Assembly: GCA_050949825.1 (NCBI GenBank)
Contig: JBMNGL010000013.1
Span: 11,038 to 75,037, forward strand
Length of the DNA stretch: 64,000 bases
Direction: 5' to 3'
DNA from: Syntrophomonadaceae bacterium
Lineage (GTDB): Bacteria; Bacillota; Syntrophomonadia; Syntrophomonadales; Syntrophomonadaceae
This document shows, piece after piece, positions 1 through 64,000 of this stretch (position 1 is the stretch's first letter; each line of letters begins with the position of its first letter). The translations under genes were made by a program, and so were the position numbers. The notes under the pieces are model-generated. The model ran no database searches, was not told the origin of the DNA, and saw nothing but the letters and a program-made list of their open reading frames with translations.

Positions 1-1
1 T

Positions 2-814
2 GGCCATACCATTCAGATAGATCGGGTACGGGAACATTACCAGCAGGCGAAAGATGACCCGGCGGATTTAGCCCTTTTTAAACAGCTAAGGTTAAACATG
101 TGGTTGAAGCAGGATATCAAATGGATGCCTATGGAAAAATGGGATTTGTGTAATTCCCCGGTGGATCCGGAAGAACTAAAAGGTAAAGCTTGCTACGCTG
201 GTCTGGACCTATCATCTACCACGGATATCACTGCCTTTGTGCTGGTGTTCCCGCCAGAAGAGGAAGGGGACAAATACTATGTGTTGCCTTTCTTTTGGAT
301 ACCGGAAGAGACTCTTTACCAGCGGGTGAAAAAAGACAGCGTACCTTATGACATCTGGTACCAGCAGGGGCTGCTAAACCTGACAGAGGGGAACGTGGTC
401 CATTACGGCTTTATTGAAAAGTTCATCGAAAGACTGGGAGAGAAATACAACATCAAAGAAATTGTCTATGACCGCTGGGGAGCTACCCAGATGAGCCAGA
501 ATTTAGAGGGGATGGGCTTTATGGTAGTGCCTTTCGGCCAGGGTTTTAAGGATATGTCACCACCCACCAAGGAAATGATGCGCCTGGTTTTAAGCCAACA
601 AATCGCTCATGGCGGTCATCCGGTGCTTAGATGGATGGCAGACAATATTGTGGTGAGAACCGATCCTGCCGGCAACATTAAAGTGGATAAGGAAAAGTCG
701 GCAGAGAAGATAGACGGAATTGTAGCCATGATCATGGGCCTAGCCAGAGCCACAGTAAATCCGCCGGATGACGGGGGATCTATTTACGACCAGCGGGATA
801 TGATCATTTTGTAG
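2..814 (+). CDS. Phage terminase large subunit, C-terminal nuclease half (5' end lies left of the window)
   Basis: The frame is open from base 2, upstream of listed ORF 98..814. AGLDLSSTTDITAFVLVFP ... VYDRWGATQ ... KIDGIVAMIMGLARA looks like the RNase-H-like half of Terminase_1-type TerL. Portal, protease and capsid follow in canonical order. Confidence 0.85.
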   Translation, partial: GHTIQIDRVREHYQQAKDDPADLALFKQLRLNMWLKQDIKWMPMEKWDLCNSPVDPEELKGKACYAGLDLSSTTDITAFVLVFPPEEEGDKYYVLPFFWIPEETLYQRVKKDSVPYDIWYQQGLLNLTEGNVVHYGFIEKFIERLGEKYNIKEIVYDRWGATQMSQNLEGMGFMVVPFGQGFKDMSPPTKEMMRLVLSQQIAHGGHPVLRWMADNIVVRTDPAGNIKVDKEKSAEKIDGIVAMIMGLARATVNPPDDGGSIYDQRDMIIL

Positions 815-829
815 AGGGGGTAGATCAAC

Positions 830-1057
830 ATGGCTAAAGATTTTGATGTGATAAATAGGCCCAAGCATTATACCGATTCCAAGATTGAAGTCATCGATTA
901 TATCGAAGATAAAAAGTTAGGGTATTGTCTGGGTAATGCCATTAAATACATTTCCAGAGCTGGTAAGAAAAATCCCGCTACCGAAGTGGAAGATCTGAAA
1001 AAAGCTAAATGGTACCTGGAACGCAGGATTTTTGAACTAACTGGTTCTAATGAATGA
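830..1057 (+). CDS. Small phage protein, DUF3310-like
   Basis: 75 aa. The INRPKHYT ... IEVIDYIE ... GNAIKYISRAGKK ... AKWYLERRI pattern is typical of DUF3310 phage proteins. A G-rich SD lies upstream. Confidence 0.6.
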   Translation: MAKDFDVINRPKHYTDSKIEVIDYIEDKKLGYCLGNAIKYISRAGKKNPATEVEDLKKAKWYLERRIFELTGSNE

Positions 1058-1095
1058 ATAGGAGTAGCTGCTAATGAAAAGGGGTGATGTAAAAT

Positions 1096-2325
1096 ATGGC
1101 AAACTTATTTAGATGGCTCTTTAAAGCCCGGGATAAGCCACATGATAGTGTCAGTGGAGCACCGGTCTTTTATATGGGGCAAAGTGTAGCAGGCAAGGTA
1201 GTCAATGAAAGAACCTCAATGCAGACCACAACAGTCTATGCCTGTGTAAGAATCATTGCTGAGACAGTGGCCTCATTACCTCTGCACACCTACCGGTACC
1301 GGGGGGAAGGAAAAGAAAAGATGTATGACCATCCCCTGTACCGGATTTTGCATGATGAGCCTAATCCGGAGATGAGCTCCTTTACCTTGCGAGAGACTAT
1401 GATGACCCATCTTCTCCTCTGGGGGAACAGCTATTGTCAGATTATCCGAAATGGTCGGGGAGATGTGCTGGGGTTATACCCGCTTTTACCGGATAAGATG
1501 GTGGTAGACCGGGATCAAAAGGGTGAGCTTTACTACACCTACCGTAAGGAAGGACAAAGCTATTATCTGGGTACTGATGAAGTGCTGCATATTCCCGGCC
1601 TGGGTTTTGATGGGGTCATGGGCTACTCGCCAGTGGCTTTAGCTAAAAACGCCATCGGTTTAAACATCGCCGCCGAGGAATACGGAGGCAGATTCTTTGC
1701 CAACAACGCCACCCCCACGGGGATTCTCTCCACTTCCGGGACCTTAAAGGATCCCACCAAGGTAAGGGATGCCTGGCAGGCCGCTTATGGGGGAAGTAAT
1801 AATCATAAAGTGGCGGTTTTAGAAGATGGCCTTCAGTACCAGGCCATCAGCATGCCCAACTCCGATGCCCAGTTTCTAGAGACCCGGAAGTTTCAGATTG
1901 AAGAAATTTGTCGAATCTTTCAGGTGCCGCCACATATGGTGGCCGAATTAAGCCGATCCAGCTTTTCCAATATAGAAAACATGGCCATCAGTTTTGTGGT
2001 TCATACCATCCGTCCCTGGCTGGTACGGATTGAACAGACCATAAACCGTAAGCTTTTTAAGGAAAAAGAAAAGGGTCAATATTTTGTTTCCTTTAATGCT
2101 TCAGCTCTTTTGCGGGGTGATTATAAATCCCGGATGGACGGTTATGCCATTGGCATTCAAAACGGATTCTTTTCTGTTAATGATGTAAGAAGAATGGAAA
2201 ACCTGGATCCGATTCCTGAAGAGGAAGGCGGGGACCTTTATCTTACCAATGGTAATATGCTGCCTCTAAAGTTGGCGGGGGCTTATGCCAAGAAGGCCTT
2301 GGAGGAAAGCGGGGGCGAGTCATGA
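1096..2325 (+). CDS. Phage portal protein (HK97 family)
   Basis: 409 aa. Portal signature region GILSTSGTLKDP ... KVAVLEDGLQYQAISMPNSDAQFLETRKFQIEEICRIFQVPPHMV. It sits directly after the terminase. Confidence 0.9.
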   Translation: MANLFRWLFKARDKPHDSVSGAPVFYMGQSVAGKVVNERTSMQTTTVYACVRIIAETVASLPLHTYRYRGEGKEKMYDHPLYRILHDEPNPEMSSFTLRETMMTHLLLWGNSYCQIIRNGRGDVLGLYPLLPDKMVVDRDQKGELYYTYRKEGQSYYLGTDEVLHIPGLGFDGVMGYSPVALAKNAIGLNIAAEEYGGRFFANNATPTGILSTSGTLKDPTKVRDAWQAAYGGSNNHKVAVLEDGLQYQAISMPNSDAQFLETRKFQIEEICRIFQVPPHMVAELSRSSFSNIENMAISFVVHTIRPWLVRIEQTINRKLFKEKEKGQYFVSFNASALLRGDYKSRMDGYAIGIQNGFFSVNDVRRMENLDPIPEEEGGDLYLTNGNMLPLKLAGAYAKKALEESGGES

Positions 2326-2443
2326 GGATATGTATATATATATGAAGTAATACGGGTGAAAAAGTAAATAACTTCAAGAATAATCAAGCATTTCTTTTCG
2401 AAGGAGTGCTTTTTTATTGTGCCTAAAAAAGGAGGTTGATGGG

Positions 2444-3256
2444 ATGGATAAATTTTGGCGCTGGGTGATGAACGAAGCCCAGGATGCTGCAGTAAGAACC
2501 CTCTATTTAGAAGGGTATATTGCAGAGTCTTCCTGGTTTGATGATGACATCACCCCCAAACAGTTTAAGAGTGAGCTTTATGGTAGCGGATCTGGTTCTG
2601 ATGACATCATCGTAAAGATACATTCGCCGGGGGGAGACTGTTTTGCTGCAGCTCAGATCTATAACATGCTTAAAGAATATCCCGGCAAGGTCAGCGTCCA
2701 TGTGGATGGTCTGGCAGCCAGTGCGGCATCGGTAATCACCATGGCCGGAGATGAAGTATGTGTTTCTCCCCTTTCAGTAATTATGGTCCATAATCCTGCC
2801 ATGTTTATTGCAGGAGAAGTGGCGGATCTTCAGGTTGGCATTAATTTACTCAGTGAAGTGAAGGAGAGCATCATCAACGCCTACCAAAATAAGACCGGTC
2901 TTTCCCGAACGAAAATTTCTCATATGATGGATGCGGAAACCTGGATGAGTGCCCATAAGGCTATTGAGCTTAAGTTTGCCGACAGGATTCTATATGAGGC
3001 TACCCCTATGGATACGGCGGATCATGGTTTTATCTTTGATCAGCTTACCGTAACTAACACCCTTTTAAAAAAGCTGCCGGGGATTAAAGCCAGGATGCTG
3101 GAGCAGACAGGAAGCAAAGGAGCAGATGAACCCGTAGACAACAAACAGCCTAACGATTCCCGGGAAACACCGGAGCAACCGGTTGAAGCTGATTTAAACC
3201 AGGTACCTGTAAGCCAGCTACAAAAACGACTGAATCTAATTAAAAATTGGAGGTAG
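2444..3256 (+). CDS. ClpP-like (S14) prohead maturation protease
   Basis: HSPGGDCFAAAQIYNML ... VDGLAASAASVITMAGD ... MVHNP. Start placed at ATG 2444 behind aggagg (2429-2434). Listed ORF is 2417..3256. Confidence 0.85.
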   Translation: MDKFWRWVMNEAQDAAVRTLYLEGYIAESSWFDDDITPKQFKSELYGSGSGSDDIIVKIHSPGGDCFAAAQIYNMLKEYPGKVSVHVDGLAASAASVITMAGDEVCVSPLSVIMVHNPAMFIAGEVADLQVGINLLSEVKESIINAYQNKTGLSRTKISHMMDAETWMSAHKAIELKFADRILYEATPMDTADHGFIFDQLTVTNTLLKKLPGIKARMLEQTGSKGADEPVDNKQPNDSRETPEQPVEADLNQVPVSQLQKRLNLIKNWR

Positions 3257-3261
3257 AGAAA

Positions 3262-4455
3262 ATGAAAAGAATTCAAGAATTAAGAGAAAAACGGGCCACT
3301 GTCTGGGAACAGGCCAAAAAGTTCTTAGACGAACACCGTCAGGAAAACGGCCTTATTTCTCCGGAAGACACCGCAGTCTATGAAAAGATGGAAGAAGAAG
3401 TGGTCAATCTGGGCAAAGAAATAGAACGTCTGGAGCGCCAGGAGATGATGGATAGGGAGTTAGCTGCCCCTATTAATAAACCTTTGACTACCCGTCCGGA
3501 GAGGATGGAAGAAGAAAAGACCGGCAGAGCCACCGATCAATATAAGGCTGCATTTTGGGGGGCTATGCGAAATCGGGTAAACCCAACAGTGCAAAATGCC
3601 CTTAGGATAGGCGAGGATACGGAAGGCGGGTATCTGGTCCCGGATGAATACGAGCGTCAGCTGATTCAGGCTTTAGAAGAAGTCAATGTGATGAGAAAGC
3701 TCTGCCATGTGATTTCCACCAGCTACGGGGATAGGAAGATTCCGGTAGTGGCCAGTCATGGCCAGGCTTCCTGGATGGATGAGGCGGGACCTTTTGTAGA
3801 AAGCGATGATAGCTTCACCCAGGTTAGCCTTTCAGCCTATAAGTTGGGGACCATGCTGAAAATCTCTGATGAACTTTTGCATGATGCCTTCTTCGATCTG
3901 GAAGGATATGTGTCCACCGAATTTGCCAGACGAATTGGAGCTGCGGAAGAAGAGGCTTTCCTTTTGGGAGACGGCAGCAGCAAGCCCACAGGGCTACTTC
4001 ATACCACTGGAGGAGCTGAGGTTGGTGTCACAGCGGCCAGTCCCACCGCTATTACCATGGAGGAAGTAATTGACTTATTCTTTAGCCTAAAAGCACCTTA
4101 TCGTAAAAATGCTACCTTTGTGGTCAACGATGCAACGGTAAAAGCGATCCGCAAGCTGAAAGATGGGCAGGGCCAGTATTTGTGGCAGCCTTCCATCACT
4201 CAAGGAACCCCGGATACAATCTTAAACCGTCCAGTGGTAACCTCTCAATATATGCCGACAGCAGCCGCCAGTGAGAAAACCATCCTCTTTGGTGATCTCA
4301 GTTATTACTGGATTGCTGACCGTCAGGGCAGAACTTTTAAACGCCTGAACGAATTGTATGCAGCTAATGGGCAAGTGGGATTTTTAGCCTGGCAGCGCCT
4401 TGATGCTAAGCTAATCCTTAGCGAATCTATAAAGGTTCTTCAGCAGAAAGCCTAA
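3262..4455 (+). CDS. Major capsid protein, HK97 fold
   Basis: N-terminal charged coiled-coil (delta-domain-like) followed by GGYLVPDEYERQLIQAL and a C-terminal capsid core. ATG 3262 lies behind ggaggtag. Listed ORF is 3247..4455. Confidence 0.9.
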   Translation: MKRIQELREKRATVWEQAKKFLDEHRQENGLISPEDTAVYEKMEEEVVNLGKEIERLERQEMMDRELAAPINKPLTTRPERMEEEKTGRATDQYKAAFWGAMRNRVNPTVQNALRIGEDTEGGYLVPDEYERQLIQALEEVNVMRKLCHVISTSYGDRKIPVVASHGQASWMDEAGPFVESDDSFTQVSLSAYKLGTMLKISDELLHDAFFDLEGYVSTEFARRIGAAEEEAFLLGDGSSKPTGLLHTTGGAEVGVTAASPTAITMEEVIDLFFSLKAPYRKNATFVVNDATVKAIRKLKDGQGQYLWQPSITQGTPDTILNRPVVTSQYMPTAAASEKTILFGDLSYYWIADRQGRTFKRLNELYAANGQVGFLAWQRLDAKLILSESIKVLQQKA

Positions 4456-4517
4456 GCGAATAAATAAGGGCGGGTAGTCTATTTGGCTACCTGCCTAATT
4501 TTTGAGGAGGTAGAACC

Positions 4518-5165
4518 ATGGGATACAACACAAAAAACTATACCGAGCAAGGCGGTGAGAAAACTGTCATTGGCGGGATTTTGGAAGTTAAAGCGGGGGG
4601 TTCTTTGGAAATTAAAGAAGGAGCATTTTTAAAGGGACTCCCTATAGCTTCAAACCAGGCCAACAGCACCGCCGCCACGGTCAGTGATCTAAAGAATAAC
4701 TTCAACGACTTGCTGGCCAAGCTTAAGGATGCCGGTTTCATGGAATTTGACACCTGGAACTTATCCGTTGCTAAAGCACCGATAACTACTGAGGGGCAGC
4801 CGATAACAGAAAATCAAAGCAAGGTTAGTGATGTTACCATTGCCGATGGCATAATCAGTGTTACGGTTGATGTGGAAGGGCTGGTGGAGTTTGATAGTTC
4901 TAATCCTGCACAAGGCATTCATAAATGGGTAGGGATTTTAATATCTACCGGACTTTCTGATATCACCAAAATCAAATACAACGATTATCAGCTAACACAG
5001 GCTGATGTAACAGAAGCAGCCAGTGTAGGCGGCACAGACGGAGATATCATTATGTGGCTAAAATGTGATGAGATTATAGAAACCCCTAAGCTCTTTACGC
5101 TGTGGTCTTCCGGCTATGAAGAAACCGAATTTATGGTTGAAATAGTGGCTCCAGCAGTGGAATAA
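4518..5165 (+). CDS. Hypothetical phage head-associated protein (head fibre / decoration-like)
   Basis: 215 aa. SD gaggagg is upstream. The N-terminus MGYNTKNYTEQGGEKTVIGG resembles head-fibre-type proteins. The call rests mainly on position after the capsid gene. Confidence 0.4.
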   Translation: MGYNTKNYTEQGGEKTVIGGILEVKAGGSLEIKEGAFLKGLPIASNQANSTAATVSDLKNNFNDLLAKLKDAGFMEFDTWNLSVAKAPITTEGQPITENQSKVSDVTIADGIISVTVDVEGLVEFDSSNPAQGIHKWVGILISTGLSDITKIKYNDYQLTQADVTEAASVGGTDGDIIMWLKCDEIIETPKLFTLWSSGYEETEFMVEIVAPAVE

Positions 5166-5174
5166 GGAAAGGAT

Positions 5175-5492
5175 GTGGCGGAGATGACACTACTTGAAAA
5201 GGTTAAGGCCAACCTTATTTTAGACCATGACAGTGATGATGAGTTACTGGAGATGTATATCGCCGCCGCTATTTCCTATGCAGAGAGCTTTCAACATTTA
5301 AACCCGGGAACCTATGAACAAATGCCAATGTCAGCTACCACCCAGCAGGCTGTCATTATGCTTTCATCTCACTTTTACGAATCCCGGGATGGCTCTACCG
5401 GCGGTTTCTTCGGCGATAACGTTAAGGCCTCGGAGCAGGTCTGGAACGCTGTTCATCTTCTTTTGCGCATGGGAAGGGAGTGGAAGGTGTGA
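5175..5492 (+). CDS. Head-tail connector protein (gp6-like)
   Basis: 105 aa. The pattern LEKVKANLILDHDSDDELLEMYIAAAISYAE is typical of gp6-like connectors. Position fits the head-tail joining module. Confidence 0.65.
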   Translation: MAEMTLLEKVKANLILDHDSDDELLEMYIAAAISYAESFQHLNPGTYEQMPMSATTQQAVIMLSSHFYESRDGSTGGFFGDNVKASEQVWNAVHLLLRMGREWKV

Positions 5493-5606
5493 AAAAAACC
5501 GGGTCTGGCCGGCAAAGAAAAAGACAGAAATGTTGCTACCGAAAAGGCAGACACAAGAATCGCAACCATGGATACGATGAAGCCTTAAAAAAAGGCGGTG
5601 AAATAG

Positions 5607-5936
5607 ATGAGCTTTGGGAAAATGATAATCCTGGTGGATATTATCGAGACTACCACCAGCCAAGACGAAGAAGGCTTTGTGAAGAAGGAAGATAACATCA
5701 TCGCCAGTACGCGGGCATACCGGGAAGAACGTAACCCTTCCCGGAAATGGGTTAACCTGGCTGCCTACACCGAAGCCGATGCTTTGTTCCAGTTGCGGGT
5801 GATTCCTGACCTTGAGTTGAAAGCTGGAATGATTCTGGTCTGTGATACTGGGAGTTACACCATCATCAATGTAGAAAAAGTAAAAGGACTCTACCTTGAG
5901 GTTTTGGCAAAAAAGCTGGAACCCACCAAGGCATAA
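5607..5936 (+). CDS. Head closure / head-tail adaptor protein
   Basis: 109 aa with small beta-rich adaptor-like sequence (RAYREERNPSRKW ... FQLRV ... YTIINVE). SD aaaggcggtg is upstream. Confidence 0.6.
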   Translation: MSFGKMIILVDIIETTTSQDEEGFVKKEDNIIASTRAYREERNPSRKWVNLAAYTEADALFQLRVIPDLELKAGMILVCDTGSYTIINVEKVKGLYLEVLAKKLEPTKA

Positions 5937-5953
5937 AAAGGGGAGGGGGAGCA

Positions 5954-6385
5954 TTGGCAAGACTAAGTTATAAAATGCCGGAAGATTTTTTATTAAAAGT
6001 ATCAGCTCTGGCAGATAAAACCGATGTAATTATACCCAAGGTGCTTGAGGAAGGCGGCAAGGTGGTAGCGGATAAAGTGAAAGCTAACCTACAGGCAGTG
6101 GTGGGCAGCAATCTGAAAACAAAACCTCGCTCCACCGGGGAACTTATAAAAGCTTTAGGGGTAAGCCCGGCAGGGCTGGATCGAAACGGCAATTATAACG
6201 TCAAGGTGGGCTTTGATGAACCGCGGGATGATGGGGAGTCCAATGCCAAGATTGCCAATATTTTAGAATATGGTAAATCCGGTCAACCTGCTAAGCCATT
6301 CTTAAAACCAGCTAAAACCGCCAGTAAAAAAGCCTGTATTGAAGCTATGAAAAGGAAGCTGGATGAAGAAATCAATAAATCCTAG
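5954..6385 (+). CDS. HK97 gp10-like tail-component protein
   Basis: 143 aa with TTG start behind gggagggggag. GESNAKIANILEYGKSGQPAKPFLKPA matches the HK97-gp10 family signature. Confidence 0.65.
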   Translation: MARLSYKMPEDFLLKVSALADKTDVIIPKVLEEGGKVVADKVKANLQAVVGSNLKTKPRSTGELIKALGVSPAGLDRNGNYNVKVGFDEPRDDGESNAKIANILEYGKSGQPAKPFLKPAKTASKKACIEAMKRKLDEEINKS

Positions 6386-6397
6386 GAAGGGAGGCAG

Positions 6398-6754
6398 ATG
6401 GTGAACAGCTATAACAGTATTTTAAGAGACATCAAAAAAACGTTAACGAGTACCGGGCTTCCTATGGAAACCGGAGTGTTCAGCGACCAGGCTCCCGAAG
6501 AGTATCTAGTAATTACTCCTATGAATGATCTCTTCGACCTTTTTGCTGACAATCTGCCTCAGATGGACCTACAGGAAGCCCGGATTTCTTTGTTTAGTAA
6601 AGGCAACTATATGACCAGAAAAAACCAGGTAGTGGCTTTACTCATATCCAGTGACTTTACTATTACTGACCGCCGCTATATAGGAGAAGAGGCGGAAACA
6701 GGCTTTCACCATATAGCTATTGATGTGGCTAAAGAATATGCAGTAACCCTATAA
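6398..6754 (+). CDS. Tail completion / tail terminator-like protein
   Basis: 118 aa. Called only by position between the gp10-like protein and the major tail protein. SD gaagggagg is upstream. Confidence 0.4.
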   Translation: MVNSYNSILRDIKKTLTSTGLPMETGVFSDQAPEEYLVITPMNDLFDLFADNLPQMDLQEARISLFSKGNYMTRKNQVVALLISSDFTITDRRYIGEEAETGFHHIAIDVAKEYAVTL

Positions 6755-6797
6755 CCGGCTAGCTTGCCGGATTTTATTTTGAAAGGAGAGATGGATC

Positions 6798-7682
6798 GTG
6801 GCAACCATAGGATTGGATCGGCTATATTACGCCAAAATCACCGAAGATACAAATGGTGATGAAACTTACGGCACTCCCCAAATATTGGCCAAGGCCATGA
6901 CCGCTGAGCTAAGTGTAGAGCTTATTGAAGCAATCCTTTATGCAAATGATGCGGCATCTGAAGTAGTTAAGGAATTTAAAAGCGGGTCTTTAAGCCTGGG
7001 GGTGGATGATATAGGGCCTTTAGTGGCCCAGGATTTAACCGGATGTAAAATTGACAGCAACAATGTAGTAGTTTCCAGAAGTGAAGATGGAGGTAGTCCG
7101 GTAGCTATCGGGTTTCGGGCTAAAAAGTCTAACGGAAAATATCGTTACTTTTGGCTTTACCGGGTTATCTTTAGTGTTCCCGCCACCAGCCTTGCCACCA
7201 AGGGGGATTCTATTACCTTTAGCAGTCCCACCATAGAAGGTACCGTTTTTAGGAGAAACAAACTGGACGGGGAGAATAAACATCCCTGGAAAGCAGAAGT
7301 GACGGAAGGAGATAACGGAGTGGCAGCTTCCACCATTACCAATTGGTTCGCATCTGTTTATGAACCCGACTTCACCGAGGTGACCCCCACCATTACCATT
7401 ACGACTCAACCGGCAGCCACAACGGAAGTGACCGCAGGCAGCATTACCGGCAGCCTTTCGGTGGTAGCCAGCAGCAATACCAGTAACCCGGTTACTTACC
7501 AGTGGTATGAAAACACCGTGGACAGTTCCACCGGCGGCACAATTATCAATGGGGAAACCTCAGCCAGCTTTGACATTCCTACTGATTTGGTAGCTGGTAC
7601 CTATTATTACTACTGTGTCTTAAGCTTAAGTGGAGCTGAGAGCGTGACCACCACTGTGGCTACCGTGGTAGTTTCAGAATAA
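6798..7682 (+). CDS. Major tail protein with C-terminal Ig-like domain
   Basis: 294 aa. The N-terminal 190 aa look like a phi13-type major tail protein (IGLDRLYYAKITED). The C-terminal T/S-rich segment TYQWYENT ... GTYYYYCV looks like an Ig-like decoration domain. Confidence 0.75.
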   Translation: MATIGLDRLYYAKITEDTNGDETYGTPQILAKAMTAELSVELIEAILYANDAASEVVKEFKSGSLSLGVDDIGPLVAQDLTGCKIDSNNVVVSRSEDGGSPVAIGFRAKKSNGKYRYFWLYRVIFSVPATSLATKGDSITFSSPTIEGTVFRRNKLDGENKHPWKAEVTEGDNGVAASTITNWFASVYEPDFTEVTPTITITTQPAATTEVTAGSITGSLSVVASSNTSNPVTYQWYENTVDSSTGGTIINGETSASFDIPTDLVAGTYYYYCVLSLSGAESVTTTVATVVVSE

Positions 7683-7699
7683 GGATGGGAGGATGACTT

Positions 7700-8116
7700 A
7701 TGACTAATGAAGTAAAACCGTTAGAAATAGATGAGGCTTCTGAAGAAAGAAGTACAGTGATAACCATTGGCAATAGGGAGTACCGGCTGATTCTCACCAC
7801 GAAAGCGACCAAAGCCATTGCCAAGCGTTATGGGGGGCTAGAGAAGCTTGGCGAAAAACTCATGAAAACAGAAAACTTTGAAATGGCCTTAGACGAGATT
7901 ATTTTTCTGATTACTTTGCTGGCCAATCAGTCCATCCTAATCCACAATCTCAGGAACAAAGAGGATAAGCAGGAACTCTTAACCGAAGAAGAGATGGAGC
8001 TTTTGACCTCGCCTTTGGATCTGGCCCAGTACAAAAATGCTATTATGGCCAGCATGTTGAAGGGCACCAAAAGAAATGTGGAGAGTGAAGAATCAAAAAA
8101 CGAGGCAGTCGGGTAA
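7700..8116 (+). CDS. Tail assembly chaperone (gpG-like, 0-frame product)
   Basis: 138 aa acidic protein between the major tail protein and the tape measure. It ends 13 nt after an A_AAA_AAC slippery heptamer. Confidence 0.7.
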   Translation: MTNEVKPLEIDEASEERSTVITIGNREYRLILTTKATKAIAKRYGGLEKLGEKLMKTENFEMALDEIIFLITLLANQSILIHNLRNKEDKQELLTEEEMELLTSPLDLAQYKNAIMASMLKGTKRNVESEESKNEAVG

Positions 8117-8140
8117 GTGAGGAGGCACTCTTTACCCGAC
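8095..8140 (+). promoter_or_regulatory. -1 programmed ribosomal frameshift signal (slippery heptamer plus stem-loop)
   Basis: A AAA AAC at 8095-8101 is in the correct X_XXY_YYZ phase of ORF 7700..8116. After a 6-nt spacer there is a perfect 9-bp stem, gtcgggtaa (8108-8116) with ttacccgac (8132-8140), and a 15-nt loop. Confidence 0.7.
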
Positions 8141-8148
8141 TCCTTTAT

Positions 8149-10619
8149 GTGCGCCCAGATAGGGCATTGCCTAATGTGGTGTAGGAGCCACTCCGAACGA
8201 TAACTCGGGAAATAACCCACTTAACCGAAAGGCGAAAGCTGGCACGGGAACAAAGCACGGTGGGAAAGCGGTAAGTCACCTTAAAACACATTGGTGCGAC
8301 TGAACTGCAATATTAAGCGGATATAAGGTTTAAATTGGGTTTATTGAATGCGAGTTTCCAGTTTCTGTTAGTCGTAGGCGGAGGAAATGTGTTTGTAACC
8401 TCTGGAGCAGGAAAGGTTGTCATTAATAGAGGGACAATCGGTTATCAAATATCCTGTTCAACACGCAAGAGAACTTGTGATAACGAAACGAAAGCAAAAC
8501 CGACAATCCGCACATACCTGTAGGCAGTGTTAACTGGGGATACCCTAAACAGGAACGCCACAACGCGGCTATAGCCACAGGGCTTGAATACCCTGCATGG
8601 GTACGGAGCGTTCGTAGTAGTCCGAGGACGGGAAAGCCGTCCACATGGCGAAGGGACGCAGTTGTTGTGTACTAAAATCAAAATTGATTAGGGAGGAAAA
8701 CCTCATATGCAACCAACAATAGAGATTTTAGCAAGAATCAGCGTAAACTCTAACGCAAACAAGGATGAAGTTTTTACAAGACTTTACCGCTATTTGTTGC
8801 GACCAGATATCTACTTTGAAGCATATAAAAACCTGTATGCCAATAACGGAGCAGCGACCCGTGGCGTGGATAATGATACCGCAGACGGTTTTAGCGAAGC
8901 GAAAATTGATAAAATAATAAAATCGCTTAGTGATGAAACCTACACGCCAAAATCAGTGCGAAGAACTTATATCGATAAGGGAAACGGGAAAAAGCGACCG
9001 TTGGGCATTCTGACTTTTACGGACAAACTGGTGCAGGAGGCACTTCGTATGGTACTTGAAGCTGTGTATGAACCGTCTTTCTTGGATTGGTCGCACGGTT
9101 TCAGACCGAACCGAAGCTGTCATACCGCGCTGGCAAGTTTGAAGAAAGAGTTTACAGGGGCGCGTTGGTTTGTCGAGGGCGACATTAAGGGTTGTTTTGA
9201 TAATATCGACCACGCCGTTTTAATAAGTATGCTGAACAAGAAAGTGAAGGATGCACGAATAGTCAAACTGATTTACAAATTTTTAAAAGCAGGTTATATG
9301 GAAAATTGGCAGTACCACAACACCTACAGCGGTACTCCGCAAGGCGGAATTATTTCGCCGTTGCTTGCCAATATCTATCTGCACGAACTGGATAAGTTTG
9401 TAATGATGTTAAAGGCAGAGTTTAACAAGCCGAGAGAAACCCATTCCACGTATGAATACGGGGTTATAAGAAGAAAGATGAAAAAACTCCGTAAGGAAAT
9501 CGAAAACGCGGACGGTGACAAGCGTGGGCAATTGCTTGATGAATATAAAGCAACTCGCGCACAGTTATTACAAACCCCCGCGAAGTCACAAACTGATAAG
9601 AAAATCAAGTATATCAGATATGCAGACGATTTTTTGATTGCCGTCAACGGAAGTCGTGAGGACTGTGCGGAAATCAAGCGCAGGTTATTCGAATTTATCG
9701 GACAGACCTTGAAAATGGAACTCAGCGACGAAAAAACGTTGATTACCCATAGCAATGATTACGCGCGGTTTTTGGGCTACGATGTACGTGTGAGGAGAAA
9801 TGGAAAAATTAAGCGCGGCGGTAAAAATGGTTGTACTAAACGCACGCTTAGCAATAATGTGGAACTCTTAGTGCCCTTTGAAGATAAAATCAATAAATTC
9901 CTGTTCTCAAAGGGTGTTGTTAAACAACGGCTGAACGGTACTGTCTACCCAACGCACAGACCCGCCCTGGAACGATTGACCGACCTTGAAATTGTGATGA
10001 CCTACAACGCCGAACTCCGTGGAATATGCAATTATTACAGATTAGCCAGCAACTATAATAGTCTTGGGTATTTTGCATATCTGATGGAATATAGTTGTTT
10101 ACGAACGCTTGCAGGAAAACACAAATCAAAGGTTAGCAAAATCAAGGAGAAGTTCAAAGACGGTCATGGCAAATGGGGTATTCCTTATACGACTAAAAAG
10201 GGTGAAAAGCGCTGTTATTTCGCTAAATTAGCCGATTGCAAAGGGGCAAAATTCTGTACGGATATATTGCCAAACGCTTTTGTAATCCACATGAGCGCAA
10301 GAAATACCTTTGAAAACAGGTTGAAAGCGAAAGTTTGCGAGCTATGTGGGACAACGGATGCAGAACACTATGAAATTCATCACATTCACAAGGTAAAAGA
10401 CCTCAAAGGGAAAGAGCCTTGGAAAGTGGCGATGATAGCCAAACGGCGAAAAACTATGGTGGTTTGCAGAAACTGTCATAACACAATTCATCATTAAGAG
10501 TTTAACTGACCAAACAACAATGGGGAGCCGGATACCTTGAGAGGGGTAAGTCCGGTTCCGGGAGAGGACTGTGCAAACCTACCGTAGAAATGCGGCAAGG
10601 CGGCATTTTCCTACTCCAC
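8149..10619 (+). mobile_element. Group II intron, class IIA (Ll.LtrB-like), complete, with intron-encoded protein
   Basis: The 5' end gtgcgcccagataggg and the following ...aaccgaaaggcgaaagctggcacgggaacaaagcacgg... closely parallel the Ll.LtrB 5' region as I recall it. Domain V is gagccggataccttgagaggggtaagtccggttc (10525-10558). Domain VI ends ...cctactccac at 10619. Removing 8149-10619 restores an open frame. Confidence 0.9.
8707..10497 (+). CDS. Group II intron reverse transcriptase / maturase with C-terminal HNH endonuclease domain
   Basis: RT blocks (RPLGILTFTDKLVQEA, GTPQGGIISPLLANIYL, IRYADDFLIAV). Maturase X region (YNAELRGICNYY). C-terminal CELCG ... HHIHKV ... CRNCHNTIHH is an HNH/Zn motif. 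Confidence 0.95.
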   Translation: MQPTIEILARISVNSNANKDEVFTRLYRYLLRPDIYFEAYKNLYANNGAATRGVDNDTADGFSEAKIDKIIKSLSDETYTPKSVRRTYIDKGNGKKRPLGILTFTDKLVQEALRMVLEAVYEPSFLDWSHGFRPNRSCHTALASLKKEFTGARWFVEGDIKGCFDNIDHAVLISMLNKKVKDARIVKLIYKFLKAGYMENWQYHNTYSGTPQGGIISPLLANIYLHELDKFVMMLKAEFNKPRETHSTYEYGVIRRKMKKLRKEIENADGDKRGQLLDEYKATRAQLLQTPAKSQTDKKIKYIRYADDFLIAVNGSREDCAEIKRRLFEFIGQTLKMELSDEKTLITHSNDYARFLGYDVRVRRNGKIKRGGKNGCTKRTLSNNVELLVPFEDKINKFLFSKGVVKQRLNGTVYPTHRPALERLTDLEIVMTYNAELRGICNYYRLASNYNSLGYFAYLMEYSCLRTLAGKHKSKVSKIKEKFKDGHGKWGIPYTTKKGEKRCYFAKLADCKGAKFCTDILPNAFVIHMSARNTFENRLKAKVCELCGTTDAEHYEIHHIHKVKDLKGKEPWKVAMIAKRRKTMVVCRNCHNTIHH

Positions 10620-10760
10620 TATGGGACGGTACAATTGAATCGCCGGGAAGAAGAAGTCTGGCTGATGCCTATTGGTTATTTGATGGATTTGTGGGAATGT
10701 CATAAGCAGTTTATTGTGGGATTGCCAAGCCTAAAAAAATCGCCTTCATTGATGAGGTAA
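10620..10760 (+). CDS. Exon 2 of the gpT (-1 frame) extension of the tail assembly chaperone
   Basis: Joining 8148 to 10620 continues the -1 frame as ...EEALFTRLLY|YGTVQLNRREEEVWLMPIGYLMDLWECHKQF... up to TAA 10758-10760. The segment is too short to appear in the ORF track. Confidence 0.55.
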   Translation, partial: YGTVQLNRREEEVWLMPIGYLMDLWECHKQFIVGLPSLKKSPSLMR

Positions 10761-10881
10761 TTCCTGAGTGGCTTTGATTTTTCCGATTCAAAGTTACAAT
10801 ATTTTACCATAAAGGATGAAAAAATCTTCAGACTCGAAGGACACCGGAGGAGATAAACTGGAATAGCGTACTCTTTTGCCG

Positions 10882-10910
10882 TTGTATTTTAAGTAAAATA
10901 AGGGTACAAT
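10882..10910 (+). promoter_or_regulatory. Candidate sigma-A promoter for the toxin-antitoxin pair
   Basis: TTGTAT (10882-10887), 17-nt spacer, TACAAT (10905-10910), about 25 nt upstream of the antitoxin start. Confidence 0.3.
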
Positions 10911-10934
10911 AATAGCTGCAAAGGAGTTGATGTT

Positions 10935-11183
10935 ATGCCTAATATAAAACCGGTGTCAGATTTAAGAAGCTATAACGAAGTTCTAAAAGATATTGATGTA
11001 GGGGAACCTGTATTTTTAACTAAAAATGGCCGGGGGAAATATGTAATTCTTGATATTAAAGAATATCAAAAGAGCCAGGCTACTATTAAACTTCTATCAA
11101 AGTTGTTGGAGGCGGAAAAAGCTATAAAGACAGGTGAAGAGTGGCTTTCAGAGGAACAAGTCAGGAAAGAACTTGGAGTGTAA
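10935..11183 (+). CDS. Type II antitoxin, Phd/YefM family
   Basis: 82 aa. N-terminus IKPVSDLRSYNEVLKDIDVGEPVFLTKNGRGKYVILDIKEY is the Phd/YefM fold signature. Its stop is 3 nt before the toxin start. Confidence 0.8.
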   Translation: MPNIKPVSDLRSYNEVLKDIDVGEPVFLTKNGRGKYVILDIKEYQKSQATIKLLSKLLEAEKAIKTGEEWLSEEQVRKELGV

Positions 11184-11186
11184 TTT

Positions 11187-11528
11187 ATGCACAAGCTAAG
11201 AATTAACCCTCTGGCAAGACAAGATTTGCTTGGTATTAAAGAATACATTACAAATGATTTGGATAGTCCCGGTGCTGCTATTAATGTAATTTCAAAAATT
11301 GTTGAAAGCTATGAAAAGCTAAAGGAGTTTCCGCTACTAGGTATTGAATTGTCACCAAAAATCAACATCGAAACCGATTATCGATATTTGATTAGTGGCA
11401 AGTATATAGTGTTTTATAAATTAGATGATACCTATGTGTCTATTTGTCGAATACTTTATGCCAGACGAGATTATATAAGAATACTTTTTGAAGAACCTCA
11501 ATTTACGGAGGATACAGATATGGAATAA
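11187..11528 (+). CDS. Type II toxin, ParE/RelE superfamily
   Basis: 113 aa. LRINPLARQDLLGIKEYI ... YRYLISGKYIVFYKLDDTYVSICRILYARRDY is typical of ParE-like toxins. It is tightly coupled to the upstream antitoxin. Confidence 0.8.
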   Translation: MHKLRINPLARQDLLGIKEYITNDLDSPGAAINVISKIVESYEKLKEFPLLGIELSPKINIETDYRYLISGKYIVFYKLDDTYVSICRILYARRDYIRILFEEPQFTEDTDME

Positions 11529-11590
11529 TGTATAGGCAAGAGGTTATTTTATAGTTCTGTGAGTCAATAAATAATTGAAAAATATAACAA

Positions 11591-11618
11591 GACACTCTAA
11601 AACCAGGGTGTCTTTTTT
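11591..11618 (+). terminator. Intrinsic terminator after the TA pair
   Basis: gacac (11591-11595) pairs with gtgtc (11608-11612), followed by tttttt. Confidence 0.5.
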
Positions 11619-11647
11619 CATGCCTATAAGGGAGGAGGTGAAACACT

Positions 11648-13825
11648 GTGGCAGATTCTTTTGGCCTTAAAATCGGAATTGAAGGAGAAAAGGAATTTAA
11701 AAATGCCCTAAGGGAAATCAACCAGAGCTTTAAGGTGCTGGGTTCAGAAATGAATCTGGTCACATCTCAGTTTGACAAGCAGGATAAATCCATTCAAGCG
11801 ATAACAGCCAGAAACAATGTACTAAATAAAGAGATTGAAGCACAGAAGGAGAAAATCAGCACCTTGGAAGCTGCCCTAAAAAACGCCTCCGATTCCTTTG
11901 GTGAAACAGATCGAAGAACTCAGAACTGGGCTACCCAGCTTAATAATGCCAAAGCAGAACTTAACAATATGGAACGAGAGTTGGAGGAGTCCGCCGCCGA
12001 TGCGGACAAACTTGGCGACGAGCTGGAGGAAACAGGTAAATCTGCAGATGGTGCTGGCAGTAGGTTTGAGAAACTAGGCGGTATCTTAAAAGGTGTCGGA
12101 GCGGCAATGGGTACAGTGGCCGTCGCAGCCGGTGCCGCTGCGATAAAACTCGGCAAAGAGGTGGTGCAACAGTTCGGTGAACTGGAACAGAATCTTGGCG
12201 GGTCGGAAGCCGTGTTCGGCCAATATGCCGCGTCAATCCAAAAGACGGGCGAGGAAGCCTACAAGAACCTCGGCGTGTCACAGAGTGATTATCTGGCTAC
12301 CGCTAACAAGATGGGGGCCTTGTTCCAAGGCTCCGGCATTGAACAGCAAAAAAGCCTTGAATTGACGGAAAAGGCAATGCAGCGGGCGGCAGATATGGCA
12401 TCTGTGATGGGCATTGATATGCAGATGGCTTTGGATTCTGTTGCGGGAGCAGCCAAGGGCAACTTCACGATGATGGATAACCTTGGCGTTGCGATGAATG
12501 CTACCAACATTGAAGCCTACGCCCTCGCCAAGGGCCTGGATTTCACCTGGGCATCTGCTACAAACGCCGAAAAAGCTGAAGTCGCAATGCAAATGTTCTT
12601 TGAGAATACAGAGCAGTACGCGGGAAACTTTGCCAGGGAATCCACACAAACCATAACCGGCTCCATCGGGTTGATGAAGGCTGCGCTCGGCTCGTTCACA
12701 GCGGGGCTTGGCAACACCAACGCTGACATGACGAAGCTAACACAGAACCTAGTGGACGCTTTTCAGGCGGTGGTTAAAAACATTGTGCCTGTCTTAGAGA
12801 ATATCGTAACTGCACTGCCGATAGCAATGGATGCGATTCTGTCGGCGGTCGGCGATCTGCTTCCTACACTGCTTAATACTGTCACGAATTTGTTTAGCCA
12901 GGTACTGGAAACAATCCTGAACCTATTTCCGGAGCTTATTCCGGCCACCGTTGATGCGATTATGACGATTGTCGGTGCACTAATCGATAACCTCCCGCTA
13001 ATAATCGATGCGGCGGTGCAATTAGTGACCGCTCTTGTAGAAGGCTTAGGCCTTGCTTTGCCGGAATTGATTCCTGCGGCGATGAGTGCGGTGATAACAA
13101 TCGTACAAGGGCTGCTTGAGAACATGGATAAAGTCATCGAGGCGGCTTTTGCCATAATAACTGGACTGGCGGAAGGGCTTTTAAATGCTCTGCCACAGCT
13201 TATTGAGGCGTTGCCTCATATCATTACTAGCATCATTAATTTTATTACAGGAAATCTGCCCACAATTATTGGATTAGGCGTTGAACTTACAATTATGCTT
13301 GCGGCTGGATTAATTCAGGCCCTGCCTCAATTAGTCGCAAGCCTGCCGCAGATTGTGTTCGCCATTATAACTGGCATAGGAAAAGCTGCTGTCTCCATAG
13401 TGGAAATTGGCAGAAATATCATGACCGGTCTTTGGAGTGGAATTGCATCTATGCTAGGCTGGATCCAAAGTAAAGTAAACAGCATGGTAAGCGGTATCGT
13501 GAGCAGTATGAAAGGGGTACTAGGGATCCGCTCACCATCTAAAGTCTTTGCTGGTATTGGTGAAAACATGGGGCAAGGAATTGGAGAAGGGTTTAGTAGT
13601 GCTATGAAAGATGTAGAAAAAGAAATGGCTAGGGCTATTCCTACCGACTTTGATTTAGATATGAATAGTGTAGTCAGCGGGGTAGAAGCCGGCAGCAGCG
13701 GAGCAGTCTTTGATGTGACCATTCCCTTAACCATTGACGGAAATATCTTAACCCGAGTAATTGCCCAGCTGCAGTGGAACCAAAATACGGTCACCGTTAG
13801 AAACCTGGGAGTAGCCGGAGCTTAA
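11648..13825 (+). CDS. Tail tape measure protein
   Basis: 725 aa with GTG start behind gggaggaggtg. N-terminal coiled coil, then a long Ala/Gly/Leu/Ile-rich repetitive helical region (LPxLIxA-type repeats). Position is upstream of the tail tip genes. Confidence 0.9.
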   Translation: MADSFGLKIGIEGEKEFKNALREINQSFKVLGSEMNLVTSQFDKQDKSIQAITARNNVLNKEIEAQKEKISTLEAALKNASDSFGETDRRTQNWATQLNNAKAELNNMERELEESAADADKLGDELEETGKSADGAGSRFEKLGGILKGVGAAMGTVAVAAGAAAIKLGKEVVQQFGELEQNLGGSEAVFGQYAASIQKTGEEAYKNLGVSQSDYLATANKMGALFQGSGIEQQKSLELTEKAMQRAADMASVMGIDMQMALDSVAGAAKGNFTMMDNLGVAMNATNIEAYALAKGLDFTWASATNAEKAEVAMQMFFENTEQYAGNFARESTQTITGSIGLMKAALGSFTAGLGNTNADMTKLTQNLVDAFQAVVKNIVPVLENIVTALPIAMDAILSAVGDLLPTLLNTVTNLFSQVLETILNLFPELIPATVDAIMTIVGALIDNLPLIIDAAVQLVTALVEGLGLALPELIPAAMSAVITIVQGLLENMDKVIEAAFAIITGLAEGLLNALPQLIEALPHIITSIINFITGNLPTIIGLGVELTIMLAAGLIQALPQLVASLPQIVFAIITGIGKAAVSIVEIGRNIMTGLWSGIASMLGWIQSKVNSMVSGIVSSMKGVLGIRSPSKVFAGIGENMGQGIGEGFSSAMKDVEKEMARAIPTDFDLDMNSVVSGVEAGSSGAVFDVTIPLTIDGNILTRVIAQLQWNQNTVTVRNLGVAGA

Positions 13826-13851
13826 ATAAATTAAAGGAGGGCAGTCCGGCC

Positions 13852-14979
13852 ATGATTGACATATATGCAGGAAGTACCCTGATTCAATCCATTAAAAAAG
13901 TCATGAGTGCTAACTTAAGAGAAACCCTGGATGGGGAATATACCCTATCCTTTACAGTACTGGCCAAGTCTGCCCTGGCTTTAAAAACCCGGCAGGTAGC
14001 TAAAATAGATGGCCAGTCCTTTGAGATTGTGCAGATTAGTAAATCCCTTCAGGGGGATCTACCTATCTGCTCAGTCCTTTGTGAACATGTGTCATATCTA
14101 CTTAATCATGAAATGTATAACATCACTGAATTTGATTTTACCGGAGATCCTACCGCAGGATTAACTCAAGTTTTAGCGGGAACACCTTTTACAGCCGGTA
14201 TCGTAGATTTCACCGATAGTGTTACTATGAAAATCAACCAAAAGGTCTCCAGAAGAGCGGCCCTGATGCAGTACATCGCCATCTTAGGCGGGGAGATTGA
14301 ATACGACGGTTACAAGATTAATATCAGAGAACATCGGGGCAGCATTGACTACCTGCCGGTAATGGATTCTAAGAACGTAACTAATGTGGCCGTATCTTAT
14401 GATTCCCGGGAGAATAGTTCTTCCTATGATATTGCCTTTTTTAAGTTGCTGGATTTATCTGTGGGGGATAATGTTCAGATTGTCTTTACCCCCCTGGGGA
14501 TTAACGTCAAGACCAGGATTATTTCCTTAGAGTACAATCCCTTCTATAGATATAACATCCGGGTGGAAGTAGGTTCCTACCGGCCCAGTATTTCCGATAC
14601 CTTCTACCGGATAGAAAGCTCTATTAGTGGTGTGAGCAGTTCGGTAGATAATCTGCAAAACCAGGTCTATGACCTGCAGGTTTCTTACACCATTGTCAAG
14701 GAACTATCTGTGGTGGATAACACCGTCAATGTTACCTATGAAGTAGAAAAAGGAGCAAGCCATCAGTACCATGCCCAGTACAGTTTTACCACCGATGCTA
14801 GCGGGCGGATTACCTCCATTACCTTAGAAGATATATTCTCAGAGCTTTTGTTAAAAGAAGTATCTTCATTAATGGTTGATGAAGCTTCTTTTGCTGTTAC
14901 TTATGCAGACGCCAGTACAGCAAATTACACCTATACTACTGACAGTAGCGGCAGAATCACCACCATTGAAAAAGTCTAA
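13852..14979 (+). CDS. Tail tip protein (distal tail / Tal-like N-terminal domain)
   Basis: 375 aa directly after the tape measure. The N-terminal LDGEYTLSFTV pattern resembles prophage-tail N-terminal domains. The C-terminus carries two YTTD(A/S)SGRIT(S/T)I repeats. Confidence 0.5.
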   Translation: MIDIYAGSTLIQSIKKVMSANLRETLDGEYTLSFTVLAKSALALKTRQVAKIDGQSFEIVQISKSLQGDLPICSVLCEHVSYLLNHEMYNITEFDFTGDPTAGLTQVLAGTPFTAGIVDFTDSVTMKINQKVSRRAALMQYIAILGGEIEYDGYKINIREHRGSIDYLPVMDSKNVTNVAVSYDSRENSSSYDIAFFKLLDLSVGDNVQIVFTPLGINVKTRIISLEYNPFYRYNIRVEVGSYRPSISDTFYRIESSISGVSSSVDNLQNQVYDLQVSYTIVKELSVVDNTVNVTYEVEKGASHQYHAQYSFTTDASGRITSITLEDIFSELLLKEVSSLMVDEASFAVTYADASTANYTYTTDSSGRITTIEKV

Positions 14980-14992
14980 AGGGGGTTGAAAC

Positions 14993-16054
14993 ATGACTTA
15001 TCATCGTAATTATAATAACCCATTAGCTATCTGGACCGCCTTTGGAGGCCGGGGGAGCGTTACTGTGGCTACTCCAACTCTCAATTGGAGTAAGAAATAC
15101 TATAGCGACTTCGGCTATACCCAGTATGGCAGTGAAACCCAAATTGATGTATATGACAACGGATCTGCTCAAATCGCGGTGTATTATGCCAAAACCCCCT
15201 ATATGTCCTACTACAACCAAAGTACTAAACAGTGGACAGTAGTTAGTGTACCATGGTGGAGCTACGGACAGCCTTATATCCTCTGGGCAGGAGAAGGGGT
15301 CTTTTTAGCTTGCATTGTGGGTCTAGCTAATATCATCGCCTCCTTTGACGGGATAACTTGGTATAATGCCGGTTATTGTCAAGGTGCCAAGAACGATATG
15401 ACCTGCGGTGCCTACGACCCTGCAACTAGCTGCGGGGTAGTATCTTGGTGGTACTATCAGTCTCCCCTTTACTATAGCTACGATTCTTTGAAGGAACGTA
15501 CCGCCTGGACACTGGTCGGGGCTGACGGAACATCAGTCCCGGTTTTCAGGTACCTGACTATGCATAAAGGAAACTTTGTGGGAATCGTTAGCAGCAGCAA
15601 AGCTATCGCCAAGGCCAGTTCAAGCAGTCCCGGCAGCTGGTCTACTACCATTGCCGCAGATTTGAATGAAACCAATTATATGAACATCCGTTCAATTAAT
15701 GGGAAGCTCTTTGTCATGAAGTGGAATTATATCAATAGTATCTACCATGTAAAATTATGTGTTTTAAACGACAGTGCTACGGAGCTGACAGAGACTAATC
15801 TATATAATGTGGGGGGCTTAGCTGATAACAATATCCCCAATCCCAACAACATCATCTGGATGGCAGACTGGGGTAAATATGCCCTCTTTGCAGAAGAGAT
15901 GCTCTATGTTTCAGACGATGGCCTAACCTGGGAAGGGGTAGAACAGCCAGGGCTTAGTGTTAGCCAGTACGACAATTTTGAAGGTGCTATTTATGTGCCG
16001 GGAGATGGCTTCTATATAAAGGCCACCGGCTATGTCTACTACGCTCCCTATTAA
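14993..16054 (+). CDS. Hypothetical tail protein, candidate receptor-binding protein
   Basis: 353 aa, Trp/Tyr-rich, with two Asp-box-like motifs (SFDGITW, SDDGLTW) that suggest a beta-propeller. It is the last structural gene before the holin. Confidence 0.35.
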   Translation: MTYHRNYNNPLAIWTAFGGRGSVTVATPTLNWSKKYYSDFGYTQYGSETQIDVYDNGSAQIAVYYAKTPYMSYYNQSTKQWTVVSVPWWSYGQPYILWAGEGVFLACIVGLANIIASFDGITWYNAGYCQGAKNDMTCGAYDPATSCGVVSWWYYQSPLYYSYDSLKERTAWTLVGADGTSVPVFRYLTMHKGNFVGIVSSSKAIAKASSSSPGSWSTTIAADLNETNYMNIRSINGKLFVMKWNYINSIYHVKLCVLNDSATELTETNLYNVGGLADNNIPNPNNIIWMADWGKYALFAEEMLYVSDDGLTWEGVEQPGLSVSQYDNFEGAIYVPGDGFYIKATGYVYYAPY

Positions 16055-16083
16055 AGACGCCTTAATACTAGGGAGAAGAATTA

Positions 16084-16111
16084 CGCCTTAAGAGATTAGG
16101 GCGTTTTTTTT
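16084..16111 (+). terminator. Intrinsic terminator after the structural operon
   Basis: cgcctta (16084-16090) pairs with ttagggcg (one mismatch), followed by a run of 8 T. Confidence 0.6.
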
Positions 16112-16130
16112 ATATGCAGAAAGCGAGGTA

Positions 16131-16553
16131 ATGAACATGAAAGAAATATGGACCTACATACAAATCGCCATTACCGCCATCGGTGGCTGGCTGGGCTGGT
16201 TTTTAGGCGGCCTTGATGGCTTCTTATATGCTCTGGTAGCCTTTGTGGTTCTAGATTATATTACCGGGGTGATGTTGGCATTCCTGGAAAAAAGGCTATC
16301 CAGTGATATAGGTGCTCGGGGGATCTTTAAAAAAGTGATGATCTTTTGCCTGGTGGGCGTGGCCCATATTATTGATAGCAATATTATCGGAGAGGGCAGT
16401 GTAATTCGCACAGCAGTAATTTGCTTTTATTTATCTAATGAAGGCATCAGTATCATCGAAAATGCTACTCAGATGGGACTGCCGGTTCCTGAAAAGCTTA
16501 AAGATATCCTGGCACAGCTAAAGGATGGAGGGGATAAGGATGAAACCAAGTAA
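16131..16553 (+). CDS. Phage holin (holin_4_1 / TcdE-like family)
   Basis: 140 aa with three predicted TM helices. LDYITGVMLAFLEKRLSSDIGARGIFKKV ... FYLSNEGISIIENATQMGLPVP is the family signature. It overlaps the endolysin start. Confidence 0.8.
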   Translation: MNMKEIWTYIQIAITAIGGWLGWFLGGLDGFLYALVAFVVLDYITGVMLAFLEKRLSSDIGARGIFKKVMIFCLVGVAHIIDSNIIGEGSVIRTAVICFYLSNEGISIIENATQMGLPVPEKLKDILAQLKDGGDKDETK

Positions 16554-17523
16554 TCTTAAGACCAAATACATGACCAGAAATGACTGCTACACTGCTGGCA
16601 GGAAGATCACACCAAAAGGAATCATGGTTCACTCCACCGCAACTCCGGGTGTGATGGCGGCGGATTGGTTTAGCCGGTGGAATAAATCCTATAAGGTGGG
16701 GGAGATAAACCATCAGGCTTGTGTTCATGCTTTCGTAGATGATAAGGAAATCTGGCAGCACCTGCCCTGGAACCATCGGGGCTGGCATGCCGGGGGTAAA
16801 GCCAACGATACTCATATCGGAATAGAGCTTTGTGAACCGGGTGGGTTTTCTTATTCTGGCTCTACCATGGTAGGCTATGATGTAAAAAAGAATGAAGCTT
16901 ATTTTCGTGCTGCTTGGAAGAATGCAGTGGACCTATGTATCTTTCTTTGCAAACAATATGGTCTGACGGAGAAGGATATCCTCGGCCATGCTGAAGGCCA
17001 TAGACAAGGTATTGCTAGCAATCATGCAGATCCTTTGCACTGGTACCCAAAACATGGGGAGAGTATGGACACCTTCCGAGCGGCAGTAAAAGCGGCACTT
17101 AATAAAACCGAGAATGAGAACAGTTTTAGACTTGCTGTAGGAGATGTAGTGGAAATTAGAGCTTCGGCAACTAGGTATTTTCCCAGTGGACCATTAATAC
17201 CTCCTTGGGTTAAAGATACCTATCATGAAGTAACGCAAATAACAGCCAGCGGGAAAGAAGTTTACAAAGGCGGTAAACACAGTGTACTCCTGGGGAATAA
17301 AGTTCATAAACTAACAGGCAATGTGTCTGCAGGCATAATGACTTGGGTGGATATCGATGAGCTTAATTTAATATCTTCCAAAGTAAAGGAAGGAGAACAG
17401 CTTGCCCGGGCGGAAAAATTCTACCGAGTACAGGTAGGCGCTTTTAGCAAACAAGAAAATGCTGAAAAGCTGATGAAAGAACTGGCCCGGGCAGGGTTCA
17501 ATGCCTATGTGAAATATGAATAA
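16540..17523 (+). CDS. Endolysin: N-acetylmuramoyl-L-alanine amidase (Amidase_2/PGRP) with C-terminal SPOR domain
   Basis: GIMVHSTATPG ... WHAGGKANDTHIGIELCEP ... GHAE is amidase_2. The C-terminal FYRVQVGAFSKQENAEKLMKELARAGFNAYVKYE is a SPOR domain. ATG 16540 lies behind ggagggga. Listed ORF is 16525..17523. Confidence 0.9.
   Translation: MKPSNLKTKYMTRNDCYTAGRKITPKGIMVHSTATPGVMAADWFSRWNKSYKVGEINHQACVHAFVDDKEIWQHLPWNHRGWHAGGKANDTHIGIELCEPGGFSYSGSTMVGYDVKKNEAYFRAAWKNAVDLCIFLCKQYGLTEKDILGHAEGHRQGIASNHADPLHWYPKHGESMDTFRAAVKAALNKTENENSFRLAVGDVVEIRASATRYFPSGPLIPPWVKDTYHEVTQITASGKEVYKGGKHSVLLGNKVHKLTGNVSAGIMTWVDIDELNLISSKVKEGEQLARAEKFYRVQVGAFSKQENAEKLMKELARAGFNAYVKYE
17415..17523 (+). repeat. Direct repeat copy 1 (3' end of the endolysin gene)
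   Basis: 109 nt, matching 18012-18120 with 3 mismatches. Confidence 0.95.
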
Positions 17524-17597
17524 CTTCTCGATTTATGTTATCATTTATGATAACACAAATGCGGAACACGGCATATACTTGGATTGGGGGTGTAAGG

Positions 17598-17882
17598 ATG
17601 AGTGAAGCAGGAGTAAAGTTTTCGGAAGTGAAGGAGCTTTTAATGAAAGATGAAGAGTTCAAAGTAGAGTATGAAAAGCTAAAACCGCGTTATGATGTCA
17701 TTTCACAAATTATTGAAGCAAGAACAAGCCAAAACATTACCCAAGAGGAACTGGCACTTCGGGTTGGAACTAAAAAATCCAACATCAGTCGCTTGGAAAG
17801 CGGAACTTACAATCCATCTCTTGATTTTCTGGCTAAAGTAGCCCGTTGTCTTGGAAAAGAGGTACAGGTAACCTTAAAATAA
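17598..17882 (+). CDS. XRE-family helix-turn-helix protein (HigA/antitoxin-like architecture)
   Basis: ITQEELALRVGTKKSNISRLESGTYNPSLDFLAKVARCLG is a classic HTH_XRE. ATG 17598 lies behind gggggtg. Listed ORF is 17535..17882. Confidence 0.8.
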   Translation: MSEAGVKFSEVKELLMKDEEFKVEYEKLKPRYDVISQIIEARTSQNITQEELALRVGTKKSNISRLESGTYNPSLDFLAKVARCLGKEVQVTLK

Positions 17883-17930
17883 CGTTTTGAGGGAAGTTAT
17901 TTATAAAATAATAGTACTACGGATGATGAA

Positions 17931-17960
17931 GGCACTGAGAAATCAGCGCCTTTTTCTTTT
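17931..17960 (+). terminator. Candidate intrinsic terminator after the XRE gene
   Basis: ggcactga / tcagcgcc stem (one mismatch) followed by tttttcttttt. Confidence 0.4.
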
Positions 17961-18011
17961 TCAGTAAGATTGTGGATCCAGTCTCAGTTCCGCTGGATAA
18001 ACCGGTTCAGC

Positions 18012-18120
18012 AAAATTCTACCGAGTACAGGTAGGCGCTTTTGGCAATCGAGAAAATGCTGAAAAGCTGATGAAAGAACTGGCCCGGGCAGGGTTCAATG
18101 CCTATGTGAAATATGAATAA
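18012..18120 (+). pseudogene. Orphan SPOR-domain gene tail (direct repeat copy 2 of the endolysin 3' end)
   Basis: Encodes KFYRVQVGAFGNRENAEKLMKELARAGFNAYVKYE plus a stop. The frame is open upstream to about 17960 but no start or catalytic domain is present. Confidence 0.85.
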
Positions 18121-18133
18121 AGGGGCTCCGAGA

Positions 18134-18168
18134 GAGTTGGTGTGTTAAGCACATCAGCTCTTTTTTTT
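18134..18168 (+). terminator. Intrinsic terminator after the SPOR relic
   Basis: gagttggtgt pairs with acatcagctc (allowing G-U pairs), followed by 8 T. Confidence 0.5.
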
Positions 18169-18349
18169 ATCCCTTTTTAGATCGGAAATGACTTGATAAA
18201 TACTCGACTTAGAGGGAATATGTGACATGCGAAAAGCCTTAAAAGCCCCTATTTCAAAGGGTTTTGGGGCGATATATATTTTTCCGCTTTTAAGTTAAAT
18301 GGCTACTAACCATGATACGAAAAGCGGGATAAAGAAAGGAGGAAACTAA

Positions 18350-19735
18350 GTGAGTAATGCGTTGTTGGATGCTGTAGCTACAAAAAATATTAATCCCGGT
18401 TTAGATCAAATGGTGAGTGTGGTTCCAATTTCGGATAAGAATAATTTTGATCAGGCCCCTCGAAAGCCTAGAGTTGCCTCTTATTGTAGAGTGAGTACCG
18501 AAGAAGAGATACAGCTGGGTTCATTGGAAAATCAAATTATCCACTATACGAACCATATCAGATCAAATAAAGAGTGGCAGTTTGTAGGGGTATTCTCAGA
18601 CAGAGGCAAATCAGGGACTAAAACTGGAAGCCGTACCGGGTTTAATAGAATGATCCGTAGAGCCATGGCCGGCGAAATCGATATTATTCTGTGCAAATCT
18701 ATTTCACGGTTTGCGAGAAATGTACTGGACACTCTAAACATTGTAAAATCACTAAGCGAAAAAGGCGTGACAGTAATATTCGAAAAAGAAGCGATAAATA
18801 CTTCGAAAATGTCCAGTTCAATATTGTTGACTGTACTCGCCTTATTTGCGGAGGAAGAGAGTCGGAACATCTCTGAAAACATTGAATGGTCATTAACAAA
18901 GCGATTTGAGAATGGAGAAGTAAGAGCTGTAAAGATACTTGGGTATGATTTCAATAAGGATAAAGAATGGATAGTAGTAGAAAGTGAAGCCGGAATTGTA
19001 AGAGAAGCTTATAGGTTGTTTCTCGAAGGCAAAAGCATGTCGGAAATTGCCGAGATATTCATTGAAAGGGGTTACAGAAAAAAGAATGGAAGAATTGATT
19101 GGGACGGAAGCGGTGTTAGGGGACTTCTAACTAATGAACGCTATACCGGTGATGTGCTTAGCAGAAAGACCTGCACTCTAGATTTTAGAAGCCATAAATC
19201 TGTAGTAAATGATGGTCACAAGCCCCAGTATTATATTGAAAATCATCATGAAGGAATTATATCAAAGGAAGATTTCCAACGGGTTCAAGATATTCTTTCT
19301 CAAAGTGTGTCTACTGCAAAAGGAATTAGGAAAAAAACATATCCCTTATCCAAAAGATTAAAATGCACTAATTGTGGGGCTAATTTTCATCGGCAGGAGA
19401 ATCCAAATGGGAAGGTTGATTGGATATGTAGCACCAGCAAGAAAAGCAAGAAATTATGCAAGATGGAGCCAATCACTCAGGAACAAATTGAAAAATTGCT
19501 AATCGAAGGCTTTTATAAAAGATATGGAATTAATGCTGCTACCGATGGCGGAGAACTAAAAAGGCGGCTAATGAAAGAGCTGATGAATGCTGAAGCGGCC
19601 CGGGACAGGGAACAAAACCTTCTAAGGGTAAAGCTAGAGAAAGTATCTAATAAAAGAAAACAAGGCTGTAATAGACGGTTTAAATATAGAGCCGATAAAA
19701 GAAAAGAGAATTGCTTTAGAAAAGCAAATTGCTGA
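18350..19735 (+). CDS. Large serine recombinase 1 (body; C-terminus displaced by an apparent +1 frameshift)
   Basis: GTG start behind aaggagg. Motifs are ASYCRVSTEEE, SRFARN, ENHHEGII and zinc ribbon CTNCGANF ... C. The last ~30 listed residues (KRKQGCNRRFKYRADKRKENCFRKANC) look like out-of-frame translation. Confidence 0.8.
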   Translation: MSNALLDAVATKNINPGLDQMVSVVPISDKNNFDQAPRKPRVASYCRVSTEEEIQLGSLENQIIHYTNHIRSNKEWQFVGVFSDRGKSGTKTGSRTGFNRMIRRAMAGEIDIILCKSISRFARNVLDTLNIVKSLSEKGVTVIFEKEAINTSKMSSSILLTVLALFAEEESRNISENIEWSLTKRFENGEVRAVKILGYDFNKDKEWIVVESEAGIVREAYRLFLEGKSMSEIAEIFIERGYRKKNGRIDWDGSGVRGLLTNERYTGDVLSRKTCTLDFRSHKSVVNDGHKPQYYIENHHEGIISKEDFQRVQDILSQSVSTAKGIRKKTYPLSKRLKCTNCGANFHRQENPNGKVDWICSTSKKSKKLCKMEPITQEQIEKLLIEGFYKRYGINAATDGGELKRRLMKELMNAEAARDREQNLLRVKLEKVSNKRKQGCNRRFKYRADKRKENCFRKANC

Positions 19736-19970
19736 AAGAGCCACTGATTGGGAGCTATTTGATAGGGATGAAGCCTTCCGAAGAAAGGCACTGGGTAAAC
19801 TGAAAGACCTACAAGGGTCGGTACAATCAATAAATAGAATATTGGATATATCTTTTATGAGAGCCTGGGTGATTCGAATTAAAATCGAGTCACCTTATTT
19901 ATTTACCGTAAAGTGGATTGATGGAAGCAAAACGGTAGCGGGGCAGTTCAGAAGGAGGTATATGTTATGA
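19638..19970 (+). pseudogene. Detached C-terminal segment of large serine recombinase 1 (+1 frame)
   Basis: The frame open from 19638 reads ...KAVIDGLNIEPIKEKRIALEKQIAERATDWELFDRDEAF ... YLFTVKWIDGSKTVAGQFRRRYML and stops at 19968-19970. This is a family-typical LSR C-terminus, and the stop overlaps ATG 19967 of the next gene. Confidence 0.7.
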
Positions 19971-21688
19971 GAATGAATACTCCAGCTGTTGTAAATCCCC
20001 GGGTTCGAGTTATTCCTGCAAAGGTTGAAACAAACAGCGATGGAGGAAATCCAGAAGGGCAGAAAAAGAAGATTGCCGTTTATGCTCGTGTTTCTACATT
20101 TGAAGAGGAACAACAATCAAGCCAGGAGCTTCAAGAAAGCTACTTTAAAGAAATGATTGCCAATAATGAAAACTGGGAATTGTATAAAGTCTATGCCGAC
20201 CATGGAGTTACTGGAACAAATACAAAAAATAGAACCGCCTTTAATGAGATGATTGAAGATGCAAAGGAACAAAAATTCGATTTAATCATAACTAAATCAA
20301 TTAGCCGGTTTGCTAGAAATACCCTTGATTGTTTGACCTATGTACGTATGCTAAAAGGCTTAAAAAAGCCCGTGGGCGTGATTTTTGACCGTGAACGAAT
20401 TTCGTCTTTGGATAGTAGCTCCGAAATGCTACTTACAATAATTGCCAGTATTAGCGAAGAAGAGAGCAAAACCATTAGTGCCAATGTCTGCTGGGGCGTA
20501 ACCAAAAGATTTTCTCAAGGTATCCCCCATATCCCCACAACTTATTTTCTAGGATATGACGAGGATGAAGAAGGCAATCTTATTATAAATGAAAAGGAAG
20601 CTAAAACGGTAAGACGGATTTATAGAGAACTTCTTGCCGGGAAAGGAACCGTGCTAATTGCAAAAGGATTGACCAAGGATAAAGTTAAAACCGCCAGGGG
20701 AAACACCAAATGGACCAGCGATTCGGTTCTTAAGCTGCTACGAAATGAGAAATATGCCGGGCATGCCCTTTGCCAGAAGTCGGTCACCCTTGACCCCCTT
20801 ACCCATAAACGGGTGAGAAATAAAAACCACAAACCTCAATACTTTATCAGGAATCATCATCCGCCTATTATTTCGGAAGAAGACTGGAATGAAGCTCAAA
20901 AAGAACTAGACCGGAGAAGTAAAATGCTCCACGACCCGGGTGGAAAATATCGAAGGGCTTATAGCGGCAGGTCACCTTTTTCTAATATGTTTTTTTGCGG
21001 AACATGTGGAATGCCAATAATCCGGAGAAGAATTACTTCAAGAAATAAAGAAAAAAAATATCACTTTACTACTTGGCATTGCCGGGTAGCATCCCATAAA
21101 TATAAAGCAGATTTCAAATGTAACGCCAAGTATATCTGGGAAGAGGTTATTGAGAGGGCGTACAATGAAATGCTGCTTAAAATGTCCAAGGAAATTGACC
21201 AGATCCGTGCCGAAGGTGAGGAAGCCATAGAAGATGTAGATCTATCAGCAGATGAGACCAGAAGATTGAAAGAGCTGGATGAGATTATCAAACGGATTGG
21301 CAATCGAATAAGTGAGCTATCCATGAGGGAGAGCGTAACCAATGATCAAATTTATGATGCTACCTTAAGGAATCTAATTTACGAGTCGCAGATATATCAG
21401 CAAGAATATGAGGCACTGCTTAAAAGCCAGGACGAAAGCAACTATATAAGAAAGAACCTGGAGACGCTGATTAAACACCTACAAACCATAGAGGATTATG
21501 AAACCTTTAATGCCAACATCTTTAAAGAGATTGTAGAAAGCGGTATTTTTCATGAAGATTACGAAATAGAATTTATATTTAAATGCGGCATAAGAAGAAA
21601 AGCCTACGGATGGAGAAGAGGGAAAAACCCGGTGGAACCAATGGAATCAGGCATTGAGCAAGAAATAGACTATAAAAACAGCCTGTAA
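19967..21688 (+). CDS. Large serine recombinase 2
   Basis: 573 aa. Motifs are IAVYARVSTFEEEQ, SRFARN, RNHHPPII, zinc ribbon CGTCGMPI ... C, then a coiled coil and C-terminal beta motif YEIEFIFKCG. Confidence 0.9.
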   Translation: MRMNTPAVVNPRVRVIPAKVETNSDGGNPEGQKKKIAVYARVSTFEEEQQSSQELQESYFKEMIANNENWELYKVYADHGVTGTNTKNRTAFNEMIEDAKEQKFDLIITKSISRFARNTLDCLTYVRMLKGLKKPVGVIFDRERISSLDSSSEMLLTIIASISEEESKTISANVCWGVTKRFSQGIPHIPTTYFLGYDEDEEGNLIINEKEAKTVRRIYRELLAGKGTVLIAKGLTKDKVKTARGNTKWTSDSVLKLLRNEKYAGHALCQKSVTLDPLTHKRVRNKNHKPQYFIRNHHPPIISEEDWNEAQKELDRRSKMLHDPGGKYRRAYSGRSPFSNMFFCGTCGMPIIRRRITSRNKEKKYHFTTWHCRVASHKYKADFKCNAKYIWEEVIERAYNEMLLKMSKEIDQIRAEGEEAIEDVDLSADETRRLKELDEIIKRIGNRISELSMRESVTNDQIYDATLRNLIYESQIYQQEYEALLKSQDESNYIRKNLETLIKHLQTIEDYETFNANIFKEIVESGIFHEDYEIEFIFKCGIRRKAYGWRRGKNPVEPMESGIEQEIDYKNSL

Positions 21689-21834
21689 CCCTGGTAGCCT
21701 TAAATAGCTAAAATATTTAAAGCCTATATAAACAAGAAAACTCCGTAAACCTATAAAGATTGTACTTGCAATAGTTTGATATGGATGCAAACATACGAAC
21801 AAATGCAATCGTTGATAGGTGGGGAGTTTTTTTT

Positions 21835-24800
21835 ATGGATGAAAAAAATAAGGCCATGTGGGTACACACCCTGTGGGATCCACTTGAAAAAATAGACCAG
21901 AGTCCACTTCATAGTAAAAAAGACGGTATTAAGGTCGCGGCCTATTGCAGGGTGAGCTTAGACTCGCTTAATATATCAGAATCACTGGAGAGCCAGGTTA
22001 GTCACTATACCCATTTTATCGGCAGAAAAAAGAATTGGAAGTTCGTCGGCATCTATTTTGATAATCTAGTTTCAGGCAGAAAGGCATCACTAAGACAAGG
22101 CTTCACACGGATGCTCAGGCACTGCGATGAAGGGAAGATAGACCTTATACTAGTCAAAAATGTATCCAGGTTCTCCAGAAATGCAAAAGAGCTTATTGAG
22201 ATTGTTGAACGGCTAAAAGAAATTAACGTAACGGTCTATTTCGAAATGGAAAATATCGAGAGCACTAGAAGTGATACTACCTATCTTCTAAATATATTTG
22301 CTAGCATCGCCCAGGCCGAGATAGAAGCGATATCTTACAATATAAAATGGAGCTATGAGAAAAGGACACTTGAAGGTAAAGCTGATATTGGAGATATGTA
22401 TGGATATGATAAAGCCGAAGTAAATGGTGAAACAATAATTAAGATTAATGAAGAAGCTGCTCAAATTGTAAGAGAGATTTTTGTGATGTACCTCAACGGG
22501 TATAGTTCTTATAAGATAGCTGGAGAACTAAGTAGAAGAAATATTAAGACTAAACAGGGAAAAAAGCTTTGGAATTCAAGCACCATTACAGGCATTTTAT
22601 CAAATATTTCATATACAGGAGATATATTGGTTAGAAAAACAATTCAAGATATGCTGACAAACAAAATACGATCAGCCAAAGGTATAGAAGATCAGTATTT
22701 TATTGAAAATCATCATCCAGCAATTATAAGTAAAGAAGTATTTGAACAAGTACAAGAAGAGATAAAGAAAAATGGAAAACCTAGTTCCCCTTATACTCGT
22801 AGATATAATCCGTTACTTAAACGCGTTCATTGTGGGAATTGTGGCTATAAATTTAACAGAAATAAAAATAGGGGTAAAGATTATTTTAAGTGTGTTAGTA
22901 AAATGACCAATAAGAGCCTTTGTGTAAGTCCTGTGATTAAAGAAGATGACATAATAAAAATAATGCTTGGAGGATTCAAAGAACGGTTTGATATAGAAAA
23001 TCCGAAAATCATAAAGATGCTGCAAAGATTTTTAATCAGAATAAATCAAAATGATCATTTTGAATTCCACCGCCTCAAAGCTTTGAACCAGATTCAATTA
23101 GCAAAAAGCTTGCGAGGCGTTGAATACACAGATGAAGATATCGAGCAAATGGAAGAAAGTTATAAGGAATTTGAAAAAGAACTAGTAAAAATAGAAGATG
23201 ATAGGAAGTTCCGATTAGAAGCAATTAAATGGTTGGATACTGTAGAAAATTTTGAAGCCTTCGAAAACCAAGCCACAATTGAATATATGCGTGGCTGGAT
23301 AAAAGAAATTACCATATATTCATTAAACGATTATAAAATCCACTGGATTGATGGAAAAAACACAGAGATCGGAAGTTGTATATCAATTAAACCAGAACTT
23401 GAAGAGCCTTTGGTAGATGAGAATTTAATAGAATTACAGATCAAAGGTTCTTTTGAAGAAAATAAAATCACCTTAGAGAAAGGAGGTGATATACAGAGTA
23501 AGGAGGGAGTTATGGTGCAAGCTGCAAAAAGGTTAAAGTCTGAAAAGCTAAAGTCTGAAAAAAAGTCTGATTTAATGTTTTTAAATATAAAAAAGCAAAT
23601 AAGCAATTCTGTAGTAATGCAAACTACTGTGCCTATACCTAGTAAGAAAAAACTGAAAGTAGCAGCTTATATTCGAGTTTCCACAGAAAGCGACCAACAG
23701 GAAATAAGTTTAAAGACGCAATATACGTATTTTTTGTACTACATTTTGCGGGATCCTCAGTATATTCTGGTTGATATCTATATAGATGATGGAAAGAGTG
23801 GGCTGACTACAAAAGGAAGGACAGAATTTAATCGCTTAATAGACGATTGCGTCGATAGTAAAGTGAATTTAATCATCACAAAATCCTTATCTAGATTTGC
23901 TAGGAATACAGTAGATACTCTCAAATGTTTAAATCTTCTAAAAAATCTAGATCCTCCGGTAAATGTGTGGTTTCAGAAAGAAAATCTTTATTCTTTAGAT
24001 GAAAAAAGCGATCTATTAATAAAACTACTTTCAGTTATTGGGCAGGAAGAAAGTTTGAATATGGGCGAGTCTATTGCTTGGGCGAAAAGGAGTTTAGCTC
24101 AAAGAGGAATAGTTAATCCCGGGCGATTAGCTTACGGCTATTATTACGGGGAAAATAAAGAATGGTTAATAAATAAAGAGGAAGAAAAAGTTGTAAAAAG
24201 AATTTACAAAGAATATCAAGAAGGAAAGAAAATTCAAAAAATAGCCAAGGGTCTTGAGAGTGAATCAATCCCATCTCCAAGTGGACGAAAAAATTGGGAT
24301 CCAAATACAATTAAGGATATATTAATTTCAGAGACTTACAGAGGCAACTATGTTTTTCAAAAATTTTATAATTCGTCAGGTTTAATAAAGAAAAAAACAA
24401 AAAACCAAGGTGAATTACCAATGTATTTTATTGAAAATCATCATCAACCTATAATTGATAGTGAAGAATGGGAAAATATTCAAGAAATAATGAAAATTAG
24501 AGATAAGGAGAGGCAAGATAAAATAGAAAAATATCTACCAGATACTAAAAAGAATGAAGCGTTTTCTAAAAAACTATACTGTGAAAAATGCCATAGTTAT
24601 TTAGGATATATAAGACAGGTAGATAGGGGAAAAAATAATAAGGGAAATAGGCATTGGAGATGTTATAGTGCAAGAAAAGGTAAAGGTTGTGATTCTATAC
24701 ATTTAAAACAGGAGTATATAGAGGAAAACTTTTCTCAATGCTTAATGGACATAAGGCATAATGAAGCTTTTAGAAAATATATCAATCAATATAAAGAGTC

Positions 24801-25500
24801 AGTAAAAATCACTCCAGAGGAAGAAAAATTAAGAGAAAGGTTAAATTTAGAAAGAGAAGAATTAAATCAAAAGTTATATGCAGAAGTAGAAGGAGAGCTT
24901 AATAAAAAAGGCAAAGATGCAAAACAAGTAGATAAATTGATTGATAAGATTATGAAGTTACGACAACAGATAAATACGTTTACACAAAGAGAAGAACAGC
25001 TTGAGTTAATTGAAGAAGATATAGCTGCCATAATGAAGAGTTTAAAAGACTATAAAGATAATAAAAAAACAGGCACAGGATATTATATGAAAGCGCCTAA
25101 ATTTAATAAAGAAATATTTGAAGAACATATAGAAAAAGGAACCGTTGCTGGTGATGGGAAAATTATATATAAATTTAAATCGGGATTTGAGTGGGCAGCA
25201 CCAATTGACTATTCAAACTTTCAAATAAAAGCAAGAAGAAAAATTGCGGCAAAGAGAGCTAAAGAAAAAGCAGAGTATTTAAAGGGGCCTGAGGTAACAG
25301 AATTATTAGAATATTGTATAGAGCCAAAGACTTTTAAAGAAATGCAGAATTTTTTAGGTAAGTATACAGCCTATCATTCTTTTAGAAAACACATACTTGT
25401 GCCTTTGTTAAAACAGGGAATTGTAAAGATGACCATACCGGATCAACCCGTTCATAGATTACAAAAATACTATTCGGTTGACAGGAAGAAACGCAATTGA
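21835..25500 (+). CDS. Fused double large serine recombinase (modules 3 and 4 in one ORF)
   Basis: The frame is uninterrupted from 21781 to 25500. ATG 21835 behind aggtgggga is preferred as the start. There are two full sets of catalytic, recombinase and zinc-ribbon motifs, with Ser codons at 21955-21957 and 23680-23682. An internal SD plus in-frame ATG lies at 23501-23514. Confidence 0.85.
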   Translation: MDEKNKAMWVHTLWDPLEKIDQSPLHSKKDGIKVAAYCRVSLDSLNISESLESQVSHYTHFIGRKKNWKFVGIYFDNLVSGRKASLRQGFTRMLRHCDEGKIDLILVKNVSRFSRNAKELIEIVERLKEINVTVYFEMENIESTRSDTTYLLNIFASIAQAEIEAISYNIKWSYEKRTLEGKADIGDMYGYDKAEVNGETIIKINEEAAQIVREIFVMYLNGYSSYKIAGELSRRNIKTKQGKKLWNSSTITGILSNISYTGDILVRKTIQDMLTNKIRSAKGIEDQYFIENHHPAIISKEVFEQVQEEIKKNGKPSSPYTRRYNPLLKRVHCGNCGYKFNRNKNRGKDYFKCVSKMTNKSLCVSPVIKEDDIIKIMLGGFKERFDIENPKIIKMLQRFLIRINQNDHFEFHRLKALNQIQLAKSLRGVEYTDEDIEQMEESYKEFEKELVKIEDDRKFRLEAIKWLDTVENFEAFENQATIEYMRGWIKEITIYSLNDYKIHWIDGKNTEIGSCISIKPELEEPLVDENLIELQIKGSFEENKITLEKGGDIQSKEGVMVQAAKRLKSEKLKSEKKSDLMFLNIKKQISNSVVMQTTVPIPSKKKLKVAAYIRVSTESDQQEISLKTQYTYFLYYILRDPQYILVDIYIDDGKSGLTTKGRTEFNRLIDDCVDSKVNLIITKSLSRFARNTVDTLKCLNLLKNLDPPVNVWFQKENLYSLDEKSDLLIKLLSVIGQEESLNMGESIAWAKRSLAQRGIVNPGRLAYGYYYGENKEWLINKEEEKVVKRIYKEYQEGKKIQKIAKGLESESIPSPSGRKNWDPNTIKDILISETYRGNYVFQKFYNSSGLIKKKTKNQGELPMYFIENHHQPIIDSEEWENIQEIMKIRDKERQDKIEKYLPDTKKNEAFSKKLYCEKCHSYLGYIRQVDRGKNNKGNRHWRCYSARKGKGCDSIHLKQEYIEENFSQCLMDIRHNEAFRKYINQYKESVKITPEEEKLRERLNLEREELNQKLYAEVEGELNKKGKDAKQVDKLIDKIMKLRQQINTFTQREEQLELIEEDIAAIMKSLKDYKDNKKTGTGYYMKAPKFNKEIFEEHIEKGTVAGDGKIIYKFKSGFEWAAPIDYSNFQIKARRKIAAKRAKEKAEYLKGPEVTELLEYCIEPKTFKEMQNFLGKYTAYHSFRKHILVPLLKQGIVKMTIPDQPVHRLQKYYSVDRKKRN

Positions 25501-25520
25501 ATATCTTATTAAGAATGAAA

Positions 25521-25575
25521 CCCACTGAGTAGCTAGATAGAAATTATCAGGCTACTTGGTGGGTTATTTTTATTT
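25521..25575 (+). terminator. Intrinsic terminator after the recombinase array
   Basis: cccactgagtagc (25521-25533) pairs with gctacttggtggg (25551-25563), followed by ttatttttattt. The sequence type recurs at 30581-30651. Confidence 0.6.
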
Positions 25576-25579
25576 GCTT

Positions 25580-27345
25580 GCATTCCTGTAATGCTTAAGA
25601 ACGATCTTTGAAAAAAGAGACGCCCATCAATACAATTGAATTGTGCTGATCCGCGACAGAAAGGCACAAAACAAAAGATTGAGGAGGCGTCCCTATATGA
25701 AAAGTACACAAAACGAGAAGATTTCGCAAATTAAATTTGAGACCCTGGTTGTTGGAATTGACATTGGTAAAGAGACCCACTATGCAAGAGCCTTTGATTA
25801 CAGAGGGATAGAGCTGGCCAGGCTGTTGAAATTTAGCAACACAGACCAAGGATTTGAACGATTGGACCAGTGGATGCGTGATATATGTAAGCAGCAAGAG
25901 AAGACTGAGATCATTGTCGGCTTTGAACCCACAGGACATTACTGGTTTACGCTAGGGGATCATCTCAAACGCCAAGGACACAAACTGGCCATAGTCAACC
26001 CGTTCCACGTCAAGCGAACCAAAGAACTGGATGACAATAGTCCTACCAAGAACGACCGTAAAGACCCGAAAACTATCGCCATGTTGGTGAAAGATGGACG
26101 TTATCGGGAAGTGTACATACCCGACGACATCTATCAAGAACTAAGAGAAGCGGTATCAGAACGGGAACGGCTGCAGGAGCAATTGACTTCTATTTACAAC
26201 AGGGTCGTTAGATGGCTTGACATCCGGTTTCCAGAGTTCACAACAGTCTTCAAGGACTGGAGAAGAAACGCAGCATTGATGGCTCTCAGAAGCTTTCCAA
26301 CACCAGAGAAGGTTATGGAAATGGGTGTTGATGCGATTGTCGAGACGTGGAGAAAGCAAATGAAGCGCGCCAGCCTAAAACGTGCAGAAAGACTGGTAAA
26401 AGCGGCAAGTAGAAGCGTAGGTCGAACTAGCGGTAAAGTGGCCTCCGAGGCCAGCTTGCAAAACCTGCTGGCAGAATATGACCTGTACTGTCAGCAATAC
26501 GACAAGCAAGAACAGCTCATGCAAGAACTGCTGATGCAAGTACCTAATGCTGATAAACTCCTGGATATCAAAGGGGTTGGCCTGATAACAGCAGCCACCT
26601 TTGTCGGCGAAGTAGGCGATATCAGTAGGTTCCAAGATCCTAGACAAATACAGAAGCTGGCTGGACTCAATCTGGTAGAGAACAGTTCCGGCAAACACAA
26701 GGGAAAGACCACTATCAGCCGTAGGGGTAGAAGACGACTGAGACACAGCTTATTCTTTTCCATGATTGCCATGCTGGGAAAAAACCAAGAGTTTCGGCTA
26801 CTTCACCAAAGAAACCTGATGCGGGAAAATAATCCGCTCAACAAGATGCAGTCCATCATCGCACTCTGCGGTAAGTTGATCCGGGTCTTCTTTGCAATAC
26901 TAACCAAAGGCGTTGATTACAGCCCAGAGAAGATGCTGGGGGACATGGAGCAGTCAATTAGAGTAGCCGCCTAGATTGGCAATAGAGACTATACCATAGC
27001 GATTGTTATCCCGTTATTGCCAGCATAAGATGGCTACCCGCAGTCACTTAAATGCAGCGATGAACGAAGCTTCAAGAACCAAATATCACGATAAAAACGG
27101 GAGCCGGGACAGTCAGGTTGAATTTCACCATAAGGGCAATGACCCCGCTTAGGAGCATGACTGACGTTCCACCTCTTGGATAGGCAGGACGAAGGAATTA
27201 AGGGCTTTAGACCCAGGAAGACATGGGAGGGTTGCTGCCAGGAGATGGTGTGGAATCCCACTGGCCACAATACAAGAAACCAAGCGGCTTAGCGGAGCTC
27301 TACTCACCATCACCCATAATTACACATAGATGTAACAAACAAGAG
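25580..27345 (+). mobile_element. IS110-family insertion sequence (boundaries approximate)
   Basis: Contains the transposase below and long non-coding flanks. No terminal inverted repeats were seen, as expected for this family. The left limit is set by the preceding terminator and the right limit by the IS256 end. Confidence 0.5.
25697..26974 (+). CDS. IS110-family transposase (DEDD N-terminal domain plus Transposase_20 C-terminal domain)
   Basis: LVVGIDIGKETHYA at the N-terminus. LLDIKGVGLITAATFVGEVGDISRF ... LAGLNLVENSSGKHKGKTTISRRGRRRLR at the C-terminus. ATG 25697 lies behind gaggagg. Listed ORF is 25643..26974. Confidence 0.9.
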   Translation: MKSTQNEKISQIKFETLVVGIDIGKETHYARAFDYRGIELARLLKFSNTDQGFERLDQWMRDICKQQEKTEIIVGFEPTGHYWFTLGDHLKRQGHKLAIVNPFHVKRTKELDDNSPTKNDRKDPKTIAMLVKDGRYREVYIPDDIYQELREAVSERERLQEQLTSIYNRVVRWLDIRFPEFTTVFKDWRRNAALMALRSFPTPEKVMEMGVDAIVETWRKQMKRASLKRAERLVKAASRSVGRTSGKVASEASLQNLLAEYDLYCQQYDKQEQLMQELLMQVPNADKLLDIKGVGLITAATFVGEVGDISRFQDPRQIQKLAGLNLVENSSGKHKGKTTISRRGRRRLRHSLFFSMIAMLGKNQEFRLLHQRNLMRENNPLNKMQSIIALCGKLIRVFFAILTKGVDYSPEKMLGDMEQSIRVAA

Positions 27346-27349
27346 ATGG

Positions 27350-28858
27350 GCTGTCCGTAAACAAAATGTAATCGTGAGAAAACAAGCGATACTGGAAGTA
27401 TAGCTTAGTTTATTAAGGGAGGTTATCAAATGGCAAAATCAAAGAACATTCTCACGGACAAAGAAATGGAGCTGGTAAGTCTGCTGATGCAAGACTGCCA
27501 AAGCACCGGGGACATTCAGACGAAGTTGAAACGCTTGTTTGCAGGAACGATTGAACAGATGCTTGAAGCCGAAATGGATGAACATTTAGGCTATGAAAAG
27601 CATTCGGTAGAGGGCAACAATAGCGGTAATTCACGCAATGGGTACAATCACAAGAGCATTATCAGCGATTATGGTGAAAGCGAAGTCGCCATACCCCGCG
27701 ACCGTAACGGTGAATTTGAACCAAGAATTCTTGGAAAGCGACAAACACGAACCGATGAAATTGAGCAGAAGATAATGGCGATGTACTCTAAAGGTATGTC
27801 ACAGCGCGACATAGAGGATAATCTGCGCGAAATATACGGGGCAGATATCTCACAAACCTTGATTTCAAAGATCACAGATAAAATTTTACCGGAAGTAAAT
27901 GAATGGCAAAACCGTCCGCTGGAAGCGATTTACCCTATAGTTTACTTTGACGGCATTATGTTCAAAAGCCGTAAAGACAGCCAAATTATTAACAAGTGTG
28001 TCTATTCAGTCTTGGGCATTGATATGAACGGCCAGAAGGATATTTTAGGGATTTGGATAAGCGAGAACGAGGGTGCTTCATTTTACGCAAGCATTTGCTC
28101 CGACCTTAAGAAACGCGGTGTTACAGACATTTTTATCGCTTGCCACGATAACCTGAAAGGGCTTGGAGAAGCCATTAACGCAGTATTTCCAAAGACTAAG
28201 CAGCAGTTATGCATAGTACACCAAATCCGCAATTCAACTAAGTTTGTGCAATACAAGGACAGAAAGCAAATCTGTGCTGATCTCAAGAAAATCTACGGCG
28301 CAGTAAATCTTGATGATGCGGAGTATGCAAAAGAAGAGTTTCGGGAAAAATGGGATAAAAAATACCCATCGATTATGCGCTCCTGGGATGCAAATTGGGC
28401 TGAACTTACTACATTTTTCAACTATCCCGAGCAGATAAGGCATTTAGTCTATACGACCAATGCAGTCGAAGCATATCACAGAATGGTGCGCAAATTCACG
28501 AAAGCAAAGGCGATTTTCCCGACTGACGACTCAATAAGAAAGGTTGTTTTCCTGTCGGTCAAGGAAATCGCGAAAAAATGGACGAAGCCGGCGCGAGATT
28601 GGGCAATGGCATACAGCCAGATTATGATTTTCTTTGCAGATAGATTTGCGGCTTAAAGGCCGCCTGGGGGCTCTGCCCCCAAACCCCCGAGATTTATCCG
28701 CTTGGGGCTTACCGGTGAAACGAAAAACAGCGAGCAATAAACCCGCTGTTTCACCGTATAAGCCGTAGCATGCGTGGGGTTGCTCCTCAGCATTGCCCTG
28801 TTTGTGCTACTATAAAAGTATTAACGAAATTTTGGATGATTATTCCGTTTACACTAAA
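27350..28858 (+). mobile_element. IS256-family insertion sequence (boundaries approximate)
   Basis: The transposase gene is flanked by imperfect inverted ends around ccgtaaacaaaatgtaatc (27355-27373) and the reverse of gattattccgtttac (28838-28852). Confidence 0.45.
27430..28656 (+). CDS. IS256-family (Mutator-type) transposase
   Basis: 408 aa. YPIVYFDGIMFKSR ... GIDMNGQKDILGIWISENEGASFY ... CIVHQIRNS ... TTNAVEAYHRMVRK are the family-typical blocks. Confidence 0.9.
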   Translation: MAKSKNILTDKEMELVSLLMQDCQSTGDIQTKLKRLFAGTIEQMLEAEMDEHLGYEKHSVEGNNSGNSRNGYNHKSIISDYGESEVAIPRDRNGEFEPRILGKRQTRTDEIEQKIMAMYSKGMSQRDIEDNLREIYGADISQTLISKITDKILPEVNEWQNRPLEAIYPIVYFDGIMFKSRKDSQIINKCVYSVLGIDMNGQKDILGIWISENEGASFYASICSDLKKRGVTDIFIACHDNLKGLGEAINAVFPKTKQQLCIVHQIRNSTKFVQYKDRKQICADLKKIYGAVNLDDAEYAKEEFREKWDKKYPSIMRSWDANWAELTTFFNYPEQIRHLVYTTNAVEAYHRMVRKFTKAKAIFPTDDSIRKVVFLSVKEIAKKWTKPARDWAMAYSQIMIFFADRFAA

Positions 28859-28864
28859 GCGTGT

Positions 28865-30028
28865 TCAGAACCATTTGCTGCTTTTAATTAGGTCGTACCA
28901 GTTGAAGTTCATTCCCATAAAACGCTCGATTTCATCAATTTTTATTGTGCTCAATTTACCTTCTAAAATTTTAAACTCAGAGCGAATTTCTTTAATGAAG
29001 TTATAAAGTTGCTGCTTGTCCATAAATAGCGATAATGAAAATATAAGAGAATAAATTCCTCGACGGGCATTTAGACGTTTGTTTTTTCGAGAAGTATTTA
29101 ATCTCCTTCTATGAGCCGGATTAACAGCATATGGTAATTTGTGTCCAAAATTCATGAAGTTATCATCAATGGGGACCCTTATCTTTGAAAGATAGAATCT
29201 CTCGTTGTGAGCACACGTATTTCTGAATAAACTTAGTACCTGTAAAATACGGGAGGTATTTATAATATGTAGATCATCAGAGATGCAAGAGAAATTATTA
29301 ATACCTAGAGTTTTTATCATATGGAGTTGAACATCTTTCTTTTGTAGTGTAAATAGATGGCTGACATTTCCAAAAGTTAAGACATTCATTAAGATCCACA
29401 TTGGCATGTAACCATGCTGCTCTAAGTAAGATTTTATTGAATCATTTTTATTTTTTCTTTGCTGCCCAAGTGTTCGGTATACCGTAGAGATGTAATTGTC
29501 ATAAACTGAAAGTCTATCCAATGTAGAAAATTTTCCATTTGGCCGAGTTCTATGTACTGTTGTGCTGACAATTCCATAACTATCGATATTATGTATGCTG
29601 TAAGAAGAAGTCAAATCGTAATATTTTCTCCGAAGATATTCACTGTCTCTATGAAGAATTGATTTTTCAACATCTGAATTATCAGGGTTACCGTTGAGAT
29701 GGTAGTTGTAGAAAGATTGTACAATCTGGTTTTTTATAATTTCTTCAACCCTTAATATTTCTTTCAGAAAAATGAGGCGAAGGTTTGCGTCAAAGATTAA
29801 TAGCGCCTCTAACTCACTTAATCTAGTACCAGTTTTGTATTTCTCAACACTACTGGATCCCTGGTAAAGGAAGGGGTCTTTATAAGCGTTAATCAAATTA
29901 TAATAATTATATTTCTTAAGAAGCTCTTTTTCCTCGCTTCCATTAGGAATAGTCATATTCCGGCTTCTTAATATTTTGATTCTTTCGCTGTGTGTAGAAA
30001 AATATTTTTCCAAAATTAATTCCCCCAT
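28865..30028 (-). CDS. Abi_2-family abortive-infection protein (AbiD/AbiF-like)
   Basis: 387 aa and AT-rich. LLIFDANLRLIFLKEILRVEEIIKNQIVQSF ... NTCAHNERFY matches the Abi_2 pattern as I recall it. No convincing SD precedes the start. Confidence 0.7.
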   Translation of the reverse strand: MGELILEKYFSTHSERIKILRSRNMTIPNGSEEKELLKKYNYYNLINAYKDPFLYQGSSSVEKYKTGTRLSELEALLIFDANLRLIFLKEILRVEEIIKNQIVQSFYNYHLNGNPDNSDVEKSILHRDSEYLRRKYYDLTSSYSIHNIDSYGIVSTTVHRTRPNGKFSTLDRLSVYDNYISTVYRTLGQQRKNKNDSIKSYLEQHGYMPMWILMNVLTFGNVSHLFTLQKKDVQLHMIKTLGINNFSCISDDLHIINTSRILQVLSLFRNTCAHNERFYLSKIRVPIDDNFMNFGHKLPYAVNPAHRRRLNTSRKNKRLNARRGIYSLIFSLSLFMDKQQLYNFIKEIRSEFKILEGKLSTIKIDEIERFMGMNFNWYDLIKSSKWF

Positions 30029-30033
30029 ATATG

Positions 30034-30140
30034 TAGAAAGACCGAGGGCAACGAATTACCCGCGGTCTTTAATCGATCTTTTCTAAATAAATTATAACAC
30101 AGCTTGAATTTGAATCAATAGCAAAATACATAATAATTCC
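30034..30140 (+). repeat. Diverged direct repeat R1 (hairpin-containing element-terminus sequence)
   Basis: Aligns over ~107 nt with 30177-30283. It contains the hairpin agaccg ... cggtct followed by ttaatcgatc. Confidence 0.75.
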
Positions 30141-30176
30141 AAAACGACCAAAAATTTGATTGGTGAAGATGAAAAT

Positions 30177-30283
30177 TAGAAAGGCTGGAGGTTAGAGAAA
30201 CCCGCAGCCTTTAATCGATCATCCAGTGAATGTATAATATCACATGGTTTTGATCGAATCAACAGTATTTTACCCATAATTGC
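30177..30283 (+). repeat. Diverged direct repeat R2
   Basis: Homologous to R1. Its hairpin is aggctg ... cagcct, with two compensatory pair changes relative to R1. It is preceded by ggtgaagatgaaaattag (30162-30179), which matches the 3' end of the decayed recombinase gene at 35552-35570. Confidence 0.75.
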
Positions 30284-30580
30284 TGATTCTATACTGGCTA
30301 GAGATAGAGAAACTACATATAGTTAATATATGCAGATAAATCAAAAAGTAGTACAACATTGGAAGAAAAAAATCCTAAAAAGCGAAAATTGGCTATTTAA
30401 GCAGTGATATTCTTTAGGGGAACTATGGGTCCTAAACCAAATAAAAAGCGGACACGGGGCAAACTGGGGGCTCGATTTTTTAGACTCCGTAAAATTATAA
30501 TGTTTTAGCGTGATTTTGTTATAACGATTTAGCTCATTCTATTGTGGTGGGCTTTTATTTATTCCTTAAATTATCAGGAA

Positions 30581-30651
30581 CCCATTTAGATGGAATCTTG
30601 CTTCGGTAGAGTACCGAGGTAGAGGGCATCTAGGGTGGGTTATTTTTTATT
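30581..30651 (+). terminator. Long hairpin plus T-run (element-end terminator, copy 1)
   Basis: cccatttagatg ... catctagggtggg with an inner cttcggta/taccgagg stem, followed by ttattttttatt. Homologous to 35625-35706. Confidence 0.55.
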
Positions 30652-30720
30652 GCAGAAAACTGATAGCTACTAAGAATATCAACTTTTTACTTGACATTTT
30701 GAAATATACTAGTTTTCTAT

Positions 30721-30742
30721 TTATCCTTTTAGAATCATGGAG
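30721..30742 (+). other. att-like junction core, copy 1
   Basis: ttatccttttagaatcatggag matches 35809-35830 at 19 of 22 positions. The two sequences diverge completely after ...catggag. Confidence 0.55.
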
Positions 30743-30773
30743 AAATGGCATATTTGTATTTAACATTAGCAGG

Positions 30774-31115
30774 ATGAATGAGTTTATTGACGCCCATTCA
30801 GAGCAATTGACTACTGATGTTATTGATGTTGCCTATTATTATAATTTAGTGAAGCACCATGAGTTTAAAGATGACTATGTTCGGCAGGCTGATCTGGAAC
30901 GTCCGGTTATCCTGGCTGAAATTGCGCCAGACAGGTTAGAGATGGGTATGGGAGTAAATCCGAACATTTACTATGAGCGGGGATATAATTTAATTGACGG
31001 ACATCACCGGGTTGTCAAAGCCCACTGGTTGGGCGTCAAAACATTGCCCGCTTATATTTTCCGCATGGAACAGCATATAAATTTCCTGGCGCAAGGTGTT
31101 ACTGCCACCCCATAA
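30774..31115 (+). CDS. ParB/sulfiredoxin-fold (ParB-like nuclease domain) protein
   Basis: 113 aa from ATG 30774. YNLIDGHHRVVKAHWLG contains the DGHHR motif of ParB N-terminal-like domains. Listed ORF is 30699..31115. Confidence 0.6.
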   Translation: MNEFIDAHSEQLTTDVIDVAYYYNLVKHHEFKDDYVRQADLERPVILAEIAPDRLEMGMGVNPNIYYERGYNLIDGHHRVVKAHWLGVKTLPAYIFRMEQHINFLAQGVTATP

Positions 31116-31199
31116 TGTCCAGCAATAGACGATGTTAAATGTCCAAAAACTGACGGACGTAGTGACCGAAGATATTAGCCCCATTGGGGGCAGGGAGAA

Positions 31200-32000
31200 C
31201 TAACTCAATTCTCCCTGAACAACAAACTTCACCATGTGATCATCAATAATATTTCGATTGTTTTGTGCTCCATATATCAGGCAATGAGTACAAACCTTGT
31301 TTACCATTCTGGCAGCTCCACTAGAAAACTTAAATATCTCATCTACAGCATTATCCGAAAAAATATCATGGTCGGCACCGGCATAAGCCAGGTGTGTTTT
31401 AATGTATTCGCCTACTTCTGCCCGGTCCAGATAAGGCAACTTGCACTGCAGGTCAATGCGCTGCCTGATTGCTGCGTAAGATTGGAGTTTAAGCCGTTCC
31501 CAGAGTTCGTTTTGTCCTACCAGGATTAAAGCCATCGGGCTCTGTGCATCCATTTTGAAGTTTAGTAGGAAACGGACTTCTTCCAGCATTTCTTTGTCTA
31601 AAAGATGGGCTTCATCTACGATAACCACGGGCTCTAGATGATGGATGCCTTGCATAAGTTCAATCTCTTTATGTAATTGGCGTTTGGCATCGCCCCGATA
31701 GAACTTGGCCTCACAACCTAATTGTTCAAGGAGACCTTTGTAAAAATGCCGGGGGGTCAATTTGGAATCAGCCAGGTACATCATCATAAACCGGGATGTA
31801 TCTAAAGTTTCTTTAAGCTTACGTATGGTGGTAGTCTTGCCGGTTCCACAGTCCCCGGTTAACACTGCAAACATCTGGCGCTGAGCGGTATATTCTAAAC
31901 GTCCCAGGGTTTCTTCCAGCATATGCGATTGATACAACTGATCAGTGGGGATATCCCTGGAAAACGGTGTTCTTTCCAGACCATAAAAACTCTCAAACAT
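31200..32000 (-). CDS. AAA+ ATPase, transposition helper (TniB/ExeA-like)
   Basis: Walker A GDCGTGKTT and Walker B VVIVDEAHLL. Its start overlaps the transposase stop by 8 nt. Confidence 0.85.
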   Translation of the reverse strand: MFESFYGLERTPFSRDIPTDQLYQSHMLEETLGRLEYTAQRQMFAVLTGDCGTGKTTTIRKLKETLDTSRFMMMYLADSKLTPRHFYKGLLEQLGCEAKFYRGDAKRQLHKEIELMQGIHHLEPVVIVDEAHLLDKEMLEEVRFLLNFKMDAQSPMALILVGQNELWERLKLQSYAAIRQRIDLQCKLPYLDRAEVGEYIKTHLAYAGADHDIFSDNAVDEIFKFSSGAARMVNKVCTHCLIYGAQNNRNIIDDHMVKFVVQGELS

Positions 32001-33348
32001 GGCTTTCCCCCTCCTTCCTTACCTTCCGGTAGGAGACAGCAGGGATTTGGTGTTCTTTACGCTCCTGGTTTTTCCTGGCGGCTGCATTTAGTAGCCTTGA
32101 AGAATTAGCTGGAGCCTTCTGTAAATGCTCGGGTAGTTTAGGCCTGGGAGCACTCCGCTCTCCGATAACCAGTTCTTTAGCTTTAAAAGGTTTGTGGCCT
32201 TCGTATTCAATAGTAAGTTCGCTGATATCGGCTGGATCATAGATAACATCTACCTTGCAGCCAATAAAGGTTAGTCCTACTTCGTATTTTTTCCCCGCAA
32301 AACTGATGCAGCCTGCCTTATCTACTTTTCTTTCTTCGCAATGGAGGAAAGCACTGGCTATTGTTTCGGGGTCTAGAAATTTTAATGCTTTCCTGTCACT
32401 GCGATAAGCAGTCTGAGGACTAATGTTTCCTTCTAACCCGGAATGGGGCTTGTTCTGATAACACTCCTCCAACCAGACCTCAAATAGCTGGTTTAATTTA
32501 TCCAGGGTTTGAGGTTTCTCCAGAACCGCTTCAGCCAGGAAGGAATCTACTACCCGGTTAAATCGTTCTGATTTCCCGGTAGCTTCAGGGGAATAGGGCT
32601 TGGCAAAGAGTAAGCGAATCCCCATTTTAGCGCAAGCTCTTTTCATCCATTTGGTTCGATACTGGCTACCGTTATCGAAATATACTTTCTCTGGTACCCC
32701 ATATTTTAAAATGGCCTGGCGGAAAGCATCTTCTACGATTACCTGATCCAAAGTGGGATAGAACTGACCATGCAAAATATATCTGGTCGCATCATCCACG
32801 AAGGTCACAAGATAAACCTGCTTCTTTTTCCCGTCTTTGCCTATGGGTAGGTATGGGCCATATTTTATGTCGGAATGCCAAAGTTGGTTACGGTATTTCT
32901 TCTGGTAACGCCGGGCAGCTGTACCGGTATCGGCATACATACGCATGTGCCGGGCGCTGTAACCTCGTTCGGCCAGTTTCTCTTGCAGGGTACTGCGCTT
33001 GATTTGTCCTGGCTCTACCACCCCTTCCCATTCTAGAATTTGAATAATCTGTGCAATGCTACGGCTCGGTACCTGCCTGCGCAAAAGGATTGCCTGTTCC
33101 AGGATGTTAACCGGTATTGCTTCGTCACTTCGTCGCTCGCCCTTACCTTTGGGTTTGAGTCCGCTAAAACCATCCTTCTGATACTGGGCCAGGTATCTGC
33201 GCAGGGTACGTTCGGATATGCCGGTCTGTTCGCATATCCTGGCTTTAATCTGCCTGGCCTGAGCGCTATCCAGCCCTTCGGCCAGGAGTGGGGACAGGAT
33301 TTGCACTCGCTGCTCGGCAATTTCGTCTGCTTTCTTTTGGTCTCTCAT
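31993..33348 (-). CDS. DDE transposase/integrase (rve core, Mu-like)
   Basis: N-terminal HTH region. WHSDIKYGPY ... VTFVDDATRY ... YFDNGSQYRT ... PYSPEATGKSERFNRV forms the D,D(35)E core. Confidence 0.9.
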   Translation of the reverse strand: MRDQKKADEIAEQRVQILSPLLAEGLDSAQARQIKARICEQTGISERTLRRYLAQYQKDGFSGLKPKGKGERRSDEAIPVNILEQAILLRRQVPSRSIAQIIQILEWEGVVEPGQIKRSTLQEKLAERGYSARHMRMYADTGTAARRYQKKYRNQLWHSDIKYGPYLPIGKDGKKKQVYLVTFVDDATRYILHGQFYPTLDQVIVEDAFRQAILKYGVPEKVYFDNGSQYRTKWMKRACAKMGIRLLFAKPYSPEATGKSERFNRVVDSFLAEAVLEKPQTLDKLNQLFEVWLEECYQNKPHSGLEGNISPQTAYRSDRKALKFLDPETIASAFLHCEERKVDKAGCISFAGKKYEVGLTFIGCKVDVIYDPADISELTIEYEGHKPFKAKELVIGERSAPRPKLPEHLQKAPANSSRLLNAAARKNQERKEHQIPAVSYRKVRKEGESHV

Positions 33349-33397
33349 GCTGATTACCTCCTTTTTCAGGTTTCAGCATGAGTGTAAAGCTATACTG

Positions 33398-33883
33398 TTA
33401 TGGACAAAAGGCGAAACGGGTATGTATCCATAAATTTAAGTTGGCTATGGGGCGGACAACTCTGGCTAGCCATCCCGGAGCATCCCCTACATAATGCCAA
33501 ATCCTTTGGAGCTTGGACTCAGGAAGATCGGATTTATCTTCCACAGATTCTTTGCCATAACGGATTGTAATTGATTCCAGGCAACCTTGAAAGTAATCGA
33601 CCTTCTCATTAAACCATTTTCTCCATCGGTTCAGAGTAGATTCATCAGAGATAACACTAAGCTCTGAATCATTGCTAACCACTGCCTCAATACTTTCACT
33701 AACATGGAGTTTGTATGGCACAAGCATATCCGGTAGTTCGTGGTGGATACGGTTACATTCAATGCATCTTAACCTACGAATGATTAAAACTATCTTTTCC
33801 CCTGAGGCAGTGATACATTTTCTCTGGCGGCTACCGATTACTTTTAATTTTCCACTACAACACGGGCAGGGAAGTTGCTCCAA
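33398..33883 (-). CDS. Zinc-ribbon protein of the transposon (DUF6431-like)
   Basis: CPCCSGKLKVIGSRQRK ... RRLRCIECNRIHHELPDMLVPYK. It is the first gene of the element. The N-terminal 48 codons are duplicated at 38189-38332. Confidence 0.65.
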   Translation of the reverse strand: MEQLPCPCCSGKLKVIGSRQRKCITASGEKIVLIIRRLRCIECNRIHHELPDMLVPYKLHVSESIEAVVSNDSELSVISDESTLNRWRKWFNEKVDYFQGCLESITIRYGKESVEDKSDLPESKLQRIWHYVGDAPGWLARVVRPIANLNLWIHTRFAFCP

Positions 33884-34092
33884 GCTCCTAACAAAAAACT
33901 CCCTTATCGGGGTTTAAATCTAATTGATAATTTGTTACAATTACCATACCTTTGGGGGACGCTTCTGGTGCTTCTGTTGGAGCAGTTGCACATTTAACAG
34001 AGGCGTCTTTTCCTTTCCCTAAGATATGGTCATTATATCCAGCAATTCTCGGTCAGGCAATACCGTCAGCTTTTGGACGGTTTAGGTTGGCT

Positions 34093-35570
34093 GTAACAGG
34101 GTATCCAAAGCTTGGCTCAAAGAGGCATCATCACAAGGATAACTGATATTTATGGTTATCACATTACCAAGAATAGAGAATGGCATATTGTAGAAAAAGA
34201 GGCGGCGGTTGTTCGTTTAATGTATCAGCTTTATGCTGCCGGGAAAAGCATTTTTGAAATTATTAAGTACTTAAATAAAAAGAAAATCCCAAGTCCTAAT
34301 GGTTATGAATTTTGGAATTACCATACGATAAAACAAATTTTAGGAAGTGAAAAATATATGGGGGGACTATAATTTTCAGAAGACCTATACTCCTAGCATA
34401 GTAGGAAGCAAGCCTAGGGTTAATCGTGGCCAGGTGCCCCAATATTATATAGAAAAGCATCATCAGCCGATTGTAGATAAAGACCTCTATAAAAAGGTGC
34501 AGGAAATTCTAAATCAAAACAAAAGGACAATTACTTGGGAGGCCAGAAAAGATGGAACCGCAGGGAGAGAATTGTACTATCAAAAGTTTTATTGCAGTGA
34601 GTGCGGGGGCTTAATCTCCAGGTATAGTAGCAGCTGCTATGATTCCAAAGAAGGAAGTACATGGAGATGTAGAAACTCAAATAAAATAGCCAGCACTACG
34701 TGTAATGTTACACGGATGATACTGGAGCAATACTTGGATTATAATTTTGTGCTTACTCTTAAGGCGATTAAAAAGAGTCATGAATTTAGAAATTTGATGA
34801 GAGATTATTTTAAATTCTTGGAACTTAAGCCAGAGGAACAAAAGCATATGAAATTCTTAGAAGAGCAAACAGACAAGCTCAATCAAGAGCTATATTAGGG
34901 CCGTGGATACCCAGGTTCAAAAAAATGGCCAAGACACAAACCAGATTAATCAAATCACAAGTGACATTGTTAACCTGCGTCAGCGGCTTCAGGTCTATTG
35001 GGATAGGATGGAAAAGCTAAAGAGAGATCGTGAGCGCTTGGAAAAGCTACTGAATTACTGTGAAAAAATGAAGCCTCTATCTTTTAAAAAATTTCACCAC
35101 ATGCGCCCTCGCATCAAGCCAGGGGATAGTATTTATTCAACTACAAATAATGCAAGGAATAGTAGCTATATTGATCCGGCAGGTGAGGATTATTTTCCGG
35201 AAGATGTGTTTAGGGAACAAGTTATTAGCGGAACAATTGACGGTGATGGCCGCATAAAATACAAGTTTGCTGAGGGTATTGAGTTTGGGGTTGATATGAT
35301 ATATGAAGAGTATAAAAAAACTTTTGAAAAGGAAAAAGCAAAGATCCAGCTTGAAGAACTTCTTAATTCCAGTGAGGTAATGGAAACGAAGGAATTCTGT
35401 AAAACTACAAAAACAACTAAAGAGATACGCGAACCCATCTAGGCATTAAATCGAATAACTCCTTTGATAAACGGATACTCAAACCACTTTGTAAAGCCGG
35501 TAAATTGAAACAGGAGCAAGGAAACACCTCTAAGTGTTATCTTTATTCTTGGGTTGAAGATGAAAATTAA
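34093..35570 (+). pseudogene. Decayed large serine recombinase (fifth copy; 5' truncated, at least 3 frameshifts)
   Basis: Begins at ...SLAQRGI, just after where the catalytic domain would end, abutting the transposon end. It is collinear with module 4 of the fused recombinase (EKYMGDYNFQKTY vs ETYRGNYVFQKFY; EKHHQPIV vs ENHHQPII). Frame breaks lie at the G-run 34360-34365, near 34890-34905 and at the C-run 35434-35436. The stop is at 35568-35570. Confidence 0.85.
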
Positions 35571-35624
35571 ATAGTCTTGATGGGATCGAATTAACAAATA
35601 ATAAGGATTAGTGCATTTGAAAAA

Positions 35625-35706
35625 GACTCAGTAAGAAAGAATCTAACTTCGGCACAGTACCGAGGGGAGAGGAAATCTTACTGAGTCTTTTTTTTTGTTC
35701 AAATAA
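35625..35706 (+). terminator. Long hairpin plus T-run (element-end terminator, copy 2)
   Basis: gactcagtaag (35625-35635) pairs perfectly with cttactgagtc (35687-35697), followed by 9 T. The inner cttcggca/taccgagg stem matches 30581-30651. Confidence 0.7.
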
Positions 35707-35808
35707 ATAAGCAATTTAGTAAGACCTATAATAATAGGAAGGAAGTCGGTCCATCACGTTGTGGTGGGCTTTTTTTATTGCGGTTTTCAAATGTACATTT
35801 ATATTTGT

Positions 35809-35830
35809 TTATCCTTCGCGAATCATGGAG
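35809..35830 (+). other. att-like junction core, copy 2 (island / comM boundary)
   Basis: ttatccttcgcgaatcatggag. comM-coding sequence follows immediately. Confidence 0.6.
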
Positions 35831-36665
35831 TTCTTCCCAGCATGACCGAAGAAGAGGCTCTGGAAACCACGAAAATTTACAGTGTAGCCGGAATGCTAAA
35901 AGGAAAGGGACATTTGATCAAGGAACGTCCGTTCCGGGCGCCTCATCACAATGCTTCCACCAAATGCCCTAATTGGAGGAGGGAACAATGCTACCCCCGG
36001 GGAAATATCCCTGGCCCATAACGGGGTATTATTTCTGGATGAAATTGTGGAGTTCAGCAAGAAAACGCTGGATGCCTTAAGGCAGCCTATGGAAGATAAA
36101 GAGGTTACCATTTCCCGGGTGAAATACAGCAACACTTATCCGGCTAGCTTCATGCTGGTAGCAGCCATGAATCCCTGTCCCTGTGGTTATTATGGAAGTG
36201 ACAAATGCCGGTGCAGCGATTATGAGGTGATCAAATACCGACAACGATTATCAGGCCCCATAATGGATCGGATGGATATTCAAAAATATGTTCAGCCGGT
36301 TAATTTTATTAATCTATCCGAGTATGCTTTTGGCAAGAGCTCCACAGAGCTTCGGGAAAGGGTTGAATTGGCCAGAGGCATTCAGAAGAAGAGGTTTGCA
36401 AAGATTGCAGGAATCAATTGCAATGCTCAGATGGGACATGCTCTGATTAAGGAATTTTGTGAGTTGGATACAGAATGCCAACGCTTGCTGCAGGGTGGCT
36501 TATGACCGATTCAAATACAGTGCCAGAACCTATTATAAATATCTGAAGGTGGCAAGAACCTTTGCTGATTTGGACGGTGCAGCAGGCATTCGCAAAAAGG
36601 ATGTGGCGTCAGCCCTGATGGCCCGGGATCTGGAGAAGGAAAAGGCGGGTATGATGGTCATTTAG
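35812..36665 (+). pseudogene. comM: comM/yifB (Mg-chelatase-like competence ATPase), 3' part only, with two frameshifts
   Basis: [23 protein letters not shown] ... [11 protein letters not shown] / [27 protein letters not shown] ... LRQPMEDKEVTISR ... / YSARTYYKYLKVARTFADLDG are ComM blocks spread over three frames. The breaks are at the A-run 35962-35964 and near 36488-36492. The N-terminal ~235 codons, including Walker A, are absent. Confidence 0.85.
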
Positions 36666-36674
36666 GAGACAGGC

Positions 36675-37811
36675 ATGGAGTATTGGATCTGGTTAAAACA
36701 AATCAGCGGTATCGGAACTATCCTGGAAAAAAGATTATTAGATCGTTTCCCATCCCCTCAAGCAATTTATGAAGCCTGTGCAGAAGAACTGCTGTCAGTG
36801 GAGGGAATAGGCCCTACCTTGGCCAAAGTCATTCGACAGCAGCGGTCTTTAGATCAAGCCAGGACCCTATTGGAAGGGACTCTGAAGCAGGATATAAACT
36901 TATTGACCTACCATGACCCCTTATATCCTGCTATGGCCCAACAATCTTCGGAAGCTCCCACCATCTTATATTATAAGGGAAAGATTAGAGAAAATAGCAC
37001 CGGCGTGGCCATTGTGGGTTCCCGCCGATGTACAGATTATGGGAAACAGGCGGCCGTGGAAGCAGCCTATTTTCTGACCAAACATGATATTCCGGTAATC
37101 AGCGGGATGGCCAAGGGCATTGATGGCTATGCCCATACTGCCTGTTTAAAAGCCGGAGGATACACCATTGCCCTTCTGGGAAATGGGGTTGATATTTGTT
37201 ATCCCAAGGAACATGATGGGTTATTGGCCGGTATCATTGAAAACGGCGCGGTTATTTCTGCATACCCGCCCGGGACCAGACCGCGTCCTGAATACTTCCC
37301 GGAGAGAAATGAACTCATCAGCAGTTGGAGCCACAAAGTGTTTGTGGTTGAGGCGGGAGAAAACGGCGGGGCATTAATTACAGCAGGGTTTGCCAGAGCC
37401 CAGGGAAAAGAAGTCCACGTTTTACCCCATGAGATACTTAATCCAAGCGGAAAAGGCAATAATCGGCTGATTGCCCAAGGTGCTCATATCTATTTGCATC
37501 CGTCACAATTGTTGCCAAACTCTGATTTAGGTTCAGCGGGTATAGCTTCAATAAATAACCACCTTCCTGCTGAAAATGAAGAAATACCTAACCTGACCAG
37601 GGTGGACCCAAGCAGTGAACATCTCCGTAAACCCGATAGACAGCTAAGCCATACCGAGCAGAAAATTCTCTCCAGTCTCTCTTCGGCTCCAAAGACCATC
37701 GAAAAAATAAGTGCAGACACCCAGATAGACCAGCTTCAGTTGATCCAGGTTCTTTCTCTGATGGAACTGGAAGGTTTGATCCGGACTTACCCAGGGGGCA
37801 GGTTTGTGTGA
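36675..37811 (+). CDS. dprA: DNA processing protein DprA (Smf)
   Basis: GVAIVGSRRCTDYGKQAA ... VISGMAKGIDGYAHTACL ... TIALLGNGVDICYPKEH ... FPERNELISSW is the DprA Rossmann-like core, with a C-terminal winged-helix-like tail. Confidence 0.9.
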   Translation: MEYWIWLKQISGIGTILEKRLLDRFPSPQAIYEACAEELLSVEGIGPTLAKVIRQQRSLDQARTLLEGTLKQDINLLTYHDPLYPAMAQQSSEAPTILYYKGKIRENSTGVAIVGSRRCTDYGKQAAVEAAYFLTKHDIPVISGMAKGIDGYAHTACLKAGGYTIALLGNGVDICYPKEHDGLLAGIIENGAVISAYPPGTRPRPEYFPERNELISSWSHKVFVVEAGENGGALITAGFARAQGKEVHVLPHEILNPSGKGNNRLIAQGAHIYLHPSQLLPNSDLGSAGIASINNHLPAENEEIPNLTRVDPSSEHLRKPDRQLSHTEQKILSSLSSAPKTIEKISADTQIDQLQLIQVLSLMELEGLIRTYPGGRFV

Positions 37812-37831
37812 GACTGGTGCCTGACAGTGCT

Positions 37832-37855
37832 GGGTGCCTGACACCAACTTATCAA
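37832..37855 (+). repeat. 23-24 nt direct repeat, copy A
   Basis: gggtgcctgacaccaacttatcaa, 21 nt after the dprA stop. A partial extra copy ctggtgcctgaca lies at 37814-37826. Confidence 0.9.
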
Positions 37856-37982
37856 CTTAAAGCCAGCCGGAAAAGCTTTTTTGAATGAGATTATGCCCGC
37901 TTACTTTAAAGTTCTCTTTAAAGATCCTGAAATAAGAGATAATATTGCTAGCATTACGATTGAAGGTTATTGTTATAGCTAG

Positions 37983-38343
37983 CCTAAACCGTCCAAAAGC
38001 TGACGGTATTGCCTGACCGAGAATTGCTGGATATAATGACCATATCTTAGGGAAAGGAAAAGACGCTTCTGTTAAATGTGCTAATGCAGCAACAACAAAA
38101 GCACCAGAAGCGTCCCCCAAAGGTATGGTAATTGTATCAAATTATGAATTAGATTTAAACCCCAATAAGGGAGTTTTTTGTTAGGAGCTTGGAGCAACTT
38201 CCCTGCCCGTGTTGTAGTGGAAAATTAAAAGTAATCGGTAGCCGCCAGAGAAAATGTATTACTGCCTCAGGGGAAAAGATAGTTTTAATCATTCGTAGGT
38301 TAAGATGCATTGAATGTAACCGTATCCACCACGGAAGCATGGC
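37983..38343 (+). mobile_element. Partial inverted second copy of the transposon right end
   Basis: Corresponds to 34086-33726 in reverse orientation. It includes the terminal repeat and the first 48 codons of the zinc-ribbon gene (38189-38332). It stops abruptly at repeat copy B. Confidence 0.85.
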
Positions 38344-38366
38344 GGTGCCTGACACCAACTTATCAA
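38344..38366 (+). repeat. 23 nt direct repeat, copy B
   Basis: ggtgcctgacaccaacttatcaa begins exactly where homology to the transposon stops. Confidence 0.9.
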
Positions 38367-38624
38367 TAAGTTCCCCTTCTCCAAAGCCTCAGCCTCCATC
38401 CCCTGCCGACCGTATTAGGTAAGCCAGATGACAAATTAATGTTACCACATACAATATAAACAGATGAAACCAGGATAAATTGGGTGTGAGATAGAAATGG
38501 AACAGAAATGGTAAGAAAAAACACCACAAAGGCCCCATTCAGAGAAGGAGCACCTCCCATATTTCTGGGTCGGTGACGGTCTTAATCAAAATATTAATTG
38601 TTAAAGGATGTAATCCATTTGCAT

Positions 38625-39689
38625 ATGAAAAGTATAAGCTCACGAGAGATCGCCATGGCCTTTACCGGCAGTATACTAGGGGCCGGTTTTGTGTCAGGGC
38701 AGGAACTTATGCAGTTCTTTGCAGTATTCGGTAGTTGCGGATTGGTAGGTATGTTTCTTGCCATCCTCTTGTTCTTCGTGCTTAGCTACTTCGTCATGAA
38801 CATTTCAAAACAAACAGGCATTACCGAGTTTGATAAAATCATTGTAAGAAGTGAAAGAACATGGCTCCGTGCAGTCTTTGGCGGGGTATTTATTTTTTTC
38901 CTGTTTGGGGTTGTCGTTATTATGATCGCGGGGGCGGGAGCACTGCTGAATCAGGTCTTCGGTATCCCCACAATCACGGGAAAGGCACTCATGGCTGTCC
39001 TCCTGGGAGTAGTAGCACTGTGGGAAGCCCGGGGGGTACTTACAGCATTTAGTATTACGGTTCCTCTCTTGATTGTAGTTGCCATGATTTCCGGAGTTTT
39101 ATCATTTTTCTGTTTTGATGGCACCGATTTGGCTGCCCGGCCCTTTTCCGAGGCCAATCCGTTGCTTGGGAACTGGCTGTTTTCTACTATTGTGTTTGTT
39201 TCCTACAATATGATGGTAATCATCTCTATACTGGTGCCGATTGCAACGGGGGTAAGAGAAGAAAAAACTATTCGTAAAGGTGTTTTTCAGGGTGCGGTTC
39301 AACTATTGATTGTATTCGCATGTATCTTGCTCCCTTTGATTTTAAATCATGCTATGCTGGCGGATGCAGAACTCCCCATGCTTACCCTTGCTGAACGAAT
39401 ACATCCTGTTTGGGGGGGAGTTTATGCAATTCTCCTGTTTTGCGGAATGTTTGGGAGTTCATTGTCTTGCCTTTTTGGAGTAACCTTCCGTATAAAGAGA
39501 ATGAAAAATGTGAAGGGAAGCGCCGTGGTTCCAATACTGGTTGTCGTAGCTTTCATGGGGAGCATTGTAGGCTTCAAAGAACTCATAGCCATTATCCTGC
39601 CTATTTGCGGCTATTTTGGGTTCTTTGCCATGATAGGTATTTGTATGCATTTTCTATCGCTGCCAAAGAAGAAGACCCCGGGTGCCTGA
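38625..39689 (+). CDS. YkvI-family membrane protein
   Basis: About 10 predicted TM helices. The N-terminal GSILGAGFVSGQELMQFF is the YkvI-type signature. ATG 38625 is preferred. Listed ORF is 38598..39689. The stop codon lies inside repeat copy C. Confidence 0.65.
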   Translation: MKSISSREIAMAFTGSILGAGFVSGQELMQFFAVFGSCGLVGMFLAILLFFVLSYFVMNISKQTGITEFDKIIVRSERTWLRAVFGGVFIFFLFGVVVIMIAGAGALLNQVFGIPTITGKALMAVLLGVVALWEARGVLTAFSITVPLLIVVAMISGVLSFFCFDGTDLAARPFSEANPLLGNWLFSTIVFVSYNMMVIISILVPIATGVREEKTIRKGVFQGAVQLLIVFACILLPLILNHAMLADAELPMLTLAERIHPVWGGVYAILLFCGMFGSSLSCLFGVTFRIKRMKNVKGSAVVPILVVVAFMGSIVGFKELIAIILPICGYFGFFAMIGICMHFLSLPKKKTPGA

Positions 39690-39703
39690 CACCAACTTAT
39701 CAA
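39680..39703 (+). repeat. 23-24 nt direct repeat, copy C
   Basis: gggtgcctgacaccaacttatcaa. Its tga (39687-39689) is the stop codon of the preceding gene. Confidence 0.9.
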
Positions 39704-39849
39704 TATATTTAAGCAATATAATTTAAAAACTTTATTAATCAAAGATCCTTCGAAACAAATTCTTAATCAAATTAAATTTAAGACTATCCGATTCATTTTC
39801 GTGTGAACTTACAGATTATTGACAAAAACTGGGCAAGGGAGGGAGAAAA

Positions 39850-40545
39850 ATGGATCAGAAGTATTCAAAGGATGCAGGATGGGCTTTCATAGTGCTATTG
39901 GGAATATATTTTTTCATTTGCGGTGGATTAGTATACTTACACAACAGGGGAATATGTGAATTTGCAGTTAACATGAACAGTATCGACAATATAATCTTTA
40001 GCCTGCCTATGGTGGCATTATATCTGCTGGTGTTTCTTGCCGGGACTGCTGGTTTCGCTCGAGGAAAATATATGTTGGAGAAACTCCCTCTGAATATGCG
40101 CCTTAAGCAGGAATTGCAGGTGCGGACTATGGACCGAGCGAACATAAAGACAAAAATCAGAGCCGGTTCTCAAGTTAAACCAGGAGACAGTTTTTCTGAT
40201 GTGTTAAACAACCTGGTAGCATCACGGCTATCAATACTTGCAGTGATTGATGAAAAAAATGAGGTAACCGGAGTACTCACCGCTAACGATTTACTACTAT
40301 ATATTCAGAAGAGATTGAAGAACAATGAGTGTAACCAACTGTTAAGTCTGCAGGATGTCAAAGTCAGCGATTTAAAGCCCAGCGAGCCCAGGTTAGTGGT
40401 GTCAAGTGAGCGGCTGCAATCGGTAATCGAGACCATGATCCAACACCAGCACACCAAACTAATTGTTACTGATCAGGGCAAATTTAGCGGAACAGTTGAT
40501 GCTCTTGATATTCTAGCTGAATTAATGGAAGAACAACCCGATTAG
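39850..40545 (+). CDS. Membrane protein with C-terminal CBS-pair-like domain
   Basis: Two N-terminal TM helices. The C-terminal ~120 aa (VASRLSILAVIDEKNEVTGVLTANDLL ... HQHTKLIVTDQGKFSGTVDALDIL) look like a CBS pair. SD agggaggga is upstream. Confidence 0.6.
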   Translation: MDQKYSKDAGWAFIVLLGIYFFICGGLVYLHNRGICEFAVNMNSIDNIIFSLPMVALYLLVFLAGTAGFARGKYMLEKLPLNMRLKQELQVRTMDRANIKTKIRAGSQVKPGDSFSDVLNNLVASRLSILAVIDEKNEVTGVLTANDLLLYIQKRLKNNECNQLLSLQDVKVSDLKPSEPRLVVSSERLQSVIETMIQHQHTKLIVTDQGKFSGTVDALDILAELMEEQPD

Positions 40546-40713
40546 TGTGACAAACGAGGACATGGAGCCAGTTGATCTCTACAAGGTCTCCAAGATCAAA
40601 CTTATCTCCCCAGGAGAGCAGGGCGACACATCAGCACCCCGGGAATTGGTGCTGCCGGAGCTCTGGAGGTTTATCGGGAAAGGGGACACCGGAGACTGGC
40701 TGCCAGTACCCTG

Positions 40714-40737
40714 GGTGCCTGACACCAACTTATCAAC
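40714..40737 (+). repeat. 23-24 nt direct repeat, copy D
   Basis: gggtgcctgacaccaacttatcaa followed by a second aacttatcc. Confidence 0.9.
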
Positions 40738-40753
40738 TTATCCGTGGTGAGTT

Positions 40754-41356
40754 TTATTTCAATAAATTATTGGCTTGGATTTCAAAATCATTAAGAGTGA
40801 CATTATCGTGAAGCACATAATTTCTGGAGTTATCTGGACTTCTCATCAAAAGACCGTTATCATAAAGATATTTTACTAAAAAATATACCAGTCTGCGAGG
40901 GGTTTTTTTATAATTTGTATTGGAACGAATTAATTCTATATTTTGTTCTAAAATCTTTGATATAGTAAAAAAGGACTCCTTTTCAAGCAGCTTTACAATA
41001 GTTTGTATTAGCTGTGAACATACCTCAAGGGGAACAATTACAGTTTGCGAGTCATAATCAATACGTATTACATGGTTTTTTTCATTATTTGCGTAGTCTG
41101 CATCTATCTGCGTATTGGTAGTATTTTTGGACTTTTTAGGGGGTAGCTGAGGCCAGTTATCCCTGAGATCCGTAAGGGTTTTCTTTCTAAGTTCTATTTC
41201 TGTTATAAGGTTTATAAGCGTATTAATATCAAAATCTGAAGCCTCTTGATTTGTTAATTCTGATTTAATCATATTGGTTAATTCTATTTGATAAGAGTTT
41301 ATTTTGTTTAGAAGATTTTCAAAAGCTTGATTGATTAAAATATCGGATGCCATCAA
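40754..41356 (-). CDS. Hypothetical protein (AT-rich orphan)
   Basis: 200 aa ORF with SD aaaggaggc upstream on the minus strand. No motif recognised. Visibly lower GC than its neighbours. Confidence 0.5.
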   Translation of the reverse strand: MMASDILINQAFENLLNKINSYQIELTNMIKSELTNQEASDFDINTLINLITEIELRKKTLTDLRDNWPQLPPKKSKNTTNTQIDADYANNEKNHVIRIDYDSQTVIVPLEVCSQLIQTIVKLLEKESFFTISKILEQNIELIRSNTNYKKTPRRLVYFLVKYLYDNGLLMRSPDNSRNYVLHDNVTLNDFEIQANNLLK

Positions 41357-41732
41357 TTAAATGCCTCCTTTCGATAAAAAAATTATAACATTTTAGGGAA
41401 AGGAATGCATCAGATTGTAAGGCCCCATCTTCGGATGAAGATAGCGAGAATTATATAGGATGTCGTTATATAATTTTGAGGTTAATGGCCAGAAGCTGAT
41501 TGGTTTAGAAATGTTGATAAAAGGATTGAGGGCGGCTTGACAACTTTGTGGAGATACCGGGGGAAATTACCGAAAAGCTTGCTGAATTTCGTTTTGAGTT
41601 TGATGACATCCGGGGGTACCTGGTAGAGGATGGCAGACAGCATTGGGAAGGAGCTCGTATATTATTTGGGGATAAATGTCAGGAATGGCGAGGGGGATGT
41701 AATTGGTGAGTCCCGGTGGGGTAGGTGTTTTC

Positions 41733-42368
41733 ATGAAATCCAGATGTAGACGTAATCTATGTATTGGGTTGCTGTTACTGGTTTTGGTAGCAGTTTTTCT
41801 ATATAATGCTGGACGGCTTCTGGTGGTAAAGGACGCTCCACAAGAGGCTGAGTTGATTGTGGTGCTCATGGGCAGTGGACCTGACCGCATGTTGGGGGCG
41901 GTGGACCTTTATAAGCAGGGTTATGCTGACCATATCCTTATGGTGGAGAACTGCCAGTCGGGTTTTGAACTATTGGAGCCTCGCGGAGTTGAGCTGCCCC
42001 GGGATGCGGAAGTGGCAGCTATGGCGGCAGTGCAGTTGGGGGTGCCGGAGGAGGCATTGGTTATACTGCCGGGGGATGCCTGCAGCACTCAGGATGAGGC
42101 TTTAATAGTGGCGCAATATGTGCAGGAGAATGCTCAGATAAAAACGGTGCTGCTGGTGACTTCAAGCTATCATTCTCTGCGCTCGGCACAGATTTTCCGC
42201 TGGGCCCTGGGGAGGAGCGGAACGGGCAGCAGGGTGCTGTCCTGCCCCACACCATATGATAATTTTGAAGCCGAGAAATGGTGGCGTTCACGGGAGCATG
42301 CCAAGAGTGTAATGCTGGAATATGCGAAATTGATAAATTTCTATTTAGTAGACAGATGGAGGGGATAA
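41733..42368 (+). CDS. DUF218 (YdcF/ElyC/SanA-like) protein
   Basis: N-terminal TM helix. ELIVVLMGSGPDRMLGAVDLYKQGYADHILMV ... STQDEA ... LLVTSSYHSLRS is the DUF218 pattern. ATG 41733 is preferred. Listed ORF is 41703..42368. Confidence 0.75.
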   Translation: MKSRCRRNLCIGLLLLVLVAVFLYNAGRLLVVKDAPQEAELIVVLMGSGPDRMLGAVDLYKQGYADHILMVENCQSGFELLEPRGVELPRDAEVAAMAAVQLGVPEEALVILPGDACSTQDEALIVAQYVQENAQIKTVLLVTSSYHSLRSAQIFRWALGRSGTGSRVLSCPTPYDNFEAEKWWRSREHAKSVMLEYAKLINFYLVDRWRG

Positions 42369-42393
42369 GTCCGGGGACTGTCCCCGAACATAT
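42365..42393. repeat. ~30 nt palindromic intergenic element, copy E
   Basis: ataagtccggggactgtccccgaacatat. The arms ataagtccggggac and gtccccgaacatat are near-complementary. Confidence 0.85.
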
Positions 42394-42410
42394 TCAGGGG
42401 GAGGGATACG

Positions 42411-43322
42411 ATGAAATACTTAATAATCGGAGCCGGAGGGACAGGCGGAAGCATCGGAGCATTTATGACCGAGGCGGGTAAGGATGTAACCGTTATTGCC
42501 AGAGGCAAACATCTGCAGGCGATTCAAAGATATGGTTTAAAGATGGAAACGTCATCTAAAGGGAACTATACAGTTTATCCCATGAAGGCTTTTGATATGG
42601 ATCATTATCATGATCAGCCGGATGTAATATTTAACTGTGTTAAAGGCTATTCACTGGAGGATACCATTCCTTTTATCAAAAGAGTGGCTCATAAAGATAC
42701 GGTAGTAATTCCGCTGCTGAATATCTATGGCACCGGGGGCAAGATGCAGGAACTATTGCCGGATATATTGGTGACAGATGGATGTATTTATATAGCTGCA
42801 GAGATTAAAAAGCCGGGAGTAATCTTGCAGAAAGGGGATATTTTCCGGGTATTATACGGTGTGAGAAAAAAGCAGGAGTACCGGCCTGTTCTTGAACGGG
42901 TGGCCGAAGATCTGCAGGACAGCGGTATCATGGCTATTGTGTCGGATAACATCAGAAGGGATGCATTTCAAAAATTCTCTTACGTGTCCCCCATGGCTGC
43001 CTGCGGTGCATTTTATGATATTAATGCTGGAGCTGCTCAGCAGGAAGGAAAAGTTAGGGATACTTTTATTGCGCTGATGGGGGAGATTGATGAATTGGCC
43101 CAGGCTATGGGCATACACTTTGCTGAAGATATCGTGAAAACCAATCTGGAGATTCTGGACAATCTCTCCCCCACAGCTTCTACTTCCATGCAGAGGGATT
43201 TAAAACAGGGTAAGAATTCCGAGATTGACGGTCTCATCTTTGAAGTCCTGCGTTTGGGCAGACAGTATGGTGTACATCTACCCACCTATGAAATCATTGC
43301 CGAGAAATTCGAAGCGGAATAA
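42411..43322 (+). CDS. 2-dehydropantoate 2-reductase family (ApbA/PanE) oxidoreductase
   Basis: N-terminal Rossmann MKYLIIGAGGTGGSIGAFM. The length of 303 aa and the C-terminal helical domain pattern (SMQRDLKQGKNSEIDGL) fit the family. Confidence 0.75.
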   Translation: MKYLIIGAGGTGGSIGAFMTEAGKDVTVIARGKHLQAIQRYGLKMETSSKGNYTVYPMKAFDMDHYHDQPDVIFNCVKGYSLEDTIPFIKRVAHKDTVVIPLLNIYGTGGKMQELLPDILVTDGCIYIAAEIKKPGVILQKGDIFRVLYGVRKKQEYRPVLERVAEDLQDSGIMAIVSDNIRRDAFQKFSYVSPMAACGAFYDINAGAAQQEGKVRDTFIALMGEIDELAQAMGIHFAEDIVKTNLEILDNLSPTASTSMQRDLKQGKNSEIDGLIFEVLRLGRQYGVHLPTYEIIAEKFEAE

Positions 43323-43363
43323 TTTCGAGGACAGTGAACTGAACCCCGGACTTATTAAGAATC

Positions 43364-43936
43364 TTAGCTAATAAAGGTTACCAATTCATCCAGGGGCTTT
43401 CTCTTCATCGGAGCGGCTGGCTGAGTCGGGTAGCCCAGCACGACCATACTTACGACATCCAACTCGACAGGTATATTTAACAGCTCCTTTACTCTGTCGG
43501 TTTCGTATAAGCTAAACCAGAGGGTGCCCAATCCCAGCGCATGTGCGGCTAGATGCATGTTTTGAATGGCGGCGCAGCAGGAAAAAGCATATCCCGTGCT
43601 CCGACCGGGCAGAAACTGATCTGCCCCGGTTTTTTTAGGGTCGCCCGCTATCACTATTATTACCGGGGCTTCGGTCAAGAACTCGAGGCTGAATTTGCTT
43701 ACCCATTTCCAGCCGCTGGACTGGTAGATCTTCTGTAGGGTATGCTGACAGGCTGCTTTTAGCTCTGCCTTAACATCAGCATTTTTAATAACAAAGAACT
43801 TCCAGGGCTGCAGATTCATTACCGACGGTGCCCACCGGCCTGCTTCTAGAATAGTGTTCAGCTTTTCATCTTCAACGGGCTGGTTCAAATAACTCCGGTG
43901 GGAACGCCTTTCCTTGATGGCTTGCATAATATCCAT
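43364..43936 (-). CDS. Nitroreductase-family protein
   Basis: 190 aa. IKERRSHRSY ... ILEAGRWAPSVMNLQPWKFFVI ... AIQNMHLAAHALGLGTLW. Confidence 0.8.
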   Translation of the reverse strand: MDIMQAIKERRSHRSYLNQPVEDEKLNTILEAGRWAPSVMNLQPWKFFVIKNADVKAELKAACQHTLQKIYQSSGWKWVSKFSLEFLTEAPVIIVIAGDPKKTGADQFLPGRSTGYAFSCCAAIQNMHLAAHALGLGTLWFSLYETDRVKELLNIPVELDVVSMVVLGYPTQPAAPMKRKPLDELVTFIS

Positions 43937-43988
43937 TTTATTCCTCCCCTGTAATTTAATACAATGTCAAATAGGTGTTTGCATTATA

Positions 43989-44019
43989 AATAATTCCGGG
44001 GACTGTCCCCGAACTTATT
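43989..44019. repeat. ~30 nt palindromic intergenic element, copy F
   Basis: aataattccggggactgtccccgaacttatt. Confidence 0.85.
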
Positions 44020-44058
44020 GCTGCATGTGGTAAACCGGGGGAGCCGGAAAGAGGACGC

Positions 44059-46233
44059 TTAATAGTGTGCTTTTCCCTGCTGGGGAAACCGCAGCTTGAA
44101 AGTAGTCCCCGCAGGGTTGCTCCTGACTTCGAGTCTGGCATTATGTCGGGCGGCGATGCTGTAGCAAATGGACAATCCCAATCCGGTGCCATTTTCCTTG
44201 GTAGTGAAAAAGGGTATACCGATTTTATCCATTATCTCGGGTTTTATCCCCGGTCCCTCGTCCTTCACATACAATACGATGTCGCTTTCCTCAACCGTGG
44301 TGCCGATAGTCAAGGTTCCGCCGGGTGACATGGCTTCCAGGCCATTGTGGGCCAGGTTGAAGATTACCTGGCGAATCTCGTTCTGGTCAATCATTGGCAT
44401 GGGAGGCCTCCCTAATTCCAGGTTTATTTTCTGCCCTTTAAAATTTGCCTCGGCCTCAAGCATGGGATAAATGGTTTTTACCACCTGGTCAATATATTGA
44501 GCCTGCAGGCAGACCATTTTATCCTTGGCCATACCCAAAAACTCGGAAATGATTACGTTGGCCCGGTCGAGTTCTTCCACCATGAGATCCAGGAATTCAC
44601 TGTCTTCTTGGTACTTTTCTTTAAACATCTGCAAGAAGCCGCGGACTGATGTCATCGGGTTTCTGATTTCATGCCCGATGCTGGCTGCTATTTCTCCAAT
44701 GAGATTTAAGTTTGACAGGCGCGCCATCTCTTGCTCAATTCGTTTCTGTTCAGTAATATCAATCAGAGTGGTAATGCGACAAAGTTTTTCGTTTAAGTAT
44801 AATAAATTACTCCACAGCAGACCGCGACGGATATTACCTGATTTGGTACGGAAATCGACTTCAAAACTCTCCAGCTTTCTTTTTTTCTTAATCAAGCTGT
44901 CCAGCTTTTGCTTTTGTGCCGTGTCGGCGAAAAGATTTATCTCGCTGATGGGTCTGCCTATAATTTCATAACGATTGTAGCCCATGCCCGCAAATATTGC
45001 CTCATTGGCATCAATAAATATTCCTTCATGGATTGAGGATAAGGTCATCATGATAGGACTTTCATGAAAAACCTTGGAGAACTTTTCTTCTGAGATGCGC
45101 AAGGTATTTTCCGCCTGCTTGCGAGCAGTGATATCAATAGAAATGCCTGCAAACCGCAGTGCTTTGCCTTGTTCATCTCTTACCACCACCTTGCCGCGCT
45201 CTAGAATCCATTTCCATTCTCCCGATTTGGTTAACAAGCGCAGTTCTGATTCGAATTTAGGGGTTTTCCCGCGTAAATGAGCAAACAACGAATTCTTCGC
45301 TTCAGGAAAATCGCAGGGATGAATAAGATTTTTCCAGGTACTGATGGTTGGTTCAAGTTCTTCTAGTGAATATCCAAGCACATCAGCCCAGCGCCGGCTA
45401 AAATAGACTCTGTCCGATTGCAAATCCCAATCCCAATAGCCGTCATTACTCGCCTCCAATACCATCCGCAAGCGTTCTTCACTTGCACTTAAGGCCAGGT
45501 CCGATGCTTCTAACTGGCGCATCTTCTCCAGGCCTATAGCTGACAGTACTTGTCCCAGTTTTGAATAGAAATCCATTACCAGTTTGACTTGCTGTTCGGG
45601 AACGATAGTAATTTTGTGAAGTGCATCAATATAGGCATCTTCATCAAAACCAAACTGCCGGGCCTGCCTTCTGAAAAAACCTTCGTCCGGGGGCTCTTCC
45701 AACAGTTGCCCCATGTAGATGGTAGCTATATGTCGGCCTTCCAATATTATCGGGGTAGCATAGTCGATAAGTCCGTTTAAACATTTATATCTGATATAGG
45801 AATCTTGCAGATGGGCCGATATGTATTTATCACTTTGTTTACATTGCTTTTCTGTTTCCCTACAAGTGCGATGAAACTTGAGGCACATATCTGACCAACC
45901 GTTCCTGCTGAGAATATTGCCGTCGCTATCAAGCAAGGCATGCCCTATTCCTGTAAGCTGATAAAAAGAATCAAACAATTGTTGAATCAGCGCAATATCT
46001 ATGAGATCCGAGATGTGATATTTATGTGCTTTATTAATGGGGTTTTGCGGTTTCTGATCCTGGGACAAGGAATCGTTTCTGTCAATCGGGTAGCGGTAAT
46101 CGGTAGACTGCAGCGCAGGTCTCATAATCCTGGGGTTTTGTTCCTGTTGGGCACGTTCCAGTTCCGCAAGCTTTTGCTGCAATTCGGTTATTTCCGCTAT
46201 GAGTTGCTCTTTTGTTTTATCTTCATGACCCAC
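44059..46233 (-). CDS. Sensor histidine kinase with PocR-like and PAS domains
   Basis: The PocR-like segment has a Cys-rich motif (MCLKFHRTCRETEKQCKQSD). Two PAS regions follow, then the H-box SIGHEIRNPMTSVRG and HATPase N/G boxes (NLAHNGLEAM, DEGPGI, GTGLGLS). GTG 46233 behind ggagg is preferred as the start. The listed ORF extends to 46326. Confidence 0.85.
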   Translation of the reverse strand: MGHEDKTKEQLIAEITELQQKLAELERAQQEQNPRIMRPALQSTDYRYPIDRNDSLSQDQKPQNPINKAHKYHISDLIDIALIQQLFDSFYQLTGIGHALLDSDGNILSRNGWSDMCLKFHRTCRETEKQCKQSDKYISAHLQDSYIRYKCLNGLIDYATPIILEGRHIATIYMGQLLEEPPDEGFFRRQARQFGFDEDAYIDALHKITIVPEQQVKLVMDFYSKLGQVLSAIGLEKMRQLEASDLALSASEERLRMVLEASNDGYWDWDLQSDRVYFSRRWADVLGYSLEELEPTISTWKNLIHPCDFPEAKNSLFAHLRGKTPKFESELRLLTKSGEWKWILERGKVVVRDEQGKALRFAGISIDITARKQAENTLRISEEKFSKVFHESPIMMTLSSIHEGIFIDANEAIFAGMGYNRYEIIGRPISEINLFADTAQKQKLDSLIKKKRKLESFEVDFRTKSGNIRRGLLWSNLLYLNEKLCRITTLIDITEQKRIEQEMARLSNLNLIGEIAASIGHEIRNPMTSVRGFLQMFKEKYQEDSEFLDLMVEELDRANVIISEFLGMAKDKMVCLQAQYIDQVVKTIYPMLEAEANFKGQKINLELGRPPMPMIDQNEIRQVIFNLAHNGLEAMSPGGTLTIGTTVEESDIVLYVKDEGPGIKPEIMDKIGIPFFTTKENGTGLGLSICYSIAARHNARLEVRSNPAGTTFKLRFPQQGKAHY

Positions 46234-46773
46234 GGGCAATTGCCTCCAGCGGATTTGTTTCACTTTATATATATACAATAACCCAATTTGATGGTAAATA
46301 ATGTCGAATATGGCATGAAAAATCAAATTTTATTTAAATACGTTTTGCGATAATCAAAGGACGTCATACGATGTAATTCTGCACTTTTAAGGTCGCCCTA
46401 TTTATGGCCAAATTTCGACCTGTTTAGGAATAAATCTTAAGAATAGGTTCGATATTTTAATCAGCTCATTTCGGAGCATTACGAGAGTTGTCACAAACAC
46501 TGCCGTTTATTTGGTTAAATTTTTGTACTTCAGTAAGATCAAGGAAGAGTGCGGGGTGATTATATCAGATGGCTTTACAGGTACTCGTCTGAAAAAGTCA
46601 GAAAAATCCGGGCTTAATGTAGGCTTTTGTCCCAAAATAACTTTTATTTGTACTCCGGCTGGAGCGATGAAGCATGACAAAATAGTTTCCGCCCATTGAC
46701 AGCAGCCTGAATGTATAGACAACAAATAGGAAAATAAAAAGGGCAGCCGAATCAGGGTTTATAGTATAGTATT

Positions 46774-48690
46774 TTATTCAATAACGACCGGGTTATGGAT
46801 TAAAGCATATTGAGGATTGGTCAGGGGCTGGTCGTAAGGATTAAGTGCATAGGCATATTTATTTCCGATGAGAAAATCATATTGAAGGATTTCATATTGA
46901 GTAAATTGCTCTTTGGTTATATTTTCATGATGCAGATGCTGAGCCGCAGTAACCAGATTGGAGCCTTTTTGGCTTAAAGTGTAGAGAAAGTCTGTTAAAG
47001 GGGTGCCGGTTTTCTTGCTATGGGACAGGACGTAGGAACTGAGAAAACTTGAGGAGAGCCGCAGACTTTCCCTGCGGTTGGAAAAGTTATCCCAGACTAT
47101 GATAGGAACGCTGTATTTTTTCAAGTAATCGTCATAGGAAGAATCATTCTGAAAATAACCCGCCTCTTTGTACACCTCACAGTCATTCCCCAGCATGGGC
47201 AGGTGATCACCAAAAAACACCACCATGGTAGGCTCATTTTGCATTTTCAGGCCTTCAATTAAAAGCTCCAGGGATTTATCCACATCAGATATGATGTTGG
47301 TGTAGTTTTCAAGGATAAACCGGGTTTCGGGTTCAAGCTCAGCGCTGATTTTAATCGGTAAATCCGGATTTTCCATGTTGGAGTAAGGGCCGTGAGCCTG
47401 CATGGAGATTGCAAAGATGAAATCAGGTTTATCCGTTTGTTCCAGCACTTGCAGAATTCTTTGGGACAGTTCAGTATCGCGGATATAGGGCCCGCTGTAC
47501 TCAGGATTGCTAAATGAGTCCTTGCTGATAAAGCATTCAAATCCCAAATTCGGATAAACGCTATTGCGCCGATAGAACCAGTCATCATAGGTGTGAATAG
47601 CAGTGGCTGCATAGCCTTGTTTTTTCAATATGGCGGGCAAGGCTTCAATAGGTTTGTGAACGAATTGAATATAGGGAATGACACCCTGGGGAAGAAATTG
47701 GGTGGAAAATCCCGTCAACACCTCGAATTCGGTATTTGCCGTACCGCCGCCATAAACCGGAGCCAGCATAACTCCGCTGTTATGCTTATGCTGCAAGGCA
47801 TGGAAATAAGGGAGAGGGTCTTCGCTAAAGGATATTCCTGGCAATACGGTGGGATCCCAAAAGGCCTCACTCATTACCAGGATGATATTGGGGGAGAAGT
47901 TCCGATCTACAGCATAGGAGGGAACGCACTGCCTGACAATGGTTTCAATAGTTCCTGCTTGATAAAAACCCGGCTCTTCAACAGATTGGCATTTGGCATT
48001 GAGAACAAAAGCAAGCATCATGCCATTTTCTTCGCAGTTGGCTTTCTGATTCCAGTTTATAAAATGCAGGGCAAATGTTTTCTCCAGGGTATTGGATTGG
48101 AATGTAGTCAATAATATTGAGATGCTTAGCAAGGCAACGGCAACCTTTTTATGTAAAGGATATTTTTCCTTGGGAGTAAACAAGAAGGCGATGAAGACAA
48201 TCACTGCCAGGCTAACGATCTCAATCAGCAAAATAGGTGATACCAGGTTGAGCAGTTCAAAGCTTTTGGAAATATTCAGGGCTTCTTTTCCGATCACAAA
48301 ATCCCAGTGCAGCAGAGGCTCTCCTCTTAACAGCAGTTTTTGACGGCTGATGAATCCGGCCACAGAGAATAAAGTCACAAACAATACCCCGCAAGCCCCA
48401 TATATCCTGCGGGGCAATATATAAAAAATATTGATTAAACCAAAAACTATAGCATACCCGGCCAGGAACTGATTGGGGTAACTGCTTATCCAGGATAGGG
48501 TTGCGGCAAGACTGCCACGGATTATTAATTCCGGTAAGAATAAAGCGATAAAAGGTATCAGTGCTAACAAAGCAAGATTGAACATAGTACTCCCTTCAAA
48601 AGCAAGCCGCCAGGCAGGCCCCAAAAATCTCCCTATCCCCTGTTTCACCATTTCCGGGGACATCTTTTTAATTATACTACTGTATAGCAT
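46774..48690 (-). CDS. LTA synthase-family (sulfatase-fold) membrane protein
   Basis: 638 aa. N-terminal multi-TM region, then an extracellular sulfatase-like domain (NIILVMSEAFWDP ... GGGTANTEFEVLTG ... SMQAHGPY ... FFGDHLP). Confidence 0.8.
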   Translation of the reverse strand: MLYSSIIKKMSPEMVKQGIGRFLGPAWRLAFEGSTMFNLALLALIPFIALFLPELIIRGSLAATLSWISSYPNQFLAGYAIVFGLINIFYILPRRIYGACGVLFVTLFSVAGFISRQKLLLRGEPLLHWDFVIGKEALNISKSFELLNLVSPILLIEIVSLAVIVFIAFLFTPKEKYPLHKKVAVALLSISILLTTFQSNTLEKTFALHFINWNQKANCEENGMMLAFVLNAKCQSVEEPGFYQAGTIETIVRQCVPSYAVDRNFSPNIILVMSEAFWDPTVLPGISFSEDPLPYFHALQHKHNSGVMLAPVYGGGTANTEFEVLTGFSTQFLPQGVIPYIQFVHKPIEALPAILKKQGYAATAIHTYDDWFYRRNSVYPNLGFECFISKDSFSNPEYSGPYIRDTELSQRILQVLEQTDKPDFIFAISMQAHGPYSNMENPDLPIKISAELEPETRFILENYTNIISDVDKSLELLIEGLKMQNEPTMVVFFGDHLPMLGNDCEVYKEAGYFQNDSSYDDYLKKYSVPIIVWDNFSNRRESLRLSSSFLSSYVLSHSKKTGTPLTDFLYTLSQKGSNLVTAAQHLHHENITKEQFTQYEILQYDFLIGNKYAYALNPYDQPLTNPQYALIHNPVVIE

Positions 48691-49056
48691 ATAATGTGTG
48701 CGGATACCACCCCAATCACTGTAAAAACAAGGGCAGATCCAAATTTGACCTGCACCCGGCGTTATATGATGGTGCAGCCGGAAGGGGGGATATATCTATC
48801 CTGGGCTGCATTATGAAGGGAATTATGGCCAATTTGCAGAATGTTGCGGAATGTTTAAATGGGGAAGGGCTGCTCAGTTTGATTGCGTATGGTGGTATGA
48901 AAGCAGTACAATAACTGCCTGGAGCGAATGGAGTTATTCAGTTGAAAACGGTTATGGGCTGTGGAGCGAAAGCCTTGCAGCTGCCCGAAAAGGCCGTTGA
49001 TTTCAGTTAAGGGAACGGTGCTGGAGGAAATGGGGTTTATTTATGATGGGTAGGAC

Positions 49057-49087
49057 AATAAGTCCGGGGATAGACCCCGAACTTATT
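49057..49087. repeat. ~30 nt palindromic intergenic element, copy G
   Basis: aataagtccggggatagaccccgaacttatt. Confidence 0.8.
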
Positions 49088-49101
49088 GCCGCTTTTGCCC
49101 C

Positions 49102-49953
49102 TCAGACGAAGGCTTTTATTATCATGGGTATTACTGCTTTGGCTACGGCTGCATTGGAGCCGCCGGAGAGGATGAAAAGCACGGGCTTGCCCCGGGAAAA
49201 GTCATGGATTTTCCGGGCGAAATGTTCAAAAGCGGTTTCTGTTAGAGCAAATGCTCCATAATCATTATGATGCGAGTCATGACCGAAAATGACCATTAAT
49301 AATTCATAGTCCCAGCTGCGCTCCAACACCCGGTCAATGGCTTGAAGAAAGTCGTTGTCTGTGGCCGATAATGGCAGACCTATGTCATAGTTGTTGAGTT
49401 TGTCATCTTGCTGACCCAATTTGTATTGAGAATGGAAATTGATATGGATGACCCCGGGATCTTTCCCCAACAGATTACGGGTGCCGTCACCGAAATGGGG
49501 GTCAACATCTATTATCATGATGTTTCCCGCTCCCAACTGGCGCAGTTTCATTACCGCCATGGCCGCATCGTTATAATAACAAAAACCCCAGAATTCACGG
49601 CGCGAGGCGTGATGTCCGGCAGTCCCTACAAAACAGAAGGCAAAGTCCAGCTCACCGCGGGAGAGCATTTCAGCGGCCTGCACTACTCCGGCGGCGGAAA
49701 GCAGAGCTACCTGGTGATAGCCCTCATAACGAACCCGCTGAATGTGGCCGGGTTCGTGGCATAAAGCCAATAGTTTTTCTATATCATCACTGAGCCGGGG
49801 TGTAAAATGGGTGATGCGGTTAGTCGCTATCAGGTCTTGCAGTGCCTCGAAGCCCGGCTTAACTCTGTGGCGCAGAATCGGATGTCCCTTTTCAGCAAAA
49901 TCAGGATGATACCATACGCCTGCTCTCATATTATTCACCTTCTCCCTGGTCAT
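49102..49953 (-). CDS. Histone deacetylase-family (arginase/deacetylase fold) protein
   Basis: GTAGHHASRREFWGFCYYND and IDVDPHFGDGT are HDAC-type active-site and metal-binding motifs. Confidence 0.8.
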   Translation of the reverse strand: MTREKVNNMRAGVWYHPDFAEKGHPILRHRVKPGFEALQDLIATNRITHFTPRLSDDIEKLLALCHEPGHIQRVRYEGYHQVALLSAAGVVQAAEMLSRGELDFAFCFVGTAGHHASRREFWGFCYYNDAAMAVMKLRQLGAGNIMIIDVDPHFGDGTRNLLGKDPGVIHINFHSQYKLGQQDDKLNNYDIGLPLSATDNDFLQAIDRVLERSWDYELLMVIFGHDSHHNDYGAFALTETAFEHFARKIHDFSRGKPVLFILSGGSNAAVAKAVIPMIIKAFV

Positions 49954-50047
49954 TTCTTATTATTGCCCTATATATAGAGTATACTGTATTTTCCCCTACA
50001 GCACTGGCTTTGAAGCAAACATCTTCCATTTTGGAGCAAGCACGGGT

Positions 50048-50099
50048 TACACGGATGACACGGGGACGGGGGTGACAACAACCCCGTGTCACCCGTGTA
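50048..50099. promoter_or_regulatory. 18-bp inverted repeat in a divergent intergenic region (candidate operator or hairpin)
   Basis: tacacggatgacacgggg (50048-50065) and ccccgtgtcacccgtgta (50082-50099) are complementary at 17 of 18 positions, with a 16-nt spacer. Confidence 0.5.
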
Positions 50100-50234
50100 T
50101 GATGCCCCGGTTTGCTTTGAAAGGCTGGATATTTTGGCTATATTGTGCATAATAGGGTATGAAGGCCGAAGCCCCGTGAATAAATTTTCATTGGGTTTAA
50201 TTTATTAAATTAAAGTAAAAGGGAGGAAATTATT

Positions 50235-50417
50235 ATGGCCAAAATAAAAATAACTATGGAAGCGGTAGTCGAGTATGAATTTTACCCCACCGATTATCCG
50301 GAAGATATGACCGCGGAGAAGGTAGCTGAAATGGATTGCAAGGAATATGCGACCGACCCCGGCCAATTCCTCGGTGGAGCCAAAGAAATCAATTTTGGTT
50401 TTCAAGTAGAAGAGTAG
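50235..50417 (+). CDS. Small acidic hypothetical protein
   Basis: 60 aa. A strong SD aagggagg lies 8 nt upstream. No motif recognised. Confidence 0.45.
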   Translation: MAKIKITMEAVVEYEFYPTDYPEDMTAEKVAEMDCKEYATDPGQFLGGAKEINFGFQVEE

Positions 50418-50466
50418 CTTGCGCAGATATTGCAGTCTTTTACATAGATTATGCTAGGAGATCATC

Positions 50467-51318
50467 ATGAAATTCAGCCTGGTTATGGCTACACTGAACC
50501 GCTTTGATCAACCCAGGCGTTTCCTGGAACACCTCGACAAGCAGAGCTATCGTGATTTTGAGCTCATTGTGGTTGACCAGAATCCCGATGATCGGTTGGT
50601 CGACCTGATTTGTCATTATAAAACGCGTTTTCCCATTAGTCATATCCGCAGCAACACCGTTGGGGTATCGTTGGCGCGGAATCTGGGTTTGCAGCATGTC
50701 AATGGCGATTTGGTGGGATTTCCTGATGATGATTGCTGGTATGGGGAAAGGCTTTTGGAGCAGGTTGTGGCACATTTTGAAAGCCACCCGGAATGGGACG
50801 GGCTATCAGGACGAACCATAGATGCCCGAGGCATCACCAGCCTGGGGCGCTACGACCGCGAAGCAGGCCGGCTTAACCGTTACAACATTTGGACGCGGAC
50901 CAATACCAACACCATTTTCCTGCGCCTCGCGATGATCGCATCCCTGGCAGGCTTTAATACTGCGCTGGGATTGAATATTGATGGGATATGGGGGGGCGCT
51001 GAGGATGTCGAATATGTCTTGCAGGCGGTGGAGAAGGATTATTACATTCAGTACTTGCCTGATCTGACCATTTACCACGAAAACCCGGTGCCGGTTTACG
51101 ATGCTAAAGCCCTGCTTCGCGCTCGCTCCTACGGTGCCGGTATGGGGGGAGTTTTAAGAGCCTACCGCTACCCGCTGTGGTTTGTTGCCAACACCTGGGG
51201 CCGCGCCCTGGCGGGATGTGGGTTTTACCTGCTATCCTGCAACAAGCCGAAAGCTTTGTATCATTGGCAAACCCTGCTGGGGCGTATAACGGGTTGGGCA
51301 CAATGGCCGCCGGGATAA
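50467..51318 (+). CDS. Family 2 glycosyltransferase
   Basis: SLVMATLNR ... ELIVVDQN ... GFPDDDCWY (a DxD-type motif). SD aggag is upstream. Confidence 0.8.
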   Translation: MKFSLVMATLNRFDQPRRFLEHLDKQSYRDFELIVVDQNPDDRLVDLICHYKTRFPISHIRSNTVGVSLARNLGLQHVNGDLVGFPDDDCWYGERLLEQVVAHFESHPEWDGLSGRTIDARGITSLGRYDREAGRLNRYNIWTRTNTNTIFLRLAMIASLAGFNTALGLNIDGIWGGAEDVEYVLQAVEKDYYIQYLPDLTIYHENPVPVYDAKALLRARSYGAGMGGVLRAYRYPLWFVANTWGRALAGCGFYLLSCNKPKALYHWQTLLGRITGWAQWPPG

Positions 51319-51436
51319 ATTCGGCAGAAGCGGAACTGCCCGGCATCGTTTTAGTTTAATAATTTGGATATTTATTATTTTGAGCTCTTGTTTTAGGGTT
51401 TACTATAGTATTTGATTTTTTAGAGGTGAGATACTG

Positions 51437-53332
51437 ATGGAGAAAACTCAATTCAAAACGGAATCCAGGCGGCTGTTGGATCTGATGATCAATTCGGTCT
51501 ACACCAACCGGGAGATCTTTTTGCGCGAGTTGATTTCCAATGCCAGCGATGCCATTGACAAGTTGTATTTCCGTTCTTTAACCGATGAAAAGGTAGGGAT
51601 GAGCAGGGCGGATTTCGCCATTCAGATTGAAATTGATAAGGAAAAGCGTACCCTGACCATATCTGATAATGGCTGCGGCATGACTGCCGCTGAACTGGAA
51701 AGCAATCTGGGGACTATCGCCAATAGCGGATCTCTGGCCTTTATGCAGGAGATTGAGAACAGCGGGGTTGCGGACGTTGATATCATTGGCCAGTTTGGGG
51801 TCGGTTTTTATTCCGCTTTTATGGTCAGCAAACGGGTGGTGGTTATCACCCGGGCTTATGGAGCTGATGAAGCCTTTCAATGGGAGTCGGAAGGCTTGGA
51901 TGGGTATTTGATTACTCCTGCCAATAAGACAGGGGTGGGAACCGAGGTCATACTCACCCTCAAGGATAATAGCGAAGCGGACAATTATGACGAGTTTATG
52001 GACCAGTATCGCATCCAGGCCATTGTCAAGAAGTATTCGGATTATATCCGCTATCCCATCAAAATGGAGCTGGAAAAGCGGCGCCCCCTGGAAGGCCAGG
52101 AAGGCGAGTTCGAAAGCTATAGGGAAACCGAAACGCTCAATAGTATGGTCCCCATCTGGCGGAAGAACAAAAGCGAAATAAGCGATGAGGATTACCATTA
52201 TTTCTATAGAGACAAGTTTTTCGATTTCGACAATCCGCTGCGGGTGATTCATAGCAATATTGAGGGGAAGGCCACTTATAATGCGCTTATGTTCATTCCT
52301 GCTCGCACCCCCTATAATTATTACAGCAAGGAGTATGAAAAGGGCTTGCAGCTGTATTCAAACGGGGTTTTGATTATGGAAAAATGCGGCGACCTTTTGC
52401 CGGACCATTTCAGCTTCGTAAGGGGACTGGTGGATTCGCAGGACTTGTCGCTGAATATTTCCCGGGAGATGCTGCAGCATGACCGCCAGTTGAGGCTTAT
52501 TGCCACCAACCTGGAGAAGAAGATCAAGAGCGAATTGCTGGATATGTTGAACAATGAGCGCGAAACCTATGAGAGGTTTTTTGCGAGCTTCGGGCTGCAA
52601 TTGAAATGGGGTGTTTACAAGGACTTTGGCGCCCAACGGGAGTTGCTGAAGCCGCTTTTGATGTTCTATTCTTCGCATGAGAAAAAACTGGTTACGGTTG
52701 ACGAGTATATCAGTCGCATGCCGGAAGAACAGAAATATATTTACTATGCCAGCGGAGACAGCGTGGATAAAATCGACCGCTTGCCCCAGACCGAGCTGCT
52801 CAAGGACAAGGGGTTTGAAATCCTCTATTTGACCGATGATGTGGATGAGTTTGCCCTGAGGATCTTGCATGACTATGACGGCAAAGAGTTCCGCTCCGTT
52901 TCCAGCGGCGATCTGGGCCTGGAAGATGAAGCGGAAACGCAATCAGCACAGGAACAGGCCCAGGACTATAAGGAGCTGTTCGCCTTTATGAAAGACGCTC
53001 TGGCCGGCAAGGTGAAGGAGGTTCGCCTCTCCCAGCGCTTGAAATCGCACCCGGTTTGCTTGAGCAGCGAGGGCATGCTGTCCCTGGAGATGGAAAAGAT
53101 ATTGAATGCCATGCCTGCGGATCATGAGATCAAGGCGGAACGGATCTTGGAGATTAATGTCAGCCATCCTATTTTTGAAACCCTCTCCAGGCTGTATCAA
53201 GAAGATCAGGACAAGCTTAAAACGTATGCGGAATTGATCTACAACCAGGCGCTGCTGATTGAGGGCATGAGCATCGAGGACCCGGTACAATTTTCTAACG
53301 CTTTATGCGACATTATGGCCCAAATGGCCTAG
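51437..53332 (+). CDS. htpG: Molecular chaperone HtpG (Hsp90)
   Basis: [31 protein letters not shown] and [14 protein letters not shown] are Hsp90 signatures. The length is 631 aa. Confidence 0.95.
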
Positions 53333-53408
53333 CAACAAACCATGAGTCCGGGACTGTGACATGCGCCCGTTTCTGGTAGGAGGTTTTTATTATCTGACCT
53401 GTCTACCT

Positions 53409-53657
53409 TTAGGGGAGCATAACACAGTCCTGGACTTTTGCTTTCGGACCTTGGTGGCCTCCCCTTGATTCCCGGGAATACATAACCAGGGGCCCAAAAC
53501 CCGCACAAATATAAGAAAGTTCATCGTTAGGTGTTTTTATCATAACGATGGCTGAAAGACCGCCGTAGTCTCGAAGTCCTTGGAGTTGTTGGATTTTCGC
53601 TGAGCCCTCGTTATGAGTTAGCGGGAATACAGGCTGACACCCTCGTTGCCCGGTCAT
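53409..53657 (-). CDS. Hypothetical small protein
   Basis: 82 aa ORF whose ATG overlaps the stop of the upstream gene (ATGA). No motif recognised, so coding status is uncertain. Confidence 0.3.
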   Translation of the reverse strand: MTGQRGCQPVFPLTHNEGSAKIQQLQGLRDYGGLSAIVMIKTPNDELSYICAGFGPLVMYSRESRGGHQGPKAKVQDCVMLP

Positions 53658-54466
53658 CCCGTTTTATGGCTGAAGAGGCCGGCAACTTTGCGATAGGCTT
53701 CATTAAGGTATTGTTGTGGTGTCATGGCAAGTTGCTGGGTAGGGCTGGCGGTTACTTCCAGGCTGATTGCTCCGGAATAGGTGTCAAGAGGCAGGAGCTG
53801 GCATACCAACTGCCAATCGATATGGCCCTGTTCTGGCAGCCAGTGGCGGTCTTTTATGCCGTCATTGTCCGATAAATGGGTGCACAGGAGCCTGGGTCCG
53901 CATTTTTTCAGAATGAACTCTTTGTCACTGCTGTACAGCCAATCATGGGAACTGTCGTAGCAAAAGCCCAGATATTTCGTTTCTATGCGGGAAAGAACAT
54001 AATCAATGAAGTGAACATCACCGGTATTTTCGATGGCAATTACCACCTCGGCTTCTTCAGCCGCTTTAACAATGCGGTTGATGCTGTCCAAACCGAACTT
54101 ATTGGGCTGTGGGGGATAGGAACGATCCAGGATGTGCATCACCATAATAGGTATGTTGCATCGCGCAAATTCCTCTATCCAGGTTAGATGTTTATTGATA
54201 ATGCTATTGCGTCTGCTTTTGCTCTCCGACCAGAGGTCGTCGATGTGATCATAGGGAACATGCGCATTTTCCAGAATCAAACCGGAATCCCGCACCATAC
54301 GTGGCATTATGGCTTTGCTGATGGCGGGGGAGCCGATTTCGTCCTCCCACCACAGTGAGGTTGAGGAAAAACCGGCCTGTCGAATTAAGGCCAGCCTTTC
54401 CGGCAGGGGCATGACCCATCCGAACCAGGAAAATATGCCAAAGGGAATGGTCCGACTGAGTTCCAT
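53654..54466 (-). CDS. Sugar phosphate isomerase/epimerase (xylose isomerase-like TIM barrel)
   Basis: 270 aa. The pattern of VIAIENTGD ... CYDSSHDW ... THLSDNDG ... SLEV resembles AP_endonuc_2 / TIM-barrel family metal ligand positions. Confidence 0.65.
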   Translation of the reverse strand: MELSRTIPFGIFSWFGWVMPLPERLALIRQAGFSSTSLWWEDEIGSPAISKAIMPRMVRDSGLILENAHVPYDHIDDLWSESKSRRNSIINKHLTWIEEFARCNIPIMVMHILDRSYPPQPNKFGLDSINRIVKAAEEAEVVIAIENTGDVHFIDYVLSRIETKYLGFCYDSSHDWLYSSDKEFILKKCGPRLLCTHLSDNDGIKDRHWLPEQGHIDWQLVCQLLPLDTYSGAISLEVTASPTQQLAMTPQQYLNEAYRKVAGLFSHKTG

Positions 54467-54514
54467 TAATTCACGCCCCTTTTAATTAGAGATTATTAAT
54501 ACGATAAACAGGTT

Positions 54515-55866
54515 GTCATCCCAAGCGAGTATATCATTCTAAGCTAAGCTTGTCATTCTAAGCGGAGCTAGTCATCCTGAGCGAAGCGAAGGATCTTACC
54601 CGGGGGTTGTTCGCTGCGCGAAAGATCCTTCGGGCGTTGCCCTCAGGATGACAAAGTCGGGCGCTGCCCTTAAGGATGACAAAAAGACGGGCGTTGCTGA
54701 GGTGTCATCCTGAGCGAAGCGAAGGATCTTACCCGGGGGTTGTTCGCTGCGCGAAAGATCCTTCGGGCGTTGCCCTCAGGATGACAAAGTCGGGCGCTGC
54801 CCTCAGGATGACAAAAAGACGGGCGTTGCTGAGGTGTCATCCTGAGCGGAGCGAAGGATCTTACCCGGGGGTTGTTCGCTGCGCGAAAGATCCTTCGGGC
54901 GTTGCCCTCAGGATGACAAAGTCGGGCGCTGCCCTTAAGGATGACAAAGTCGGGCGCTGCCCTTAAGGATGACAAAGTCGGGCGCTGCCCTTAAGGATGA
55001 CAAAGACGGGCGTTGCCCTTAAGGATGACAAAGACGGGCGTTGCCCTCAGGATGACAAAGTCGGGCGCTGCTGAGGTGTCATCCTGAGCGAAGCGAAGGA
55101 TCTTACCTGGGGGTTGTTCGCTGCGCGAAAGATCCTTCAGGCGCTGCCCTCAGGATGACAAAGTCGGGCGCTGCCCTTAAGGATGACAAAGACGGGCGTT
55201 GCTGAGGTGTCATCCTGAGCGAAGCGAAGGATCTTACCCGGGGGTTGTTCGCTGCGCGAAAGATCCTTCGGGCGTTGCCCTCAGGATGACAAAGTCGGGC
55301 GCTGCCCTTAAGGATGACAAAGACGGGCGTTGCTGAGGTGTCATCCTGAGCGAAGCGAAGGATCTTACCCGGGGGTTGTTCGCTGCGCGAAAGATCCTTC
55401 GGGCGTTGCCCTCAGGATGACAAAGTCGGGCGCTGCCCTTAAGGATGACAAAAAGACGGGCGTTGCTGAGGTGTCATCCTGAGCGAAGCGAAGGATCTTA
55501 CCCGGGGGTTGTTCGCTGCGCGAAAGATCCTTCGGGCGCTGCCCTTAAGGATGACAAAGACGGGCGTTGCCCTTAAGGATGACAAAGACGGGCGTTGCCC
55601 TTAAGGATGACAAAGACGGGCGTTGCCCTTAAGGATGACAAAGACGGGCGTTGCCCTTAAGGATGACAAAGACGGGCGTTGCCCTTAAGGATGACAAAGA
55701 CGGGCGTTGCCCTTAAGGATGACAAAGACGGGCGTTGCCCTTAAGGATGACAAAGACGGGCGTTGCCCTTAAGGATGACAAAGACGGGCGTTGCCCTTAA
55801 GGATGACAAAGACGGGCGTTGCCCTTAAGGATGACAAAGACGGGCCTTGCCCTCAGGATGACAAAG
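54515..55866 (+). repeat. Hierarchical non-coding repeat array (7 long hairpin modules interleaved with 28-nt units)
   Basis: The long module gtcatcctgagcgaagcgaaggatc ... gatccttcgggcgttgccctcaggatgac starts at 54571, 54704, 54836, 55078, 55209, 55340 and 55473. The spacing is 131-133 nt except for one gap of 242 nt. Each is followed by 28-nt units of the form gatgacaaag(t/a)cgggcg(c/t)tgccct(t/c)a(a/g)g. Confidence 0.95.
55542..55849 (+). repeat. Perfect 28-nt tandem repeat block
   Basis: cccttaaggatgacaaagacgggcgttg repeated head to tail. Ten identical copies span 55542-55821, followed by one copy with a single change. Confidence 0.95.
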
Positions 55867-55987
55867 GGGGGGCAGTGGCTCTTAGCCCTGCCTTCGTGGG
55901 CACGGCCCCTTTCGCCAGTCCTCCCGAGATGTTTGATAGCACCATATCCTAACGGTTGTTAAAAAGACAAGAATATTGTGATAGTAT

Positions 55988-56017
55988 TTGCCTATTCATA
56001 TATAGTTGTCCTATAAT
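55988..56017 (+). promoter_or_regulatory. Candidate sigma-A promoter of the riboswitch-controlled operon
   Basis: TTGCCT (55988-55993), 18-nt spacer, TATAAT (56012-56017), about 15 nt upstream of the riboswitch. Confidence 0.45.
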
Positions 56018-56029
56018 GGGAAAAAACAA

Positions 56030-56212
56030 TATTGGTTGCGCTGGGTGCCTCTGTAAGAGGATAATAGGGAACCAGGTGAGAAACCTGGACGGTCGCGCCA
56101 CTGTGAGCAGATATGCTTTTCCAAATGCCACTGGGTCCAAGCAGGCCTGGGAAGGGGGAAAAAGTTAACTGCAAGTCAGGAAACCTGCCCAATGCATCGC
56201 AGTATCAACCTT
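56030..56212 (+). ncRNA. Cobalamin (AdoCbl-type) riboswitch
   Basis: aatagggaaccaggtgagaaacctggacggtcgcgccactgt, then gccactggg ... cctgggaagg, then the B12 box aagtcaggaaacctgcc (56173-56189). P1-like pairing is ggttg (56034-56038) with caacc (56206-56210). Confidence 0.9.
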
Positions 56213-56250
56213 CGCGTAGAGAGGGGGATAGGTGCATGTGAAAATATATG

Positions 56251-56286
56251 GCCTCAACTTCTTTATAGGGAAGTTGAGGCTTTTGT
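56251..56286 (+). terminator. Intrinsic terminator (riboswitch expression platform)
   Basis: Perfect 10-bp stem gcctcaactt (56251-56260) with aagttgaggc (56271-56280), then ttttgt. Confidence 0.75.
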
Positions 56287-56474
56287 ATGTTATGAGGTCA
56301 ATGATAGGGACGATAAACAATCTCGACTAAAATCATCATTATGTCGATTGCTGTTGAATGGATTGAATAGTGGTCGGCGTTAGGCGTCCGTTATTCCTAA
56401 TCTTAATTTTAGACATATTACAACAGAAAAATTATTATTCGTTCTGCATTAAGTGGATAAGGGGGGCTATATTA

Positions 56475-59400
56475 ATGCAAAAACGTTTTTTAGTGCTTTT
56501 GACTATGGCAGCCATGCTGCTAAGCCTGTTATTGGCTGTTCCTGTTGTGGGATCAGGGACTGTAGAGGTTGATTTGCGGGTAGAGGGAATAACAGAGACG
56601 ATTTATGAAGGTTCAGCGGCAGTGGAGCCGGGGGCCACCGCTCTGGATGTATTGGAACAGTCTTTGACAGTGGCGGGGGTCGTATATGAAATCACTGATG
56701 ACCCCACCTTTGGGAAGTATATAAAATCAATTAAAGGAGAAGCCGCCGGGGCTTTTGGCGGTTATGACGGCTGGCTGTACCTGGTCAACGGCAGCATGGC
56801 CGCATTGGGTGTGGCCGAATACGAAATACAGGATGGGGACGAACTGGTATTCTACTACGGGATGTACCCGCCCGATACTCTGATTCCTGAGGTTGAAATC
56901 AGCCCGGCAGAGCCGGAAAGCGGCGAAGAAATCACCGTTACGGTCAGCTCCAGTTATTACAATTGGGAGACTGAGAAGACGGTAAACGTGCTGGTGGAAA
57001 ACGCCACGGTGGCCTGCAACGGCCAGGAATACACCACGGATGAGCAGGGTGTTGCCACTATAGCAGGTTTGGATGCGGGAAGCTATACGCTGCGGGTGAG
57101 CAAGGATGTCTTGGGCAGCTATCCGGCCCTGGTCAGAAGCGGAGCTATCCCCCTGACGGTATCGTTGCCTGCCGACAAAACCGTGCAGGTCAGGGTGGAA
57201 GGCAGCCGGCAAAACCTTTTCGATGATGAAGTTACGGTAGCCTCAAGCGGGGAGCAGCAAACCGCTCTGGATGCACTGGAACAGGCCTTGACCGGGGCGG
57301 TGATCGATTATGAAATCACTGATGACCCCACCTTTGGGAAGTATATAAAATCAATTAAAGGAGAAGCCGCCGGGGATTTTGGCGGTTATGACGGCTGGCT
57401 GTACTTGGTCAACGGCAGCATGGCCGCCTCTGGTGCAGACCAGTATGAAATACAGGACGGGGACGAACTGGTATTTTACTACGGGAAGTACCCGCCTGAC
57501 ACCTTGATCCCGGAAGTAAGAATCAGCCCGGCAGAGCCTGAAAGCGGCGAAGAAATCACCGTTACGGTCAGCTCCAGTTATTACAATTGGGAGACTGAGA
57601 AGACGGTAAACGTGCTGGCGGAAAACGCCACGGTGGCCTGCAACGGCCGGGAATACACCACCGATGCGCAGGGGGAAGCCACCATACCGGGATTAGCCCG
57701 GGGAAGCTATACGCTGCGGGTGAGCAAGGATGTCCCGGGCAGCTATCCGGCCCTGGTCAGGAGCGGCGCCATACCTCTAACGGTAGTGGCGGCGGGAAAT
57801 GATGACCTGCAGGAAGGTATTGATAAAGCCATCGATTATTTAATCGCCCAGCAAGAGGAGGATGGGAAGCTGGGACCCAACGCGGCCCTGGCCCTGTATA
57901 AAGCGGGCCGGGATGTTTCGCAAATCACCACAAACGGCAAAAACGACCTGGATTACCTGCAGCGCCTATTGCAGGACGACTATGCCGGGTATATTAACAG
58001 CACCTCCCGGCTGGCTTTAACCATCATGGAGATTGTGGCCGGAGGCGGCGACCCGGCTGATTTTGCCGGGCATAATCTGGTCGCGGAATTGACCGCTCTC
58101 CAGGATGACAACGGGCTTTTTGGCACCAATGAGGAGCAGGATTATATTGTTACCCAGTATTGGGCCATAATGGCCTTGCATGAAGCCGGGGTTGATATTC
58201 CCCAAGCCCAGCAAGCCCGGCAGTGGCTGCTGGAAAATGTCAGCAGCAATGGGGGCTGGAGTTGGGCGGTTGGCGAAGGTCCTTCACCGGATATGACCGC
58301 TTATGTCATCAGAGCCTTGCTGGTTTTGGGAGAAGCGCCCGATAGCGACGCCATCACCAATGCCAAGACCTATCTCAAGACCTATCAGCATGAAGACGCC
58401 GGCTTCGATAATGGCTGGACATCTGATTCCAATGTGTGGACAACCGCAGAAGTGATAAAAGCACTGGTGGATTTGGATATAGATCCATCCGGCGACACCT
58501 GGAGCATGGATGGATATAATCCCGTGCTCTACCTGCTCAACCAGCAAAAGGCTTCGGGGGAAATAGGCAACCTGGCCGGCACGGCCGACAGCCTGACAGC
58601 CCTGGTGATGTTCGCGGCAAAATATGATTTGGATGAAAACGGCTCTGATCCATCGCATACTGGCGGCGGAGGCGAAGGCAGCGCGGACACCATCAGTGTG
58701 AAAATTGCGGTTGTCGGGCCGGGGAATGAATTTTTATTCAAACCGGGCGAGGTCACTATATCGAAAAAGGGTCGCTTCGGCCTGACGGCTATGGAAGCCT
58801 TGGAGGCCACCGGTTTGAGCTGGAGTTTTTCCACGGAATGGGAAGGTTTTGTAGTGGCTATTGAAGGTGTTCGGAATGCGGGACTAAACGGGTGGTGCTA
58901 CAGTGTCAATGGTCAAAGCGCCACGGTTTTAGCCATGGATCAAGCGGTTTCATCCGGCAGCAGAGTGATCTGGTGGTACAGCACCGATGCCATGTCAAAT
59001 GGACCCACCTGGCAGGAACTGCTGGACTTGAGCGCAGCAGCAGGAGGAGCGGCGGCAGTTGTAAAGCCTGCCGATGAAGATGAAGTTAAGAATAATCTGG
59101 CGCAATATGGTGAGCAATTGGATACGGCTTTCGCACGGGTGCAAAATGCCGACGGCAGTCCGCTGCTGGTATTGAACGCCGACAAGAGGATGACGCCGCT
59201 TGACGCTGTTGCCCTGAAGAAAGAACTGGACAACAACCGGGTCCACCTGCAGCAGCCGGCCGGAGCTGAAGAAACGCTCATGGTCGACAATGAAATCGCT
59301 TTGCTGGTTCCTGAGAATGCTCTCCTTGAGGAGACCAACCTTACGGTAAAAGAACTGGGGACTCAGGAAGCGCCCCAGCAATACGCAGTCAGGCTGGCTT

Positions 59401-60179
59401 CATCGGTTTACGAGTTCGGACCGGATGGCCTGGTGTTTGCCCAGCCGGTGACCATTTCCATTACGGTTGCCTTAACCGACGATATTAACCTGGAGGATTT
59501 GACCCCGGCCTGGTATGATGAAAAATCCGGGCAATGGATTCCGCTTCCGGCGGTAATTGACCTGGAAACTGGTCAAGTGGTATTCAGGATTGATCATTTC
59601 ACCAGTTTTGCCATTATTCAGAAGCCGCCGCGCCCGAGTTTTAACGACCTGGAAGGCTATGCCTGGGCACAGGAGGCCATCGAAATCCTGGCCGGTCAAA
59701 ATGTCATTGCCGGCACCGGGCAGGGCTTTGAACCGGGCCGGAACATCACCCGGGCGGAGTTTGTGAAGCTGGTGGTGACTGCAGCAGGATTGGAGGCCAA
59801 AAAGGGACAGATCAGTCAATTTAGCGACGTGAAGGCCGGGGATTGGTTCGAGCCCGCCATTTGCAGTGCCTGTTCGCACCAACTGACGGCAGGATATGCT
59901 GATGGCAGCTTCAAACCGGGCCAGAGTATCAGTCGCTATGAAGTGGCGGTTATTCTGCACAATGCAGATAAAAACAAAGTGCTGAACGGTTCGACAGGAC
60001 TAAGCTATGCAGATAGCAATAACATTCCCGATTGGGCCGCTGGCGGGGTGAAATATGTCCAGGCCGCCAAGCTTATGCAAGGCTATGAAGACGGTTCCTT
60101 TGGCGGCAGCAGACCGCTCACCCGGGCTGAAGCTGCCGTTATCATCTACCGGTATCTGAACGCCAGGCTGATAAGCTAG
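56475..60179 (+). CDS. Secreted SLH-anchored protein with three DUF4430 (transcobalamin C-terminal-like) domains, Ig-like domains and an alpha/alpha-toroid (prenyltransferase/terpene-cyclase-like) domain
   Basis: ATG 56475 lies behind aaggggggc, and the signal peptide is MQKRFLVLLTMAAMLLSLLLAVPVVGSG. DUF4430-like segments contain GYDGWLYLVNG (twice) and LNGWCYSVNG. Toroid repeats lie around DYLIAQQEEDG ... LQDDNGLFG ... NGGWSW ... QHEDAGFDNGW. There are three C-terminal SLH motifs (FNDLEGYAWAQEAIEIL, FSDVKAGDWF, YADSNNIPDWAAGGVKYV). Listed ORF is 56370..60179. Confidence 0.8.
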   Translation: MQKRFLVLLTMAAMLLSLLLAVPVVGSGTVEVDLRVEGITETIYEGSAAVEPGATALDVLEQSLTVAGVVYEITDDPTFGKYIKSIKGEAAGAFGGYDGWLYLVNGSMAALGVAEYEIQDGDELVFYYGMYPPDTLIPEVEISPAEPESGEEITVTVSSSYYNWETEKTVNVLVENATVACNGQEYTTDEQGVATIAGLDAGSYTLRVSKDVLGSYPALVRSGAIPLTVSLPADKTVQVRVEGSRQNLFDDEVTVASSGEQQTALDALEQALTGAVIDYEITDDPTFGKYIKSIKGEAAGDFGGYDGWLYLVNGSMAASGADQYEIQDGDELVFYYGKYPPDTLIPEVRISPAEPESGEEITVTVSSSYYNWETEKTVNVLAENATVACNGREYTTDAQGEATIPGLARGSYTLRVSKDVPGSYPALVRSGAIPLTVVAAGNDDLQEGIDKAIDYLIAQQEEDGKLGPNAALALYKAGRDVSQITTNGKNDLDYLQRLLQDDYAGYINSTSRLALTIMEIVAGGGDPADFAGHNLVAELTALQDDNGLFGTNEEQDYIVTQYWAIMALHEAGVDIPQAQQARQWLLENVSSNGGWSWAVGEGPSPDMTAYVIRALLVLGEAPDSDAITNAKTYLKTYQHEDAGFDNGWTSDSNVWTTAEVIKALVDLDIDPSGDTWSMDGYNPVLYLLNQQKASGEIGNLAGTADSLTALVMFAAKYDLDENGSDPSHTGGGGEGSADTISVKIAVVGPGNEFLFKPGEVTISKKGRFGLTAMEALEATGLSWSFSTEWEGFVVAIEGVRNAGLNGWCYSVNGQSATVLAMDQAVSSGSRVIWWYSTDAMSNGPTWQELLDLSAAAGGAAAVVKPADEDEVKNNLAQYGEQLDTAFARVQNADGSPLLVLNADKRMTPLDAVALKKELDNNRVHLQQPAGAEETLMVDNEIALLVPENALLEETNLTVKELGTQEAPQQYAVRLASSVYEFGPDGLVFAQPVTISITVALTDDINLEDLTPAWYDEKSGQWIPLPAVIDLETGQVVFRIDHFTSFAIIQKPPRPSFNDLEGYAWAQEAIEILAGQNVIAGTGQGFEPGRNITRAEFVKLVVTAAGLEAKKGQISQFSDVKAGDWFEPAICSACSHQLTAGYADGSFKPGQSISRYEVAVILHNADKNKVLNGSTGLSYADSNNIPDWAAGGVKYVQAAKLMQGYEDGSFGGSRPLTRAEAAVIIYRYLNARLIS

Positions 60180-60300
60180 GCTGTTCAAGCTGATCGCGAT
60201 TATTCTGCCGGCATTACCGAACCGGCCGGCTGCTGCGGCAGACGGCCGGAGACGGCCGGAGGTAGTGCACAGCCCAATGTACAACGAGATGAGGGGGGTA

Positions 60301-61470
60301 ATGGTGAATTACAGTATACGCAATATGGTCATTGTCTTCCTGGCAGCCCTCCTGCTGCTGGGCATATCCGGCTGCACGGTGAAAAACGAGCAGTTTTCAC
60401 CGGTGAATCCTGCCGCTGTCGGCGGCTCCGGGACCGCCAACAGCCTTGACCCGCAAGAGGCCAATGCAGGTGCGGACAGTTCTCCAGATAAAGCGGCGCC
60501 GGATTCCCGGACCGCCAGCGCCGGTGAAGATGCCAATGGAGCTCAATCCGGCGCAGTAAGCAGCGCCGGGGTTGATAATGCCAGGCAGAGTCAGATTTCA
60601 AACACCGCCAAGGGCACGGTTTCATTATTGATCAGCCGCAATTACGGCCGGCAAAATTTGATCCGGGAACATATATCCCTTGAGCCGGGATGGACCATTC
60701 TTGATGTTTTGAATACCTCAGCGCAAGTAACTACCAAATGGGATGGCAGCTTTGTAGACAGCATTAACGGAATGCAATCGAATTCCGGCGGTTTAACGGG
60801 TAAAAATCATGACTGGTTTTACTTTATTAACGGCATTTGCGCCGATGTGGGCGCCCCTGAATACATTTTGCGAGCCGGGGAAAAGGTATGGTGGGACTAT
60901 CATGCCTGGGGAAACACGGGGCTTACCAACCCGGCGGTGATAGGCTGCTACCCAGAGCCGTTTGTCCATGGCTATCGCGGTAAATCAGGACCGACGACGG
61001 TCATGAGTTCAGCCGCAAACAGCAGTCTGGCCCAAGCCGTGCAGCAAGCCCTGCAGGCTCAAGGGGCGGCCTCGGTTCAATGCAGCGCTTTAAACAATGA
61101 ACTGCTGCAAAATCGCCCCGGACCCATTATAGTGGTGGGAACCTGGGATGAATTAAAACAACTGCCCTGGCTGGATGGTTTTAATAAATCCTTTAGAAAA
61201 AACGGCACCAGCGTTCATTTTAAAGACGATGGAGTGGAATTATTGGACGGCCGCGGCAAAGTGATCCAAAACAGCGGTCCCGGTACAGGTATTATAGCCG
61301 CCTCGGCTGCCGGTTTGGGAAACTATAAAGTGCTCTGGCTGCTGGCCGGCACGGATCAGAATGGCCTGCAAAATGCAGTGAACACCATGGTGCATCATCC
61401 CCAGCAGCTTAACGGCTTATATCACGCGGCGGTCATATCCGGGCAGGTTATTCGTTTGCCATTGGAGTAG
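60301..61470 (+). CDS. DUF4430-domain lipoprotein
   Basis: The lipobox is LLLLGISGC. A low-complexity linker follows, then a DUF4430-like segment (WDGSFVDSINGMQSNSGG ... HDWFYFINGICADVGAPEYILRAGEKVWWDY). ATG 60301 lies behind gagggggg. Listed ORF is 60265..61470. Confidence 0.7.
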   Translation: MVNYSIRNMVIVFLAALLLLGISGCTVKNEQFSPVNPAAVGGSGTANSLDPQEANAGADSSPDKAAPDSRTASAGEDANGAQSGAVSSAGVDNARQSQISNTAKGTVSLLISRNYGRQNLIREHISLEPGWTILDVLNTSAQVTTKWDGSFVDSINGMQSNSGGLTGKNHDWFYFINGICADVGAPEYILRAGEKVWWDYHAWGNTGLTNPAVIGCYPEPFVHGYRGKSGPTTVMSSAANSSLAQAVQQALQAQGAASVQCSALNNELLQNRPGPIIVVGTWDELKQLPWLDGFNKSFRKNGTSVHFKDDGVELLDGRGKVIQNSGPGTGIIAASAAGLGNYKVLWLLAGTDQNGLQNAVNTMVHHPQQLNGLYHAAVISGQVIRLPLE

Positions 61471-61483
61471 AAGGAAGTTGGCC

Positions 61484-62398
61484 ATGCTGGTTTTTCGCGA
61501 AAAGAATAATTTAATACATCAGTTGCATCCCATCACCAGTCTGACCTTCATCGGGGTGGTCTTTGTACTGTCCCTGACCTGCTCCCATCCTATTTACCTC
61601 TTAGGGTTGCTGGCGGTGACAGGCATGGTGATCATTGCCGCCGGGCACTGGGAGGAATGGCTCGTCTATCTTAAGTTCAGCCTGCTCATGATCGCCATGC
61701 TCATGATTATTAATGTTGTTTTTGTGCATATAGGGGATACCGTGCTGTTTGCCGGACCCAGGCTCCCGGTGATAGGAAAGTTGAATATAACCCTGGAAGC
61801 GCTGGCCTATGCGGGGGGAATGGGGATGAGGCTTCTGGTTATCATCAGTGTTTTTTGTCTTTACACTTATGCCATCCATCCTGACAAGGTGTTGAAACTG
61901 TTCAGCAAATGGGGCCACAAATCGGTGCTGGTGATCACTTTATCCACGCGCTTGTTCCCCCTCCTGGTGCAGGATTATCTGCGCATTACCGAGGTGCAGC
62001 GCTGCAGGGGAGTGAAATTCGCTTCCGGCAGTTGGTGGGAGCGCTTGAACAAGGTTTTGTCCGTAGTCAGCGTACTGCTGGTATCCTGCCTGGATCGAGC
62101 CCTGCAGCTGGCCGAGTCCATGCAGGCCCGCGGCTATGGCAGCGGCAGCCGCAGCAGTTATGATCGTGAATTATGGCGGCCCCGGGATTTTGTCATTTTA
62201 AGCGCTCTGGGGGCCGGATTGATTTGCGGCCTGTGGAGTGCGCTTAAGGGATGGTCGGCATATTTGTATTATCCCCATCTGGCGGCTTTCCGGCCGGAGG
62301 AGATAAAAATGGCCGCTTTTATTGTACTGATGTTGAGTGTGCCGGCCTGGCTTAACTGGGGGTGGCTTAAATGCCGGTTATTGCGATCAAAGATTTGA
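61484..62398 (+). CDS. ECF transporter transmembrane (T) component, EcfT/CbiQ family
   Basis: About 6 TM helices, and the conserved cytoplasmic ...RALQLAESMQARGY... arginine-containing coupling helix. Listed ORF is 61478..62398 (TTG start). ATG 61484 is better spaced from the SD. Confidence 0.75.
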   Translation: MLVFREKNNLIHQLHPITSLTFIGVVFVLSLTCSHPIYLLGLLAVTGMVIIAAGHWEEWLVYLKFSLLMIAMLMIINVVFVHIGDTVLFAGPRLPVIGKLNITLEALAYAGGMGMRLLVIISVFCLYTYAIHPDKVLKLFSKWGHKSVLVITLSTRLFPLLVQDYLRITEVQRCRGVKFASGSWWERLNKVLSVVSVLLVSCLDRALQLAESMQARGYGSGSRSSYDRELWRPRDFVILSALGAGLICGLWSALKGWSAYLYYPHLAAFRPEEIKMAAFIVLMLSVPAWLNWGWLKCRLLRSKI

Positions 62399-64000
62399 CC
62401 TACTATTATCCTGATACTGAACCCCCGGCCCTGGATAAAATCAATTTGGATATTCACGAGGGGCAAATGATTCTGCTATTGGGCGGCTCCGGCAGCGGAA
62501 AATCGAGCCTGGTGCGCGCCATAGCCGGGTTGATTCCTGAATATTACGGCGGGACATACCAGGGCAAAGTGCTGCTGAACAAGCAGGAGATATTAAAGAT
62601 GGACCGCCGTACGGTGGCGCAGCAGGTGGGCCTGGTATTTCAAGATCCGGAAAGCCAGCTGGTTATGACCGGTGTGGAGCAGGAAGTGGTGTTCGGCATG
62701 GAGAACCTGGGCTTGCCCAATAAGCTGATGAAGCGGCGGGTCATGGAAGTCACCAGTGCTTTGAGCATTACCGAGTACCTGCATCATTTCATACCGGAAT
62801 TGTCGGGAGGGCAGAAGCAAAAGGTGGCTTTGGCCTCCGTACTGGCCATGCAGCCGCGCATATTGCTGCTGGATGAACCTACCTCACAGTTGGATCCTGT
62901 CGCCGGTGAAGAGATTCTGACCATGGTAAGAAGGCTTAACGAAGACAATGGTATAACCGTGGTTTTGGTGGAGCAGCGCCTGGAAAGATGTTTTCATTTG
63001 GCGGATCGCATCCTGGTCATGGAGCGGGGCAAGATTATCCACGACCAAACCAACCCGGCATCTCCGGGCCAATTGGCCTTTGCCAGGGACATCCCCTGCC
63101 TGCCGCCTTTGGCACAGTTGTTTATGCGGGCCGGCTCCTCTGAAATTCCCGCCACGGTAAAGCAAGGCCGCCGCATTATCAGATCCTATGCGGTCCCGGA
63201 TGCCGTCTATGCGGCAATGCCCGCTGATAAACCCCGCCGGGATCAGCAGATGGGCCAGAAGTCAGAATTGTTGGCAATAAGCAGCCTGTGGTTCTCCTAC
63301 CCCCATGGCAAGGAAGTGTTGAAAAATGTTAATTTTAAGATAAATGCGGGGGATTTTATTGTGCTTATGGGGGAAAACGGCGCCGGAAAAACCACCCTTA
63401 TGAAACAGATTAACGGTCTGTTAAAGCCGGACCGGGGACAGGTAGTCTTCCTGGGGCAGGACACCAAACATCGTTCGGTGGAGGATATGGCCGCGGATAT
63501 CGGCTACCTGTCGCAAAACCCCAGTGATTATCTATTCCTGCCCACAGTGCGCGATGAAATGGATTTCACCTTGCACAACCTGGGGCTTACAGATGACGGA
63601 TACAGCCGACAGCTCCTGGAAGGTTTGGGAATCGATGGCTGCCTGGAGATCAACCCGCGTGATTTGAGCACCGGGCAGCGGCAGAGGGTGGCCCTGGCTT
63701 CGGTTTTGCTCAGCCGACCCAAACTGCTCTTGCTGGATGAACCGACGCGAGGGTTGGATTATGTTTTGAAGGAGCAGTTAGGGGCCATTTTGAAGCATAT
63801 TCAGGCCCGGGGAACGGCGATTCTGGTCATTACTCATGATGTGGAATTCGCAGCGGAATTCGCTGATGAAATTGCATTAATGGACCAGGGGGGCATTATT
63901 GCCCAGGGAGACAAGTATTCCATGCTGTCCAATTCCACTTTTTATTCCCCGCAAACCAGCAAGCTGTTTAACAATATCGCCGATGGCATAGTCACTATGG
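62371..64000 (+). CDS. ECF transporter ATPase, duplicated ABC domains (EcfA-EcfA' fusion), 3' end outside the window
   Basis: ATG 62371 overlaps the EcfT stop. There are two Walker A motifs (GGSGSGKSS, GENGAGKTT), two signature motifs (LSGGQKQ, LSTGQRQ) and two Walker B motifs (LLLDEP twice). The frame is open to base 64000. It is absent from the ORF track because no stop lies in the window. Confidence 0.85.
   Translation, partial: MPVIAIKDLTYYYPDTEPPALDKINLDIHEGQMILLLGGSGSGKSSLVRAIAGLIPEYYGGTYQGKVLLNKQEILKMDRRTVAQQVGLVFQDPESQLVMTGVEQEVVFGMENLGLPNKLMKRRVMEVTSALSITEYLHHFIPELSGGQKQKVALASVLAMQPRILLLDEPTSQLDPVAGEEILTMVRRLNEDNGITVVLVEQRLERCFHLADRILVMERGKIIHDQTNPASPGQLAFARDIPCLPPLAQLFMRAGSSEIPATVKQGRRIIRSYAVPDAVYAAMPADKPRRDQQMGQKSELLAISSLWFSYPHGKEVLKNVNFKINAGDFIVLMGENGAGKTTLMKQINGLLKPDRGQVVFLGQDTKHRSVEDMAADIGYLSQNPSDYLFLPTVRDEMDFTLHNLGLTDDGYSRQLLEGLGIDGCLEINPRDLSTGQRQRVALASVLLSRPKLLLLDEPTRGLDYVLKEQLGAILKHIQARGTAILVITHDVEFAAEFADEIALMDQGGIIAQGDKYSMLSNSTFYSPQTSKLFNNIADGIVTM

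Follow-up and report, generated by a model that had tools for sequence, protein, structure and literature searches.

A role in B12 scavenging was already put forward in 2007 for bacterial operons of the kind described here, when Burroughs, Balaji, Iyer and Aravind (Biol Direct 2:4; PMC1796856) described the same architectures and operons and predicted this function in a paper that contains no experiments. That text reports secreted proteins in which an alpha/alpha toroid carries SLBB/DUF4430 fused N- or C-terminally, along with Ig-fold spacers, another SLBB paralogue encoded within the operon, and an adjoining CbiO-like ATPase and CbiQ-like membrane protein, all features shared with the present locus, which is a further case of a known kind. 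Its Desulfotomaculum example places the toroid N-terminal to the SLBB domain, as in gene 1 below. The terms "SLH", "S-layer" and "riboswitch" have zero occurrences in the same text, which, as far as available, makes no mention of a CbrT-like S component, of the lipoprotein's conserved C-terminal domain, or of fusions between S component and toroid.

Two further systems are relevant for comparison. One is the ECF-type B12/cobinamide importer represented by ECF-CbrT from Lactobacillus delbrueckii (6FNP; Santos et al. 2018, PMC5997447) and by the CbrUVT system named in comparative genomics (PMC6593275). CbrT of L. delbrueckii relies on a group II ECF module that is shared, and published work describes no surface partners for it; the operon here encodes instead a dedicated module with fused ATPases and three predicted co-transcribed extracytoplasmic proteins of transcobalamin fold. 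The lsa1836-1840 operon of Lactobacillus sakei (bioRxiv 10.1101/864751) combines an S component, a T component and a fused A-A' ATPase with two secreted transcobalamin homologues, one beta-like and one alpha-like; this split alpha/beta arrangement is the same as that of genes 2 and 5 here. Heme import is proposed for it, and the accessible part of that report describes neither a riboswitch nor a large SLH-anchored multidomain protein, nor does it discuss the extra C-terminal domain of the beta protein. Published measurements of binding or transport were not found for bacterial DUF4430 or toroid proteins of this type, nor were biochemical assays showing whether such a system binds or imports B12.

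The locus lies at the end of a 64,000-nucleotide stretch of DNA (the window) from an anaerobic-digester bacterium and, when read together with metagenome contig L001 (99.94 % identical to window positions 55729-64000), comprises six co-directional genes behind one cobalamin riboswitch. The four genes that the first-pass annotation had placed behind this element, coding for a large secreted protein, a DUF4430 lipoprotein, EcfT and a fused EcfA-EcfA' ATPase, are all present in the sequence. Its remark that no S component is visible holds true within the window but reflects a window-edge effect only, since both gene 5 and the S component were found further on and read from L001. Intergenic spacers from gene 1 to gene 6 measure 97, 13, -28, 289 and 55 nt, and no terminator-like site was seen when they were scanned. 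The single riboswitch, the spacer lengths and their freedom from such sites support operon continuity, although the 289-nt gap ahead of gene 5 could hold a promoter of its own. Short metatranscriptome contigs matching genes 1, 2 and 4 provide weak evidence of transcription.

The regulatory region contains a promoter-like sequence, TTGCCT-18 nt-TATAAT (55988-56017, + strand; L001 4505-4534), which is a consensus match only, with 10/12 positions. It is followed by a cobalamin riboswitch aptamer (56026-56206, +) that matches the full RF00174 model (1-189) with 110.3 bits and an E-value of 2e-27, well above the gathering score of 31.5, and L001 carries an identical match. Its expression platform contains an intrinsic terminator (56250-56291, +) with a 14-bp G+C-rich stem, a 4-nt loop and a U-rich tail, which alone folds with -24.5 kcal/mol (z-score of the region against shuffles, -3.1), so that the riboswitch had rightly been described as having its own terminator. 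A candidate antiterminator hairpin (56215-56266, +; duplex of -16.6 kcal/mol) takes the terminator 5' arm when folded without the 3' arm. We infer that the ligand-bound state corresponds to the terminator form rather than to the antiterminator: with enough cobalamin the occupied aptamer would let the terminator form and transcription would stop, while under corrinoid scarcity the alternative hairpin would capture the terminator 5' arm and the operon would be read through.

Gene 1 (56475-60179, +; L001 4992-8696) codes for a secreted, S-layer-homology (SLH)-anchored multidomain protein of 1,234 aa, for which Pfam and an AlphaFold model of aa 438-850 between them recover the three DUF4430 domains, the alpha/alpha toroid and the three SLH domains initially proposed. 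Its ATG start at 56475 is the one chosen by gene callers; a longer ORF from a GTG at 56370, which they do not use, was rejected. All its domains being on the + strand, a signal peptide (aa 1-28) is followed by DUF4430/SLBB domain 1 (aa ~29-130; 56559-56864; PF14478), Ig-like (CarboxypepD_reg/SpaA-like) domain 1 (56880-57170; PF13620/PF17802), DUF4430 domain 2 (57183-57488; Pfam), Ig-like domain 2 (57504-57785; PF13620, best stretch aa 383-419), the 12-helix toroid (aa 438-720; 57786-58634; model me864920513ce, pLDDT >90), a Gly-rich linker that is disordered in the model, DUF4430 domain 3 (aa ~738-840; 58686-58994; Pfam and model), a region (aa ~850-1050; 59022-59624) with only a weak ZU5-like match (PF00791, 19.7 bits, below cut-off), and three SLH cell-wall anchors (59637-60176; PF00395, 113.5 bits in three stretches) that match those of the S-layer protein Sap (6BT4, 3PYW). 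Pfam totals are 130 bits for the three DUF4430 domains and 113 bits for the three SLH ones. The two DUF4430+Ig modules form a tandem duplication (155/208 aa identical), one of them is missing from the relative P0069 (92-95 % identical), and gene 1 thereby differs between strains.

In animal transcobalamin, intrinsic factor and haptocorrin (2BB5, 2BB6, 2PMV, 4KKI), a flexible linker joins a 12-helix toroid to the beta-grasp domain that follows it, in the same order as in the corresponding unit of gene 1, which here sits inside a wall-anchored protein of 1,234 aa with two further beta domains. Sequence, fold and literature (PMC4350170, PMC1796856) concur in the earlier identification of DUF4430 with the transcobalamin beta domain: copy 1 of gene 1 matches the isolated beta domain 5NO0 with an E-value of 0.003 and also aligns with transcobalamin residues 313-402, and the gene 2 model superimposes on 5NO0 with a TM-score of 0.64. 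The suggested succession of toroid and DUF4430 as in the eukaryotic carriers was borne out at the fold level by structure prediction. The model of aa 438-850 (pLDDT 90.3) displays 12 helices plus the beta-grasp domain, and its 14 best PDB matches are all transcobalamin, intrinsic factor or haptocorrin, with ~430 columns covering both domains. TM-scores are just 0.42-0.47 with an rmsd of 11-12 A, indicating that the relative placement of the two domains is not reproduced, the linker being disordered and the model representing the apo form.

At the sequence level the beta domain is also recognisable as that of the animal carriers, whereas the toroid gave no match to Pfam Cobalamin_bind (PF01122), nor was transcobalamin among the best 60 of its 71 PDB matches. 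Prenyltransferase-like repeats had been expected in gene 1, and Pfam gives weak SQHop_cyclase/Prenyltrans matches at aa 537-700; the toroid family profile matches squalene-hopene cyclase with an E-value of 7e-39. As judged from sequence, the toroid groups with squalene-hopene-cyclase/prenyltransferase repeats, with no detectable kinship to the eukaryotic alpha domain.

Gene 2 (60277-61470, +) encodes a lipoprotein of 397 aa with a lipobox, ISGC, whose Cys33 (60373-60375) is invariant in 43 homologues. Its DUF4430 domain (aa 114-211) precedes a conserved alpha/beta C-terminal domain (aa 220-397) having only weak BcsB/GH115-type matches; the model exceeds pLDDT 90 from aa 110, and the beta domain also matches 3U7Z. 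After it come gene 3 (61484-62398, +), an EcfT (CbiQ family) transmembrane coupling component of 304 aa recognised by PF02361 (65 bits) and by an exact-product look-up, and, overlapping it by 28 nt, gene 4 (62371-64000, +), the fused EcfA-EcfA' ATPase, which at its full length of 563 aa ends 62 nt beyond the window and passes the NCBIfam equivalog cut-offs of both ECF_ATPase_1 (TIGR04520, 385 bits) and ECF_ATPase_2 (TIGR04521, 379 bits). In L001, after the 289-nt spacer, gene 5 (window-equivalent 64352-65914, co-directional) encodes a 520-aa protein with a toroid and two SLH domains.

The search for a CbrT-like S component downstream, as the first-pass annotation had advised, yielded a co-directional gene for a protein of 235 aa (window-equivalent 65970-66677 in L001), whose only real PDB match is chain A of 6FNP (E 8.6e-13 over 166 residues), the ECF-CbrT B12 importer (PMC5997447). 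Homology thereby shows EcfT, the fused EcfA-A' and the CbrT-like S component to make up a predicted dedicated (group I) ECF transporter. To the best of our knowledge, CbrT-like S components were still unknown in 2007.

This kind of system is very widespread, the gene 2 family occurring at no fewer than 591 places, at least, in species-representative genomes. Of the 52 loci that offer 6 kb or more of downstream sequence, 49 carry EcfT, EcfAA', a CbrT-like S component and a toroid, always on the same strand and across three phyla, so that the DUF4430+C-domain lipoprotein together with these four constitutes a core conserved across phyla. Rfam RF00174 was confirmed in 11/14 sampled loci, and a search model built from these confirmed matches detected 62 riboswitches in 57/80 loci, all upstream and on the operon strand. 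In 26/80 loci, from Actinomycetota, S component and toroid form a single polypeptide in which an additional hydrophobic helix leads from the former to the latter; such fusions appear in public gene calls with ~560-635 aa, many annotated PF12822 + PF13243.

These observations also weigh against the view that the importer is an ordinary ECF-CbrT in no need of partners and that co-regulation of the SLH, toroid and DUF4430 proteins serves some end other than handing substrate to it; such ends could be surface hoarding of corrinoids against competitors, corrinoid modification by an enzymatic cyclase-like toroid, or wall structure. In favour of this view, (i) ECF-CbrT of L. delbrueckii functions without such proteins in E. 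coli and proteoliposomes (PMC5997447), (ii) the toroid sequence resembles class II terpene cyclases, and core toroids preserve one Asp of a D-x-D-x-T motif without exception, and (iii) gene 1 varies between strains. We regard it as unlikely, given the covalent fusion of toroid to S component in Actinomycetota and in many database sequences, the joint presence of beta-C lipoprotein, toroid and S component in 49/52 complete loci, and the lack of an obvious substrate for an extracellular terpene cyclase. Import of heme or another non-corrin tetrapyrrole was argued from docking and physiology for the related L. sakei operon, in the sole experimental paper found on a related operon (bioRxiv 10.1101/864751). 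For the present locus it is highly improbable, since a cobalamin riboswitch controls this operon and 57/80 homologous loci, the S component matches CbrT, and B12 carriers are where the two fold families belong. The PF02361 ("Cobalt transport protein") and TIGR01166 (cbiO subfamily) matches would agree with a CbiMNQO-type ECF importer of cobalt that merely neighbours the wall proteins, and cobalt importers too are commonly under B12 riboswitches. This reading is barely credible, as there is no CbiM or CbiN at the locus, the S component resembles CbrT, the match to the CbiQ equivalog TIGR02454 reaches 50 where 112 is required, and the ATPase clears the cut-offs of the general ECF equivalogs.

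The locus is thus probably a B12-repressed operon for scavenging corrinoids (the vitamin B12 family), joining an ECF-CbrT-type importer to surface proteins of transcobalamin fold. Surface capture feeding an ECF importer, as first suggested, finds support in its context, namely the existence of the CbrT-like S component, the conserved gene set and the toroid-S fusion of Actinomycetota. The three extracytoplasmic proteins (genes 1, 2 and 5) are predicted to share the two folds of which transcobalamin is made. Gene 1 would hang from the cell wall by its SLH domains, presenting two solitary beta domains on Ig-like spacers and one toroid-linker-beta unit, gene 5 would be a wall-anchored toroid alone, and gene 2 a membrane lipoprotein with the beta domain and the conserved alpha/beta domain. 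BtuG and BtuH of Bacteroides offer a functional analogy, being riboswitch-regulated surface lipoproteins that capture corrinoids and pass them to a transporter, although their fold is unrelated (beta-propeller) and their setting is a diderm outer membrane with TonB-dependent BtuB. In the organism described here, gene 1, as the outer protein, would capture corrinoids at the cell surface, and the toroid of gene 5 with the beta-lipoprotein of gene 2 would act beside the membrane as a split transcobalamin passing the ligand to CbrT, which would topple in the membrane, driven by ATP hydrolysis in the ECF module, and release it inside. Delivery would accordingly be to a membrane transporter in the proposed bacterial system, versus an endocytic receptor in the case of the animal carriers.

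The leader of the operon carries a full-length cobalamin aptamer, as the first-pass annotation had proposed: the RF00174 covariance model matches positions 56026-56206 (+) of the window with 110.3 bits, against a gathering score of 31.5, and covers model positions 1-189 of 189. A promoter-like TTGCCT-18-TATAAT, recognized by its resemblance to the consensus, lies at 55988-56017 (+), and the riboswitch does possess the terminator attributed to it, an intrinsic one formed by a 14-bp G+C-rich hairpin and a U-rich tail at 56250-56291 (+), 44 nt 3' of the aptamer. Upon folding, the leader region was more stable than its shuffled versions (z = -3.1), and the 5' arm of the terminator paired with 56215-56240 once the 3' arm was omitted. 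Thus, a competing antiterminator-like fold exists, and the leader holds an expression platform predicted to switch the downstream genes, consisting of a terminator and a rival hairpin that share the 5' arm. We infer that the ligand-bound state corresponds to the terminator fold as against the antiterminator one.

Immediately 5' of the riboswitch promoter, a 1.35-kb hierarchical tandem repeat array occupies window positions 54515-55866, with 28-nt units arranged within 131-132-nt higher-order units. In this array the window is longer by 196 nt, that is, seven 28-nt units, than a near-identical metagenome contig (L001), the two being 99.9 % identical elsewhere. The edge of the array, at 55988, is also a break point of assemblies from other runs.

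The four co-directional genes that follow were correctly listed in every item by the first-pass annotation. Gene 1 starts at ATG 56475, the same start as in the gene callers' models, and encodes a 1,234-aa protein in which Pfam identifies three DUF4430 domains (PF14478, 130 bits), three SLH domains (113 bits) and two CarboxypepD_reg/Ig-like domains, together with the anticipated prenyltransferase/squalene-cyclase repeats, here as weak matches at aa 537-700. Gene 2 encodes a lipoprotein of 397 aa with one DUF4430 domain and the lipobox ISGC, whose Cys33 is invariant among 43 homologues. Gene 3 is EcfT/CbiQ (PF02361), and gene 4 is a fused double ATPase scoring above the NCBIfam ECF-ATPase equivalog cut-offs TIGR04520 and TIGR04521.

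An exact-product look-up of EcfT retrieved, together with several Logan contigs, the 150-kb JGI metagenome contig L001, which is 99.94 % identical to window 55729-64000 and from which the downstream genes were read. Gene 4 is there full length (563 aa), ending 62 nt past the window edge. A spacer of 289 nt follows, scanning of which revealed neither a riboswitch nor a terminator-like site, and then gene 5, whose secreted product of 520 aa combines a Prenyltrans/SQHop_cyclase toroid with two SLH domains. At 55 nt past gene 5 lies a 235-aa S component matched by PF12822, PF07155 (both above cut-offs) and DUF6580. Its residues 60-225 align with 11-176 of 6FNP_A (E 8.6e-13), the only other match listed among solved structures being at chance level (E 0.25). 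The structure 6FNP is that of ECF-CbrT, an ECF-type transporter through which Lactobacillus delbrueckii imports vitamin B12 and whose S component is CbrT (PMC5997447). The statement that no S component is visible thus holds within the window and fails for the operon; its absence is a window-edge effect, since the CbrT-like protein whose search had been recommended follows on L001. As in group I ECF transporters, with their dedicated module, EcfT, two EcfA domains and an S component (the latter read on L001) are encoded together, and the operon is predicted to encode a complete, dedicated ECF-CbrT-type system, in which the S component, CbrT-like by sequence, would transport B12 or cobinamide. 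Convergent with the operon end, a PD-(D/E)XK nuclease-family "transposase" gene (L001 15326-16321, -; PF12784, 217 bits), bearing a Glu/Gly/Arg/Lys-rich repeat tail, closes the unit.

In gene 1, the DUF4430+Ig-like module is tandemly duplicated at window 56559-57785 with a 624-nt period, the identity between the two copies amounting to 75 % for the protein and ~89 % for the DNA. P0069, a relative of 1,028 aa and 92-95 % identity, contains a single copy and is without exactly one DUF4430-Ig module; the number of beta domains thus differs between strains. The ~200 residues that connect the third DUF4430 with the SLH domains (aa ~850-1050, window 59022-59624) matched no family, producing only a sub-threshold ZU5-like match. 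In gene 2, aa 220-397 (window 60934-61467) form a conserved alpha/beta domain that in the gene 2 family always comes after DUF4430. This C-domain matched no Pfam or NCBIfam family, and a fold search with its confident model returned only weak multi-domain matches (BcsB, GH115, lacto-N-biosidase; rmsd >15 Å). Some of its Trp and Gly residues are invariant, and the domain junction carries a W-W-D-x-H motif.

The proposed equivalence of DUF4430 and the beta domain of transcobalamin (TC) is borne out by both sequence and fold. Copy 1 of gene 1 matches 5NO0, the isolated human TC beta domain, at E 0.003, as well as residues 313-402 of full-length TC, and the gene 2 model (pLDDT 82 overall, >90 from residue 110) superposes on 5NO0 with a TM of 0.64, also matching 3U7Z, a solved bacterial DUF4430 protein. 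A homologue search of the full library with gene 1 aa 438-850 (E <= 1e-3) produced 2,763 cluster representatives, and 20 of the best 150 homologues span both the toroid and DUF4430 in one stretch. The model of this segment, built from an alignment of the window segment with 16 two-domain homologues, reached a pLDDT of 90.3 and displays twelve helices and a beta-grasp domain with a disordered Gly-rich linker between them, that is, as predicted, the two-domain architecture of eukaryotic cobalamin carriers (alpha6/alpha6 toroid, linker, beta domain). Its 14 best matches in the PDB are all TC, intrinsic factor (IF) or haptocorrin (HC), aligned over ~430 columns that comprise both domains (E 2e-10 to 3e-8); class II terpene cyclases, squalene-hopene ones among them, rank next and match the toroid only. 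Thus, the structure prediction resembles the carriers across both domains, as the annotation expected from the toroid-then-DUF4430 order, and folds and order agree, but the domains are placed differently relative to each other (TM 0.42-0.47, rmsd 11-12 Å). Such a mismatch is unsurprising in an apo model whose linker is floppy, and a shared binding mode is not thereby proven.

Sequence profiles place the toroid elsewhere. The toroids of genes 1 and 5 matched PF01122 (Cobalamin_bind), the eukaryotic alpha-domain family, neither at E <= 0.01 nor at 0.1. Searched against the PDB, the toroid+beta family profile finds squalene-hopene cyclase (SHC; 1GSZ) at 7e-39, in four stretches, in line with QW-type alpha/alpha repeats, and transcobalamin is absent among the best 60 of its 71 matches. 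The toroid thus shares fold and order with the carriers, while membership of their family is not demonstrable, given the missing PF01122 match and a profile that favours SHC; at the level of sequence it is cyclase-like. The toroid-linker-beta unit of gene 1 appears in the model to be built like a B12 carrier, and is predicted to act like one.

Class II terpene cyclases have a catalytic DxDD motif and two domains that act on a membrane substrate; set against them, the toroid is a single one of ~280 aa and is extracytoplasmic. It contains a D-x-D-x-T motif, read as SPDMTA in gene 1 (within SPDMTAYVIRAL, window ~58260-58295) and as DADDTG in gene 5 (within DADDTGIAIQAL, L001 13346-13381 region). 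The Asp and Thr of D-x-D-x-T-[AG] are invariant in the standalone and S-fused toroids (52/52), and the position is degenerate in toroids inside large fusion proteins, where 16 of 30 retain the Asp. This motif resembles the DxDDTA of class II terpene cyclases; the SHC matches sit on other repeats, and the alignments inspected spanned only the SLH part.

Conservation was probed with the gene 2 family, defined by DUF4430 plus the ~180-aa alpha/beta C-domain, which occurs at at least 591 places in species-representative genomes. Carriers include Bacillota (Syntrophomonas, Desulfallas, Thermosyntropha, Desulforadius, Dethiobacter, Tumebacillus), Actinomycetota (Solirubrobacterales, Thermoleophilaceae), Dehalococcoidia and Bathyarchaeia. 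Stop-to-stop ORFs of 80 fetched loci were searched with profiles from this operon, and all partner matches lay on the probe strand. EcfT is encoded 3' of the probe gene in 74 of the 80, and EcfT, fused EcfAA', the CbrT-like S component and the toroid protein were all found in 49 of the 52 loci having at least 6 kb downstream. The large toroid-DUF4430-SLH protein is present upstream in most Bacillota loci, as here, and absent in Actinomycetota. The conserved core comprises five parts, to which gene 1 is an outer addition that varies even within the species, as P0069 illustrates.

Cobalamin riboswitch control is the rule for this operon family, being near-universal outside Dehalococcoidia and Bathyarchaeia. 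In 11 of the 14 loci sampled, Rfam detected an upstream RF00174 on the same strand, and a covariance model made from verified hits gave 62 matches scoring 55-162 bits and spread over 57 of the 80 loci, every match lying upstream and on the operon strand. Two same-strand riboswitches lie upstream in some homologous operons (L025, 4959-5725; L026, 5637-6175; L009, 369-2262; L077, 5282-8395), and close tandem pairs occur in Desulfallas sp. Bu1-1 and Dethiobacter. Regarding the 23 negative loci, in 12 the contig is cut near or inside the upstream genes, and 10 belong to Dehalococcoidia, other Chloroflexota and Bathyarchaeia, with no match despite at least 2.5 kb of available upstream sequence (L027, L031-L034, L036, L041, L051, L059 and L085); the last one is a Thermoleophilaceae locus. 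Downstream in L033, at 15523-15648, there is a Moco riboswitch. Cultured Dehalococcoides are corrinoid auxotrophs, and an unregulated operon would be sensible in their Dehalococcoidia relatives if such auxotrophy were common to them.

The locus belongs to an already predicted kind. Burroughs, Balaji, Iyer & Aravind (2007; PMC1796856) describe transcobalamin-like SLBB domains in secreted Gram-positive proteins, fused to a toroid on either side (toroid-first in a Desulfotomaculum example) and accompanied by Ig-fold domains. In their operons another SLBB paralogue and adjoining CbiO/CbiQ genes are present, and they predict that such proteins scavenge B12 and that the animal carriers are of bacterial origin. 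A secreted SLBB-toroid protein, a second SLBB paralogue and CbiO/CbiQ are likewise joined in one operon here. CbrT has also already been characterized (PMC5997447). What distinguishes the locus amounts to modest variation within this kind, namely attachment through SLH domains, a set of three beta domains that includes a duplicated module varying between strains, and the presence, in one operon, of a fused transcobalamin-like unit beside a split one. In the literature examined we did not find the conservation of the lipoprotein C-domain, the S-TM-toroid fusions or the near-universal riboswitch control, and a search joining cobalamin riboswitch with S-layer homology found no papers. The Lactobacillus sakei operon (bioRxiv 10.1101/864751) likewise encodes the alpha and beta proteins separately, next to an S-AA'-T set, and is claimed in that preprint to serve heme uptake; heme is for this reason an alternative, though very unlikely, ligand for the present operon, whose S component resembles CbrT and whose leader carries a cobalamin aptamer.

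Less probably, the surface proteins might serve a role apart from the importer, next to which they are encoded. The strongest argument against such separation, and for a toroid protein that acts on the transporter and is not merely co-regulated with it, comes from natural fusions. In 26 of the 80 loci, all from Actinomycetota, S component and toroid share one open frame, joined via a single extra hydrophobic helix (loci among L037-L086, e.g., L046 13337-15151 and L040 13204-15366). Public gene calls (NCBI, ENA, JGI) contain the same proteins, of ~560-635 aa, many of them with both PF12822 and PF13243, and JGI labels most as "ECF substrate-specific component". Both the N- and C-termini of ECF S components are cytoplasmic, and thus one added helix would place the toroid outside the cell, right above the S component, tying it to the transporter itself and arguing for direct hand-over. 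Cobalt uptake, suggested by the CbiQ/CbiO kinship of the module, was rejected, as the operon contains neither CbiM nor CbiN, the score for the CbiQ equivalog TIGR02454 (50.2) falls short of its cut-off (111.8), and the S component is CbrT-like, unlike in a CbiMNQO importer.

Altogether, the locus probably encodes an ECF-CbrT importer repressed by B12, whose transcobalamin-fold partners capture corrinoid, in agreement with the interpretation of the first-pass annotation, to be qualified in that the toroid is closer in sequence to cyclases and that the idea dates from 2007. Starting from the observed parts, their order and folds, riboswitch control and the S-toroid fusion, corrinoid scarcity would lead to transcription of the operon. 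Gene 1, whose SLH domains fix it in the wall, would capture corrinoids via two solitary beta domains and one TC-like toroid-beta unit. The wall-anchored toroid of gene 5 and the membrane lipoprotein of gene 2 would constitute a split transcobalamin at the membrane that passes the ligand to CbrT, the EcfT-EcfAA' module driving import after this hand-over.

ECF transporters are by definition independent of extracytoplasmic binding proteins. We tentatively suggest, as a possibility somewhat short of even, that this family may be an exception, with the split transcobalamin as an obligatory receptor. The toroid protein and the beta-plus-C-domain lipoprotein would then dock directly on the CbrT-like S component, the C-domain serving as a docking or gating element; Bacillota would add the S-layer-anchored multi-beta protein as a first capture tier, relaying ligand across the thick wall, and the actinobacterial S-TM-toroid fusions would represent a fixed form of the same complex.

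Regarding its setting, among named records a MAG bearing the label Oscillospiraceae bacterium STF2_99 is the closest (99.2 % identity over 3.5 kb), and the next relatives of gene 2 belong to Syntrophomonadaceae and Desulfallas, with at most 60 % identity. Metagenomes in which the locus recurs, with a word share of 88-99 %, come from anaerobic digesters, sludge, wastewater, bioreactors and landfills. Two RNA-labelled runs contain a few short contigs matching genes 1, 2, 3 and 4, which hints at transcription of the operon in situ, DNA carry-over being possible, and is silent on regulation.

Few B12 uptake systems are characterized in the literature examined, such as BtuBFCD, ECF-CbrT and BtuM, and the TC-like proteins on the surface of monoderm bacteria, predicted by bioinformatics in 2007, have kept that status since, no binding data for them having been found there. 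The family is large, with at least 591 loci in species-representative genomes and 2,763 toroid/DUF4430-related clusters, and the comparison provides handles on it in the conserved five-part core, the riboswitch control and the S-toroid fusions. Few microbes make B12 and many need it, and therefore its capture shapes communities such as those of anaerobic digesters. The system also bears on the proposed bacterial origin of animal B12 carriers.
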